A stretch of DNA of 64,000 nt from Polyangiales bacterium (lineage in GTDB: Bacteria; Myxococcota_A; Polyangia; Polyangiales; JADJQN01). The notes below the pieces were generated by a model, which saw nothing but the letters and a program-made list of their open reading frames with translations, did no database searches and was not told where the DNA came from. Location of the stretch: positions 1-64,000 of the forward strand of contig CAXNJO010000008.1 in the NCBI GenBank assembly GCA_964202905.1, written 5' to 3'. A program made the position numbers and the translations under genes. Positions 1 to 64,000 of the stretch are shown here, one piece after another (within the stretch, counting starts at the first letter, position 1; every line of letters begins with the position of its first letter).

Positions 1-19
1 TCGCGCCAGTCGGGCTCGC

Positions 20-1231
20 TCACGCGCCGAGGATCTCGCGCGCGATGAGGAGCCGCTGCACCTCGTTGGCGCCCTCGTAGATCCGCAGGCTGCGCACCTC
101 CTCGTAGAGGCGGCCCACGATGCCGTCGACGAGCACGCCGCGGCCGCCGTGCAGCTGCACCGCGCGGTCGATCACGCGCTGCGCGGCCTCGGTCGCGCAG
201 AGCTTCGCCATCGAGCCGGTGCGGGCGACCTCCGCGCGTGCGGCGCGATCGTCGGCCGCGGCCACGCGATCGGCCGCGCTCGCGGCGCGGTACACGAGCA
301 GGCGCGCGGACTCGACGTCGCACGCCATCTCCGCGACGATCGACTGCACCACGGCCAGCTCTGCGAGCGGCGCACCGAACTGCCGCCGCGCGCGCACGTG
401 CTGCACCGTCTCGTCGAGCGCGCGCTGCGCGAAGCCGAGCGCGGCCGCGCCCACCGTCGGGCGGAAGCGGTGCAGCGTCGCGAGCGCGAGCGCGAGCCCG
501 CCGCCCTCCTCGCCGAGCCGCGCCGCCGCGGGGACGCGCACGCCGCGCAGCAGCACCTCGCCGATGGGGTGGCCGCCGAGCACGCGCTGCGGCCGCGCCT
601 CGAGGCCCGGTGCGTCGGCCGGGACGACGAACGCGCTCAGCCTGCGCTTCGGCGCGTCCGGCGCGGTGACGGCGAACACGGTGTAGACGTCCGCGACGCC
701 CGCGTTCGAGATGAAGGTCTTGTGCCCGTCGAGCACGTAGCCGTCGCCGTCCCGCACCGCGCGCGTCGCGAGGCCGCCGAGGTCGCTGCCCGCGTCGGGC
801 TCGGTGAGCGCGAACGCCGCGACCGCGGTGCCGGCGACGACGCGCGGGAGCCACGCGTCGCGCGCGTCGTCCGTGCCTGCGAGCACGACCGGGTGGCTGC
901 CGAGGCCCTGCATCGCGAAGGCGAGATCGGCGAGCGGCGAGACGTGCCCGAGGCGCTCGCGGACGAGGCACAGCGCCGTCGAAGAGAGCGTCTCGTGGAG
1001 GCCGCCGTGGCTCCGCGGCACTGCGAGGCGAAGCAGCCCGCGCGCGCCGAAGAGGGCGACCAGCGCGCGCAGCCCATCCGCTGGCGAGGCGGCGGCGTGC
1101 TCCGTCGTCTCCGCGTCGGCCGCGACGGCCTCGGCGGGGGCGAGCGCGGTCTCGAGGTGCGCGTCCGCGACGAACGCGCGCTCCACGGGCCACGCTCGCC
1201 GCGCAGGGGCCGCGTGCGCGGCCGCGGTCAC
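20..1231 (-). CDS. Acyl-CoA dehydrogenase family protein
   Basis: Motifs AFALTEPDAGSD, LDGHKTFISNAG, RRQFGAPL, AVQLHGGRG and IYEGANEVQ. GTG start overlaps the crotonase stop (GTGA). Confidence 0.93.
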   Translation of the reverse strand: MTAAAHAAPARRAWPVERAFVADAHLETALAPAEAVAADAETTEHAAASPADGLRALVALFGARGLLRLAVPRSHGGLHETLSSTALCLVRERLGHVSPLADLAFAMQGLGSHPVVLAGTDDARDAWLPRVVAGTAVAAFALTEPDAGSDLGGLATRAVRDGDGYVLDGHKTFISNAGVADVYTVFAVTAPDAPKRRLSAFVVPADAPGLEARPQRVLGGHPIGEVLLRGVRVPAAARLGEEGGGLALALATLHRFRPTVGAAALGFAQRALDETVQHVRARRQFGAPLAELAVVQSIVAEMACDVESARLLVYRAASAADRVAAADDRAARAEVARTGSMAKLCATEAAQRVIDRAVQLHGGRGVLVDGIVGRLYEEVRSLRIYEGANEVQRLLIAREILGA

Positions 1232-2028
1232 TCGAACCTCGGCGGGCGCTTCTGCGTGAAGGCGTCGTAGGCCTCGCGGAAGTCGGGGTGCTGCATGCAG
1301 ATCGCCTGCGCCTGCGCTTCGGCCTCGATGGCCGTGGCGAAGTCCACGTGGCCCTCGTAGTCGAGCATCTTCTTCGTCATCGCGTGCGCGAACTTCGGCC
1401 CGCGCGCGAGCTTCTGCGCGAGCGCCTCGGCCTCTGCGAAGAGCCGCTCCTGCGGCACGACGCGGTTGAAGAGGCCGATGCGGTGCGCCTCGTCGGCCGG
1501 GACGAAGTCGCCCGTGAGCAGCAGCTCCGTCGCGCGGCCGAGCCCGACGATGCGCGGCAGCAGGTAGGCCGAGCCCATGTCGGCCCCACACAACCCGACC
1601 TGCGGGAACAAGAAGGCGATGCGCGCGTCGGGGGCCGCGATGCGCACGTCGCACGCGGTCGCGACGACGGCGCCGGCCCCCGCGACGACGCCGTGCAGGG
1701 CCGCGACGACCGGGCGCGGGCACGTGCGGACGGCGTGCACGAGCGCGCCGGTGAGACGCGTGAACGCGAGCAGCCCGCGCATGTCGCGCGCGAAGAGCTC
1801 GCCGATGATGTCGCGCACGTCGCCGCCCGAGCAGAAGCCGCGCGGCCCCTCGCCGCGGAGCACCACGGCGCGCACGCCGGGCTCGTCGCCGATCGCGCGG
1901 AACGTGTCGTGCAGCTCGCGGTACACCGCGAAGGTGAGCGCGTTGATGCGCTCGGGGCGGTTCAGCGTGATCGTCGCGACACCATCGTCCGTGAGGGTGT
2001 AAAGGAACGTCTTCGGCGCGAGCGTCAT
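1228..2028 (-). CDS. Enoyl-CoA hydratase/isomerase (crotonase) family protein
   Basis: ITLNRPERINAL, FCSGGD, PVVAALHG, DFREAYDAFTQKRPPRF. Confidence 0.93.
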   Translation of the reverse strand: MTLAPKTFLYTLTDDGVATITLNRPERINALTFAVYRELHDTFRAIGDEPGVRAVVLRGEGPRGFCSGGDVRDIIGELFARDMRGLLAFTRLTGALVHAVRTCPRPVVAALHGVVAGAGAVVATACDVRIAAPDARIAFLFPQVGLCGADMGSAYLLPRIVGLGRATELLLTGDFVPADEAHRIGLFNRVVPQERLFAEAEALAQKLARGPKFAHAMTKKMLDYEGHVDFATAIEAEAQAQAICMQHPDFREAYDAFTQKRPPRFE

Positions 2029-2423
2029 GGCAGCACCGCCGTCGCTTCGATCTCCACGAGCGCGCCGTCTTCGAGCAGATCGGCGACCTCGACGAGGGCC
2101 ATCGCGGGGTACGCGCGGCCCATCCGCGCACGGTAGGCGGCGCCGATCTCTTTGCGTGCCGCGGTGTACTGCGCCTTGTCGGTGACGTAGATCGTGAAGC
2201 GGCCGAGATGTTCGGGGCCGCCGCCCGCGGCGCGCACGACGTCGAGCACGTTCTGGAGCGCCTGCGCGAACTGCGGCGCGATCTCGGGGGAAACGAGGCG
2301 CTCGTCGCGGTCCCAGCCGATCTGACCGGCGACGAAGAGCAGACGTCCGCCCGCGGGGAAGAGCAGGCCGTTGGAGTAGCCGCGCGCGGCGGCGAGGGTC
2401 TCGGGTTGGATGGCTTCGGGCAT
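2025..2423 (-). CDS. RidA/YjgF/Rid family protein
   Basis: GYSNG, LFVAGQIG, YPAMALVEV, LVEIEATA. ATG at 2423 follows a TAGGGT -10-like box. Stop overlaps the crotonase start. Confidence 0.9.
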   Translation of the reverse strand: MPEAIQPETLAAARGYSNGLLFPAGGRLLFVAGQIGWDRDERLVSPEIAPQFAQALQNVLDVVRAAGGGPEHLGRFTIYVTDKAQYTAARKEIGAAYRARMGRAYPAMALVEVADLLEDGALVEIEATAVLP

Positions 2424-2492
2424 GGCGCGCGACCCTACCACCGCAGGCCGCGCGCGGTCCCCCCGCCGCGCGTCACGGGCTGCGCATGGCCC

Positions 2493-3497
2493 TCAGAACA
2501 GCGCGTCGGTGCGGTACGTGAACGACAGCCAGGGCAGTCCGAGCACGAAGATGTCGTCGCTCCCGCTGATCACCGGCTTCACGAACGTGAGATCGAAGCC
2601 GAAGTTCGCGGACGAGAAGCGCATGCCGTAGCCGAACAGCGCGCCGCGCTCGAAGACGTCGACCGAGCGCGCGCCGGACAGATCGCCGATCGCGGCGAGG
2701 AAGTTCGCCTCCGCGAGGAGCGAAAAGACGCCCACGAGACGGGCCGTCAGGCCGACGTTGAGGGTCACCGGGACGACGCGCGCGAGGTCGGGGCTCAGCC
2801 ACAACATCGCCGACGCCGACGCCGCGACGTAGCAGTTCTCCGTGATGCACCCCGTCGCGACGACGGTCGCGCGGCCGAGCCCGAAGCGCTCGTCGATGTC
2901 GCCGTCCGAGACGAGGAGCAGCGACGCGATGCCCGCCATGTGGAAGCGGGGCGTCTTCAGAAAGGCATATTTCGCCGAGAGATCCGCGAAGAAGGGCTGC
3001 CCCTCGATGAGCGGCAGGAGCGTCGTCAGCGTGAGCTGCAGCTCGTCGGTGACCGCCACGCCGCCCTGCACGACGAAGAGCTCGGAGTCGGAGAAATAGA
3101 CGCTGCCACGCGGCGCGGTGAAGGCGGTCGGCCCGAGGATCACGTGGTCGGCGTGCGCATCGTCGCGGCGCAGCTCGGCCGGGGGCGCGGCGTCGACGGG
3201 CGCCGGGGCGGTGGCCGCGGGCGTCGGGGTCGTGGTCGTGGTCGCGTAGCCGGCGGGCACGGGCGGTGTCGCGGTGTCCGCGTCGGGCGCCGCGGGGACG
3301 ACGCCGGGGTCGGTCGGGGCCGGATCGCCCGGTGTGCCGATCACCGTCGTCGCATCGGGGGCGGGCGTCGTGGGGGCCGCCTGCGCATCGGCGGAGGACG
3401 CCGCGCCGAGGACGAGCGCCGCGACGAGCGCGGCCCGAAGACCATGGCCGCCGTGGCGGAACGTCGGGGCTGCGGGGAGGGGGAGGCGGGGAGGCAT
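2493..3497 (-). CDS. Secreted hypothetical protein, possibly outer-membrane beta-barrel
   Basis: Signal peptide (AALVLGAASSADAQ), Pro/Thr/Ala linker, amphipathic beta-strand-like C-terminus (GLPWLSFTYR). Confidence 0.65.
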   Translation of the reverse strand: MPPRLPLPAAPTFRHGGHGLRAALVAALVLGAASSADAQAAPTTPAPDATTVIGTPGDPAPTDPGVVPAAPDADTATPPVPAGYATTTTTPTPAATAPAPVDAAPPAELRRDDAHADHVILGPTAFTAPRGSVYFSDSELFVVQGGVAVTDELQLTLTTLLPLIEGQPFFADLSAKYAFLKTPRFHMAGIASLLLVSDGDIDERFGLGRATVVATGCITENCYVAASASAMLWLSPDLARVVPVTLNVGLTARLVGVFSLLAEANFLAAIGDLSGARSVDVFERGALFGYGMRFSSANFGFDLTFVKPVISGSDDIFVLGLPWLSFTYRTDALF

Positions 3498-3580
3498 GCG
3501 GGCGTTCTCCTTGGCGCGCGGCGCCGACCGGTCGAACAGGTCTCGCCATCGCGGCGCGTCGCGCCCTAGAGTACCGGACG

Positions 3581-5163
3581 ATGTCTCCTCGTCGTCGGGA
3601 TTCGGCCTCGTGCGTGTCCGTGCTGCTTCTCCTCGGCCTACTCGGCGGATGCGCCCTCGAGCGGAGCGGTCTGTTCGCGAACGAGGCGCCGCCCGCGTCG
3701 GACCTCGGCGCGGACGCCCCGGTCGCGCTCCCCGATCTCGGCGAGGAGGCCCGCGATCTGGGGAGCCCCCCTCCCTCGGACATGGCCGCGCCGCCGATGG
3801 ACATGCCTTTGCCCGCGGAGGACATGGCCGCGCCGTCCGTGGACCTCGGGTTCGACGCGGGCTTCGATGGGGGCTTCGACGCGGGCCTCGACGCGGGCCT
3901 CGACGGAGGTCGCGACGCGGGCGTCGACGCGGGGCCGCCAGACCTCGGCTGTACGGGGCCCGATGCGTGCATCGGCGGCGTCCACACGTACTGCATCGGC
4001 GGTGTGTCCGTGACCGAGCTGTGCGCGCTTGGCTGCTCGACGACGACGCCGACGCGGTGCGCGCTCTTTCGCCCGTCGAACGTGGACGCGGCGCTGTTCA
4101 CGGCGGACGGGGACGTGCTGCTGCCCGCGTCGATCGACACGACGGCGTGCAGCGTGCCGGGCGCGACGATCGCCCCGCAGGGCGGCGGCCTCGAGCTCTG
4201 CGTCGTGCGCGGGCGCGACGTCACGGTGCCCGCGGGCGCGACCGTCCGCGTGACGGGGAGCCGCGGCCTCGTGCTCCTCGCGGCGCGCGACGTGCTCGTG
4301 GACGGCGTGCTCGACGCCTCGGCGCGCGGCACGTCCGCCGGACCCGGCGCGGTCGTCGGCGGCAGCGGAGCGGGCGGCAACGGCGCGCACCGTGACGCCT
4401 TCGGCGACGGTGGCGGCGGCGGCGGCGGGCGCTGCGGCGGGGGCGGTGCGGGCGGGCGCGGCTCGGGCGACGCGAGTTCGCCGGCCGAGGCCGCGGGCGG
4501 CGCAGCGGGGGCGGTCGTCTCGGTCGGCACGCTCTCCCGCTGGTGGGCGGGAGCCCGGCGGGCGGCGGCGCCTACACCCTCGGCGTGTCGTCGCCACTCG
4601 CCGCGGGGGGCGGTGGCGGCGCCGTGCAGCTGAGCGCGCGGCGCGCGATCCGCGTGCGCGGCCGGATCGACGTCGGCGGTGGCGGGGGCCAGCGCGGCCA
4701 CGCGGCGGGCTTCGACAATTACAGCGGCGGCGGTGGCGGCGGCAGCGGTGGCGCGGTGCTGCTCGAAGCCCCGGAGATCGCGTACGAGGGGACCGCGCGC
4801 GTGCAGGCGGTGGGCGGTGGTGGAGCCTCCTCCGGCGGGTCGAACGACGCGCGCGGCACCGCCGCCGTCGGCATCGACGGCAACGACGGGGTCGATGGCG
4901 TCGTCGCCTCGGACCGCGCGGCGGGCGGCGTGAACGCCGTCGCGTTCTACGGGACGTACGGCGGGCTCTCCGGGGGCGGCAGCGCGGCCGCGGGTGACCC
5001 GGGCGGCGCGCAGTTCCAGCGCTACTCGAATGGCGGCGGCGGCGGCGGTGGGGTCGGCTGCGTGCTCGTGCGGACGGCGACCGGCGCGCTCCCGCTCTCG
5101 TCGTGGCTGGGCGCGCCCGGCGCGGCGCCAGCGCTCACGGCGCTCCCCGTCCTCCGTGACTGA
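3581..5163 (+). CDS. Gly-rich secreted lipoprotein (frameshift near 4538)
   Basis: Lipobox LLGGC, DAG/DLG low-complexity linker, Cys segment and GGGGGG repeats. ORFs 3266-4633 and 4543-5163 join (…LSPLVGGSPAGGG…) if one C is restored in CTCTCCCG. Confidence 0.75.
3847..3933 (+). repeat. Degenerate 12-bp tandem repeats encoding [FLV]D[AG]G
   Basis: About 7 units similar to TTCGACGCGGGC within the lipoprotein linker. Confidence 0.6.
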
Positions 5164-5217
5164 ACCGCCATTCATCGGGGTGTTCACCCCGCGCATCCGC
5201 AGGTACAGTCGCGACTC

Positions 5218-6801
5218 GTGACGTCTGCCCACACGCCGCAGTCGCGCGACGACGTCGCGTTCCCGCCCGTCTTCCCGCCGCAGTTCAACCTCGCCGACTA
5301 CTTCCTCGACGCGCGCATCCGCGAGGGGCTCGGCGACCGTGTCGCGGTGCGCTGCGGGGGGCGCTCGACGACCTACGCGGCTGTGCAGGCCCTCGCGAAC
5401 CGCGCCTCCCATGCGCTCCGCGATCGCGGCATCGACCTCGAAGACCGCGTCCTGCTGCTGCTGCCCGACGGCCTCGAATTCGTCTGCGCGTGGTTCGGCA
5501 TCCTGAAGGCCGGCGGCGTGTTCTGCATGGGCAACCCGCTCGTCACCGAAGAGGACTTCGACTACCTCCTCGGCTACACGCGCGCCCGCGCCGTCGTCGC
5601 GCACGCCTCGACGCTCGATCGCCTCGCGCCCGCCCTCGCGCGTCACCCGCGCTGCCGCGTGCGCCTGCTCGTCGGCGGCGACGCGCCCGGCTTCGAGCGC
5701 TGGGACGCTGCGCTCGACGCCGCGAGCGACCGCACCGAGAACGCCGACACCTCGCGTGACGACGTCGCCGGCTGGCTCTTCACCTCCGGCACGAGCGGCA
5801 AGCCGAAGGGCGCCGTGCACTTCCACCACGACTTCGCCTTCAGCACCGAGTGCTACGCGAAGCGCGTCCTCGGCATCTCGCGCGACGACGTCTTCCTCTC
5901 GGTCTCGCGGCTCTTCTTCGGCTACGCGACGGGCACGAACCTCATGTTCCCGTTCGCGGTCGGCGCGACGGCCGTGCTCTTCCCCGAGAAGCCGACGCCC
6001 GAGCGCATGTTCGCGGAGATCGCGGCCCACGGCGTCACCGTGCTCACGAACGTGCCCGCGATGATCCGGCAGATGCTCGATTCGCCCGCGGCGGAGGGCG
6101 CCGATCTCTCGACCGTGCGCGCGTGTCTCTCCGCGGGGGAGGCGCTGCCGCCGGAGCTCTTCGGCCGCTGGCACGCGCGCTTCCCGCGGGCCGAGATCCT
6201 CGACGGAATCGGCTCCGCCGAGATGTTTCACATCTACATCACGAACTACCCCGGCGAGGCGCGCCCCGGCACGCTCGGGCGTGTCGTGCCGGGCTACGCG
6301 GCCGAGGTGCGCGACGACGAGGGACGCCGCGTGCCGGACGGCGAGATCGGCCGTCTGTGGATCCGCGGGGACAGCGCCGCGCTCTGCTACTTCGGCGATC
6401 ACGAGCGCTCGAAGGCCACGTTCTCCGGCGACTGGTGCGTGTCCGCCGACCTCTTCCGCTGCGACGCCGAGGGCTTCTTCTCCTACGCGGGGCGCGCCGA
6501 CGACATGCTCAAGGTGCGCGGCGTGTTCGTGTCGCCGCTCGAGGTCGAGGACTGCCTCGCGACCCACCCCGCCGTCCTCGAGTGCGCGGTCGTCGGTGCG
6601 GACGACGGCGCGGGGCTCCCGGTGCCGAAGGCCTTCGTCGTCGTGCGCGCTGGCTTCGCCGCGGGGGACGCACTCGCGACCGAGTTGCAGGAGCACGTGC
6701 GCGCGCGCCTCGCGAAGTACAAATACCCGCGGCTCGTGGCGTTCCTCGCCGCGCTCCCGCGCAACGATCGCGGCAAGATCCTCCGCCGCGAGCTGACGTA
6801 G
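5218..6801 (+). CDS. Benzoate/2-aminobenzoate-CoA ligase family (AMP-binding)
   Basis: FTSGTSGKPKGAVH, LFFGYATG, SAGEALP, DGIGSAE, GRADDMLKV and ALPRNDRGKI, typical of aryl-CoA ligases. Confidence 0.9.
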   Translation: MTSAHTPQSRDDVAFPPVFPPQFNLADYFLDARIREGLGDRVAVRCGGRSTTYAAVQALANRASHALRDRGIDLEDRVLLLLPDGLEFVCAWFGILKAGGVFCMGNPLVTEEDFDYLLGYTRARAVVAHASTLDRLAPALARHPRCRVRLLVGGDAPGFERWDAALDAASDRTENADTSRDDVAGWLFTSGTSGKPKGAVHFHHDFAFSTECYAKRVLGISRDDVFLSVSRLFFGYATGTNLMFPFAVGATAVLFPEKPTPERMFAEIAAHGVTVLTNVPAMIRQMLDSPAAEGADLSTVRACLSAGEALPPELFGRWHARFPRAEILDGIGSAEMFHIYITNYPGEARPGTLGRVVPGYAAEVRDDEGRRVPDGEIGRLWIRGDSAALCYFGDHERSKATFSGDWCVSADLFRCDAEGFFSYAGRADDMLKVRGVFVSPLEVEDCLATHPAVLECAVVGADDGAGLPVPKAFVVVRAGFAAGDALATELQEHVRARLAKYKYPRLVAFLAALPRNDRGKILRRELT

Positions 6802-6813
6802 ATCGGAGTCGCG

Positions 6814-7569
6814 ATGGCCCGACCCAGCTATCGGCTCGCAGCGATGACCTACGAAGAGGCGCAGCGCGTCCTCGACCGCGGCGCCGTCGCGCTGCTGCCC
6901 TGCGGCGCGACCGAGGCGCACGGGCCACACCTCCCGCTCGACACCGACGTCATCATCGCCGTCGAGGGCAGCGAGCGCGCCGCCTCGCAGCTCGCGCGCG
7001 AAGGCCTCTACGCCGTCGTGCTGCCGCCCATCGCGTACTCGGTCACCGACTTCGCCGAGGGGTTCGGCGGCACCATCACGCTCCCCGCCGACGTCGTGCG
7101 CGCGTACGTCCGCGCCGTGTGCCAGGGGGCGGTGCACGCGGGCTTCCGCGGCGTCGTCCTCTGCAACGCGCACCTCGAGCCGCAGAACGTCGATTTGCTG
7201 CGCAGCGTCTCCGTCGAGTCCCTCTCGCGCGGGCTGCGCGTGCACTTCCCCGACATCACCCGCAAGCCGCACGCGCTGCGGCTCGGCCACGAGTTCCGCT
7301 CCGGCGCGTGCCACGCGGGCGCGTACGAGACGAGCCTCGTCCTCGCGGCCGATCCGTTCCGGGTCCGCGAGGTCGCCGCCGAGCTGCCCGCGAACCCGAC
7401 CTCGCTCTCCGCGGCCATCCGCGAGGGCAAGATGTCCTTCGTCGAGGCGGGCGGCCCGCGCGCCTACTTCGGCGATCCCGCCGCCGCGAGCGCGGCGAGC
7501 GGGGACGAGCTGTACGACGAGCTCGCCGACATATTCGCTTCGGCCGCACGCGAGGTCCTCGCCCCATGA
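6814..7569 (+). CDS. Creatininase-family amidohydrolase
   Basis: LPCGATEAHGPHLPLDTD, NAH and HAGAYETS metal-binding motifs. Confidence 0.88.
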   Translation: MARPSYRLAAMTYEEAQRVLDRGAVALLPCGATEAHGPHLPLDTDVIIAVEGSERAASQLAREGLYAVVLPPIAYSVTDFAEGFGGTITLPADVVRAYVRAVCQGAVHAGFRGVVLCNAHLEPQNVDLLRSVSVESLSRGLRVHFPDITRKPHALRLGHEFRSGACHAGAYETSLVLAADPFRVREVAAELPANPTSLSAAIREGKMSFVEAGGPRAYFGDPAAASAASGDELYDELADIFASAAREVLAP

Positions 7570-8327
7570 ACGACGCCCCGAGCGGCGCCGCGCCCCACGC
7601 GCCGGTGCCCGACACGACCCCCCGCCCCACGGCCTCCGAGCCGCACAAAGTGAGCGAGTACGAGATCTACCTCGGCGTCCCGACGCTGCTCTCGCTGCAG
7701 AAGCCCGCGGCCGAGCGCACGCACCGCGACGAGCTGCTCTTCCAGGTCGTGCACCAGGTCGAAGAGCTCTGGATGAAGCTCATCCTCGACGACCTCGAGC
7801 ACGTGATCGGCCACTTCGACGCCGACCGCCTCGTCGACTCGCTCGCGCACCTGCGCCGCGTGACCGAGACGCAGAGGCTGATGCAACAGCAACTGCGTCT
7901 CATCGAGACGATGACGCCGCACAGCTACCTCGCGGTGCGGCGCGGCCTCGGTCAGGGGAGCGGTCAGGAGTCGCCCGGCTTCAACGCGCTGCTTCGCGTC
8001 GCGCCGGTGCTCGGCGCCGCGCTCGAGGGCGTTCTCCGCCGCGCCGGCACGACGGCGCTCGCCGTGCATCAGGCGCCGGACGCGCACCCGCTGCTGCTGC
8101 AGCTGACCGAGCACGTGCTCGACTTCGACGAGCTCTTCCAGGCCTTCCGCTACCACCACGTGATGATCGTCAAGCGGATCATCGGGGCCGGCACGCCCTC
8201 GCTGAAGGGCAAGCCCACCGAGCTGCTCGAGCGCTCGATGCGCACGCCGTTCTTCCCCGAGCTCTGGCACGTGCGCGAGACGATGTTCGCGGAGTTCGTC
8301 CGCGGCGCGAACCTCAAGCCGTATTGA
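7566..8327 (+). CDS. Tryptophan 2,3-dioxygenase family protein
   Basis: YEIYL, HRDELLFQVVHQVEELW, GSGQESPGF, FRYHH..VKRIIG, FFPELW. ATG overlaps the upstream stop (ATGA). Confidence 0.9.
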   Translation: MNDAPSGAAPHAPVPDTTPRPTASEPHKVSEYEIYLGVPTLLSLQKPAAERTHRDELLFQVVHQVEELWMKLILDDLEHVIGHFDADRLVDSLAHLRRVTETQRLMQQQLRLIETMTPHSYLAVRRGLGQGSGQESPGFNALLRVAPVLGAALEGVLRRAGTTALAVHQAPDAHPLLLQLTEHVLDFDELFQAFRYHHVMIVKRIIGAGTPSLKGKPTELLERSMRTPFFPELWHVRETMFAEFVRGANLKPY

Positions 8328-8351
8328 CGCCGTGACGCGCGCGGGCCGTCA

Positions 8352-8379
8352 TTGACGGCCCCAAGCCCCCCGGTAAGAT
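8352..8379 (+). promoter_or_regulatory. Sigma70-type promoter of pdhA (likely leaderless)
   Basis: TTGACG-16 nt-TAAGAT, ending 9 nt before the ATG. No Shine-Dalgarno sequence. Confidence 0.65.
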
Positions 8380-8388
8380 GCGCGGCCG

Positions 8389-9513
8389 ATGAACCCGATC
8401 CCCGCCCACGACCCGACGCTGGGCCTCTTCTCGGTGCTCCGCGACGACGGATCGTCGGACCCGGAGGCGGATCCGTTCCTCGACGAGGCGACGCTCGTCG
8501 GCATGTACCGCGAGATGCTGCGCATCCGCATCCTCGACGAGCGGATGCTCGCGCGGCAGCGGCAGGGGCGCATCGGCTTCTTCGGCACGGTGACGGGGCA
8601 GGAGGCGACGCCGATCGCGACGGCCTTCGCGACGCGCCTCGAGGACTGGATCTTCCCCGCCCTCCGCGAGAACGCGATCATGCTCGCGCGCGGTTTCCCC
8701 CTGGAAAAGTGGCTCGCGCAGGTCTACGGCAACAGCGCCGACGTGCTCAAGGGCCGGCAGATGCCGAGCCACATGTCGGGCCGCGCGGTGAACCAGGTCT
8801 CGTGGTCGTCGTGCCTCGGCCCGCAGCTCCCGCAGGCCGTGGGTGCCGCGTGGGCCGCGAAGCTCCGCAAGGATCCGGTGGTGACGATCGGCTTCGTCGG
8901 CGACGGCGCGACGAGCGAGCCGGACTTCCACTGCGCGATGAACTTCGCCGCCGTCTACCAGCTGCCCTGCGTGCTCATCTGCCAGAACAACCACTGGGCC
9001 ATCAGCGTCCCCTCGTCGCGGCAGACGGCCTCGCAGACCTTCGCGGTCAAGGCGCACGGCTACGGCATGCGCGGCGCGCGCGTCGACGGCAACGACGTGC
9101 TCGCGCTCTACCGCACCATCCACGAGGCCGTCGAGCGCGCCCGCGCCACGCATGAACCGACGTTCATCGAGGCCGTCACCTACCGCATCGGCGCGCACTC
9201 CTCGTCGGACGACCCGACGCGCTACCGCGACGAGCGCGAGGTCGAGCGCTGGCGCCTGCGTGACCCGCTGCTGCGCTTCGAGCGTTACCTGCGCCGCGCC
9301 GAGCTGCTCGACGACGCGCAGCAGGCGGCGATGTCCGCCGCGATCGAGCAGCAGATCGCGGACGCGGTGCGCGCGGTCGAGCCGCTGCCTCCGCCGGCGC
9401 TCGCGACGCTCTTCGAGGACGTGTACGCGACCCCGCCCGCGCATCTCCGCGAGCAACGCGCCGAGGCGGAGGCGCACCCCGCGCCCGCCGGCGGCCACGG
9501 CGCCGGGCACTGA
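8389..9513 (+). CDS. pdhA: 2-oxoacid (pyruvate/branched-chain) dehydrogenase E1 alpha subunit
   Basis: QRQGRIGFF, GQEA, TPP motif GDGATSEPDF…QNNHWAIS, and YRIGAHSSSDDPTRYR. Confidence 0.9.
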   Translation: MNPIPAHDPTLGLFSVLRDDGSSDPEADPFLDEATLVGMYREMLRIRILDERMLARQRQGRIGFFGTVTGQEATPIATAFATRLEDWIFPALRENAIMLARGFPLEKWLAQVYGNSADVLKGRQMPSHMSGRAVNQVSWSSCLGPQLPQAVGAAWAAKLRKDPVVTIGFVGDGATSEPDFHCAMNFAAVYQLPCVLICQNNHWAISVPSSRQTASQTFAVKAHGYGMRGARVDGNDVLALYRTIHEAVERARATHEPTFIEAVTYRIGAHSSSDDPTRYRDEREVERWRLRDPLLRFERYLRRAELLDDAQQAAMSAAIEQQIADAVRAVEPLPPPALATLFEDVYATPPAHLREQRAEAEAHPAPAGGHGAGH

Positions 9514-9628
9514 GCCGGCCGCCGAGCGATTCCCCGGCGGCGCCTGCGCGGCACCGCCTCCGCGACGAGTCCCCGCACCCAGTGCCCCAGCATCGGCGCC
9601 GCGCGCCGGCAGAGAGAGAACAGCGACC

Positions 9629-11047
9629 ATGGCGAACAAGAGCTACGACGCGATCATCATCGGCGGCGGCCCCGGCGGCTACCCGGCGGCCATCCGCCTC
9701 GGCCAGCTCAAGCAGAGCGTGCTCGTCGTCGAGAAGGAGTACATGGGCGGCGTCTGCCTCAACTGGGGCTGCATCCCGTCGAAGGCGCTGATCGCCGCGG
9801 CGAACTTCTACGAGAAGGCCCAGCACGGCGCGGGCGCGATGGGCATCACGTTCACCAACGTGGCGATCGACGTGACGAAGCTGCAGGCCTGGAAGCAGGG
9901 CATCGTCGGCAAGCTCACGAGCGGCGTGCGCACGCTCGTGAAGGCGAACGGCGGCGACATCGTGATGGGTACGGGGCGGCTCGTCGGCCCGAACACCGTC
10001 GAGGTCACGCTCGCGGACGGCGGCACCGAGCGCTTCGACGCGAAGAAGGGCGTCGTGATCGCGACGGGCGCGACGCCCATCCAGATCCCGGGGATGGAGC
10101 CCGACGGCGACGTCGTCATCACCGCGCGCGAGGCCGTCAGCCTGCCGGCCGTGCCGAAGACGCTGCTCATCGTCGGCGGCGGCGTGATCGGCCTCGAGCT
10201 CGGCATGGTCTACCAGAAGCTCGGCGCGAAGGTCATCGTCGTCGAGCTCACGGACCAGCTCCTGCCGGGCGTCGACGTCGACCTGGTGAAGGTCGTCGAG
10301 AAGACCTTCGTGAAGGCGGGCGGCGAGGTGCTCTTGAAGACGAAGGCCGCCGGGCTCCGCCGGTCGGCCGGCTCGGCGACCGTGACGCTCGAGCTGCCGG
10401 ATGGCAGCAAGCGCGAGGTCACCGCGGACAAGGTGCTCATGTCGATCGGCTTCAAGCCGAACAGCCGCGACCTCGGCCTCGAGAAGGTCGGTGTTCAAAC
10501 GGACGCGCGCGGGCACATCCTCACGAACGAGCGCTTCGCGACCAACGTGCCGAGCATCTACGCCGTCGGCGACGTGAGCGGCCCGCCGTACCTCGCGCAC
10601 AAGGCGACGAAGGAGGGCGAGGTCTGCGCCGAGATCGTCGCGGGCCACAAGGCCGCACGCGACTGGCGCGCGATGCCCGCCGCGATCTTCACCGAGCCCG
10701 AGGTCGCGACGGTCGGCCTCTCGGAGCGGCAGGTCAAGGAGTCGGGCCGCGAGTACAAGATCGGCAAGTTCCCGTTCGCGGCGCTCGGGCGCGCGATGGC
10801 GGTGAGCGCGACGGACGGCTTCATCAAGGTCATCGTCGACAAGAAGACGAACGAGATCCTCGGCATGGGCATCGTGGGCCCCGAGGCCGCGGACCTCATC
10901 AGCGAGGGCGCGCTCGCCATCGAGATGGCGGCGTTCGCGGAGGACGTCGCGCTCACCGTGCATCCGCATCCGACGCTCGGTGAGGGCGTGATGGAGGCGT
11001 TCAAGCACGCGCTCGGTGAGGCCATCCACATCGCCAACAAGAACTGA
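9629..11047 (+). CDS. lpdA: Dihydrolipoyl dehydrogenase (E3)
   Basis: GGGPGGY, GGVCLNWGCIPSK redox disulfide, GGGVIGLE, HPHPTLGE. Confidence 0.96.
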   Translation: MANKSYDAIIIGGGPGGYPAAIRLGQLKQSVLVVEKEYMGGVCLNWGCIPSKALIAAANFYEKAQHGAGAMGITFTNVAIDVTKLQAWKQGIVGKLTSGVRTLVKANGGDIVMGTGRLVGPNTVEVTLADGGTERFDAKKGVVIATGATPIQIPGMEPDGDVVITAREAVSLPAVPKTLLIVGGGVIGLELGMVYQKLGAKVIVVELTDQLLPGVDVDLVKVVEKTFVKAGGEVLLKTKAAGLRRSAGSATVTLELPDGSKREVTADKVLMSIGFKPNSRDLGLEKVGVQTDARGHILTNERFATNVPSIYAVGDVSGPPYLAHKATKEGEVCAEIVAGHKAARDWRAMPAAIFTEPEVATVGLSERQVKESGREYKIGKFPFAALGRAMAVSATDGFIKVIVDKKTNEILGMGIVGPEAADLISEGALAIEMAAFAEDVALTVHPHPTLGEGVMEAFKHALGEAIHIANKN

Positions 11048-11051
11048 CGCG

Positions 11052-11556
11052 ATGCGCGCGGTCGCCACGCAGATCGAGTATTGCGAGTCGCGCGCCGACG
11101 GCGCCGCGGGCGGCGATCTCGTCCGGCCGTATCGCCGCCTGCTCGTCCACGGCTCGTTCATCGTGCTGGCCACCGAGGTCCTCGAGGGCGGCGAGCGCCC
11201 CGTGGCGTCGGGGCTGCTGAAGGACGAGGCCGCGACGTTGCTCGCATCGCTCGTGCGTGCCGCGCGCTGGGAGGGCTTCACGCCCGGCGCCGCGGAGCGC
11301 AGTCAGGTCGCGACGTTGACCTTCGACGACCACCCGACCGAGCGCGTGACCCTGCGCTTCGAGCCCGTGACGGGGATCGACGGCGTCGTCGAGCGCACGG
11401 GCATCGAGGGCTACGCCGCGACGATGGTGGGCGCGCTCGGCTCGCTGCTCGACGTGGCCTTCGCGCGCGGCACCAAGGGCATCCAGGGCTGGACGGCGCC
11501 GCGCGCTCGACGGGCCCCGCGACACGATCCCGTCGCCGCCGCCCGAGGGCGCGTAG
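11052..11556 (+). CDS. Hypothetical protein (apparent frameshift near 11500)
   Basis: GC3-biased ORF between lpdA and lipB. A shifted frame gives a natural C-terminus ALDGPRDTIPSPPPEGA* at TAG 11554-11556. Confidence 0.55.
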
Positions 11557-11596
11557 CCGCGGCGCGGGCCCGGCGCGGATCGGAGCAGCGGCGCCC

Positions 11597-12336
<740 letters not shown>

Positions 12337-12340
<4 letters not shown>

Positions 12341-12960
12341 CGCCCCGTGGAGAGCGCGCCATCACGGGCCTGGCGCCGGGTTCACGACGCGTCGGACGTC
12401 GGGCGGGCACCGCGGACACGGGCGTGAGGCGGGGGCGCCTCGCGGACCGCTGGCGCACGTTCACCGCGCACACGGCGCGCAGGCTCTTCGGTGCCGGCCT
12501 CGCCGCCCTGCTCGCGGCGTGCGCGCCTGCGCCGTCGGACGAGACGCCGCTCGGCGCGCTGCGCATGTTTCTCCGCGCCATGGAGCGCTCGGGCAGCGAC
12601 TCGACCGCGCTCGAAGAGGCGTACGGGCTCCTCGACGCGGGCGCGCGCACGGCGCTCGAGCAGCGGGCGCGCGACGCGAGCGCGCTCGCCAACGGGCGCG
12701 AGTTCGCGCCGTGGGAGATGCTCGCGCAGGGCCGATACCGCGTGCGTTTCGCGTACGCCGAGTACGGCGCGATGCGCGAGTCCGTCGACGGCGAGCGCGC
12801 GACCGTGACCGTCGTCGGCACCGATCGCGCGAGCCACGCCGAGGTGCCGCTCGTGCGCGAAGAGGGGCGTTGGCGCGTCGTGTTGCACGTCCCGCCGCCG
12901 CCCCCGGCTGCCCCCGCGCCCGCGGAAGCGCCGCCCACGGAAGCGCCGCCCGCGCCTTGA
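12337..12960 (+). CDS. Hypothetical lipoprotein (start uncertain)
   Basis: Lipobox LLAAC, TPLGALRMFLRAMER, LVREEGRWRV and a Pro-rich tail. GTGA overlap with lipB. Confidence 0.65.
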
Positions 12961-13012
12961 GCGGGCCGTCGCACGACGCCCGCGCGACGCCGCGATGGCC
13001 ATGTCCAGCGCG

Positions 13013-14410
13013 CTACGCCGCGACGAGCACCACGCGCGTGATCTCCGGCGGCGATCCGACGCGTGAGGGCGGCCCGGCCGTGCCGAAGCCGCGGTTCACG
13101 TAGAGCTGTGCGTCGCCGCGCGTGTAGAGGCCCGCGACGTAGCCGAAGGGGAGCACGAGCCCGGTGAGCGCGTCGCCGACGTTGATCTGGCCGCCGTGCG
13201 TGTGTCCGCTCAGCTGGAGCGCGACCCGATCCGCCGCCTCCGGGAAGAAGGCCGGGTTGTGGCAGAGCAGCACGCGCGGCAGGTCGCGCGGGACGGTCGC
13301 GAGCGCGCGTGACAGGTCGGGACCGCCGCCCGCGCGGCGCATCCAGACGTCGTCCACGCCGAGCAGCGCGAAACCGCCGCCCGCGTCCCCGACGACGCGC
13401 CCCTGGTTGACGAGCACCGACGCGCCCGCGCGCCGGGCGGTGTCGAGGACGACGTCCACGCCGGCGTAGTGATCGTGGTTGCCCGGGATGACGGCGATGC
13501 CGTGCCGCGCGGCGCCGCGGAGGCGCTCGAGGAGCTGCCCGAGGAAGGGCGCGCAGGCCGGGTCGTGGTCGAGCAGATCGCCCGTGAGCACGACGAGATC
13601 GGGACGCGCGCGGCGGATCAGCTCGGCCGCGGCGCGCACCTCGTCGTCGCGCACGTACAGACCGAAATGGATGTCGCTGATCTGCACGATCGTGAAGCCG
13701 TCGAGCGTCCGTGGGAGACCCGCGATGCGCACCGGCACCGTCTCGACGCGGATGTCGCGGCGGCCGAAGAGGGCGCCGTAGGCCGCGCTGCCGCCCCCGA
13801 GCAGGAGCGCGCTCCCCGTCGCCGCGCGCTCGAGGAAGGCGCGACGCAGCAGCGGCTGCGACAGCGGCCCACCCAACGTCGGCTCGCCAACGGACAGGTC
13901 GCCGAGCGAGGCGGACAGCGCGCCGGCGTCGGGTGCGAGGCTCGCCGTGCCGCTCGCGAGCGCGCCGAGCTCGAGGGCCTCGCTGGTCTCCGCGGGCGCA
14001 GCCCCGTCCGGCGCGCGGGGCGTCGCCTCGAGCGCCTCTCGCCCCGCGCCTCCGCTCGTTCCGATCGCGGCGCGACGCCGGGCGCGTCGGGCGCGCACCC
14101 GCTCCGCGATCATGAGCGGCGCGCGGGCGATGCCGAGCAGCACGAGCAGCCCGAACGACAGCAGCAGCCCCAGCCAGACGACCCCCGCGCCGAGGCCGAG
14201 CCACGCGGCCGCGCGGGCGCCGACCCAGCCAGCGCCGAAGCGCGAGATCGGCGTCGCGACCGCCGCGGCGACGAGCGCACCGACGAGTGCGCGCCGCGCG
14301 ACCGCGCCGAGGGCGAAGGCATGCACGGCCTGGCGGTAGACGAACACCGCGATGAGCGCGAGGACCGAGAGCGCCACCGCGAAGAAGATCACGAGGCTCG
14401 TCGCTGACAC
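13013..14410 (-). CDS. Membrane-anchored metallophosphoesterase (YkuE/YaeI-like)
   Basis: N-terminal TM helices, then SDIH, TGD, GNHD, HNP, SGHTHGGQ, NRGFG and PPEI. Confidence 0.9.
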   Translation of the reverse strand: MSATSLVIFFAVALSVLALIAVFVYRQAVHAFALGAVARRALVGALVAAAVATPISRFGAGWVGARAAAWLGLGAGVVWLGLLLSFGLLVLLGIARAPLMIAERVRARRARRRAAIGTSGGAGREALEATPRAPDGAAPAETSEALELGALASGTASLAPDAGALSASLGDLSVGEPTLGGPLSQPLLRRAFLERAATGSALLLGGGSAAYGALFGRRDIRVETVPVRIAGLPRTLDGFTIVQISDIHFGLYVRDDEVRAAAELIRRARPDLVVLTGDLLDHDPACAPFLGQLLERLRGAARHGIAVIPGNHDHYAGVDVVLDTARRAGASVLVNQGRVVGDAGGGFALLGVDDVWMRRAGGGPDLSRALATVPRDLPRVLLCHNPAFFPEAADRVALQLSGHTHGGQINVGDALTGLVLPFGYVAGLYTRGDAQLYVNRGFGTAGPPSRVGSPPEITRVVLVAA

Positions 14411-14480
14411 GACGTCATCATGGGGTCGCGCGATGCCGCCGGCCACGCGCCGCGCGGTCGGTGCGCGCGATCGTCGGAGC

Positions 14481-16438
14481 TCAAACGATCGGGGCGGCTG
14501 CGTCGGGCACGTCGCCGAGGCGCCCGAGCACGGCCGCCAGATCGGCGGCGAGCGGGGCCTCGAGCCGCAGCGGCACGCCCGTGTGCGGGTGCGTGAGCGC
14601 GATCGACGCGCAGTGCAGAAACGGCCGATCGAGCCCGAATTTCTCGGAGAAATGGCGGTTCGAGGGCGCGTGCCCGTAGCGCGCGTCTCCGACGACGGGG
14701 TGGCCGAGCGCCGCGAGGTGGCGGCGGATCTGGTGCGTGCGTCCCTCCTCGGGGCGGGCCTCGACGAGCGCGTGTCCGCGCAGCACCGCGGTGCGCCGGT
14801 AGCGCGTCCGCGCCGGGCGGAGGACTCCGTCGTCGGGCAGCGCGCGGGCGATCTGCCCCTTCGCGCGGATCACGCCGCGCACCAGCGCGACGTAGCGCTT
14901 CTCGGCGTCCGCGGCGCCGAGCGCACGCTGCCAAGGCGCCACGTCCTCCGGGCGCCGCGCGAAGAGGCACACGCCGCTCGTGCCCGCGTCGAGGCGGTGC
15001 ACGGGCACCGCGCGCGCGCAGCCCGGCAGGCGCCGCACCCGCGCGAGCAGCGAGCCCGCGTGCTCGCCCTGCGGGGTCGTCGGCTCGTACGGGGCCTTCT
15101 CGACGGCGACGAGGGTTTCGTCGGCGAAGACCACGCGCGGGAGCGGGGGCAGGGCGCGATGCAGCACCGCGAGCGTCTCGACCTCGTCGGTGAGCGGGAT
15201 CATGTCCCACGGGCGCGCGCGCTCGGTCGCGTAGCCGAGCCGCGCGAGGTGCGCGAGATCGCGCGCGAGGGTCTCCGGGTCGCACGACACGTAGACGACG
15301 ACGCTCGGCGCGAGCGCAGCGACCGCGGCGCGCACCTCGGGCGCGCAGCCGCGCCGCGGCGGGTTCACGACGACGGCGTCCACGCGCGCCGCGGTCGCCG
15401 CGAGGTCGCCGGCGACGAGCGCCGCGTCCCCCGCGATCGCGTGCAGCGCGTCGAGCCCCTGCGCGCGCGCGGCGGCGGCGGTGTGCGCGACCGCGGGCGC
15501 GTAGGACTCGACGCAGAGCACCCGCGCGCCGCGCTCGGCGAGCGCGAGACCGAGCGCGCCCGACCCGGCGTAGAGGTCCACCACGCGTGCGTCGTCGACG
15601 TCGCCGAGCGCGTCGAAGAGCGCGGCCTGCACGGCCTCGTGGAGCCGCGCGGCCTGCCCGCGGTGCGCCTGCACGAAGGCGCCGTGCGCCGCGAGCTGGT
15701 ACGCGCGCCCCGCGCCCACGCGATCCGGCAGCGCGGCCTCACCCGCGTGCACGCGCAACCCGGTCCCGAGGAGCTGCGGCGAGCCCGCCCGGACGAGGCT
15801 GCTCGCGACCGACGCGATGCACGGCTCCCGCGCGACGAGCCGCTCGGCGAGGATGTCGAGGGCCTCCGTCGCCGGCGCGCGCCCGTCACGCAGGATGAGC
15901 GTGACCATCGCGTGGGATGGTGCCCTGTCGGACGCACCGACGACCTCGCGCACGTCGACGGCCGTCAGCGCGCCGCCGTCGGCCTCCGTGCGGAGCGCGC
16001 CCTCCGCGACGAGCGCGCGCACGGCCGCGACGCCCCGCGCGACGACCGGCGCGAGCACGCGACATTGCGGCAGATCGAGCGTGAGGTGCGCGCCGCCCTG
16101 CGCATAGAGCCCGATGGCGCCGTCCGGGCCCGTGACGAACTTCGCCCGCGTGCGGTAGGCCTCGAGCGACGCGGCGCCTTCCACGTCCGTGATGTCGACC
16201 TGCGCGAGCTCGCCGTACCGCGCGAAGGCCGCTGCGACGCGCGCACGCTTGGCCTCGCGTTGCGCGCCATAGGGCTCGCCGAGCCGCGTGCAGCCGCCGC
16301 AGACGGGCGCGCCCTGCGTCGACGGATCGGTGCCGCGCGGCGCACCGTGCGCGCAATGAACACGCCGCGCATCGCCTGCAAGAACAGGCGCCTGCGCGGC
16401 GTGAGGAAGCGAGCGGGGAGGGGGCTGCTGGCCCGCGG

Positions 16439-16442
<4 letters not shown>
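14481..16442 (-). CDS. Fusion of RlmC/RlmD-type RNA m5U methyltransferase and RluA-type pseudouridine synthase
   Basis: N-terminal part: C…CGGC…C Fe-S motif, [29 protein letters not shown]-terminal part: [31 protein letters not shown]. One continuous frame. GTG start overlaps the thiolase stop. Confidence 0.88.
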
Positions 16443-17603
<1,161 letters not shown>

Positions 17604-17700
17604 GCGCGCTGACTCCTTGTGCCGCACCGGCTCTGCGCCGCGCGGGGTGCGCATTCGTACCCCTCGCGGACCGTCCGCACAACGGGCAAACTCGCGGCCG

Positions 17701-18963
17701 ATGCGCGGGCCGCTCGACGTGGGTGTGGTGGGCTGTGGCTATGCGGGCGGCGCTGCCGCGCTCGCGCTCGCGCGGGCCGGGCACCGCGTCACCGTCTACG
17801 AGGCGGTCGAGACGCCGGGGCCGGTCGGCGCCGGCATCGTCCTGCAACCGACGGGGCTCGCGGCGCTCGCGCGGCTCGGGCTCGACGCGGCCGTGATCGC
17901 GCGGGGCTCGCCGCTCATGGGTCTGCACTGCCGCACGCCGCGCGACCGCACCGTGCTCGATCTCGCGTATGCGGATCTCGCCCCCGGCCTCTTCGGACTC
18001 GGGCTGCACCGGGGCGCGCTCTTCGAGATCCTCTACGACGCCGTGCGCGCCGAGGGCATCACGGTGCACTGCGGCATCGCGTGCGAGGGCCTCACGCAGC
18101 CCGAGCACGGGAAGCGCGCGATCGTCGACACCGCGGGCCGCACGCACGGCCCGCACGATCTCGTCGTCGTCGCGGACGGCGCGCGCTCCTCGCTCCGCGA
18201 CGATGCCAGTCTGACGCGTCGCGTCAGGGCCTATCCCTATGGCGCGCTCTGGTATGTCGGGGAGTCGCCGGAGGGCCTCGCGGACGACGCGCTCATGCAG
18301 ACGTGCGAGGGCACGCACACCTTGCTTGGATTGCTGCCCTCCGGGCTCGGCCCGCGCCCCGCCGCGGGCGAGGCCGAGCGCCGTCTCGTCACGCTCTTCT
18401 GGAGCGTGCGCGTCGACGCCGCTGAAGCGCTCAAAAACAGAGGGCTCGAGGCGTTTCGCCGTGAGGCGGTGCGCGTCGATCGGCGGAGCGCGCCCGTCGT
18501 CGCGCAATTGCGCAGCACGGATGATCTGTTGTTGTCCACGTATCTCGACGTCGTGATGGACGACTGGCACACATCGGGCCTCGTCTATCTCGGGGATGCG
18601 GCGCATGCGATGAGCCCGCAGCTCGGGCAGGGCTGCAATCTCGCGCTGGTCGATGCGATCGTGTTGGCGGACTCCCTCTCTGCCGCCGAGACGCTCGACG
18701 AGGGCCTCTCGCGATACACGCGCTCGCGCCGCGCCCACCTGCGCTTTTATCAGTTCGCCTCGCGCTGGCTGACACCGCTCTTCCAGAGCGATCTGCGCGT
18801 TCTCGGGGCGCCACGCGACTGGCTCATGGGCCTGATGTGCCGTGTTCCGTGGCTGCGCGGGCAGATGCTCCGCAGCATGGCGGGCGTGAAGCGTGGGATT
18901 CTGCGCCCCTCGCTCGCGCTGCCGCCCGCGCCGCGCGTGCTCGCGGCGCCGCGTGAATCCTGA
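17701..18963 (+). CDS. FAD-dependent monooxygenase (UbiH/salicylate hydroxylase-like)
   Basis: VGCGYAG, ADGARS, GDAAHAMSPQLGQGCNLAL. Confidence 0.88.
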   Translation: MRGPLDVGVVGCGYAGGAAALALARAGHRVTVYEAVETPGPVGAGIVLQPTGLAALARLGLDAAVIARGSPLMGLHCRTPRDRTVLDLAYADLAPGLFGLGLHRGALFEILYDAVRAEGITVHCGIACEGLTQPEHGKRAIVDTAGRTHGPHDLVVVADGARSSLRDDASLTRRVRAYPYGALWYVGESPEGLADDALMQTCEGTHTLLGLLPSGLGPRPAAGEAERRLVTLFWSVRVDAAEALKNRGLEAFRREAVRVDRRSAPVVAQLRSTDDLLLSTYLDVVMDDWHTSGLVYLGDAAHAMSPQLGQGCNLALVDAIVLADSLSAAETLDEGLSRYTRSRRAHLRFYQFASRWLTPLFQSDLRVLGAPRDWLMGLMCRVPWLRGQMLRSMAGVKRGILRPSLALPPAPRVLAAPRES

Positions 18964-20250
18964 TCACGCAGGCAGGAACTCACGCTCGATGGCCGCGTAG
19001 TCCACGCTGCAATCGAGGCGCGCGAGCACGCTGTAGAACCCGAACTGCAGACGGTTCATGAAGGCCATGCCCTCGGGCATCGGCGCGAAGTCCGCGCCCT
19101 TCGTGCGGCGCGCGACCTGCGCGGTGTCGACCATGCCGGAGACGAGGCTCGCCGCGTACGGGCGCGTGATGCGATAGGGGGACTCGAACATCGGCGCATA
19201 GGCGCGCTCGACGTAGGCGAGGGCCGCCTCTTCGAACGCGCCGCCGCGCAGGCCGAGCAGGTCGCGCACGCTCGCGCGGAAGCGCGCGTGGTCGCGGTCG
19301 ACGGCGCCGCGGTGCGCGCCGCAGGCGTGGCGGCGGCGCTCTTCGGGCGAGACGACGATGCAGCCGAAGTCGAGGAAGGTGACGCGTCCGTCGTCGTGGA
19401 AGAAGTAGTTGCCCGGGTGCGGATCGGCGTTGAAGCGGCCGCCGATCAGCAGGCCCCGGAACACGAAGCGCCACATCGTCTCGGCCCACGCCGCGCGCTC
19501 GGATTCGGGCGCGGCACACGCCTCCTCGAACGAGCGCCCGCGCACGAGCTCGCTCGTGAGCACGCGCGGCCCCGAGCGCGCCGCGACCACGCGCGGCACG
19601 TGGATGCGCGGGTCGGCAGCGTGGTAGTCGGCAAACCACTGTTGGTGCGCCGCCTCGCTGCGATAATCGAGCTCCGCGCGGAAGGTGCGTTGGATTTCGT
19701 CGACCACGCGATCGACGCGCAGGTGCCGGCCGAGCAGCATCCCCTGCACGCTGCCGAGCGTCGCCGCGCTCGCGAGGTCGCTCTCGACCGCTTCGGCGAT
19801 GCCGGCGTGCTGCACCTTCACGGCGACCTCGAGGCCGTCGTCCGCGCCTGCGCCGCGCACGACCGCGCGGTGCACCTGCCCGATGGACGCGCTCGCGAGC
19901 GGCCGCTCGTCGAACTCCGAAAACAGCGTCTCGAGCGGCGCGCCGAGGTCGGCCTCGAGCGTCGCGCGGACCTCCGAAAACGGGCTCGACGGTGTGGCGT
20001 TGCGGAGCTTCGTGAGCGCCTGCTCGAAGGCTTCGCGCTTGCCCTCGGGCACCACTCCGTCGACGTAGCTCGCCATCTGCCCGGCCTTGGCCGCTAGCCC
20101 GCGCATCTTGCCGAGCACCTCGGCCGTCTGCTTCGCCGCGATCTCGCCGCTCGCGTCGCGCACGAGCCCCACGCCCGCGCGCGCCCCTAGCGAGGCGAGG
20201 GCGGCGAGGCGTGCGAGACGACCGCGCGGGAGCTTCGAATCGTCGCTCAT
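18964..20250 (-). CDS. ABC1/UbiB (AarF) atypical kinase family protein
   Basis: KAGQ, ASASIGQVHRA, VAVKVQH, ELDY, ADPHPGN, FLDFGC. Confidence 0.9.
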   Translation of the reverse strand: MSDDSKLPRGRLARLAALASLGARAGVGLVRDASGEIAAKQTAEVLGKMRGLAAKAGQMASYVDGVVPEGKREAFEQALTKLRNATPSSPFSEVRATLEADLGAPLETLFSEFDERPLASASIGQVHRAVVRGAGADDGLEVAVKVQHAGIAEAVESDLASAATLGSVQGMLLGRHLRVDRVVDEIQRTFRAELDYRSEAAHQQWFADYHAADPRIHVPRVVAARSGPRVLTSELVRGRSFEEACAAPESERAAWAETMWRFVFRGLLIGGRFNADPHPGNYFFHDDGRVTFLDFGCIVVSPEERRRHACGAHRGAVDRDHARFRASVRDLLGLRGGAFEEAALAYVERAYAPMFESPYRITRPYAASLVSGMVDTAQVARRTKGADFAPMPEGMAFMNRLQFGFYSVLARLDCSVDYAAIEREFLPA

Positions 20251-20269
20251 GCGCGGAGGATGGCTGCGC

Positions 20270-22657
20270 CTAGTTCCGCAGCGGCTTGTTGTTCATGAGC
20301 ATGAACTGCATGCGCTCCTGGCTCTTCGGCTCGCCGCAGAGGGAGAGGAAGGCCTCGCGCTCGAGGTCGAGCATCTCGTCCTCGCTGACCTCCTTGGAGG
20401 CGCCGCTCGCGCCGCCGCAGAGGACGTTCGCGAGCTTGCGGGCGATCAGCGCGTCGTGCTCGGACGCGTAGCCGCCCGCGACGAGCGTGTCGACCATCAT
20501 CGACAGCGTGGCGACGCCGCTCTCGCCGGGGAGTTTGAACGCGCGCGGGATGGGCGCGTGGTGGCCCGCCTCGGCAAGACCGATGGCGCGGTGCTTGGCG
20601 TGGTGGAGCTGCTGCGCGCGGTCGAAGGAGACGCCGTCCGACTTGCGGAAGAAGCCGAGCTCCTGCGCCTCGTGCGCGCTCGTCGCGACCTTCGCGAGCG
20701 CGATGCTCTTGAAGACCTGCGTGACGAGGTCGTAGGTGTTGACCGTCGCGCCCTCGGGCTGCGCGTCGAGCGCGCGCCAGAGCATGTTGAGCGTGCCCGC
20801 GCCGCCGGGGATCAGGCCCACGCCGACCTCGACGAGGCCCGAGTACGTCTCGGCCGCGGCCTGCACCGCCGTCGCGCCGTAGCAGAGCTCGAGCCCGCCA
20901 CCGAGCGTCATGCCGTAGGGCGCGGCGACGACGGGCACCGCGGCGTACTTCATGCGCTGCGTCGCGTACTGATAGCCGCGGATCATCTGCGCGAGCTGGT
21001 CCCACTGCTTCTGGCCCGCGGCCATCACGACGCCGAAGAGGTTGGCGCCGACGCAGAAGTGCTCACCCGTGTTCGCGATGACGAGCGCGCGGAAGTCGCT
21101 CTCGGCGCGCTCGACGACGTCGTAGATCCCCTGGATGACGTCGGGATCGATGGAGTTCGCCTTCGTCTTGAAGGTGAGGCCGAGCACGCCGTCGCCGAGG
21201 TCGAAGGCCTCGACGCCCGGGTTCGAGAAGACCGGCGTCTTGGTGCCGCCAGCGCCGAGCGCGCGGGCCTCCGTGAGCGTGAGCGTGCGGGGCGCGCGCA
21301 GCCGCGGGACGTAGGCGTTGCGCGTGAGATCCCAGACGCTGCCGTCCTCGCGGTAGAAGCCCTCGGCGCCGGCGGCGAGCATCGCGTCGATGGCGGCGGG
21401 GAGCGCGATGCCCTCGGCCTTCATGCGCTCGGTCGTCGCGCGGAAGCCGAGCGCGTCCCACGTCTCGAAGGGACCGAGCTCCCAGTTGTAGCCCCAGCGC
21501 ATCGCGTCATCGATCGCGACCACCGAGTCGGCGATCTCCGGGATGCGCCGCGCCGAATACGCGAGCGACGCGGAGATCGCGCGCCACGCGAACGTGCCGA
21601 CCTTGCCATCCGCCGCGACGAGCTTGCGCACGCGCTCGCGGACGTCTTCGATCTTCGAGAGCGACTTGGTCGCCTTCGTGATGGCCTCGTCGCCGCCCTT
21701 CGCGCGGTAGGCGAGCGACTGCGGGTCGAGCGTCTGGATGTCCTTGCCGACCTTCTTGTAGAAGCCGCCCTTCGTCTTGTCGCCGAGGAGCTTCTGCCCG
21801 ACCATCGCGCGGATGAACGCGGGGATGGCGAAGACCGCGCGGTCCTCGTCGTCGGTGAGCGCCGCGTAGCAGTTGTCGGCGACGTGCACGAGCGTGTCGA
21901 GGCCGACCATGTCCGCGGTGCGGAAGGACGCGCTCTTCGGGTGGCCCATCGGCACGCCCGTGAGGTTGTCGACGTCCTCGGGCGAAAGGCCCATCTCGAG
22001 CATCAGGTGGATGCCGCCGAGCATCGCGTGCGTGCCGATGCGGTTGCCGACGAAGTTCGGCGTGTCCTTGCCGTAGACGATGCCCTTGCCGAGCTGGTTC
22101 GCGCCGAAGTCGGCGATGCGCCGCACCGTCGCCGGATCCGTCTCGGGGCCCGCGACGAGCTCGAGGAGCTTCATGTAGCGGACGGGGTTGAAGAAGTGCA
22201 TCACGAGGAAGTTCTTGCGGAAGCCCTCGCTGCGGCCCTGCACCATGTCGTGGATGCGCAGGCCCGAGGTGTTCGACGCGACGATGCAGTGCGCGGGCAC
22301 GAGGCCGTCGAGCTTCGCGAAGAGCGCCTGCTTGATGTCGAGCCGCTCGACGATGGCCTCGACGACGAGGTCGCAGCCCGCGAGCAGCGCGAGGTCGTCC
22401 TCGAGGTTGCCCGTGCGCACGAGGCGCGCCGCGCCCTTGTGCATGAAGAGCGCGGGCCTGTTCTTGAGCGCCTTGTCGAGGCCACCCACCGCGAACGCGC
22501 TGCGCGCCGCGTGGCTCTGCGTGGCCGCGTCCGCGAGGTTCGGCGGGACGATGTCGAGCAGCACCGCCTCGACGCCCGCGCTCGCGAGGTGCGCGGCGAT
22601 GCCGCTGCCCATCACGCCCGCACCGATCACGCCCACACGCCGAATCGCCTTCGCCAT
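20270..22657 (-). CDS. fadN: 3-hydroxyacyl-CoA dehydrogenase/enoyl-CoA hydratase (FadN-type)
   Basis: GAGVMGSGIA, SNTSG, HFFNPVRYMKLLE, KDTPNFVGNRIG, C-terminal crotonase domain and KPLRN end. AAGGA RBS upstream of the ATG. Confidence 0.92.
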   Translation of the reverse strand: MAKAIRRVGVIGAGVMGSGIAAHLASAGVEAVLLDIVPPNLADAATQSHAARSAFAVGGLDKALKNRPALFMHKGAARLVRTGNLEDDLALLAGCDLVVEAIVERLDIKQALFAKLDGLVPAHCIVASNTSGLRIHDMVQGRSEGFRKNFLVMHFFNPVRYMKLLELVAGPETDPATVRRIADFGANQLGKGIVYGKDTPNFVGNRIGTHAMLGGIHLMLEMGLSPEDVDNLTGVPMGHPKSASFRTADMVGLDTLVHVADNCYAALTDDEDRAVFAIPAFIRAMVGQKLLGDKTKGGFYKKVGKDIQTLDPQSLAYRAKGGDEAITKATKSLSKIEDVRERVRKLVAADGKVGTFAWRAISASLAYSARRIPEIADSVVAIDDAMRWGYNWELGPFETWDALGFRATTERMKAEGIALPAAIDAMLAAGAEGFYREDGSVWDLTRNAYVPRLRAPRTLTLTEARALGAGGTKTPVFSNPGVEAFDLGDGVLGLTFKTKANSIDPDVIQGIYDVVERAESDFRALVIANTGEHFCVGANLFGVVMAAGQKQWDQLAQMIRGYQYATQRMKYAAVPVVAAPYGMTLGGGLELCYGATAVQAAAETYSGLVEVGVGLIPGGAGTLNMLWRALDAQPEGATVNTYDLVTQVFKSIALAKVATSAHEAQELGFFRKSDGVSFDRAQQLHHAKHRAIGLAEAGHHAPIPRAFKLPGESGVATLSMMVDTLVAGGYASEHDALIARKLANVLCGGASGASKEVSEDEMLDLEREAFLSLCGEPKSQERMQFMLMNNKPLRN

Positions 22658-22808
22658 GATCATTCCTTTTCTGGAGGGCCGCGTGGGCCTCACCGTCGAT
22701 GGGCAGAGCCTCGAGGGCGCCCGCTCCGCGCGCGAGGGCGGAGGGGCGCAGTCGTCGTGGAGCGGTCCGGCGGCGCGCCTGGGCCCGTGGGCCGCGCGCG
22801 TGGCGCGC

Positions 22809-23096
22809 TCAGTGCGGGGCTGCGGCCGGCTCGGCCGCAGGCTCGGCGGGTGCGCCGCCATCGCTCGCGCCGTCGACCACCGCGCCATCCGCAGCGGCGG
22901 CGTTGGCCGCGTCGCCGCTCGGATTCGCGGCGCGGTACACGACGAAGAGGCCGAGCAGCGCGAGCAGCGCGAGGCCGACCACGGGCACCCACGTCGGCGT
23001 GTCGCCCGCTTCGTCCTTCACCGTCAGCGGGACGCTGGGCGCGGGGTGGGGGTGAGCGTCGTGCGAGTCGTCGTGGGAAGCGTGCGGGTCGGACAT
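22809..23096 (-). CDS. Small His-rich single-pass membrane protein
   Basis: His-rich N-terminus, DEAGDTPTWVP followed by one TM helix, GC3 bias, TAACGT upstream. Confidence 0.65.
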   Translation of the reverse strand: MSDPHASHDDSHDAHPHPAPSVPLTVKDEAGDTPTWVPVVGLALLALLGLFVVYRAANPSGDAANAAAADGAVVDGASDGGAPAEPAAEPAAAPH

Positions 23097-23145
23097 GTCG
23101 GGCGCGCACGTTAGCGGCGCCGCCCGCGCATTTCAACGGGGGACT

Positions 23146-23517
23146 TCAGCCGCCGCGGACCTGCGTGACCCGGCGCGCCGCGCGCCACGTCGCGAGCCGC
23201 GCGCGCCGATCCCCCGCGAGTACGAGCGTTTTGCCCTCGACGCTGCCCCCGCAACAGAGCGCCTTCCGCGCCTCGCGACACCACACCTCGAGCCCCGCCG
23301 CATCGAGCGCGAGCGGCTCGACGAGCGTGACCTCCTTCCCCCCGCGCCCCATGCGCTCGTACCGCAACACCGCCCGCGTCGGCCCCTTCTTCGCCTTCGC
23401 GTCGCGCGCATGTGCGGATTGCGCATGTGCGTCGTTGTTGGAAGCGGAGGTCGGCGCAGCGCCTTCGGGCAGCGATTCGCGCAGCGCAGCAAGCTTGGAG
23501 AAGGGGTTGTTGGACAT
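23146..23517 (-). CDS. yciH: Translation initiation factor SUI1/YciH family
   Basis: NPFSKLAAL, ERMGRGGKEVT, KALCCGGSV, LAGDRR. Confidence 0.85.
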   Translation of the reverse strand: MSNNPFSKLAALRESLPEGAAPTSASNNDAHAQSAHARDAKAKKGPTRAVLRYERMGRGGKEVTLVEPLALDAAGLEVWCREARKALCCGGSVEGKTLVLAGDRRARLATWRAARRVTQVRGG

Positions 23518-23713
23518 CGCGTGTGTCTCTGCGGAAGGAGCAGGGAGAAATAGCGTGTTTGCCGGGCGACGTCGGACGGGGAGTGTGTGTGGGCGCGGAA
23601 GGCGTCGAGCTGTCCCGCCGGACGCCCGGTCGAGGCGACGGCCGACGCCGCGCCACAGCGTTCGCGCCGCTCGAGATGAGGTGTTTCGTGACGGTCGAAG
23701 TGGTCGAAGTAGG

Positions 23714-23743
23714 TTGACGGGCTCGGCCGACCTCCATGACAAT
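23714..23743 (+). promoter_or_regulatory. Candidate sigma70 promoter for the Cys-rich gene
   Basis: TTGACG-18 nt-GACAAT. Confidence 0.35.
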
Positions 23744-25057
23744 CGCCCGATCGATGCCCTGTTGCGCGCCGCGCGACATGCCACGTTCGATCACCGCAGA
23801 GGTGCCGGAATGTCGAAAAAGCCCATGATTTCAAGCGAAAGTGGGGGGTAATCGCTGCGCTCCTCGTGTTCGTCGCCGCATGCGGTGACGACACGCCGGG
23901 CGAGACGCCGGACGCCGGCACGACCCTCGACGCCGGATTCGACGGCGCGCCGCCGCGCGACGCGGACGTCGCCGACGGCGCGCTGCCCGGGAGCGTGACG
24001 CGGGTCTCGTCGACGGCTCGACGGGGACGGAGCCGCGGCATGGCAGGATTCGCCTGCGCCGGGCGTCTCGCGATGGCGGGATGTCGGCCATGGACGCGGA
24101 CGTCGCGGCAGCGGCGGGATGTCGAGCGGCGATTCGGGCAGCCCCGATGGCGGCATGCCCGCTATGGACGCGGGCGCGGATGCCGGTGTCGACGCAGGGC
24201 CGCCCGGATGCAGCCCCGCGGCCTGCGACGACGGCGTGAGCTGCACCGAGGATGTGTGCAGCGAAGACGGCCGCTGTGTGCATCGGCTGCTCGAGACGGC
24301 GTGCGCCCGCGGCCAGTACTGCGATCTCGCGCGCGGCTGCGTGAACGGCGCGGTGTGCAGCACCGACGCCGAGTGCGCCGACAGCGACCCGTGCACGACC
24401 ATGGAGCGCTGCGACACCTCGTTCCCACGCCGGTGCACGCACCGCATCCTCGACGCCGACGCGGACCGCGAGACGACCACCGCCTGCGGCGGCGGCGACT
24501 GCAACGATGCGAGCAACACCGTCTCGATGATGGCGCACCAGGTCTGCGGCAGCGCCGTCGACGCAGACTGTGATGGTTTGGTGGCGCTGGATGACCTACT
24601 CGGCACGACGGCGTGTGCGAATGACGTGCTGGTGGGCGGGTTGGCGGCTTGTCCGTCGACTCCAATCGATGTTGGTGGATTCGTAAATCGAGTCGTGGAT
24701 GTGGCTGAGAATCCCCTCGATCCGTCGCTTTGCAGCGACCCCTTCGTCGCGGTTCAGGCCCTCGCGGTGTGTCAATCAACAGCCGCGTGCGATGCATCCA
24801 ACGCTTGCGTAGTTGGCGTGAGCCTCGGATTGACTCCTTCAGATGTGTCCTTCTCGGTAAACGTAGCCTTCACGGATTGCCGCGCGGCGTATCGTGCCGC
24901 CTGCGCATGTGCGGGCTCTTCAGTTCGGTGCGCCACGACTTGGGATTCGCTCTGCGACTCGAACTGTCGTCTCAGCGACGGAAATGCATGTATTGCAAGT
25001 GATATTCGAGGGGCTCCGGAACGTGTCAATGCGTTTGAGACAGTGGACATGAGAAAT

Positions 25058-26200
25058 CTATGTTGCGTTCGAGGCGATGGGCGACGTGCCGCGTAGTCGT
25101 GGAGCACTCGTCGTGGGCGGGTCCACGAGCGCACGAGACGTGCTCGAGATCTCGGACACGACGGTCTGCATGGCGACGTCGTTGGACGGCTTTGCAAGGA
25201 CGCTGACGGCTTCTGCAGTGATCGGGTTGATGTGCACTTCGGTGGGCGGCATCGGGACGCGAGGCGGGCCGTGAGGGAAGCGCTCGGGATGCGCTGCGTA
25301 CGCGGCGTCGAGCGCGCCCTGTCGCGCGGCGCGGACGACTTCGACGCGCCCGAAGAAGACGTCCGCGGGCGTGAAGAGCGCGAGGCCGGAATGATGGTGC
25401 TCGTCGTTGTGCCACCCGAAGAAATCCTGGAGGTAGCCTCGACCGTGGAGCTCGCCTTCGAAGAGGCCCGGGTAGTCGGGCTGGTACTTCAGCGTCTTGA
25501 ACTGCGCCTCGCTGAAAGGGTTGTCGTCGGAGATGCGTGGGCGGCTGAAGCTGGTCGAGGCGCCGAGCGATGCGAACAGTTGGGCGAGCGTGTCGCTCCT
25601 CATAGCGGAGCCGCGGTCGGCGTGGACGGTGAGGCCGGGCTCGACGCCGTGGCGCGCGATGGTCTCGGCGAAGAGCTGAGCGGCGAGGTGCTTGCACTCC
25701 TTGGTCGCGAGCATCCACCCGACGACGTAGCGGCTGAAGAGATCGATGATGACGTACGCCATCAAGAAGACTCCCTTCTGCACCGTCGCGAGCTTCGTGA
25801 TGTCCCATGTCCAAACTTGGTTCGGCGCGGTCGCCGTGAGCGACGGTTTCGTATACGCTCGCGCAGGACGCTGATTTCTGCGCTCGCCCGTCTCGCCCGC
25901 GGCGGCAAGCACGCGGTAAATCGTGCGGATGGACGCGAGATACACGCCTGTGCCGAGCAAGGCCGCGTAGACCTCGGTGGGCGGCTGATCGACGAACTCG
26001 GGAAGATGGAGAGTGTCGAGGATGCGCTGGCGCTCGCTGTCGGCGAGACGACGCGGACTCGGCGCACACACTCGGGCCACGAGCGGCCCAATGAAGCGTG
26101 GTCGACGGGACCGATAGAGCGTCGCGCGACTCACCTCGAGCGCGTCGCACGCCGCGTTCACCGGCACGAGGTCGTGGTCTCGTTGTTCGACGATGGCCAT
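25058..26200 (-). CDS. IS3-family transposase OrfB (DDE integrase core)
   Basis: PNQVWTWDIT, DLFSRYVVGW, HADRGS, DNPFSEAQFKTLKY. ATG overlaps the orfA stop (TGATG). Confidence 0.92.
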   Translation of the reverse strand: MAIVEQRDHDLVPVNAACDALEVSRATLYRSRRPRFIGPLVARVCAPSPRRLADSERQRILDTLHLPEFVDQPPTEVYAALLGTGVYLASIRTIYRVLAAAGETGERRNQRPARAYTKPSLTATAPNQVWTWDITKLATVQKGVFLMAYVIIDLFSRYVVGWMLATKECKHLAAQLFAETIARHGVEPGLTVHADRGSAMRSDTLAQLFASLGASTSFSRPRISDDNPFSEAQFKTLKYQPDYPGLFEGELHGRGYLQDFFGWHNDEHHHSGLALFTPADVFFGRVEVVRAARQGALDAAYAAHPERFPHGPPRVPMPPTEVHINPITAEAVSVLAKPSNDVAMQTVVSEISSTSRALVDPPTTSAPRLRGTSPIASNAT

Positions 26201-26652
26201 CAGATCTCCCCGTCGAACTCGGGCAGTGCGATTCCCAGTATCTCGTGCGCTTTTTTTTGGAGGTCGATGAGCGCGTGCGCGACGAGCAGCTTGCGCTGCG
26301 TCCGTGCGAGCTCCTTGGTGACCGCGAGCAGCTGCCGGTCCTTCGCGTCGAGCTTGGGCTTGCGACCAGGCTTCTGCGCCGCGAGGCCCGCGATACCACG
26401 AACCCCGAGCTGCGTGCGCCACGCGGTCAGGTGCGAGCTGTAGATGCCTTCCTTGCGCAACAGGGCAGCCAGCGCACCTCGCTCGCCGCTGACGACCGCG
26501 GCCTCTGCGGCCTTCACAAGACGCAACTTCTCCGACGCCGAGAACCGTCGCCGCGTTGTGGGCGGCACGCTCTCCAGCGATGCTCCGCTCGCGCCGAGCT
26601 CACGCTCTTTGGTGAGACTTTCAGGACGAGGAACTGGGGCACGCTTGGGCAT
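26200..26652 (-). CDS. IS3-family transposase OrfA
   Basis: RRRFSASEKLR…LLRKEGIYSSHLTAWR HTH, and an LQKK A8 slippery site at 26251-26258. Confidence 0.88.
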   Translation of the reverse strand: MPKRAPVPRPESLTKERELGASGASLESVPPTTRRRFSASEKLRLVKAAEAAVVSGERGALAALLRKEGIYSSHLTAWRTQLGVRGIAGLAAQKPGRKPKLDAKDRQLLAVTKELARTQRKLLVAHALIDLQKKAHEILGIALPEFDGEI

Positions 26653-27404
26653 TCTCGGTGAACCATTCTCCGCCCATCAGGACAAACATATCGAGGGAAA
26701 GCTGTCTCACGCGACGTTGGCACAGAGGGCTCCACCCACCTTCGACATTTGTCGTGATCTCGGCGCCGACGAGAACAACTGCGGTGCGTGCGGGAATGTC
26801 TGCGCGACGGGGGAGGCCTGCCTGCGCGGCGTCTGCTGTCGAGATGTGGACGGTGATGGAGACCTGACTCCCGCGTGCGGCGGTACGGATTGCGATGACA
26901 GTCGGCCAGAAGTGTTCGGAGCCGCTGTCGATTTGTGTGACGGACTCGACAACGATTGCGATGGCGCCACTGACGAGGACGATCCGGCTATTGGAACGCC
27001 CTGCAGCTCTGCTGCGTGTGCGGCGTCGAGTGTGCGGATCTGCTCGGCGGGGACGTGGACATGTGGTGGAACATGGACGAGCGAGTGCGAAACAGGTCTG
27101 GAGATCGACCTTGGCGAGCGCCATGGCTGTGTTCGGCGCCCGCTGAACGACTTGTATTGTTGGGGTACGAATACTGCGGGGCAGATTGGAAACGGTGGAT
27201 TGGTCGGTGCGTTGAATGTCACGCCCGTGTTCGTGATGTCGAACGTGATTGATGAAAGTGCAGGGCTTAACACGCAGTGTGCAGTACGTGCCGATGGTGC
27301 GGTCTTCTGTTGGGGGGGCAATAGCGTCGGACAGATCGGTGATGGTACCTTCCTCGACCGCTCCACGGCGAGCTGAACCTCCCCCCGTTCTGCGGACAGT
27401 TTGA

Positions 27405-28280
27405 CTATGCAGCCCGCCCTTGAATCTGACTCATCAATTCGAACTCGATAGGACTCATGTACCCGAGATGCGAGTGACGACGTCGCGTGTTGTAGAAGTT
27501 GTCGATGTAATCGCCGATCGCGACGGTCGCCGCGTCGTGCGACGTGTAGATGTGCTCGCCGACGAGCTCGGTCTTCAAGGTGCTGAAGAAGCTCTCGGCG
27601 ACGGCGTTGTCCCAGCAGTCCCCCTTCCGGCTCATGCTCGCGATCATGGCGAAGCGCTCGAGCTCGGCGCGGTAGTCGTCGCTGGCGTAGGGGCTTCCGC
27701 GATCGGAGTGCTGCACGAGGCCCGCTGGTGGCCGCCTCGTCGTGATCGCGTCGCGGAGCGCGTCGAGCGCCAGGAAGCGGTCGTTCGTCGCGCTCGTCGC
27801 CCAGCCGACGACGCGGCGCGAGAACAAGTCGAGCATCACGGCGAGGAACAGCCAGCCGCTGCGCGTCCAGATGCACGTCACGTCGGTGACCCAGGTGTCG
27901 TTCTTCTCGTCGGTGACGAAGTTGCGATCGACGACGTTCGGCGCGATCGGGTCACCGTGCTTCGAGTCGGTCGTCGCGCGGAAGCGCTTCTTGGCCCGCG
28001 CCACGAGGCAGTCTTCGCGCATGATCTTCGCGACGGTCTTCTCGCTCACGATCACGCCGTCGGCCTGCAGCTCGGCGCGGACGCGAGGACTCCCATAGGT
28101 TCGTCGGCTCGCCTCGAAGGCCTCGCGCACCTTCGCGCGCAGCTCGGTGTTGCGGGCCTTCCGCTTCGACACGGGCAGCGCCTTCCATCTGTAGAAGCCG
28201 CTCGTCGAGACGCGGAGCACGCAGCACATCACGGTCACGGGGTAGGCCACCGTCCACGCGAGGATGAACGCGTACTTCAC
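27405..28280 (-). CDS. IS3-family transposase OrfB
   Basis: YGSPRV, WVTDVT, DLFSRRVVGW, HSDRGS, CWDNAVAESFFSTLKTE, YNTRRRHS. Confidence 0.95.
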   Translation of the reverse strand: MKYAFILAWTVAYPVTVMCCVLRVSTSGFYRWKALPVSKRKARNTELRAKVREAFEASRRTYGSPRVRAELQADGVIVSEKTVAKIMREDCLVARAKKRFRATTDSKHGDPIAPNVVDRNFVTDEKNDTWVTDVTCIWTRSGWLFLAVMLDLFSRRVVGWATSATNDRFLALDALRDAITTRRPPAGLVQHSDRGSPYASDDYRAELERFAMIASMSRKGDCWDNAVAESFFSTLKTELVGEHIYTSHDAATVAIGDYIDNFYNTRRRHSHLGYMSPIEFELMSQIQGRAA

Positions 28281-28585
28281 GCGTTCTCCTTGGCGAAGAA
28301 GGTGGCCGCCGCTTTTAGGATTTCGCGTTCCATTCGGAGCTGCTTGTTCTCTCGCCGCAGCCGCGCCAGCTCGGCCCGCTCTTCGGTCATCAGCACCGTA
28401 GGGCTTCCGACGCCTGCGTCTGCCTCAGCTCGCCGCACCCACTCGCGCAGCGTCGTCTCCGTGAGGTCGAGGTCCTTCGCCACCTGCGTCGCGGACTTCC
28501 CGCTCACGACCAGCCGCACCGCGTCTGCTCGAAACTCCGGCGTGAACGATCGCTTTGCTCGCCGGCCTGTCTTCAGCTTCTTCAT
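28277..28585 (-). CDS. IS3-family transposase OrfA
   Basis: RSFTPEFRADAVRLV, VAKDL, MEREILKAAATFFAKE. GAGGAG RBS. Confidence 0.92.
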   Translation of the reverse strand: MKKLKTGRRAKRSFTPEFRADAVRLVVSGKSATQVAKDLDLTETTLREWVRRAEADAGVGSPTVLMTEERAELARLRRENKQLRMEREILKAAATFFAKENA

Positions 28586-29489
28586 GGACACTCCTCGCGC
28601 ATCTTCGCGCTACCCGGGGTGTCCGCAAACCGGGGGGAAGCTCGACCCGAGTGGTCCGGGGTTTCCGATGCCATTCAGGTCGCGGTTGGGCCGCGGCACG
28701 GTTGCGCGACTCGACGCGGTGGTCGTGTCGTGTGCTGGGGAGGCAACTCAACGGGGGCGCTGGGCGACGGGACATTCGTAAGCACGTCGACCCCCGTTGA
28801 TGTGGTTGGGTTGGACGACGCAGTCGAGGTCGAAGTTGGCACTCTCCACAGTTGCGCGCGTCGGCGTTCAGGAACCGTGGAGTGCTGGGGAGGGCCGAGG
28901 TTGCTTGGAGACGGGCTCACGGTGGCCCGGGCGACTCCTGGGCCCGTTTCAGGTCTGAGTGACGCGACCGCACTCAGCGTCAATCTCGGTCGATCTTGCG
29001 CGGTGCGCGCCTTGGGAACAGTCGTGTGTTGGGGCGGCGCGCCTTCCATCGATGCGCCGCTTCCCGTCGAAGTTGCAATGACGGCTGGGGCTGTCGCCGT
29101 CGATGTCGGGAACCGGTTTGTTTGCGCTCGTCGAGCGGACGGCAATGCAGTCTGCTGGGGTGAGAACAGCTACGGGCAATTGGGTGGCGGAACGGCGTCT
29201 GCAACGCCGATTTCCGTTCCGGTCTTGGTGTCCGGTGTCCTGGCATCGCTAGCATCGCCGCTGGCTATCGCTCTTCCTGCGCGGTGCGCGACGATGGCCG
29301 TGTCTTCTGCTGGGGCTTCAACGGCGATGGGCAGCTTGGCGATGGAACGACGGTTGATAGGCTCAGCCCAACCGCCGTCGTCGGATTCTGAGCGAATGAA
29401 AGAAACCATCGACCAGCAACGCGACACACGTATTCGAACTATCCGCATCTGAGTACATTGCGTATTTGGTCGCATCGAAAGGGTCTGCT

Positions 29490-30206
29490 ATGGCGCTGCG
29501 TTCAATCACCATTCGAATTGGCTACACATGGGACGACAAGCTCGCAAAGGATGAGCGTTGGCGGGCTCTGCGGGAATTCTGCGAGAGTGCCGGGCGGCAA
29601 GGCCTGAGTCAGGCGAACACCCTTTTGGCGCGCGCTGTGACGGCGGAGGACGATGGGGAGGGAGAGCCGAGCAGCCTCGAGGAGGCGTGGAAGGCAGGCC
29701 GGCTGCCCGGGCTACGGGTCGAGCGGTTGCGAGCGTCGGCCGGGCGATTCGCGTGGGAGAACATCCGCTCGCGGATTGATGGTGCGGACATCCTCGTGTT
29801 CGACTACACGCCGGTCGCCAAAGGCGGGAGAGACGTTGCGGCGACGAGCGGTAATGTCTGGCTCGAGCTTGGATACGCGTACGGCCGGAAGGAGCCCGAA
29901 AATGTGTTCGTCACGCATGCGGAATCCGACGGACATCACGACATCCCCTCGGATTTGCGAGGGCTCATCGTCGGTCATCTCCCAGACAGTGGCGGTGTCG
30001 GTGATCGGTCGCTTCGTGCCGCTATCGCAGGCGCGGTGAAGCGCATCGCGATCGAGCGTGCTGAGGCGAGTATGCAGAGCGGAAGCCATGCTCGAACGAT
30101 TGAGACGCTGAGCTCGGAGGTACCGGAATCGCCAACCAGGAAGCAGGCGGCGAAGGGAAAAGCCGTGTCGAAGCCAAAGACCAAGAATCCTCGGTCGAAG
30201 GGCTGA
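29490..30206 (+). CDS. TIR-like/nucleoside 2-deoxyribosyltransferase-like nucleotide-processing protein
   Basis: IRSRIDGADILVFDYT…NVWLELGYAYG…IPSDLRGL pattern, Lys-rich tail, lower GC3 than the host genes. Confidence 0.6.
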   Translation: MALRSITIRIGYTWDDKLAKDERWRALREFCESAGRQGLSQANTLLARAVTAEDDGEGEPSSLEEAWKAGRLPGLRVERLRASAGRFAWENIRSRIDGADILVFDYTPVAKGGRDVAATSGNVWLELGYAYGRKEPENVFVTHAESDGHHDIPSDLRGLIVGHLPDSGGVGDRSLRAAIAGAVKRIAIERAEASMQSGSHARTIETLSSEVPESPTRKQAAKGKAVSKPKTKNPRSKG

Positions 30207-30266
30207 TCTCGGAGCGAGCGCACCCCGCGCCCTCGGAGCGCGGCGCCCGCGTGCTACCGTCGACCG

Positions 30267-30755
30267 GTGTTCGTTCGTGATGTGACGCAGGCGCTCGACG
30301 AGGCGGGGGTGCCGTACTGCATCGTCGGCGGGCTGGCGGTGAATCTGCATGGGATTCCGCGGACGACGTTTGATGTGGACATCGTCGTTCCGCGGGAGGC
30401 GGGGCCGCTGCGCGCGTGTCGCGAGGTGCTCGAGGGGTTGGGGCTCCGGGCGCGGCTGCCGGTGGCGCTCGAGTCGCTGGCGGGGGAGTCGGACGAGGCG
30501 CTGCGCGCGCGGAATCTCGTGGCGTACACGTTCACCGATCCGGCGAATCCGCTGCGCGAGGTGGATGTGCTCGTGGCGCCGCCGATTCCGGGGCGGGAGC
30601 TGGTGAGTCGCGCGATTGTGCGGGAGTCGGCCGAGCTCGCGGTGCGCGTGGCGTGCATCGCGGATTTGGTCGCGCTGAAGCGCGCGGCGGGGCGGGCGCA
30701 GGATCTCGCGGATCTGCGGCATTTGGAGCGGCTGCTGCCGCGGGAGCGGGCATGA
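30267..30755 (+). CDS. Nucleotidyltransferase family protein (DUF6036/AbiEii-like)
   Basis: YCIVGGLAVNLHGIPRTTFDVDIVV (GG…DxD) and LVALKRAAGRAQDLAD. Confidence 0.85.
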   Translation: MFVRDVTQALDEAGVPYCIVGGLAVNLHGIPRTTFDVDIVVPREAGPLRACREVLEGLGLRARLPVALESLAGESDEALRARNLVAYTFTDPANPLREVDVLVAPPIPGRELVSRAIVRESAELAVRVACIADLVALKRAAGRAQDLADLRHLERLLPRERA

Positions 30756-30964
30756 GCGACGCGCCGGGCGGCTTCGATTACGAGGTGTCCGACGCGCAGA
30801 TCGCGGCGTATTCGGCGCTGCCGATTCATGTGCGCATCGCGTGGGTGGAGGAGACGGCGCGGGTCGCGTATCTGCTCTCGACGCCGGAGGTGCGCGCGCG
30901 CTGGGCGGCCTTGCGGCGGGGCGAGGCGATGCCGATCTCGGAGCCGGGTGCGGAGGAGCGTTGA
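30752..30964 (+). CDS. Small protein coupled to the nucleotidyltransferase (putative partner/antitoxin)
   Basis: ATGA overlap; 70 aa, MSDAPGGFDYEVSDAQIAAYSALPIHVRIAWVEE…. Confidence 0.65.
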   Translation: MSDAPGGFDYEVSDAQIAAYSALPIHVRIAWVEETARVAYLLSTPEVRARWAALRRGEAMPISEPGAEER

Positions 30965-31016
30965 GCGTGTATCGCTGACTCGTCGAGCAGCGCGTGAATG
31001 GGATTCACGCGGGCAG

Positions 31017-31517
31017 TCAGGGGTGGCGGATACGACGCCCGGTGTGGTGATGGGGGCAGCGCCTTCCGAGCGCTGCTTCGAGGGTGTCGGCGAAGAGCAG
31101 GCGTTCGGCGATGGCGTCGAGCGCGTCGGCCGAGACGGCCGCGAGGCGCGCGGTGACGACGTCGGGGAGCGGGCCGTATTTCAGCTGCAATTGCTGGGTG
31201 ACCGAGGCGCGAAGCCGGGCGTTGGCGTCTTTCCAGAGGGGTTCGACTTCGGCGAGGCGTTGCTCGAATTCGGCGAGGCGCTCGGCGAGCTCGGCGCGGG
31301 CGCGCGCTTCGCCTTCTTCGCGGAGGGAGTCGGCGATGGTCTTCACTTTCTTCACCGCATCCTCCAGTTCGGGGTCAGGCAGGGCGGCGATGACGTCGTG
31401 GACCAGGGGGCGCTCGTCCGTCGTGACGACGGCCAGAAGGTAACGCAGACGCTGGTTGAGTACCGCACCTCGCCAGTGAGAGTGGCGCATTCCGCGAGAT
31501 TGGGATTTGCCGGTCAC
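31017..31517 (-). pseudogene. C-terminal remnant of an Rpn/YhgA-family protein with DUF4351-like tail; possible small ORF from GTG 31355
   Basis: VKTIADSLREEGEAR…QLQLKYGPLP…LDAIAERLLFADTLEAAL. No N-terminal PD-(D/E)XK nuclease domain. Confidence 0.7.
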
Positions 31518-31571
31518 GACGGAATGAATCCGATTCTCGGCGTGGGTTGGAGGTGGACGGGAAATCCCGAC

Positions 31572-32264
31572 TCACAACCACGCGCGGCGCAGCGCGATGG
31601 CGCTCGACCAGCCGTGGGCGGTGGCGCGGCCTTCGCGGTCGACGACGACGGCGCCGACGAGCCAGCGTGCGCCGCGGGCGGGGACGTCGAGGCCGGCGCG
31701 GTAGCGGCCGGCGGGGAGGGTGCTGCGCAAGTAGCGCGGGGTGACGTCGCGCGGGGGCGCGCCGCCGGGGCGCTCGTCGAGGAAGAGCGCGAGGCGGAAG
31801 CGGGCGCCGAGGGTGCCCGGGTCGTCGACGCGGACTTCGACCATGGCGCGGGCGTGGCCGGACTCGAAGGTGCCGCCCGCGTGCGCGCCCGCGCGGCCGG
31901 CGGCGAGGCGCACGTCGAGGCGCAATTCTCCCGCACCGGTGCGGACGAAGGTGCGCGGCGTGCGCGGCGCGTCGGTGTCGGGCTCGTCGGCGGCGAGGAT
32001 GGCCACGGTCGACCACGGGGCGCGGCCGACGAGGTTGGCGGGGCCCGCCGTCGCGTCGAAGTCGGTGAGCAGGCGCGCGCGGGCGGCGGCCGGGGAGGGC
32101 GCGTCGACCACGACCGTCGCGTCGTCGTGCTCGGGCTGCGCGACGACGACGAAGCGGCGCGCGGCGCGTGGGGCGCGCGCCGTCGCGCAGGACGCGAGCG
32201 CGACGAGCAGCGCAGCGCGGGCGAGCCAGCAGCGCACGGCGCGGTCGGTCGACGCGCGGCGCAC
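31572..32264 (-). CDS. Hypothetical lipoprotein
   Basis: Lipobox ALASC and GC3 bias; begins 1 nt after the SGNH gene. Confidence 0.65.
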   Translation of the reverse strand: MRRASTDRAVRCWLARAALLVALASCATARAPRAARRFVVVAQPEHDDATVVVDAPSPAAARARLLTDFDATAGPANLVGRAPWSTVAILAADEPDTDAPRTPRTFVRTGAGELRLDVRLAAGRAGAHAGGTFESGHARAMVEVRVDDPGTLGARFRLALFLDERPGGAPPRDVTPRYLRSTLPAGRYRAGLDVPARGARWLVGAVVVDREGRATAHGWSSAIALRRAWL

Positions 32265-32265
32265 G

Positions 32266-33519
32266 CTACTCGGCGCGGTCGCCGGTGAGGGCCTCGTCGA
32301 GCATGCGGGCGAGGCGCGCGTAGCCGCCGCGCGTGAGGTGCGAGTCGTCGTGGCCCGCGAGTTCGAGCGCCTTCCAGCGGACGAAGCTGCCCTCGCCGCC
32401 CATCGCGGCGAAGGCGCTCCAGTAGGCGCAGCCCGTCTCGCGCGCGACGCGCTCGGTCTGCGCGACGACAGCGGGGATGTAGTCGGGCGTGCCCTCGGTG
32501 CCGTCGGGGCGACGGCGGGCGCGATCGGGCGGCGAGACGAGCAGGCAGGCGGCGCCGGGGGCCGCGGCCTGCAGGCGGCGGATGAGGGTGGCGAGGCGGT
32601 CGCCGTGCTTCGCGGGGCGCAGGCCGTTCGACATGTTGGTGCCGAGCTGCACCGCGATGAGCGCGGGGGGGCGGCGGCGCAGGTGTTCGCCGAGCAGCGC
32701 GGTGTCGGCCTGCAGGAAGTGGATGGAGTGCGCGCCGTTGATGCCGATGGCGTCGACGACGACGCCGCTCGCGCGCTCCATCGCCGCGCCGTAGACGTCG
32801 ACGGGGCCGTCGCCCGCGGCCTCGATCGCGAGCTCGTGCGCGCCGTCCGGCAGGTCGACGACGTCGTACGCGGCGCGGCGCGTGTCGGCCGCCGTCGCGA
32901 GCGCGCGCGGGCTGGCGGCGTCGACGCGGACGCGCAGCGTGCCGCCGCCGGGCTGCTGCAGGTAGAACAACTCGAAGCGGCTCACGCGCTGCCCGACCGG
33001 TCCGCCCGGGGCCGTGCCCCACATCGCGGTCGCGCGGCGCGTCGCGGTCGCGCGGAGGAACGGCAGCCCGAAGAGGCGATCCCCGCCCGGCGCGGGCCGC
33101 GCGATGCTCGTGTGCACCCAGCCGTCGCCGTCGTGGCGCACGTTCTGGTGCGAGAACCACGGCCATGGCTTGCCCGCCGCGAGGAAGCCGTGGCCCCCGT
33201 CGCCGTAGCGCGCCTGCAGGCGACGCCGCAGCTCGCCCGTGAGGCCGTCGCCGACGACCGCGCTGTCGCCGAGGTAGAGGATGCGCGCGAGCCCGGCGCC
33301 GCTCCGCGCGCGGCCGAGTGCGGCGCGAAGACGCGCGAGGTTGTCGCGTGCATCGACGATGGGCTGCGACTCGGGGAGGGCTTGCGCGTGCGTCGCCGCG
33401 GAGCGCGAAAATGCCCAGAAAACAAGGAGATGGGCGCAGAGCCCGAGGGCGATCGACGCGCCGCGGGGGGCGCGCGCGGAGGCGTGTCGCGCGGCTGCGC
33501 GGGCGGCGAGGGGGGCCAT
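32266..33519 (-). CDS. SGNH/GDSL hydrolase family (PatB-like O-acetyltransferase/esterase)
   Basis: LGDS…RLQARYGDGGHGF, GINGA, LGTN and DDSH catalytic motifs, plus a signal peptide. Confidence 0.85.
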   Translation of the reverse strand: MAPLAARAAARHASARAPRGASIALGLCAHLLVFWAFSRSAATHAQALPESQPIVDARDNLARLRAALGRARSGAGLARILYLGDSAVVGDGLTGELRRRLQARYGDGGHGFLAAGKPWPWFSHQNVRHDGDGWVHTSIARPAPGGDRLFGLPFLRATATRRATAMWGTAPGGPVGQRVSRFELFYLQQPGGGTLRVRVDAASPRALATAADTRRAAYDVVDLPDGAHELAIEAAGDGPVDVYGAAMERASGVVVDAIGINGAHSIHFLQADTALLGEHLRRRPPALIAVQLGTNMSNGLRPAKHGDRLATLIRRLQAAAPGAACLLVSPPDRARRRPDGTEGTPDYIPAVVAQTERVARETGCAYWSAFAAMGGEGSFVRWKALELAGHDDSHLTRGGYARLARMLDEALTGDRAE

Positions 33520-33522
33520 CGC

Positions 33523-34320
33523 TCAGCCGCGGAGCAGCGCGAGGACGGCGTCGTGGACGAGGCCGTTGCTCGCGAGCGCGGAGCCGCCGTGGATCGTGTC
33601 GTCGCCTGCCATCGAGGTGAAGCGGCCGCCCGCCTCGCGCACGAGCACGGCGCCGACGATGGTGTCCCAGGGCTGCACGCCCGGGTCGATCATCGCGTCG
33701 GCGCGCCCCTCGAGCACGTGCCGGTAGCCGTCGAAGTCGGAGAGGCCGCGCTGCGTGTAGGTGCCCTCGGCGAGGCGCGGGAGGAGCGCGGCGACGCCGG
33801 CGCCCGTGAACTGCTGGAGCGCGCCGTGGCAGACGAGCGCGGCGTCGAGCGACGCGACGTGCGAGACGCGGAGCGGGCGGCCGTTGCCGTAGGCGCCGTG
33901 GCCGCGGACGCCCCAGTAGAGGTCGCCGGAGGCGGGAAAATAGGCGATCCCGAGCACCGGTTCGCCGTCCGCCTCGAGACCCACGAGGATGGTCCACGAG
34001 GACAGGCCGCGCAGGAAGGAGCGCGTGCCGTCGATCGGGTCGACCACGAAGCGGAGCGCGCGGCCGTCGCCGCCCGAGCCGCTCTCTTCGCCGAGGAAGC
34101 CCGCCTCGGGGACGCGCGCCGCGAGGAAGGCGCGCAGGCGCCGCTCGACCGCCTCGTCGGCCTCGGTGACGGGGCTGCGGTCGGGCTTGGTCTGCGCGCG
34201 CGCCGCGGCCCCGCCGCGGAAGGCGACGAGCGCGTCCTCGCCGGCGGCGACGACCTCGTCGAGGAGGGCGTCGAGGGTGGCGCGTCCGCCGATGCGCGCG
34301 AGGTCGAAGGGAGCCGACAT
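33523..34320 (-). CDS. Inositol monophosphatase family (HisN-like histidinol-phosphatase)
   Basis: KPDRSPVTEAD, GEE, DPIDGTRSF, PWD. Confidence 0.88.
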   Translation of the reverse strand: MSAPFDLARIGGRATLDALLDEVVAAGEDALVAFRGGAAARAQTKPDRSPVTEADEAVERRLRAFLAARVPEAGFLGEESGSGGDGRALRFVVDPIDGTRSFLRGLSSWTILVGLEADGEPVLGIAYFPASGDLYWGVRGHGAYGNGRPLRVSHVASLDAALVCHGALQQFTGAGVAALLPRLAEGTYTQRGLSDFDGYRHVLEGRADAMIDPGVQPWDTIVGAVLVREAGGRFTSMAGDDTIHGGSALASNGLVHDAVLALLRG

Positions 34321-34389
34321 GGGGCCCGACGGTACCAGAGTCGGGCCGGAAAATGGGCGTCTCGGCGCGTGCTCGTCTAGCGTCGCGGC

Positions 34390-35535
34390 ATGGCGCGGGC
34401 GCTCGATCACCGGGGTGGGAGGGCGCGTGCGAGCGCGGGGCTCGCGGCGCCTCGTGCGGCGCGGCGCGGGGGGGCGCAGTTCTGGGCTGTGTGGTCGTGC
34501 GCGGCGTTGTCCTCCGCTGCGCTGGGGCTCGCGCAGCCGCGCGGCGCGGCGGCGCAGGACGCGGGTACGCCGGCCGTCTCCGTGCCTGTCTCCGGGCCCG
34601 TCGGCGAGCCCATCGCCGAGCCCATCGCCGAGCCCATCATCGAGACGCCGGTCGTGCGCGCGCCGCCGATGCTCGCGGTCGGTGCGGGCGCGGTCGCCGC
34701 GGCGGTGCGTGCGACGGCGGATGCGCCGGACCGCGCGCTCGCGACGGGGACGGGCCGCGCAGGGGCGGGGGCGCCCCGCGTGCCGCGCCTCACCGCGGGG
34801 GAGCTCGCGCAGGCCATCAACGAGCGCGCGCCTGCGCTGCGCGCCGCCTACGTCGACCGACTCCGCGTCGAGGAGCTCGCGTCCGCGCTCGTGCGGGAGC
34901 GGGTGCTCGCGGAGGCCGCGCGCCGCGGTGGATTGCTCGAGGACCCGGGCGTGCAGCGCGAGTTCGACCGGGTGCTCACGCGGGCCCTGCTCGAGCGCGC
35001 GCGGGCCGCGGACCCCGCGCCGCCCGTCGACGAGACGATGGCGCGCGCCTTCTACGACGCGCACCTCGAGGACTACACGAAGCCGGCGCAGGTCCGCGTG
35101 CTCGCGATCGTGCTCGCGACGCGGAGCGAGGCGCAGCGCGTGCTCGCGGACGTCGCCCGGGTGCGCGAGACACGCTTCGCGGCCACCGCGCGGCGGCGCT
35201 CGATCGATGGGCCCTCGCGGCGGCGTGGCGGGAGCCTCGGGTGGATCGCGCAGGGAAGCCGGGCGGAGTCCACGCTCGTGGACGCGGCGCTCGCCCTCCG
35301 TCTCGGCGAGACCGCGGCGGCGCCGATCGAGGTCGAGGGGCGCTTCTACGTGCTTCGCGCCGTCGATCGGCGTGCGCCCGAGCTCGTGCCCTTCGAGCGG
35401 GCGCGGGCGTCGATCACGAGCCGGCTGCGGGCCGAGCACGAGCGGCGCGTCGCCGACGTGCTCCTCGCGCGGGCCGCGCGGGAACAGGAGCTCCGCGTCG
35501 AGGAGGCCGCGGAGAGCGTCCACATCGGGCCCTGA
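34390..35535 (+). CDS. PpiC/parvulin-domain chaperone (PrsA/SurA-like)
   Basis: FYDAH…P.QVRV, F.A.ARR.SID…GGSLGWI, PIEVEGRFYVL, FERAR. Parvulin His not conserved. Confidence 0.75.
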   Translation: MARALDHRGGRARASAGLAAPRAARRGGAQFWAVWSCAALSSAALGLAQPRGAAAQDAGTPAVSVPVSGPVGEPIAEPIAEPIIETPVVRAPPMLAVGAGAVAAAVRATADAPDRALATGTGRAGAGAPRVPRLTAGELAQAINERAPALRAAYVDRLRVEELASALVRERVLAEAARRGGLLEDPGVQREFDRVLTRALLERARAADPAPPVDETMARAFYDAHLEDYTKPAQVRVLAIVLATRSEAQRVLADVARVRETRFAATARRRSIDGPSRRRGGSLGWIAQGSRAESTLVDAALALRLGETAAAPIEVEGRFYVLRAVDRRAPELVPFERARASITSRLRAEHERRVADVLLARAAREQELRVEEAAESVHIGP

Positions 35536-35589
35536 GCGCGCCGCGCGATGGACGGGTGCGCGTCCCTCGCGGTGGGGCGTCCGGAGCCG

Positions 35590-37617
35590 TCAGGGCGGGC
35601 ACGCGGGGGGCCGATCGACCGCCTCGCGCAGCGCGCGCAGCCACGGGTCGTCGCGGCCTTGCGGCAGCGCCAGGCCGGCCTCGACGAACGCGCGCACGGC
35701 GTCGCGCCCACCCCGTCGCAGGGCGAGCTCCTGCGCGGCGAGGGTGCTCTCGCGGGACGGCTCCGCGGTGAACGCTGCGCTCTGCGCGAGCGCGGCCTCC
35801 CCGGACTCCGTGTCGCACAGGATCGCCTTCACGAGCGCGCGCGTCGCGGCGACGGTTTGCAGGTCGCGCGTCGACTCCGGCAGCCCGGTGAGCAGCGCGT
35901 CGGCGCGGCGGTAGATCGCCCAACCCGCGGCGTCCTCGGGCGTGCGCAGGCCACCCCGACCGCCGTCCCGCGCGAAGGGCGCGAGCAGCAGCAGCGCGCG
36001 CGTCCACCGATCGAAGCCGCGGGCCGTGTCGTGCCGCGCGAGCGTCCGGGCCTCCTGCGCGATGACCTCGCGCTGCGCGGGGGTCGCGGCGAGCACCCAC
36101 TCGGCACCGAAGCCCGGCACGAGCGCGCGGATCGCCGAAAAGCCCGAGATCCGGGCGAGATCGTCGCGCACGAACAACGCGAAGGCGTCGTCCACGAGCA
36201 CGAGCGACCAGCCGGGGCGCCGCGTGAGGTCGTTCAGTCGCTGCTGCTCGCCCGCGAGCGTGTGCTTCAGGAGCACGGCGTCGATGTCGCCCTCCCGGAG
36301 GACCGACGCGAACACCGCGTCGTCGTGGAACGCGGCGGTCGCCGTCGCGACGTGCGCCGGGCCGTAGAACGGGACGCGCCCGTCGACGAAGAAGCGCGCG
36401 CGCGGCGCCTCCCACATCAGCGGCCAGCTGTGCTGGATCGCCGCGAACACGCGCGGCGGGCGCGCTGCGCGCGCGAGCATCCCCCCGGGGCCGTGCGGCA
36501 GGTCGTCGAACGAGAGGCCGTGTCCGAGGGGCAGATCGGGTTTGACCTGGGTCGCGCCCCACGGAACGAGCACGCCGAGCGCGACCGCGGCCGCGGTGAC
36601 CGCGCGCGAGACGCCGCGCGTCGAGAGGCGCGCGAGGGCGGGCGCGTACCCGGCGCCGATCCACGGCGCCGCGAGGAAGAGGAACTCGCCGACGAAGCGG
36701 ATCGAGCGGAAGCTCGCGACGCCGAGCACGCACGTCACGGCGAGCGCCGCCCGAGCCACCGGGCCCGACCGCAGCAAGCGCGGCGCAGCGAGCGCGAGCA
36801 GCGCGCCGCAGAGTGCCGGGTAGACGAGCAGCCAGAGCGACGCGTTGTCGTCCCAGGCGGCCCACTCGGTCACGAGCGCGCGGTAGCGTGGGTCGACCAC
36901 GTGGCCGAGGGCGTCCGTGACGATGCGCGGCCCCCAGGGCGAGATGCAGGAGCCGAGCACCTCGAGACCGAGCAGCGCGAGGACGCTGCGTCGGGCCGAT
37001 TTCTGGGCAAATACCGCGAACATGCCGGTGATCAGCACACCGAGCAGGTGGCTGCCGTGCAGGTTCACCCAGAGCACGTGCAGGCCCGCGACGAGCGCGA
37101 CGAGGCCGGCGCGGACGCGCGGGCGAGGCGGGGTGCCGGGATCGATGAGGCGCGCGAGCACCGCGACGTACGTGGCCGCGAGCACCATGCCGAGGACGTG
37201 CGGGCGGTCGCTCAATCGAAAGCGGAGCGCGGGGATCGCGGCGACGAACGCGAGCGCGCCGAGCATCGATGCGCGCGGGCCGCCGACGCGGGCGGCGACG
37301 GGGAGCAGGAGCAGCACGGCCCCCGCGAGGAGCGCGCATTTCAACGCGATGAGGGCGTCGTATCCGAACGCCGCGTAGAGGCCGTAGTACAGCAGGTCGC
37401 TGAGCCACTCGTAGTTGAACCAGGGCCGCCCCGCGTGCAGCAGCGACCAGGTGTCGGTGGCCGGCACGTGCCCGAGCTCGGCGATCTGCCGACCCTGCGC
37501 GAGGTGCCCGAGGGTGTCCGGGTTGTTGCCGGGGGAGAGCCCCGCGAGGGCCAGCGAGGCCGCGGCGGCGTAGCGGAGCGCGCGCTCGAGCCGCTGCTCG
37601 ACGGGGGAGCCGGACAT
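35590..37617 (-). CDS. Polytopic membrane protein, GT-C glycosyltransferase-like
   Basis: DTLGHLAQGRQI…EWL, RPH, LWVNLHGS, SPWG, EW and FFVDGR motifs with multiple TM helices. Confidence 0.7.
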   Translation of the reverse strand: MSGSPVEQRLERALRYAAAASLALAGLSPGNNPDTLGHLAQGRQIAELGHVPATDTWSLLHAGRPWFNYEWLSDLLYYGLYAAFGYDALIALKCALLAGAVLLLLPVAARVGGPRASMLGALAFVAAIPALRFRLSDRPHVLGMVLAATYVAVLARLIDPGTPPRPRVRAGLVALVAGLHVLWVNLHGSHLLGVLITGMFAVFAQKSARRSVLALLGLEVLGSCISPWGPRIVTDALGHVVDPRYRALVTEWAAWDDNASLWLLVYPALCGALLALAAPRLLRSGPVARAALAVTCVLGVASFRSIRFVGEFLFLAAPWIGAGYAPALARLSTRGVSRAVTAAAVALGVLVPWGATQVKPDLPLGHGLSFDDLPHGPGGMLARAARPPRVFAAIQHSWPLMWEAPRARFFVDGRVPFYGPAHVATATAAFHDDAVFASVLREGDIDAVLLKHTLAGEQQRLNDLTRRPGWSLVLVDDAFALFVRDDLARISGFSAIRALVPGFGAEWVLAATPAQREVIAQEARTLARHDTARGFDRWTRALLLLAPFARDGGRGGLRTPEDAAGWAIYRRADALLTGLPESTRDLQTVAATRALVKAILCDTESGEAALAQSAAFTAEPSRESTLAAQELALRRGGRDAVRAFVEAGLALPQGRDDPWLRALREAVDRPPACPP

Positions 37618-37818
37618 CGGCGGCACGTTACCGCGCCGTGCGCGCGAAGCGAGCGGGTCGGCGTCGGCCCCGGGGAAGTCGTCGAGCAAGAACGCCGCAC
37701 ATGGCAGCGCGGTCGCGATCGTGGACGTCGCGCTCGCAGCGGACGTCTCGGGCGTCGCGCGCCCGGGGACGCGCCGCGCCGTCGACCGCCTCGCGCGGCT
37801 GCTACGCTCGCGCCCAGC

Positions 37819-39399
37819 TTGCTCGCGCTCGTCCTTCACGCGCACCTGCCGTTCGTCCGGCACCCGGAGAACGACGATCACCTGGAGGAGCGCTGGCTCT
37901 TCGAGGCGCTCGCCGAGTCGTATCTGCCGCTGCTCGACGTGCTCACGCGCCTCGCGCGCGACGGCGTCCCGTACCGCGTCACGCTGAGCGTCACGCCGAC
38001 CCTCGCCGCGATGCTCGCCGACCCCCTGCTCGGCGCGCGTTTCCTGCGCTGGCTCGCGCGGCTCGGGCGGCTCGCCGAGCGCGAGCGGGCGCGCGTCACG
38101 GCGGGCGACCCGCTCGTACCCGCGCTCGATCACGCGCTCTCCCGCGTCGCGCTCGCGTCGCGTTGCTGGGAGCGGCACGGCGGCGACGTGCTCGGCGGTC
38201 TCGCGCGGCTCGCCTCCGCGGGGCACCTCGAGCTCGCTGGCTGCGCGGCGACGCATGGTTTTCTGCCGGGGCTCGCCGCGGTGCCGGGCGCGGCGGAGGC
38301 GCAGCTCGCGGTGGGCGTCGAGGCGCACCGCGAGGTCTTCGGGCGCGCGGCGCACGCCCTCTGGCTGCCCGAGTGCGGCTACGCGCCCGGGCTCGACGCG
38401 GCGCTCGCGCGGGTCGGCGTGCGGGCGACGGTGCTCGACGCGCACGGCCTGCGCCTCGCGCGCCCGCGGCCGCCCTTCGACGTCTACGCGCCCGTGCTCT
38501 CGCCCGCGGGTGTGGCCTTTTTCGCGCGCGATCCGGAGTCGTCGGAGGCCGTGTGGTCGCGGGAGGCCGGTTATCCGGGCGATCCGGCGTACCGCGAGTA
38601 CCACCGCGACGCGGTCGATGCGCTGCCGCGGGATCGCGTCGCCGATGTCCTGCCGCCGATCGACGCGCGCGTGCCGACGGGCCTCAAGCTCTGGCGCATC
38701 ACCGGCGGCGGCGCGCCGAAGGCCCCCTACGATCCGCAGGCCGCGGCCGAGCGCGCGCGCATCCACGCCGCGCACTTCGTGGGGCAGCGACGGAGGCGGC
38801 TCGAGGCGGCGCGGCAGGCGCTCGGCGGGCGTGTCCCCGTCTGCGTCGCGCCGTACGACGCCGAGCTCTTCGGCCATTGGTGGCACGAGGGCCCCTGGTT
38901 CCTCGAGCACGTGCTGCGGGCCGCTGCGCCGTGGACGACGACCTTGAGCGCCCAGCTCGCACGCACGCCGGAGCTCGCGGTGGTCACGCCTGCGGCCTCG
39001 ACGTGGGGCGAGCAGGGGCAAGCGCGCGTCTGGCTCGGCGCGGCGACGGGCCCGCTCTGGCCGGCGATCCACGCGCTCGCCCGCGCGCTGCCGCCGCTCG
39101 TCGCGCGCCACGCCGCGACCCGTGATCCGCTCGTGCTGCGCGCGCTCCGTCAAGCGTGCCGCGAGGCGCTGCTCGCGCAGGCGAGCGACTGGCCCTTCCT
39201 GGTGCACACGGGCACCGCGCCGCACTACGCACGCGCCCGTCTCGCCGACCACGTCGCGCGCTTCGAGTGGCTCGCGTCGACGCTCGACGCCGGGCCGGGC
39301 GCCCTCCGCGCCGAGCTTTCGGGCTTCTCGCGGATCGAGAGCCGTGACACCCTGCTGCCCCGCCTCGATCCGGGGCACTTTCGCGAGGAATCCGCATGA
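37819..39399 (+). CDS. GH57 1,4-alpha-glucan branching enzyme (DUF1957)
   Basis: LHAHLPFV, EERWLFEA, THGFLP, WLPECGY, YDAELFGHWW.EG, QASDWPF. TTG start uncertain. Confidence 0.9.
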   Translation: MLALVLHAHLPFVRHPENDDHLEERWLFEALAESYLPLLDVLTRLARDGVPYRVTLSVTPTLAAMLADPLLGARFLRWLARLGRLAERERARVTAGDPLVPALDHALSRVALASRCWERHGGDVLGGLARLASAGHLELAGCAATHGFLPGLAAVPGAAEAQLAVGVEAHREVFGRAAHALWLPECGYAPGLDAALARVGVRATVLDAHGLRLARPRPPFDVYAPVLSPAGVAFFARDPESSEAVWSREAGYPGDPAYREYHRDAVDALPRDRVADVLPPIDARVPTGLKLWRITGGGAPKAPYDPQAAAERARIHAAHFVGQRRRRLEAARQALGGRVPVCVAPYDAELFGHWWHEGPWFLEHVLRAAAPWTTTLSAQLARTPELAVVTPAASTWGEQGQARVWLGAATGPLWPAIHALARALPPLVARHAATRDPLVLRALRQACREALLAQASDWPFLVHTGTAPHYARARLADHVARFEWLASTLDAGPGALRAELSGFSRIESRDTLLPRLDPGHFREESA

Positions 39400-40304
39400 C
39401 CATCCCCACCTTCACCGGGGCGCTCACCGCGCTCGTCACGCCCTTCCGCGACGGCGCGGTCGACGTGGAGGCGCTCCGCGCGCTGGTCGAGGCGCAGATC
39501 GCGGGCGGCATCGACGGCCTCGTGCCCTGCGGCACCACGGGCGAGAGCGTGACGCTCTCGGCGGCCGAGCACGCGCTCGTCGTGCGCAGCGTCGTCGAGC
39601 AGGCCGCGGGGCGCGTCCCCGTCGTCGCCGGGGCGGGCAGCGTCTCGACGGCGCACGCGATCGAGCTGGCGCGGGCCTCGCGCGCGGCGGGCGCCGACGG
39701 CCTCCTCGTCGTCGTGCCCTATTACAACAAGCCGACGCAGGCGGGCCTCGTCGCGCACTACCGGGCGCTGCTCCGCGAGGTGCCCCTGCCGACCATCCTC
39801 TACAACATCCCCGGCCGCTGCGGCGTCGACCTCGGCCTCGACGCGATGGCGCAGCTCGCGGGCGTCCCGGAGATCGTCGCCGTGAAGGAAGCGACGGGCA
39901 ACGTGCTCCGCAGCCAGGCGCTCGTCGCCCGCTTCGGCGAGCGCTTCTCCGTGCTCTCCGGCGACGACGCGCTGACGCTGCCGATCCTCGCCGTCGGCGG
40001 CGCGGGCGTCGTGAGCGTCACCTCCAACCTGCTGCCGCGCGCGGTGAGTGACGTCATCCGCCTCTGGCGCGCGGGCGACGTCGCGGGGGCGCGCGCGCTG
40101 CACCTGCGGCTCCTGCCCGTGCACGAGGTGATGTTCGTCGAGTCGAACCCCGGCCCGGTGAAGGCGGCACTCGCGCAGGCCGGGCGCCTCGCGCCCGAGG
40201 TGCGCCTCCCGCTCGCGTGGCCCGCGGAGGCGTCCTGTCGTCTCGTCGCGGAGGTGCTCGCCGCCTCGGGCTTCGCGCCCGTCGTGCGGGCCGCCGCGTC
40301 ATGA
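39396..40304 (+). CDS. dapA: 4-hydroxy-tetrahydrodipicolinate synthase
   Basis: ALVTPF, GTTGES, PYYNKP, LYNIPGR, KEATG, SGDD, SNPGPVK. Confidence 0.96.
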   Translation: MTIPTFTGALTALVTPFRDGAVDVEALRALVEAQIAGGIDGLVPCGTTGESVTLSAAEHALVVRSVVEQAAGRVPVVAGAGSVSTAHAIELARASRAAGADGLLVVVPYYNKPTQAGLVAHYRALLREVPLPTILYNIPGRCGVDLGLDAMAQLAGVPEIVAVKEATGNVLRSQALVARFGERFSVLSGDDALTLPILAVGGAGVVSVTSNLLPRAVSDVIRLWRAGDVAGARALHLRLLPVHEVMFVESNPGPVKAALAQAGRLAPEVRLPLAWPAEASCRLVAEVLAASGFAPVVRAAAS

Positions 40305-41119
40305 GCGGCGCGGGCGGGCGCGTCCTTCTGCACGGCGCGGGCGGGCGCATGGGGCGCGCGGTCGTCGCCCTGCTCGCGGGCGACGCGGACCTCGCCCTGG
40401 CCGTCGCGATCGAGGCGCCCGGGAGCGCGCTCGTGGGGCGCGACGTGGGCGAGCTCGCCGGGCTCGGGCCGGGCGGTGTCCGCGTGACGGATGCCCTCGA
40501 GGCGGGGCTTTGCGGCGCCGACGTCCTGCTCGACTTCAGCGCCGCCGCCGCCGTTCCAGGCCTCGCGCGCGCGGCCGCAAGTGTCCGGATTCCTTCCGTG
40601 ATCTGCACGACGGGCCTCGACGCCGCGGCGCACGAGGCGATCGACGCGCTCGCGTGCGTCGCGCCGGTCGTGGTCGCGGCGAACACGAGCGTCGGCGTCG
40701 CGGTGCTGCTGCACCTCGCGGCGCGCGCGGCCGCGCTCCTCGGCGACGAGTACGACGCGGAGATCGTCGAGCTGCACCACCGCCACAAGATCGACGCACC
40801 GAGCGGCACCGCGCTGCGCCTCGCCGAGGCCGTCGCCGACGCCCGCGGACTCGACCTGGACACCGCAGCCCGCCACGGGCGCAGCGGCGCAGCGGGCCCG
40901 CGCGCGCCAGGAGAGATCGGGGTCCACGCGGTGCGCGGCGGCGACATCATCGGCGAGCACACGCTCGTGCTCGCGGGGGCGGGCGAGCGCCTCGAGTTGA
41001 CGCATCGCGCCCACGCGCGGGACCTCTTCGCGCGCGGTGCGCTCCGCGCGGCCCGCTGGGTGCGCGGCCAACCCCCCGGGCGCTACGAGATGCGCGACGT
41101 CCTCGGCCTCCCGCGCTGA
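40301..41119 (+). CDS. dapB: 4-hydroxy-tetrahydrodipicolinate reductase
   Basis: GAGGRMG, DFS, TTG, ELHHRHKIDAPSGTA, RGGDIIGEH. Confidence 0.96.
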   Translation: MSGAGGRVLLHGAGGRMGRAVVALLAGDADLALAVAIEAPGSALVGRDVGELAGLGPGGVRVTDALEAGLCGADVLLDFSAAAAVPGLARAAASVRIPSVICTTGLDAAAHEAIDALACVAPVVVAANTSVGVAVLLHLAARAAALLGDEYDAEIVELHHRHKIDAPSGTALRLAEAVADARGLDLDTAARHGRSGAAGPRAPGEIGVHAVRGGDIIGEHTLVLAGAGERLELTHRAHARDLFARGALRAARWVRGQPPGRYEMRDVLGLPR

Positions 41120-41174
41120 CGGGGCACGGCGCGTGCCCGCGCGCATCCCGCGGCAAGCTGTTACATTGCGCGCC

Positions 41175-43193
41175 ATGACGGCCTCCCGGCCTTGTCCGAC
41201 CTGCGGCGCCCCGATCTCGCTCGACGGCCGTTTTTGCGGCGCGTGCGGGACGGCCGGTCACCCCGATGGCCCCCGCTCCCGCCGCGCCTCCGCCCGAGCC
41301 GATCGGCGGCAGCGCGCCACACGCGCCCGCGGAGTCGCCGTCACGCGCGGCCCCGCAGCGCACGATGCTCGGCGTGCAGGCCGTCAACCTCGCGGCCGTG
41401 CAGGCGAACATCGCGGCCGGCATGCGCGCGGGGCTGGGCGGTGCCGCGGCCCCGACGCCATCCCCCGCGCCCGCCCAGCCAGCGCCGCCTCCGCAGGCGC
41501 AGGCGCCGCACGCCCCGAGCATGAACGCGACGATGCTCGGCATGCCCGCTGTCGACCTCGCCGCGTTGCGGGCCGGGCCGGCTGCGCCGCCGTCCCCGGC
41601 CGCGCCCCCGCAGCCGGTGCGCGAGAAGCTCGCGAACGCGACGATGCTCGGCATGCCGGCGGTCGCGCTCCCCGTCGCGCAGCCCGCTCCCGCGCAGGCA
41701 CCCGCCGCGCAGCCGCTCTCGGCCGCGGCGCCGTCCGGTCCGGCGTCGCAGTCCGGCGCGCTGAGCCCGTCGCCCTCGGCGCGTCCGCAGATCGCCGCGC
41801 AGACGAACCGCACGATGCTCGGCGTCTCGATCCCGCTCAGCGAGCTCCTCCCGCCGGACCTCGCGCAGGCGCCGTCGGCCGCGCCCGCCACCGCGCCCGC
41901 CGTGGCCGCACCCGCGTCGGCCTGGGATCAGGGCGCGTCGTCCTTCGGCATCCCCGCGCCGGACACCTCGCAGGACTCGATCGAGCTCCCGGGGCATCGT
42001 CGCGGCGGCCGCGGCGTGCTCGTCGCGGCGCTCGCGCTCGTCGCGCTGCTCGTGCTGGTGGCGAGCGGCGTCGGGCTCTTCGTCGCGCTGCGCGGCGGCG
42101 GTGGTCCCGATGTGCGCGTCGCCGTCACGCGCGCCGCGGGCGGCGAGGCGCTCGAGGTCACCGTCCCCGGCGCCGAGGCGGGCACCAAGCTCCGCTTCGG
42201 TGCCATGGAGCGCCCGCTCGAGGGCGACCGCGCCACGTTCCCGCTCGCGCCCGACACGCTGCACGTCGGCGCGAACGACATCACCGTGGTCGTCGTCGCG
42301 CCGGGCGGCGACGCCGTGTCCCGCGCCATCGCGCTGCAGCTCGACTTCCGCGTCCGCGCCGATCTCGGCGGCCTCGCGCGGCCGCAGCCGACGCTCGCCA
42401 TCGTCGTCGACGCGCGGCCGGGTTCGGTCGTGATGCTCGATGGCGCGCCGCTGCCGCTCGACGCCGCCGGCCACGCGACACGCGCATACCCGCTCGATCT
42501 CGCGGCCACCCGCGACGGCCGCATCACGCACGTCGCCCGCTACGCGATCACGCCCCCGGGCGGCGCCGCGGCCGAGGGCGCGGTGACGACGGAGATCCCG
42601 CTCACGCCCCTTCAGCTCGAGCGCCCGGGCCTCACCGTCCTCACCGACCGCGACAGCGTCGAGATCGCCGGCGCGGTCGATCCCGCCGCGATGGTCACGA
42701 TCGACGGCGTCCCCGTCGCGGCGAGCGGCGGCCGCTTCGCGCACCGCTTCCCACTGCCCGCCGTCGGCACGCACACCCCGCGTGTCGTCGCGGTCGCGCC
42801 GGGCAAGGCGCCGCACGCGGTCTCGCTCACGCTGCGCCGCGTCGCGAGCCTCGAGGAGGAGGCGCGCACCTTCGGCCCCGATCGCAGCGTCACGTACGCG
42901 CGCCTGCGCCCCGCGGCCGCGGCCTTCGTCGGTCAGCGCGTCGCGTTCGAGGGGCGCATCTACAACGTCGAGGTGACGCGCGGCACGAGCATCGTGCAGA
43001 TGCTCGTGCGCGACTGCCCGCGCGGCGAGCGCTGCCCGCTGTGGGTGACGTACCCCGCCGCGACCGAGCTCACCGTCGACACGAACGTGCGCGTGCTCGG
43101 CACCGTGGCGGGAGAACATCGCTACCCGAACGAGTCGGGCCGCGAGAACGTGGATCCGCGCGTCGACGCGGCCTTCCTCCTGCCGCTGGCGCG

Positions 43194-43197
<4 letters not shown>
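41175..43197 (+). CDS. Zinc-ribbon membrane protein with TMLG repeats and periplasmic Ig-like domains (frameshift near 41255)
   Basis: CPTCG…FCGACG at ATG 41175; Pro/Ala-rich region with 4 TMLG motifs; one TM; beta-rich C-terminus. Removing one C joins the frames. Confidence 0.72.
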
Positions 43198-45349
<2,152 letters not shown>

Positions 45350-45353
<4 letters not shown>

Positions 45354-46591
45354 GCCGCTCCGCGCGCGTGTTCTGCGCGCTGGTCGCGGTCGCGGTCGCG
45401 GCTGGCGGCGTGGGCGTGGCCGCCGCGAGGCCCGTGCGCATCGGCCGCCTGACCACGCTGCCCTGGGGTTTCCGCGAGGCGCACCCCTGCGCGACGCTCG
45501 CCTGTGACGCGGGCCGCAGCGGACGCGTCCGCGGTCGCTTCCCGGCGGTCACACCCGTCCGTACCTGGCGCCACGTGACGAGCGAACCGGTCGCCGATCT
45601 CGGTCACGCGCACCCGCTCGTGCTCGCGGGGGAGCTCGTGGTCGTCGCAGGGGTCGGCGGGATCGAGGGCTTCACGCGCGGCGGGACACGCGCCTTCCAT
45701 GCGGCCTACGGAGTGGCCGCGATGGCGCACGTCCCCGCGCTCACGCCGGGCGACGATCTCGTCGTGGCGACCACGCGCGGCGACGTCCTGCTCGTCACGC
45801 GCGAGGGCGTGGTGCGCGCGAGGGCGCGGGTGCCGGGCGGCGTGCGCGGCGCGCCGCTCGCGTTGGCGGATGGCACGATCGTGGTCGGCACCTCCGACGC
45901 GCTCGTCGGGCTCGACGCGGAGCTCGGTCCGCTGTTCGAGGTGCCGCTCCGGGGCGGGGCGAGCGGCGCGCCCGTCCTCACGCGCGAGGGCCGCGTCGCC
46001 GTGGGCGCGGGCGCCGACGTCGTCGTGACGGACGCCGAGGGGCGCGGCGCCTCGCGCAGCGAGCTCGCGGCGCGCATCGACGATCACGTCGCCGTCGCGC
46101 CCGACGGCACGCTCTGGGCGCGCGTCGCGACGGGGGAGCTGGTGGCGATCGACCCCTCGGGCCACGCGCGCACCCGCGGCGCGGCAGGCCGCGCGGACGC
46201 GTTCGCGCCGGTCGTCGCGGCCGACGGCTCGCTGCGTGTCTTCGTGCGGACGAGCGCGGGGCGCACCGCTCTCGCGGCGCTCGCGCCGACGGGCCGCGTC
46301 CTCTGGGAGCGTGCGCTCGACGGCGTGCCCCGCGGCGTCACGGTCGACGCGGAAGGCACGTCGATCGCCGCGATGCAGGCGCCGCTCCCGACGGGCCCCG
46401 GCACGACGAACGTCGCGCCCATCGGCGAGCTCGTCGCCATCGACCCGCACGGCGAGGTCCTCTGGCGCGTCGTGACCGAGGGCGTCCCGTTCGACGCGCC
46501 GGTGCGCGGCGACGCGGGCGCGCTCTACGTGCTCGTCGCGCGCGAGCGCACCGCCCTCGAGTGCTACGCCGCGCCCGAGCCGCCCGGCTGA
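45350..46591 (+). CDS. Secreted PQQ-like beta-propeller protein
   Basis: Signal peptide and repeated P….DG..V / L.A…G…W blades. GTGA overlap. Confidence 0.75.
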
Positions 46592-46681
46592 GCGCGCACG
46601 GCGCGCACGCGCTGCGCCCGCCCCGAACACGCCTCGTCCGCTGTGCCCCGGAGACGAAACGCCGGTGCTACACCGCGCGCG

Positions 46682-47740
46682 ATGCACATCGCTGAGCTCG
46701 ACTACGCGCTGCCCGAAGAACTCATCGCGAGCGAGCCCCTCGCCGAGCGCGACGCGGCGCGCCTGCTCGTCGTCGCGCGCGGCGTCGGCCCCGTCGCCGA
46801 CGCGTCCGTGCGCGCGCTGCCCGGCCTGCTGCCGCCCGCGCTCTTCGTCGTGAACGACACGCGCGTGCTGCCCGCGCGCCTGCACGCGACGAAGGCGAGC
46901 GGCGGTCGCGTCGAGCTGCTGCTCGTGCGGCGCCTCTCGGACGCGGGCGCCGAGGAGCGCTGGGAGTCGATGGCGCGCGGGCTCAAGTCGCTGCGTGCGG
47001 GCACCGAACTGCGCGTGGGTGACGCGCTCGCGATCACGGTGCTCGGCCGCGTCGAGTCCGACACCGTCGAGGTCGCGCTGCGCAGCCTCGATGGTGCGCC
47101 CGTCGAGTCGACGCTCGCGCGCGTGGGCGAGCTGCCGCTGCCGCCCTATCTGCGCCGCGAGGCGCGCCCGGAAGACGCCGAGCGCTACCAGACGGTCTTC
47201 GCGGCGCACACCGGCTCCGTCGCCGCGCCGACGGCGGGCTTGCACTTCTCGGAGCGCCTGCTCGCGGAGCTCGACGCGGCCGGGCATCGCCTGACGCGCG
47301 TCACGCTGCACGTCGGGCCGGGCACGTTCCTGCCGCTCCGCTCGGACGATCTGCGCGAGCACCTCATGCACGCCGAGCACTACGAGGTGAGCGACGAGGC
47401 CGCGCGCGCCATCGCCGAGGCGCGCCGCGAGGGGCGGCCGATCGTCGCCGTCGGCACCACCGTCGTGCGCACGCTCGAGTCCGCCGCGAAGCAGGATGCG
47501 CAGGGTGCGTGGCACGTTCCCGCGGGTACGGGCGAGACGCGGCTGTTCCTGTATCCGCCCGCGGAGCTGCGCGTCGTCGACGCGCTCTTCACGAACTTCC
47601 ACCTGCCGAAGAGCACGCTCCTCGCGCTCGTGATGGCGTTCGCCGGCGTCGAGCCCGTGCGCCGCGCCTACGCGCACGCCGTCCGCGAGCGCTATCGCTT
47701 CTTCAGCTACGGCGACGCGATGCTGCTCAAGCGCCCGTGA
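46682..47740 (+). CDS. queA: S-adenosylmethionine:tRNA ribosyltransferase-isomerase
   Basis: NDTRVLPARL, PLPPY, YQTVFA, AAPTAGLHF, LHVGPGTF, TNFHLPKSTL, FFSYGDAM. Confidence 0.97.
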   Translation: MHIAELDYALPEELIASEPLAERDAARLLVVARGVGPVADASVRALPGLLPPALFVVNDTRVLPARLHATKASGGRVELLLVRRLSDAGAEERWESMARGLKSLRAGTELRVGDALAITVLGRVESDTVEVALRSLDGAPVESTLARVGELPLPPYLRREARPEDAERYQTVFAAHTGSVAAPTAGLHFSERLLAELDAAGHRLTRVTLHVGPGTFLPLRSDDLREHLMHAEHYEVSDEAARAIAEARREGRPIVAVGTTVVRTLESAAKQDAQGAWHVPAGTGETRLFLYPPAELRVVDALFTNFHLPKSTLLALVMAFAGVEPVRRAYAHAVRERYRFFSYGDAMLLKRP

Positions 47741-47795
47741 AGGCGGCCGCGCGCGAGGTGCGCGTGCCTGCGCCGCTGCTACACCGCGCGGCGCG

Positions 47796-48939
47796 ATGAC
47801 GCTCCCGACGCCCGGCTTTTTCTTCGAGATCACCGCGCGTGACGGCGATGCGCGTGCGGGCCGCTTCACGACGCCGCGCGCCGTCGTCGAGACGCCCGTC
47901 TTCATGCCCGTCGGCACGCAGGCGACGGTCAAATCGCAGACGCCCGCCGAGGTCGCCGCGACGGGCGCGCGCCTGATCCTCGCGAACACCTACCACCTCT
48001 GGCTGCGCCCCACGGCCGAGCGCGTGCGCCACTTCGGCGGCGTGCAGCGCTTCATGCGCTGGCCCCACGCGATGCTCACCGACTCGGGCGGCTATCAGGT
48101 CTTCTCGCTCGCCGATCTCCGCACCATCGACGACGAGGGCGTCACCTTCAAGTCGCACCTCGACGGCGCGCGCATGCGGCTCACGCCCGAGGAGTCGATG
48201 CGCGTGCAGGCGCTGCTCGGCTCCGACGTCGCGATGGTGCTCGACGTCTGCCCGCCCGGCGGCGCCGAGCGTCGCGTGATCGAGGACGCGATGCGCCGCA
48301 CCACGGCGTGGGCCGCGCGCTGTCTCGCCGTGCCCGCGGCCGAGGGGCAGGCGCGCTTCGGCATCGTGCAGGGCGGCGCGCACGCGGATCTGCGGCTCGC
48401 GCACCTCGCCGACATCGCCGCCTTGCCCTTCGACGGAATCGCGCTCGGCGGCTACTCGGTGGGCGAGCCGATCCCCTCGATGTACGAGGGATTTTCGCGC
48501 GTCGTTCCCGCGCTCCCGCAAGAAAAACCACGTTATGTGATGGGGGTCGGCACGCCCTACGATCTGCTGCACGGCATGGGCGCGGGCGTCGATCTCTTCG
48601 ACTGCGTGCTGCCGACGCGCAACGCGCGCAACGGGCAGGCGCTCACCTGGGGCGGCCGCGTGAACCTCAAGCAGGCGCGGCACCGCGACGACGAATCGCC
48701 GCTCGACGCGCTCTGCGAGTGCCCCGTGTGCACCACCGTATTCGCGCGGCTATCTGCGCCACCTCACCGTCGCCAAGGAGATGCTCGGCGCGCGGCTCGT
48801 CACCGAGCACAACCTGCACTTCTACGGCGCCCTCACGCGCGCGGCGCGCGTCGCCATCCGCGAGCAGCGCTACGGCGCGTGGTCGGCCGAGACCGCCGCG
48901 CGGATGCGCGCGGGCGACGAGATCGGCAAGGGCGCGTAG
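47796..48939 (+). CDS. tgt: Queuine tRNA-ribosyltransferase (frameshift near 48739)
   Basis: [45 protein letters not shown] and CECPVC. A shifted frame continues YSRGYLRHL…HNL to TAG 48939. Confidence 0.93.
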
Positions 48940-49035
48940 CGCGCGTCACGGTCGCGTTGCAGGGACGCGACGAGGCGCGGAATCCCGCGTCGGCGCCCCC
49001 CGACGCGCCGCGCAGTCGCGCTACCGTCGCGCCCG

Positions 49036-50788
49036 ATGCCGCATCTCCCTCGCTCGCTCCGGCCCCGTCACGCCGCGCTCGCCGTCTTCGTCGCGCTCGC
49101 CACCACGCTCGCGGTGACGCTCGCGGGCTGCCCTCCTGCGCGTCCGCCCGTCACGCCGCGCGCGTCGTCGCCGCGTGCGTTGCACCCGCTCGCGTGGCCG
49201 CGCCCGGCACCGCTCGTCGTCGTCGTGGTCTACGACCAGCTCGGCGCAGCGACGCTCGAGCGGCATCTGCCGCAGCTTGCGCCCGATGGCCTGATCCGTT
49301 CGACGATGGCCGCGGGCAGCACCGTGTGGACCGCGCGCTACCCGTACGCCGCGACGTACACCGCGCCCGGCCACGCCGCGATCTTCACGGGCGCGGCGCC
49401 CGAGCGCTCGGGCATCGCCGCGAACAAGGTCTGGGACCGCGCGCGCGGCAAGCGCATCTCCGCGGTCGACGACGCGACGCATCCCGTGATCGGCCGCGAG
49501 GGCGCCTTCGCCTCACCGGAGACGCTGCGCGTCTCCACGGTGGGCGATGTGCTGCGCGCAGCGACGGCCGATCGCGCGCAGGTCGTCGCGCTCTCCCTCA
49601 AGGATCGCAGCGCCGTGCTGCCGGGCGGGCACCGCGCCTCGCTCGCGCTCTGGTTCGATCGCGAGGCGCACGCCTTCACGACCTCGACGTACTACGCGCC
49701 GGCCGTGCCCGCGTGGGTCGGTGCGTTCGCCGCCGCGCATCCGCTCGATCCGTCGATCGTCGCGTGGGAGCCCGCGGATCCGGCGCTCCTCGCGCGCGTG
49801 CTCGGCCCCGACGACGCCGCGGGCGAGGGTGACTGGGAGGGCTACGGCCGCACCTTCCCGCATCGCCCCGGCGCGAGCCGCGATCCGTGGGAGGCGCTGC
49901 TCGCGACGCCGATGGCCGGCGAGGCCTTGCTCGCGCTCGCCGCCGAGTCCGCGCGCGCGCTCGCGCTCGGTGACGATGCGACGCCCGATCTGCTCGCGAT
50001 CTCGCTGAGCAACGTCGACTACGTGGGCCACACCTTCGGCCCGGATTCGTGGGAATACCTCGACAACCTCATTCGCACCGATCGCGCCGCGGGCGCCTTC
50101 GTGCGTGCGCTCGCTGCGCGTCGCGAGGTCTCCGTGCTCATCACCGCCGACCACGGCGCCGCGCCCCTCGCCGAGCACGCGTCGGGCACCGCGCGCGAAG
50201 GCGCACGCCTGCTGCCTGCGATGCTCGCCGAGCGCGCCGGAGGCTGCGTGCGACGCCGCGCTCGGCCCGGGCACTTGGGTCGACGCCTTCGTGCAGCCCT
50301 TCGTCTACCTCTCCGAGACGGCGAAGCAGCCCGCGCACCGCGACCGCGCCGTCGCCGCCGTGCGCACCGCGCTCGCCGCGCTGCCGGGCGTCCATTCCGT
50401 CCACGACGTGCGCGACGCCGAGCGCCTCCGCGCGAGCACGGTGCCGCTCGAGCGCGCCGTGGGCCTGAGCCTCCCGCCACAGCCGCCCGGCGAGCTCTTC
50501 CTCGTCCCCGCGGAGGGCAGCGTCATCGACGAAGAGGTCCCTGCAGGCGCCGGCACGAGCCACGGCTCGCCGTGGGACTACGACACCCACGTCCCCGTCG
50601 TCTTCGCGGGCCCCGGCATCGCGCACACCACCTCGCGTGATGTCATCGATCAGCGCCGCGTCGCCGCGACGATCGCCGGCCTCCTCGGCATCGCCGCCGA
50701 GTGGGCCGAGCAATGCGCGTCGGAATCGCGCCCCGCCGAGACCCCGTTGCCCGGCGCGCCCGGGCTGCCGGAGCTGCACGGGGAGTGA
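49036..50788 (+). CDS. Alkaline phosphatase superfamily lipoprotein (PafA-like; frameshift near 50239)
   Basis: Lipobox LAGC, VVYDQ, TAPGHA, SLKDRSA, DYVGHTFGPDS, TADHG, HGSPWDYDTHVP. Confidence 0.88.
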
Positions 50789-50856
50789 TCTCGCGGTGTC
50801 GGCGGCGGAGCGCGAGGAAGACGGCGCACGCGAGGGACTTGCCGAGGCGACCTCCC

Positions 50857-51021
50857 TCAGCGTCGTACGCCCTGGATCATGAGCGCGATGCCCGGCTCGA
50901 GCGCCTTCGGCAGCGTCACCTCGCGCGGGACCGTCCTTCGCGGCGCCGCCTCCCAGAAGCTCCAGCCCCGCGCGACGTCGAGCAACTCCTCCGGATCCCT
51001 GGTGTCGACTCCGTTCGACAC
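50857..51021 (-). CDS. Possible small protein (54 aa)
   Basis: GC3-biased frame MSNGVDTRDPEELLDVARGWSFWEAAPRR…IQGVRR*, below the ORF-track cutoff. Confidence 0.3.
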   Translation of the reverse strand: MSNGVDTRDPEELLDVARGWSFWEAAPRRTVPREVTLPKALEPGIALMIQGVRR

Positions 51022-51102
51022 CGCGCTTCGTGTCAACGGCAGTCGTCGCGGAGCACGGCGTCGACTCGAGTCGACACCTTCGCGGACTGGGCGCCACGCC
51101 GC

Positions 51103-51462
51103 TCAGCCCCGCTCGCGCAACTCGTCCCAATGCGTGGCGTCGTCGCCGAGCCGCGACCACGCGGCGTGCGCCTCGGCCTCGCTCAGGTAGCCCTGCCGCC
51201 ACGCGAGCCAGCCGGGCTCCGCGCGGAGGCCTGCGAGGATGGCGTCGGGGAGGAACGCGCACACCGGCGCCCAGAGCGGCGCCATCGCGAGCATCACGAC
51301 GTGCCCTGTGAGGCCGCCGAGCCAGCTTTTGCCGAGCACGCCCCAGCGCAGCCAGGGCACGACGGGCGGGAGCACTCGCCGCAACCGCCACGTGCTCTGC
51401 GCGGTGCGTGCCATGCACACGAGCCAACTCAACAACCACAACCCCGCGACGATCCGAGCCAT
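51103..51462 (-). CDS. Hypothetical Trp-rich membrane protein
   Basis: MARIVAGLWLLSW…; TAGCGT box 7 nt before the ATG; hydrophobic segments. Confidence 0.6.
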   Translation of the reverse strand: MARIVAGLWLLSWLVCMARTAQSTWRLRRVLPPVVPWLRWGVLGKSWLGGLTGHVVMLAMAPLWAPVCAFLPDAILAGLRAEPGWLAWRQGYLSEAEAHAAWSRLGDDATHWDELRERG

Positions 51463-51618
51463 GCGCGCGACGCTATCGAACGGGCTGCCCGTCGACAAGC
51501 GCTCCCCGGGCACCCGCACTGAACCGCGGCGGATCCTCCGCAACGACGCGTTCACGGCGCACGACGCCGGTTGACGGCGCCGACGCTGCGCGGTACGCGG
51601 CGCCGCGAAGGAGTCTCC

Positions 51619-53202
51619 ATGGCCCGCCCTGAACGCGCTCTGCTCTCCGTCTCCGACAAGTCCGGCCTCGTCCCGTTTGCGCAGGCCCTCGCCCGCGCGG
51701 GCGTCGAGCTGCTCTCCACCGGCGGCACGGCGAAGGCGCTGCGCGACGCCGGCCTCACGGTGATCGACGTGTCCGAGTACACGCAGAGCCCGGAGATCAT
51801 GGACGGCCGCGTGAAGACGCTGCACCCGCGCGTGCACGGCGGTCTGCTCATGCGCGAGCGCGACGACGACCGCGCGCAGCTCGCGAGCATCGGCGGCCAG
51901 CCGATCGACCTCGTCGTCGTGAACCTCTACCCCTTCGAGCAGACGGTCGCGCGCGGCGCGGCCTTCGACGAGGTGATCGAGAACATCGACATCGGAGGGC
52001 CCTCGATGTTGCGCAGCGCCGCGAAGAACCACGCGCGCGTCACGGTCGTCGTCGATCCGGCCGACTACGCGCTCGTCACGGCGGCGCTCGACACCGCCGA
52101 CGGCTGCCCCGATGCGGTCGCGCGGCGCCGGCTCGCGGCGAAGGTCTTCACGCACACGGCGGCCTACGACGGCGCCATCGCGGGCTACCTCACCTCGGTG
52201 GGCGACGACGTCGAAGCGCCGCGCGCGGCCTTCCCGGGCACGCTCTCGCTCTCCTTCGAGAAGGCGTACGGGCTGCGCTACGGCGAGAACCCGCATCAGC
52301 AGGGCGCCTTCTACATCGAGCGCGGCGCGGCCGAGGGCACGCTCGCGCGGGCGCAGTCGATCGGCGCGGGCGGCAAGGAGCTCAGCTTCAACAACCTCGT
52401 CGATTGCGACGCGGCGCTCGAGTGCGTACGCGAGCTGATCGGCCCCGCGGCCGTGGTCGTGAAACACACGAACCCGTGCGGCGTCGCGACGGGCGCGGAC
52501 CTCGCCGAGGCCTACCGCGCCGCGCGCGAGGCCGACGCGCTGAGCGCCTTCGGCGGCATCGTCGCGCTGAACCGCACCGTCGATCGCGCGACGGCGGCGC
52601 TGCTCCTCGAGACCTTCCTCGAGTGCGTGGTCGCGCCGGCGTATGACGACGACGCGCTCGCGCTGCTGCACGGCAAGAAGAACCTGCGCCTGCTCGCGAC
52701 GGGCGCGTGGCTGCCCGCGACGTACGCCGAGCGCACGTGGAAGCGCGTCAACGGCGGTCTCGTCGTTCAGGGCCGCGACGCGACCGGCGGCGACGAGGTC
52801 TGCGACGCGAAGGTCGTCACGCGCCGCGCGCCGACGCCGGACGAGCTGCGCGGCCTCGACTTCGCGTGGCGCGTCTCCAAGCACGTGAAGTCGAACGCCA
52901 TCGTGCTCGCGCATGCGGGCGAGGGCGCTGCGGCGCGCACGGTGGGCGTCGGCGCGGGGCAGATGTCGCGCGTCGTCAGCGTGCAGATCGCCTGCGAGAA
53001 GGCGGGCGCGCTCACGAAGGGCGCGGTGCTCGCGAGCGACGCGTTCTTCCCGTTCGCCGATGGCCTCGAGGCCGCCGCGCGTGCAGGCGTGACGGCCGTC
53101 GCACAGCCGGGCGGATCGGTGAAGGACGCCGACGTCATCGCCGCGGCCGACGCCGCGGATGTCGCGATGGTCTTCACGGGCTTCCGGCACTTCCGCCACT
53201 GA
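51619..53202 (+). CDS. purH: Bifunctional AICAR transformylase/IMP cyclohydrolase
   Basis: ALLSVSDK, STGGT, GRVKTLHP, IDIGGPSM, LRYGENPHQ, ASDAFFPF, RHFRH. AAGGAG RBS. Confidence 0.97.
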   Translation: MARPERALLSVSDKSGLVPFAQALARAGVELLSTGGTAKALRDAGLTVIDVSEYTQSPEIMDGRVKTLHPRVHGGLLMRERDDDRAQLASIGGQPIDLVVVNLYPFEQTVARGAAFDEVIENIDIGGPSMLRSAAKNHARVTVVVDPADYALVTAALDTADGCPDAVARRRLAAKVFTHTAAYDGAIAGYLTSVGDDVEAPRAAFPGTLSLSFEKAYGLRYGENPHQQGAFYIERGAAEGTLARAQSIGAGGKELSFNNLVDCDAALECVRELIGPAAVVVKHTNPCGVATGADLAEAYRAAREADALSAFGGIVALNRTVDRATAALLLETFLECVVAPAYDDDALALLHGKKNLRLLATGAWLPATYAERTWKRVNGGLVVQGRDATGGDEVCDAKVVTRRAPTPDELRGLDFAWRVSKHVKSNAIVLAHAGEGAAARTVGVGAGQMSRVVSVQIACEKAGALTKGAVLASDAFFPFADGLEAAARAGVTAVAQPGGSVKDADVIAAADAADVAMVFTGFRHFRH

Positions 53203-53203
53203 G

Positions 53204-53288
53204 TTGCAGGCGTGAACGGCTTGCAGAAGTGACTGCATTGCAGATGTGATGGAATTGCAGGAGTGACTGCTTTGCAGGAGAGCGACAT
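53204..53288 (+). repeat. Five tandem 17-bp degenerate repeats (TTGCAG-NN-GTGA core) between purH and purD
   Basis: TTGCAG at 53204, 53221, 53238, 53255 and 53272, an exact 17-bp period. Confidence 0.85.
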
Positions 53289-54594
53289 GTCGAGCGTGCC
53301 ATCGTCGGAGTCGGCGCGGATGAAGGTCCTCGTCGTCGGCAGCGGCGCGCGCGAGCACGCGCTCGCGTGGCGCATCGCGGAGTCGCCGCGCGTCTCGGAG
53401 GTGCTCTGCGCGCCGGGAAACCCGGGCACGCGCGCCGTCGCGACGAACGTCGCCGTCGAGGCGGGGGATGTCGTCGGCCTCGTGAAGCTCGCGCGCGAGC
53501 AGGGGGTCGGGCTCGTCGTCGTCGGCCCCGAGGCGCCGCTCGTCGCGGGGCTCGTCGACGCGCTCGCGGCGGTCGGGATTCCGGCGTTCGGTCCTTCGCG
53601 CGCGGCGGCCGAGCTCGAGGGCTCGAAGGTGCTCGCGAAGGAGCTGATGGCGAAGTACGGCGTGCCGACGGCCGACTTCCGCGTCTTCGACGACCCGGAC
53701 GCGGCGACGGCCTACGTGCGGGCCTGCGCGCGCCCGCTCGTTGTGAAGGCCGATGGGCTCGCGGCGGGCAAGGGCGTGGTCGTCGCGAAGGACGCCGCCG
53801 AGGCCATCGCCGCGATCGACGCGATGATGCGCGAGCGCATCTACAGCGACGCGGGGCGGCGCGTCGTCGTCGAAGAGGTGCTCGTCGGCGAAGAGGTCAG
53901 CTACCACGTCGTCTCGGACGGGACGCGCTACGTCGCGCTCGCCGCCGCGCAGGATCACAAGCGCCTCGGCGACGGCGATGTGGGGCCCAACACGGGCGGC
54001 ATGGGCGCGTACTCGCCGCCGCCCGTCGTGACGCCCGAGGTCGAGCAGAAGATCCTCACGCGCGTGATCGAGCCGATGCTCGCGGGGCTGCGCGCCGAGG
54101 GCCGCGTGTTCCGCGGCGCGCTCTTCGCGGGCGTGATGGTCGTCGCGGGCGAGCCGCTCACGCTCGAGTACAACGTCCGCTTTGGGGACCCGGAGTGCGA
54201 GGCGCTGATGGCCCGCTTCGACGGCGACCTCGTGCCGCTGTTGCTCGGCGCGGCGCGCGGCGACCTCGGCGATGTGCGACCGACGTTCGGCGCGGGCGCG
54301 GCGCTCTGCGTGGTGCTCGCGGCCGCGGGCTATCCGGTGCGCGTGCGGAGCGGCGACGCGATCCGCGGGCTCGACGACGTCGCGTCGGCCGCGCCGGGCG
54401 CGCGCGTCTTCCACGCGGGGACGCGCCTCGACGGGGATGTGCTGCGCACGAGCGGCGGGCGCGTGCTCACGGTGTGCGCGGCGGGCGCGACGCTCGACGC
54501 AGCCGCGGCGCTCGCCTACCGCGCCGCGGACGCGATCGACTTCGACGGCAAGCAGCTGCGCCGCGACATCGGGCACCGCGCGCGCACGCGCTGA
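53287..54594 (+). CDS. purD: Phosphoribosylamine-glycine ligase
   Basis: GSGAREHA, GPEAPL, LEGSK, KADGLAAGKGV, QDHKR, GPNTGGMGAYSP, RFGDPE. Start is 53287 (AGGAG RBS) or 53320. Confidence 0.96.
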   Translation: MSSVPSSESARMKVLVVGSGAREHALAWRIAESPRVSEVLCAPGNPGTRAVATNVAVEAGDVVGLVKLAREQGVGLVVVGPEAPLVAGLVDALAAVGIPAFGPSRAAAELEGSKVLAKELMAKYGVPTADFRVFDDPDAATAYVRACARPLVVKADGLAAGKGVVVAKDAAEAIAAIDAMMRERIYSDAGRRVVVEEVLVGEEVSYHVVSDGTRYVALAAAQDHKRLGDGDVGPNTGGMGAYSPPPVVTPEVEQKILTRVIEPMLAGLRAEGRVFRGALFAGVMVVAGEPLTLEYNVRFGDPECEALMARFDGDLVPLLLGAARGDLGDVRPTFGAGAALCVVLAAAGYPVRVRSGDAIRGLDDVASAAPGARVFHAGTRLDGDVLRTSGGRVLTVCAAGATLDAAAALAYRAADAIDFDGKQLRRDIGHRARTR

Positions 54595-54690
54595 GCGCCG
54601 CGCGCTGCGCCCCGCCGCACGCCCCGCAGCGCGCTTGTGCGGGCCTGCGGCGCGTGCGATTTTGCGTGTTTCCCACTAGGAGCCGAGCCC

Positions 54691-56013
54691 ATGGCCGAGA
54701 TCGCCCCGCTGCACGCGCTTCGCTTCGACGACGACGAGCTCCCCGCCGTGATCGCGCCGCCCTACGACGTGCTCGGTCCCGCGGAGCGCGCGGCCTACGC
54801 GGCGCGCTCGCCCCACAACGTCGTGCACGTCGATCTGCCCGAGGGCGACGGCGACGCGAAGTACGCCGCGGCCGCGGAGCGTCTCGCGTCGTGGCGCGCG
54901 CAGGGCGTGCTCCGGCGCGACGCGCGCGGCTCGATCGTGCGTTACGAGCAGACGTTCACGCCCCCTGGCGGCGGCGCGCCGATCACGCGTCGCGGCTTCT
55001 TCGCGCTCGTCCGCGCGGAGCCCTACGAGGCGCGCGTCGTGCTTCCCCACGAGCGCACGCTGAGCGGCCCGAAGGAGGACCGCTACAAGCTCTTCCGCGC
55101 GACGGCGACCGCGCTCTCGCCGGTCTTTCTGCTCTACCGCGACGCGAGCGGCGACGTCGCGCGCGCCCTCGAGGACACCGGTCCGGTCTCCCGCTGGACG
55201 ACGGACGACGGCATCGCGCATTCGGTCGCCCGCATCACGGACGCCGCCGAGCTGCGCGCGGTCGCTGCCGCGCTGCGCGACGAGCCGCTGCTCATCGCCG
55301 ACGGGCACCACCGCTACGAGACGACCCTGCGCTACGGCGCCGCGATCGACGCCGAGCGCGCCGCGCAGGGCCTGCCGCCCGCGCCGGACGGGGCGCATCG
55401 CTTCGTGCTCGCCTTCCTCGCGGACGCCGACGATCCGGGGCTCGTCGTGTTCCCGACGCATCGCCTCGTGAGCGCGATCCCCGGCTTCGATCGCGCCGCG
55501 CTGCTCGACGGCGTGCGCGGGCTCTTCGACGTCCTCCCCGCGCGCGCGGACGACGTGCCCGCGCTGGTCGCGGCGCTCGCGGCTGCCGGGCGCGAGCGAC
55601 CGTCGTTCGCGGCGGTCTTCCCGGGGGGCGAGGCGGCGCTGCTCACGTTGCGCGCCGATGCGGACGTCGACGGGCACCCGGTGCTCGGTGCGCGCGCCGC
55701 GGTGCTGCGGCGCACCGACTGCGTGCTCCTGCACGCGGGCATCCTCGAGCCCGTGCTCGGCCTCACCGCCGAGGCGCAGGCGCAGCAGACGAACCTCGCC
55801 TACTTCAAGATCGCGCAGGACGCGGTGCGCGCGCTCGAGCAGGGCGGCGGGCAGGTCCTGTTCCTCATGAACGGCACGCCCGTCGCGGACGTGCGCCGCT
55901 CGTGCGAGGCGGGCGAGGTGATGCCGCAGAAGAGCACCTTCTTCTATCCGAAGGTGCCGACGGGCGTGGTGCTGCACGCCCTCGACCCGGAGGACACCGT
56001 CGCGCCGGCGTGA
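54691..56013 (+). CDS. DUF1015 family protein
   Basis: APPYDV, PHERT, IADGHHRYET, PTHR, MPQKSTFFYPK. Confidence 0.9.
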   Translation: MAEIAPLHALRFDDDELPAVIAPPYDVLGPAERAAYAARSPHNVVHVDLPEGDGDAKYAAAAERLASWRAQGVLRRDARGSIVRYEQTFTPPGGGAPITRRGFFALVRAEPYEARVVLPHERTLSGPKEDRYKLFRATATALSPVFLLYRDASGDVARALEDTGPVSRWTTDDGIAHSVARITDAAELRAVAAALRDEPLLIADGHHRYETTLRYGAAIDAERAAQGLPPAPDGAHRFVLAFLADADDPGLVVFPTHRLVSAIPGFDRAALLDGVRGLFDVLPARADDVPALVAALAAAGRERPSFAAVFPGGEAALLTLRADADVDGHPVLGARAAVLRRTDCVLLHAGILEPVLGLTAEAQAQQTNLAYFKIAQDAVRALEQGGGQVLFLMNGTPVADVRRSCEAGEVMPQKSTFFYPKVPTGVVLHALDPEDTVAPA

Positions 56014-56051
56014 CGGTGGCCCACGCCCCGCGCGCGGTCCGCACGCGACTT

Positions 56052-56081
56052 TTGACACCGGTGCCCCCGGCGCGATAGATA
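56052..56081 (+). promoter_or_regulatory. Candidate sigma70 promoter
   Basis: TTGACA-18 nt-TAGATA upstream of ATG 56092. Confidence 0.45.
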
Positions 56082-56091
56082 CGGACGCACC

Positions 56092-56355
56092 ATGGCGCTC
56101 ATCGAGACAGAAGAGGCGGCCCGCCGGCTCGCGAGGGCCATCGCCAGCGATCTCTCGCTCTACAACGAGGAGAAGATTGTCGAGGGGATCACGCAGGATC
56201 GCCTCTTCGAGAAGCTCGCCGACGAGATCGAGGAGGGCCGCGCGCTGTTCAAGAGCCGCGTCGCCCCCGATCTCTACGCGAAGAACTTCTACGACCGCGC
56301 CATCATCGACATCCTCGTGCGGTCCAAGGGCCACATCAAATCGCCGTTGTGGTGA
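56092..56355 (+). CDS. Conserved small hypothetical protein
   Basis: 87 aa with strong codon bias; ARRLARAIASDLSLYN…IEEGR motif resembles small proteins of delta-proteobacteria/myxobacteria. Confidence 0.8.
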   Translation: MALIETEEAARRLARAIASDLSLYNEEKIVEGITQDRLFEKLADEIEEGRALFKSRVAPDLYAKNFYDRAIIDILVRSKGHIKSPLW

Positions 56356-56371
56356 GCGCGCCCCGGGCGAC

Positions 56372-57361
56372 GTGACCGCGCCCATCGCCCTGCTCCTCGA
56401 CGCCTCCGCGAGCGGCGAGCGCCTCGACAAGGTGCTCGCCGCGCTCGTTCCGTCGGCCTCGCGCGCCACGTTGCAGCGCTGGATCACCGAGGGGCGCGTC
56501 ACCGTCGACGGCGCGCCCGCGCGGGTCAGCGCGAAGGCGAGGGCCGGGCAGCGGGTCGTCGTCACGCCGGCGCCCGCGCCGCCCGGCGACGCCCTGCCCG
56601 AGGACATCCCGCTGACGGTGCTCTTCGAGGACGCGGATCTCCTCGTCCTCGACAAGCCCGCGGGCCTCGTCGTGCATCCCGCGGCCGGGCATCCGGACGG
56701 GACGCTCGTGAACGCGGTGCTGCACCACACGCGCATCGAGGTCCCGACGGACGACGCGCTCGACGACGACGCGGGCCCTGACTCCGAGGCGCCCGGACAC
56801 GCGGGCCCCGAGCCCGTCTCGCGGCCCGGCATCGTGCACCGCCTCGACAAGGACACGAGCGGCGTGATGGTCGTCGCCAAGACGCTCCGCGCGCGTGACG
56901 GCCTCGTGCGCGTCTTCGCGGCGCACGCGCTCGAGCGTCGCTACCTCGCCATCGCGACGGGCGCGCCGCCCGACGCCGTCACCTACGACACGCTCCACGC
57001 GCGTCACCCCACCGATCGGAAGCGCTTCACGAGCCGCGCGCTCCGCGGCAAGCGCGCGATCACGCACGTCGCGGTGCGCGAGCGCCTGCATGGCGCGGCG
57101 CTCGTCGTGTGTCGCCTCGAGACGGGGCGCACGCATCAGATCCGCGTGCACCTCGCGGACGCGGGCTTCGCGCTCCTCGGCGACCGCGTCTATGGGCGCC
57201 CGCCGCGCGACGCGCACGTGCGGGCCGCGGGGGAGGCGCTCTCCCGCCAGGCGCTTCATGCGGCGTCGCTCGCGTTCGCGCACCCGGTGAGCGGCGCGCC
57301 GTTGCGCTTCGAGTCCGCGCCGCCCGAGGACTTCGCCGCCGCGCTCGCGGCCCTGCGCTGA
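56372..57361 (+). CDS. rluD: RluA-family pseudouridine synthase with S4 domain (RluD-like)
   Basis: RLDKVLA S4 domain, KPAGLVVHP, RPGIVHRLDKDTSG, GRTHQIRVH, RQALHA. Confidence 0.9.
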   Translation: MTAPIALLLDASASGERLDKVLAALVPSASRATLQRWITEGRVTVDGAPARVSAKARAGQRVVVTPAPAPPGDALPEDIPLTVLFEDADLLVLDKPAGLVVHPAAGHPDGTLVNAVLHHTRIEVPTDDALDDDAGPDSEAPGHAGPEPVSRPGIVHRLDKDTSGVMVVAKTLRARDGLVRVFAAHALERRYLAIATGAPPDAVTYDTLHARHPTDRKRFTSRALRGKRAITHVAVRERLHGAALVVCRLETGRTHQIRVHLADAGFALLGDRVYGRPPRDAHVRAAGEALSRQALHAASLAFAHPVSGAPLRFESAPPEDFAAALAALR

Positions 57362-57366
57362 GGCGC

Positions 57367-58014
57367 TCAGGTCGTCTGTTTGAGGAGAAACTTCGCGTTT
57401 GCGAACATGTCGATGTTCGTGAAGACGCAGAAGGTCTCCTTCGCCTTCGAGCCGCGGACGGCCTCGACGACCCGCTCGAGCGTGGTCTCCTCGTAGCGCG
57501 AGCGGTGCCCCGCGGGGCCGTGGAGCCGGAGGTACAGCAGCGATGCCTTCGCGGGGTAGGGGCCCGTGAGGGGGTTGTAGGCGGCGTGCGCGCCGGCGTC
57601 GCCGACGGCGCTCGCGATCTCCTCGCCCTGCCAGGAGGGCAGATCGAAGACGACCGGCGGCAGCCCGCGGGGCAGCGCTTCGGCGAAGGCCTTGAGCTGC
57701 GCGCGTGCGATGCGCGTGGGCAGCAGCTCCGGTGGCGCCGCGAACACGAGCGCGCGCGCGCCGAGCGTGCGGGCGACGGCCGCGACCTCGACGAGGCCCG
57801 GGGCGGCCTTGCCCTTCTCCGCGAAGCCGTTGGCCGCGATGCCCTTCGGCGCGAGGACGGTGAAGCCGTAGCCCTCGGGCGCCTCGCGCAGCCAGCGGCG
57901 CAAGGTGCCTGCGCCGGGGACCGCCGTCTCGGTGTCGGAGATCTCCACCGCGGGGAGCTCCGCCCAGTAGCGGCTGACGGGCACGGGGAAACCGGAGCAC
58001 GCGACGAGCTTCAT
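57367..58014 (-). CDS. DUF72 domain protein (short, divergent)
   Basis: AVEI, RRW…P.GY.FTV.AP, YLRLHG, CVFTN. Confidence 0.75.
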   Translation of the reverse strand: MKLVACSGFPVPVSRYWAELPAVEISDTETAVPGAGTLRRWLREAPEGYGFTVLAPKGIAANGFAEKGKAAPGLVEVAAVARTLGARALVFAAPPELLPTRIARAQLKAFAEALPRGLPPVVFDLPSWQGEEIASAVGDAGAHAAYNPLTGPYPAKASLLYLRLHGPAGHRSRYEETTLERVVEAVRGSKAKETFCVFTNIDMFANAKFLLKQTT

Positions 58015-58128
58015 GGATCCGCGGACTATACCGGACATCGTCGCTGCGCGGCGCGCTCATCCATTCCCTACGTCGCCGGTGCGCGCGCGCGCATCCGCCG
58101 CGCGGCGCATGCTGCTAGCATCGGGCGC

Positions 58129-59877
58129 GTGCCCCCGCCCCCCGCGCGCCTGCCGCGGTCCGCGCCCTTGGCCTGCGTGCTCGCCCTGCTGGGCGTGGCC
58201 TCGGCGCACCTCGGCGTCGCGCGCGCGCAGGCGCCCGAGGGGCTCGATCCGCAGCTCTTCGTGCTGCCCGCCGCGGGGGGCACGACGTTCACGATCGATC
58301 GTCCCTCGGTGCCGCGGCACCTGAGCGTCGTCGCCGGGCTCGGCGTGCACTACGCGCACGCGCCGCTCGTCCGCGCGAACGCCGATGGCACGACCACGCC
58401 GGTCGTGGCCGGGCTCGCGCAGGCGGACGCGCTCTTCGCGGTCGGCTTCTTCGAGCGCGTGGAGCTCGGCGTCGCGATGCCGATTGCGCTCGGCGACGTC
58501 GCGCGTGACGCGGGGGCGACGCCGATCGAGCGCGCGTGGCGGCTCGCGCCCGGTGACCTGCGCCTCTCCGCGAAGGTGCCGCTGCTGCGCGGCGACTTCG
58601 CGCTCGCCGCGCGCGGCGTGTTCACGCTGCCGACAGGCGACGCACGACGCTTTCTCGGTGCGCCCTACTGGACGGCGACGCCCGAGGTCGTCGCGTCGGT
58701 CGCGCTCGGCGACCTCACGCTGGCCGCGCAGCTCGGCTATCGACTGCGGCGCCGCACGGCGCTCGGCGGTCTCGAGCACGACGATGAGCTGCACGTCGCG
58801 TTCGGCGCGGCGTGGGCGCTCTCGACGCAGTTCGCGCTCATCGCGGAGTCCCAGCTCCGCGTGGGGCTCGGGGGCCGCACGCTCGCTGCGGGTGAGTCGC
58901 CGATGGAGGCGGACGTCGGCGTCCGTTGGCGCGTCGGCGGTGTCACCGTGGAGGCGGGCGCGGGGACGGGCGTGCTCGCGGGCTACGGCGCGCCCGTCGC
59001 GCGCGCGTTCACGGTCGTGCGTTACCAGAGCGAGCGGGCGCCGTGCGCAGCCGGTCCGGAAGACTTCGACGGCTTCGAAGACGGGGACTTCTGCGCCGAC
59101 GCCGACAACGACGCGGACGGCGTGCCCGACGACGCGGACGAGTGCCCGAACGACGCCGAGGACGCGGACGGCTTCCTCGACGCCGATGGCTGCCCCGATC
59201 CGGACAACGACGCCGACGGCGCGCTCGACGCGCGCGACGGCTGCCCGACCGTCAGCGAAGACCGCGACGGCTTCCGCGACGAAGACGGCTGCCCTGAGGG
59301 CGACAACGACGAGGACGGCCTCGCTGACGGCCTCGACGACTGCCCGATGGAGCCCGAGGACCGCGACCAGTTCCAGGACGACGACGGCTGCCCCGAGCCC
59401 GGTCCGCGCGCCGCCACGGTCACCGTGACCGACACGCGCATCCTGATCTCGGAGCGCATCTATTTCGATTTCGACCGCGACACGATCCGCAGCGTGTCGA
59501 TGCCGCTCCTGGATCAGGTCGCCTCGGTGATGGCGGACATCCCTGCCGGGCGGCGCGTGCGCGTCGAGGGCTACTCCGACAACCAGGGCGAGGAGCGTTA
59601 CAACGTCGACCTCTCCTACCGCCGTGCGCGCTCGGTCGTCGAGTACCTCGCGAGCCGCGGCGTCGCGCGCGCGCGCCTCGACTACGCGGGGTACGGCAGC
59701 CGTCAGCCCGTCGCGCCGAACGACACCGCCGACGGCCGCGCGCTCAACCGTCGTGTCGAGTTCACCATCCTGGATGAGGGTAGCGAGGCGCAGGGGCGCG
59801 GCGCAGCGCCCGCGGGCACGGTGCCCGCGCGGCGACGGGAGCGACGCCGCGGCGGCTCGCCCCGCGCGACGGAGTAG
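58129..59877 (+). CDS. OmpA-family outer-membrane protein with thrombospondin type-3 repeats
   Basis: Signal peptide, beta-barrel, EDxDGFxDxDGCP repeats, IYFDFD, EGYSD, LSYRRA, NRRVEF. Confidence 0.92.
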   Translation: MPPPPARLPRSAPLACVLALLGVASAHLGVARAQAPEGLDPQLFVLPAAGGTTFTIDRPSVPRHLSVVAGLGVHYAHAPLVRANADGTTTPVVAGLAQADALFAVGFFERVELGVAMPIALGDVARDAGATPIERAWRLAPGDLRLSAKVPLLRGDFALAARGVFTLPTGDARRFLGAPYWTATPEVVASVALGDLTLAAQLGYRLRRRTALGGLEHDDELHVAFGAAWALSTQFALIAESQLRVGLGGRTLAAGESPMEADVGVRWRVGGVTVEAGAGTGVLAGYGAPVARAFTVVRYQSERAPCAAGPEDFDGFEDGDFCADADNDADGVPDDADECPNDAEDADGFLDADGCPDPDNDADGALDARDGCPTVSEDRDGFRDEDGCPEGDNDEDGLADGLDDCPMEPEDRDQFQDDDGCPEPGPRAATVTVTDTRILISERIYFDFDRDTIRSVSMPLLDQVASVMADIPAGRRVRVEGYSDNQGEERYNVDLSYRRARSVVEYLASRGVARARLDYAGYGSRQPVAPNDTADGRALNRRVEFTILDEGSEAQGRGAAPAGTVPARRRERRRGGSPRATE

Positions 59878-59955
59878 GGCGCAGCCGGGCGGGCCGAGCC
59901 GGGCGCGTCAGGGGAGCGCGCGGCGGCCCGCCGCGTCAGGCGCTTCGCGCGAAGA

Positions 59956-60813
59956 TCAGGGTCCGACGACGTCGCGGAAGGCGTCGGCGGGGTCGGCGCG
60001 GCGCTCGAACGGCGAGCCGATCACGCCGGGCTCGACGGGGAACGCCGGGCGCAGCGCGACGAGCGCGCCGCCGAGCGCGAGGAGCGCGAGCAGGCCCACG
60101 ACGAGCGCGCGCGTCGCACGGCCGCGCACGCCCTCGGGCGTCGGCGGGCGCGCGACCAACATGCCGAGGACGAACCCCATCGCGAAGCCGCCCGCGTGCG
60201 CCCAGCCCGAGATCATGGGTATGGCGAAAGAGATGAGCGCGTTGAGCAGCACGAACTGCACGAGCTGCCCGCGCATCGAGCGCAGGAACGGCGCGGGCAC
60301 GCGCCGACGTTGCACGAGCAGGTAGCCGCCGAGCGCGCCGAACACGCCGAACACCGCGCCGGACGCGCCGACGAGCGGCGCCGTGGGGCCGAAGGCGAGG
60401 GCGGTCATCGCGCCGGCGAGCCCGCTCACGACGTAGACGACGAGGTACGAGACGTTGCCGAAGAGGCGCTCGCCGAGGCGCCCGCCGAGCCAGAGCACGT
60501 ACATGTTCGAGCCGACGTGCAGCACGCCCGCGTGCACGAAGGTCGAGGTCAGCAGGCGCCAGGGCTCGCCGTGCACGACCTTCGGTCCGTACGCGGCGCC
60601 CCAGCGGAGCAGGTCCATGCCGCTCGGGGCGAGCGGCGAGACGCCGAACGCGCCGACCTGCGCGGCGAACACCGCGACGTTGGCGAGCACGAGGGCGAGC
60701 GTGACCCAGAGGCGGGGCGTCGCGCGGTGCAGGGCGCGCGCGAAGTCCTCGATCGCGGCGTCGTCGGCGGGGGGAGCGAGCCGGGTGATGGGCGGGGGGC
60801 GATGGTCGGTCAC
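59956..60813 (-). CDS. Rhomboid family intramembrane serine protease
   Basis: WRLLTSTFVH, HVGSN, GASGAVFG, AHAGG. Confidence 0.92.
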   Translation of the reverse strand: MTDHRPPPITRLAPPADDAAIEDFARALHRATPRLWVTLALVLANVAVFAAQVGAFGVSPLAPSGMDLLRWGAAYGPKVVHGEPWRLLTSTFVHAGVLHVGSNMYVLWLGGRLGERLFGNVSYLVVYVVSGLAGAMTALAFGPTAPLVGASGAVFGVFGALGGYLLVQRRRVPAPFLRSMRGQLVQFVLLNALISFAIPMISGWAHAGGFAMGFVLGMLVARPPTPEGVRGRATRALVVGLLALLALGGALVALRPAFPVEPGVIGSPFERRADPADAFRDVVGP

Positions 60814-61574
60814 TCGTCAGGGTCCTCGATCTTCCACACGCCACCCTCGCGGCGGAGGCGGGCGAGGCGCCGTCCGCCCTCGCCGTAGCGGAGCGTCGCG
60901 TGGTCGCCGATCTCTTCGAGCGGCGCGTCGAGCGACGCGCGCAGCGCCGCGATCAGACGGGCCGTCTCTTCGCGGGCTTCCACCGAGAAGGCGGTGCGCA
61001 TGCGCGCCTCGCTCATCCCCGTGCGGTCGGCTTCGGGCACGAAGCGCAGCACGACGTCGTAGCGCTCACGCTCCATCGCGCGCACGAACGCGCGCAGCGC
61101 CGCGCGCGGGGTGGACTGGTCGTAGAAGTCCGCGAGGTTGGTGGCGATGCGCCAGTCGGCGCCGTCGCGCACGAGGGCCACCGTGTCGCCGTCGGCGAGC
61201 TGCACCTCGGCCCGCTGCGCGGCGGCGCCGTCCCGCTGCGCGAGCGCGGCGGCGGCCTCGCGCGCCTCGGCGGGGTTCTCCGCGAGGTGCCGGGCGAACT
61301 CCGCGCGTGAGACGCGGCGGCGATGGGCCTCGGACATGAGCGCGTAGGCCCCGTCCGCGTCGCCGACGCGGAGCGCACGCGCGAAGGCGTCGACGACGTC
61401 TTCCGGAGCGCGTCCCGCGGCGGCGCCGCCACACGCCGCGAGCGCACCGACGAGCAGCGCTGTCACAACCAGGCGGACGACGCGTCGTGGCACCGGCAGG
61501 AGGGCGACGCGGGCCCGTGCTCGCCGCGGGGGGACACCGCCACGCGCCCCCGCCCCTCTGCCCGTGTCGCGCAT
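60810..61574 (-). CDS. Hypothetical lipoprotein with two NTF2-like repeats (start uncertain)
   Basis: Lipobox ALAAC, PEDVVDAFARAL…LVRDGADWRI, TPRAALRAFVRAMER…LRREGGVWKI. Confidence 0.7.
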   Translation of the reverse strand: MRDTGRGAGARGGVPPRRARARVALLPVPRRVVRLVVTALLVGALAACGGAAAGRAPEDVVDAFARALRVGDADGAYALMSEAHRRRVSRAEFARHLAENPAEAREAAAALAQRDGAAAQRAEVQLADGDTVALVRDGADWRIATNLADFYDQSTPRAALRAFVRAMERERYDVVLRFVPEADRTGMSEARMRTAFSVEAREETARLIAALRASLDAPLEEIGDHATLRYGEGGRRLARLRREGGVWKIEDPDE

Positions 61575-61694
61575 CGCCCCGTTTCCTAGCAGAAAGCGCG
61601 CACGGCGGGGGCATCGCGCGCGGCGTGGCCCGTGGCTCGGGGCGGCGCGCAGCCTTTGCAGCGCACGATCCACGGGCTGCTAGTCTCGGCGCCC

Positions 61695-64000
61695 GTGGAC
61701 GACTCCCAGGGCACCCACTCGCGCGGACTCGACGCCCGTCTGCTCCGCTTCCGCTCGCGCGCGGAGGGCGAGGCTGCTGCGCCGCTCGCGCAGGATCTGC
61801 TCGCGGCCGGGCGCGCGCAGGAGGCGCTCGAGGTCGTCGCCGCGGGCCTGCGTCAGTCGCCCGGCGACCCGCTGCTGCTGCGCGTCGAGGGGCAGGCGTG
61901 GCTCGCCGAGGGCCAGCACGCGCGCGCGCAGGTGGCGCTCGTCGCGGCGGGGAAGGCGGCTCCCCGGGACCCGGAGGTGTTCCGCGCGCTCGGGGAGGTG
62001 CTGCTCGCGCGTGGCGACTCCGTCCGCGCGGCGAAGGTGCTCGAGCGCGCCGCGGCGCTCGCGCCGGGCGATCGGGCTCTCGCGCAGCTCGTCTGAGCGC
62101 GCGGCACGGGGCAGCGCGCCGACGCGGCGCTGGCCGAGCCGCCGCCGCGCGTGGCCGAGCCGCCGCCGCGCGTGGCCGAGCCGCCGACGCGCGTGGCCGA
62201 GCCGCCGCCGCGCGTGTCTGCGTGGTCCGTGTCTGCGCCGCCCGCCGGAGCGGTCCCGTTCCCCGCCGATTGGCTCTCCCCGGATGCGCACGCGCGCGCC
62301 GAAGACGCCGCGGTGTCGTTCGACGACGAGAGCGAGCGCACCTTCGTCGCCGACCCCGCACGTTTGCGCGCCGCGCTCGAAGACGACGCGCGCCTTGCCC
62401 GCGCGGAGGCCGCCTCGCGTGCGGGCGACGCGACGCCGGTTGCGCCCCCTGCGCGCCCCTCCATCGGCGTGACGCCGGTCGCGCCGCCCGCGTCGGCGCC
62501 GGTCGCGCCGTCATCGTCCGACGCCTCGACGTCGACGCCATCCGTCGCGTCGCCGCGCGCGCCGCGCCCCGCGCTTCCCCGTCCCGTGCCGCTGCCCGCC
62601 GCGCGGCCGCGTGCGGAGGCTCCCGTCGCCCCGTCGACCTCGACGCGCCCGCTCGCATCGCACGCGGAACTGCCCGATTTCACGGAGGATCCGCCCGCGG
62701 ATCCGGACGCAGCGCCCAAGCCGCCGGTCTCGACCGGCGAGTCCCCCGCGCCGCCGGTCGTGCGGGGGGCCGCGTCCGACGCCCTGGCGTCGTTCCTCGC
62801 GCCGCCCGACGCGCCGCCCGTGCCGCCATCGGCGTCGTCCGAGGGGAGCGAGACGCAGTGGGCGCCCCACGAGGCATCGACCGCCGCCCCCGCTGCGCCG
62901 CACATCGACCCGTCGGAGCGCCCCGGCGCGCCGCGCCTCGTCGCGCCGCCGCCGGCGTCGCTGCCGGACTCGTCGGAGGCATCGACGCCCGTCCCGCTGG
63001 ACGTGCCGCTGGACGCGCCGCCGGTGCGCGTCGCCGAATCGCCCGCGGCGCAGCCTCCCCATGCGCCGCCGACGACGGAGGCGTCCGTCTCGCCGCCGCT
63101 CGCGCTCGAGCAGACCGTCGACGCGGCGGCGAAGCGCGGGCGCGGCGGTCCCAGACTCGCCATCGTCGCCGGGGTGTTGCTCGTGCTCGGTGGCGCGGGC
63201 GGGCTTGGCGGTTGGCGCTACCTCGCCGTGCGTCGGGGGACCGCGGCGGCGCTCGTCGCGACCGCGCGCGGGGAGGCGATCGACGGTGACGGTGCCTCGC
63301 TCGCCGACGCCGAGCGGCACCTGCGCGAGGCGGTCGCGCTCGACGCGGCCGATCCCGAAGGGGCCCGGATCGCCTCGTTCGTCGCGACGCAGCGCGCCCT
63401 CGAGGACGGCGCACCCGACGCGGCGGCCCTCCGCGTGGCGATCACCGACGCGCGGCGCGCGGGGGCCGCGTCCGCGTGGCTCGACGCCGCGGACGCGGTG
63501 CTGGCGACGATCGAAGGCCGCGTCGACGACGCGCGCCGCCTGCGCGACGCGGCGCTCCGCGCACAGCCGCGCGACGCCGCGACCCTCTACGTGGCTGGGC
63601 GGATCGGCCAGCAGCTCGGCGAACCCGACGCCGCCGCGCGCCTCGCCGAGGCCGTCTCTGCGGCCGATGCGCCGGCCGCCGCGCGCCTCGCGCTCGCCGA
63701 GGCGCGGCTCGATCAGGGCGACTCGGCCGCCGCCGTGCGGCTCGTCGACGAGGTGCTCGCCCTGCGCGCCACGCACCTGCGCGCGCTGCTCTGGCGGGGG
63801 CTGCTCGGCGCCGGGGATACGGAGCCCGCCACCGCGCTCACCGCGCTCTCGGGCCTCGATGCGCGCGTCGCGCAGGCCGCGCAGGCGGATCGGGTCCTCG
63901 CCGCGCTCGCCGCCGCGCGGCAGCGCCTCCGCGCGGGGGACCTCGAGACCGCGGGCGCCTCGATCGACCGCGCGCTCGGGGTCGGCGTGCGGGACCCGCG
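61695..64000 (+). CDS. Large TPR/Pro-rich membrane protein, 3' partial, with in-frame TGA at 62094
   Basis: N-terminal TPRs, a Pro-rich linker, a TM near 63160-63230, then TPR-like helices. The same frame resumes after TGA 62094-96 and appears open to the window end. Confidence 0.7.
62131..62216 (+). repeat. Four tandem 21-bp repeats encoding AEPP[PT]RV
   Basis: TGGCCGAGCCGCCGCCGCGCG x4, one mismatch. Confidence 0.9.

Follow-up and report, generated by a model that had tools for sequence, protein, structure and literature searches.

The closest described relatives of the gene analysed here are m5U methyltransferases of the COG2265 family and pseudouridine synthases of the RluA family. Escherichia coli RlmC (RumB) makes m5U747 in 23S rRNA and lacks a TRAM domain (PMC5614603). 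RlmCD (Streptococcus pneumoniae; YefA in Bacillus subtilis) acts on both U747 and U1939, and its U747 contacts are described in PMC6235398. B. subtilis RlmS (YfjO) is an RlmCD-side COG2265 paralogue with a lineage-specific target, m5U620, equivalent to U576 (bioRxiv 2026.04.17.719261). In RumA, the TRAM domain contacts RNA at a distance from the target and contributes binding energy (PMC2528175). Among the synthases, E. coli RluA makes Psi746 and tRNA Psi32, and TruC makes tRNA Psi65; the roles of the forefinger and thumb loops of RluA are taken from PMC3753934 and the reference assignments from PMC3241648 and PMC13602947. Hairpin 35, which carries positions 746 and 747, lines the exit tunnel at the place where macrolides and ketolides bind (PMC6235398). 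Target predictions for such enzymes have often been wrong (PMC7226160), and the m5U family includes a shift of target in PabTrmU54 (PMC2528175).

The nearest precedents for fused modifiers are RlmKL, which holds two methyltransferases in one chain, and TrcP, a deaminase joined to an RluA-type synthase that keeps hold of its substrate through both steps (PMC9553926). The locus described here likewise places two RNA-modifying domains in one chain but differs in chemistry and partners; both activities are used in RlmKL and TrcP, whereas one is often lost here. Unlike the present protein, RlmS is a stand-alone enzyme of Bacillus, with no synthase domain reported in the accessible part of its description. 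We found no description of a methyltransferase–synthase fusion in the literature searched, which took in few subscription journals. The architecture is already in databases under automatic names, and public annotation mislabels the fusions as a U1939 methyltransferase or as a pseudouridine synthase only. Myxobacterial rRNA modification is uncharted: a literature search on 23S rRNA modification in Myxococcus returned a single, unrelated review.

An original prediction, made from a 64,000-nucleotide stretch of a Polyangiales genome (the window), had proposed that one gene fuses the two enzyme types and may write the adjacent Psi746 and m5U747, or an analogous pair in tRNA. The fusion is real and conserved. 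This copy may write both Psi746 and m5U747. Better supported is the retention of the synthase domain, as a module predicted to dock, even though catalysis has been lost repeatedly.

A methyltransferase and a synthase in one reading frame

The locus comprises the following features.

14481..16442, minus strand: fused gene P0001, 653 aa, GTG start, TGA stop; homologues P0002 and P0003 share its start and length
16439..17603, minus strand: upstream thiolase, whose stop overlaps the fusion start; not a conserved partner
15153..16442, minus strand: COG2265 m5U methyltransferase, residues 1–430, without TRAM; best fold match S. pneumoniae RlmCD
16062..16355, minus strand: four Fe-S cysteines, C30, C48, C51 and C127, each present in 115–120 of 121 sequences, the remainder being gaps
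15765..15791, minus strand: linker B of the central domain (…GSPQLLG), of the long form seen in RlmC and RlmCD; RlmD has a short one (alignment; PMC5614603)
15354..15365, minus strand: motif IV, NPPR, residues 360–363; Asn360 as in E. coli RlmC, Arg363 equivalent to the target-ribose binder R384 of RlmCD
15282..15284, minus strand: catalytic Cys387, motif VI, in 217 of 218 homologues
15177..15179, minus strand: general base Glu422, motif VIII, in 217 of 218 homologues
15138..15158, minus strand: short junction, residues 429–435, in frame in homologues; model pLDDT above 95
14508..15146, minus strand: RluA-family pseudouridine synthase domain, residues 433–645, without S4; site intact here
14988..14999, minus strand: motif II, HRLD, residues 482–485 (Arg483, catalytic Asp485); the full site occurs in 95 of 218 homologues, and 71 are without the Asp
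14520..14660, minus strand: C-terminal docking elements, residues 595–606 (NRHFxExxGLDR) and 633–641; predicted interface, retained after loss of catalysis

As had been claimed, the fusion is a single stop-free frame, of 653 codons (window 16442..14481, minus strand). Its GTG shares bases with the stop codon of the thiolase that precedes it (GTGA), and this start is fixed by P0002 and P0003, which are 82–83% identical to it, start identically and are 653 aa each. Pfam recognizes tRNA_U5-meth_tr at residues 277–429 and PseudoU_synth_2 (PF00849) at 444–578 and returns neither a TRAM nor an S4 match, in line with the predicted absence of both; the two domains, in the extents given above, are joined by about six residues. 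The motifs named beforehand (the Cys cluster, DLYAGSG at 289–295, SCDP at 386–389 and HRLD) are all present, and the separate S4-bearing RluD said to be encoded in the window is an RluD-type gene at 56390–57361, plus strand.

Among the matches listed, all 120 homologues carry PF00849 and 119 of them span at least 89% of the query. In 11 of 40 relatives no stop interrupts the stretch that covers the two halves; a twelfth also covers both, but with frame breaks. The junction is in frame in these independent sequences, and an assembly artefact at that point is rejected on this ground despite indel errors close by in the assembly; four public runs yielded no junction-bridging contig among the pieces listed.

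One such indel lies at window 16602, where an extra base, missing from an otherwise identical contig, disrupts the thiolase frame and is probably an assembly error. It causes the ORF finder to extend the fusion frame into the thiolase and makes indel artefacts a real concern in this region. The RlmD-type gene of this genome, at C4:392099-393400 (minus strand), has its TRAM region in a different frame, probably through a second assembly indel. A thiolase motif lies beside the fusion at 2 of 85 loci, and no conserved RNA-related neighbour was found in 116 loci, the commonest recognizable neighbour being a response regulator (12 loci). Elsewhere in the window, positions 24001–30000 have a GC content of 64–66% against about 75% in the rest, which suggests acquired DNA.

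Family placement of the two halves

The methyltransferase half carries all of the COG2265 motifs: Gln258 (motif X), Asp289 (I), Asn360 (IV), Cys387 (VI) and Glu422 (VIII). In an alignment of 247 sequences, reduced to 218 by dropping 5 duplicates and 24 partial rows, Gln258 is kept in 213, Asp or Asn at position 360 in 215 and Arg363 in all 218. The NPPR of motif IV had been taken for an unusual change; E. coli RlmC itself reads NPPRRG, and position 360 is Asn in 164 of the homologues and Asp in 51.

This half leans towards RlmC and RlmCD. For METHYLTRANSFERASE, the best solved match by both sequence and fold is S. pneumoniae RlmCD. The fold matches of homologue P0343 rank RlmCD (Z 44.8) above RumA (38.7) and TrmA (33.3), and the query gives the same order. 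It resembles E. coli RlmC in the lack of TRAM, the Cys cluster, NPPRRG and the long linker B, a feature that PMC5614603 links to U747 and records in RlmC, and that RlmCD shares; linker A is long in the query and its near relatives and short in some members. It departs from E. coli RlmC in identity (about 29%), in altered motifs X and VIII, in the fused RluA-family domain and in profile scores, the RlmC HMMs giving 145, 127 and 80 bits, far under their cut-offs of 558, 553 and 429.5. Neither the RlmD profile TIGR00479 (161.8 bits, cut-off 183.55) nor TrmA (42.6 bits against 334.65, the lowest-scoring HMM) reaches its threshold, and the fusion passes no curated cut-off for RlmC, RlmD, TrmA, RluA, TruC, RluC or RluD. 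The combination of TRAM with short central linkers that defines RlmD is not found in it. The missing TRAM, NPPR, the long linker B and the RlmCD fold speak for an RlmC-type methyltransferase, and the RlmC HMM scores speak against it.

Unlike RlmCD, the fusion has no TRAM, and the Fe-S cysteines that it carries are absent from S. pneumoniae RlmCD (PMC5614603). Equivalents of the RlmCD U747 contacts R127, F146, H151 (H119 here), F281, Q283 and R384 are kept, as are those of C408 and E443. By contrast, F145 and Q162 are each replaced by Leu, N247 and N249 are absent and H441 is Glu in most members; of the U747-reading set F145, H151, Q162, N247, N249 and H441, only H151 is retained. In the trees the fused methyltransferases form one clade (support 96 in one and 95 in the other, both starred) that falls on the RlmC/RlmCD side (93 and 94). 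E. coli RlmC is the nearest named branch in the best trees, the grouping having a support of 73 in one tree and open forks in three others, and in the widest tree three unfused proteins are nested within the fused group. AU tests on 23 rows rejected neither a grouping with the RlmD clade (P = 0.29) nor one with TrmA (P = 0.45). The RlmD-type gene on C4 groups with RlmD.

The synthase half has the fold, the motif II Arg-x-Asp, the motif IIa Tyr and the motifs I and III of the RluA family, and its site residues K449, R483, D485, Y517 and GRTHQIR (motif III, 567–573) are intact. The active sites of both halves are therefore intact in this copy, as predicted, and its synthase is probably active to judge from these motifs. 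Orthology with RluA was not borne out: among the E. coli enzymes, RluA gives the poorest match in both HMM and BLAST comparisons (HMM 53 bits, cut-off 286, against 101 for TruC, cut-off 328, and 87 for RluC), and the fused synthases form their own clade (96/99, starred) without a supported sister. A smaller tree has TruC as sister (89, unstarred), and AU tests on it rejected neither RluA (P = 0.108) nor RluC (P = 0.075). Foldseek places RluA (2i82, rmsd 2.2) at the top. Across motif I and the forefinger segment of the 95 intact members, RluA is the best of the E. coli references (32.2 against 11.2, 7.4 and 3.2), the thumb loop is far shorter than that of RluA and the tail resembles TruC and RluC. 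With RluA, TruC and RluC the domain shares fold, HRLD, Tyr and motif III; it differs from them in its separate clade, short thumb, fusion and loss of the site in more than half of the family. Segment by segment, it reads as a mosaic, part RluA-like and part TruC/RluC-like.

Seven other RluA-family genes, including TruC-type and RluD-type copies, are present in the genome, none over the RluA cut-off. A stand-alone, S4-less RluA-family gene at C9:169602-170462 (minus strand; L348) has SRLD and a forefinger very like that of the fused domain, making its product a candidate for the RluA-like enzyme of the cell. A second, unrelated fusion at C2:746936-748729 (minus strand; L350) has the reverse order, an RluA-family domain followed by an RlmI-type methyltransferase (PF00849 + PF10672); its motif II is degenerate (HHSLD, without the Arg), and clusters of this type in the Atlas come from Bdellovibrionota, Verrucomicrobiota and Myxococcota. 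In a delta-proteobacterial MAG (L044:3638-6097), an NPPR methyltransferase whose frame gives no TRAM match lies 4 bases ahead of an S4-bearing RluD-like gene; the pair is adjacent but unfused, and its synthase lies outside the fused clade.

Candidate RNA targets

The features above indicate that the fusion would work like RlmC joined to an RluA-family domain, and we favour 23S U747, by a modest degree, as the leading candidate target of its methyltransferase. The genome has its own RlmD-type gene and a TrmFO, which leaves U747, by elimination, as the remaining known m5U site; TrmFO also occurs in 114 of 121 sampled genomes, a count that includes the unpublished G115. Outside this genome the argument is weaker, because many genomes contain a third paralogue with TRAM and NPPR. 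No complementarity between the fusion and other m5U paralogues was seen, several genomes holding the fusion together with a TRAM-bearing NPPR paralogue. Further m5U paralogue clades of Myxococcota, represented by L325-L327, L332-L335, L337-L341, L038, L292 and L297-L299, carry TRAM and in most cases NPPR, and some Myxococcota genomes have three m5U paralogues. An RlmA zinc ribbon was not found in this 94%-complete genome.

We propose, as a tentative reading that falls a little short of probable, that the protein is an m5U writer of the RlmC/RlmCD type with an RluA-family module docked in place of TRAM, catalysis by that module being optional. The enzyme would convert U747 of the 23S hairpin-35 loop to m5U in a SAM-dependent reaction in which Cys387 would attack C6, SAM would methylate C5 and Glu422 would take off the proton. 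The C-terminal RluA-family domain would be packed rigidly beside the methyltransferase active site, replacing the TRAM of unfused relatives, and would serve primarily as a structural or RNA-holding module. Its synthase activity, present by sequence here and lost repeatedly elsewhere, would be optional; where it is active, U746 in the same loop would be the leading candidate, with U746 and U747 handled sequentially. For the synthase of this particular copy, Psi746 is a plausible product, though less likely than not.

The original prediction went further, proposing that one chain may write both marks. In that model, lineages with intact sites would pass hairpin 35 between the two sites to make Psi746 and m5U747. 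A bolder version adds that the sites are rigidly docked and that the synthase replaced TRAM, so that it persists as a pseudo-enzyme after many independent losses of catalysis, down to a remnant of about 130 residues. We consider both versions doubtful. Dual writing fits the two intact active sites of this copy, the forefinger similarity to RluA, the Foldseek ranking with the unrejected RluA grouping and the lack of any gene above the RluA cut-off in the genome; furthermore, the hairpin-35 loop GUUGAAAA is present in the genome and matches the RluA consensus UUNNAAA (PMC3753934). Against it stand the low rank of RluA by HMM and BLAST, the short thumb with a TruC/RluC-like tail, the pairing with TruC in the best small tree and the stand-alone paralogue at C9:169602, whose forefinger is closer still (43.5) and which could be the RluA-like enzyme of the cell. 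The site is also incomplete in 123 of 218 homologues, yet U746 is kept in 37 of 37 genomes. The whole loop, U747 included, is invariant in these genomes whether the synthase is live or dead, and consequently does not discriminate between live and dead fusions. What survives of the dual-writer proposal is the real fusion, the two intact sites and U747 as leading target; what does not is a synthase that is an RluA orthologue with a site kept across the family. The model overlaps the docked-module reading for this copy without explaining the family.

The methyltransferase might instead have shifted to another rRNA uridine, either one like the U576 of B. subtilis RlmS or an undescribed one, with the fused domain giving specificity. 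Its RNA-contact segments show family-specific changes (FQxN to FVQAH, and DxFPxTxHVE replaced) and it forms its own well-supported clade; such changes of target have precedents (PMC2528175; bioRxiv 2026.04.17.719261), all 37 genomes have a U at position 576, and a TrcP chimera indicates that a fused domain can retarget RluA (PMC9553926). We nevertheless judge this unlikely, as TRAM loss, linker B and NPPR are all as in RlmC, a known TRAM-less rRNA enzyme, and no 23S uridine follows the synthase state of the fusion. Across 16 genomes with intact, 14 with ambiguous and 7 with dead synthases, no 23S column separated the states and 253 U columns were invariant. Position 955 is A rather than U in this genome, excluding an RluC-like role at 955 here.

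A tRNA T-arm enzyme making m5U54 and a TruC-like Psi65 would account for TruC as the best equivalog HMM of the synthase (101 bits) and its sister in the best small tree, and for the absence of TRAM, which TrmA also lacks, the grouping with TrmA being unrejected. This reading is highly improbable given TrmFO here and in most sampled genomes, the separate TruC-type gene of the genome (180 bits) and the last place of TrmA both in HMM score (43 bits) and among the fold matches within the family. Stand-alone TruC occurs with live and dead fusions alike, in a survey whose threshold missed the TruC copy of this very genome.

Predicted docking and repeated loss of the synthase site

Surveyed across Myxococcota, as the original prediction had envisaged, the fusion proved widespread. 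Of the 301 genomes sampled from the order, 140 gave matches at E 1e-60 or better, mostly single copy; these include the unpublished G283, also one of the 218 alignment rows, on which no conclusion depends. Named homologues come from Polyangiaceae, Labilithrix and Pendulispora, and the fusion also occurs in other Myxococcota classes. Of 401 in a sample of the phylum, 77 matched at 1e-75, and these mix fusions with close unfused methyltransferases: 40 of these loci comprised 11 fusions with a normal-looking synthase, 19 with a dead or eroded one and 10 unfused proteins. Only an eroded remnant, in many cases of 130–175 aa, is left at 18 of the 40 loci. Some clades consist entirely of members with a remnant (down to about 130 aa) that retains the C-terminal motifs, and Pfam fails to detect the eroded domain. 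The ESM Atlas contains clusters with the same two Pfam domains, commonest in Myxococcota.

Among the 218 homologues, the synthase site is complete in 95, reduced to the Asp in 52 and without Asp in 71. One inactive domain, which the original prediction had named as telling against dual writing, is thus found across much of the family, and dual writing cannot be what holds the fusion together family-wide. The methyltransferase residues, in contrast, hardly vary in any of these classes, Cys387 and Glu422 each being kept in 217. The 121 closest sequences all retain the synthase Asp and therefore hide this asymmetry. On the tree, the site changes 26 times between complete and Asp-less, at least 10 of these being forced by starred branches; the counts carry no direction, and we infer repeated loss because stand-alone relatives have the complete site. 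As the catalytic and RNA-pinching elements vanish, G585 (218 of 218), R606 (216), H610 (212), D634 and the NRHFxExxGLDR helix persist, in the short remnants as well.

Structure prediction places several of these persisting elements at a contact between the halves. The full-length model has a pTM of 0.91, and the halves folded as two chains scored 0.79 against 0.01 for the best of three controls, with contact agreement of at least 88% and partner pLDDT of at least 90. The docking mark used is reached by 116 of 157 solved pairs and 2 of 215 mismatched pairs; the score is not independent of the sequence family, because the chains are halves of one protein with a shared alignment, and pairs cut from a single natural chain often reach the mark through resemblance to solved structures. 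The predicted interface joins methyltransferase residues 72–78, 363–372 and 388–403 to synthase residues 450–453, 599–606 and 633–641, adjoining motifs IV and VI. No solved complex of a similar kind was among the structure matches of the query. Few inter-domain pairs emerged from mutual information. Three lie inside the predicted interface (D388–R641, R401–E453 and R371–D605), a weak signal and not an independent one.

The Asp-less domain is predicted to still fold and to retain the synthase fold. A model of an Asp-less homologue has a pLDDT of 95.8 and a pTM of 0.94, and its C-terminal part matches RluC with Z 18.9 and rmsd 2.5 over 176 residues. In Asp-less members, 66% of interface positions are kept compared with 55% of other conserved positions; for catalytic positions the figure is 18%, partly by definition of the classes. 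A TRAM profile run over 319 sequences matched no fused member and a single unfused control (L038), and many unfused sisters carry TRAM where fused members do not. Arg394 is present in 29 of 29 fused members, 83 of 88 TRAM-bearing proteins and 14 of 20 without TRAM, and is noisy as a mark of a partner domain. By analogy, and partly from the architecture of RumA, it is somewhat more likely than not that the surface used by TRAM is taken up here by the synthase domain. Because it remains attached after loss of its active site in many relatives, the synthase half probably has the added role of a built-in clamp on the methyltransferase.

The position of the predicted interface bears on one further reading, in which both halves act on one base, U being converted to Psi and then methylated at N1 to m1Psi. 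N1 of Psi occupies the place of C5 of U, and the predicted docked surface adjoins motifs IV and VI. In TrcP, a single base is modified first by one domain and then by another (PMC9553926). We give this reading hardly any credence: 217 of 218 homologues have the Cys that C5 chemistry requires, none of the 71 Asp-less members departs from full conservation of the methyltransferase and the choice of Asn or Asp at position 360 does not go with synthase state (sign test, median P = 1).

On the bolder version of the dual-writer model, the family would form a natural series from active to dead to minimal, in which an enzyme becomes an RNA-binding or scaffolding module. The live, dead and minimal versions make testable both the choice of target by TRAM-less m5U enzymes and the role of a dead pseudouridine synthase. 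Two genomes of one genus each hold two fused paralogues (L152/L153 and L166/L167), with degenerate synthase sites throughout and Gln258 apparently altered in one copy.
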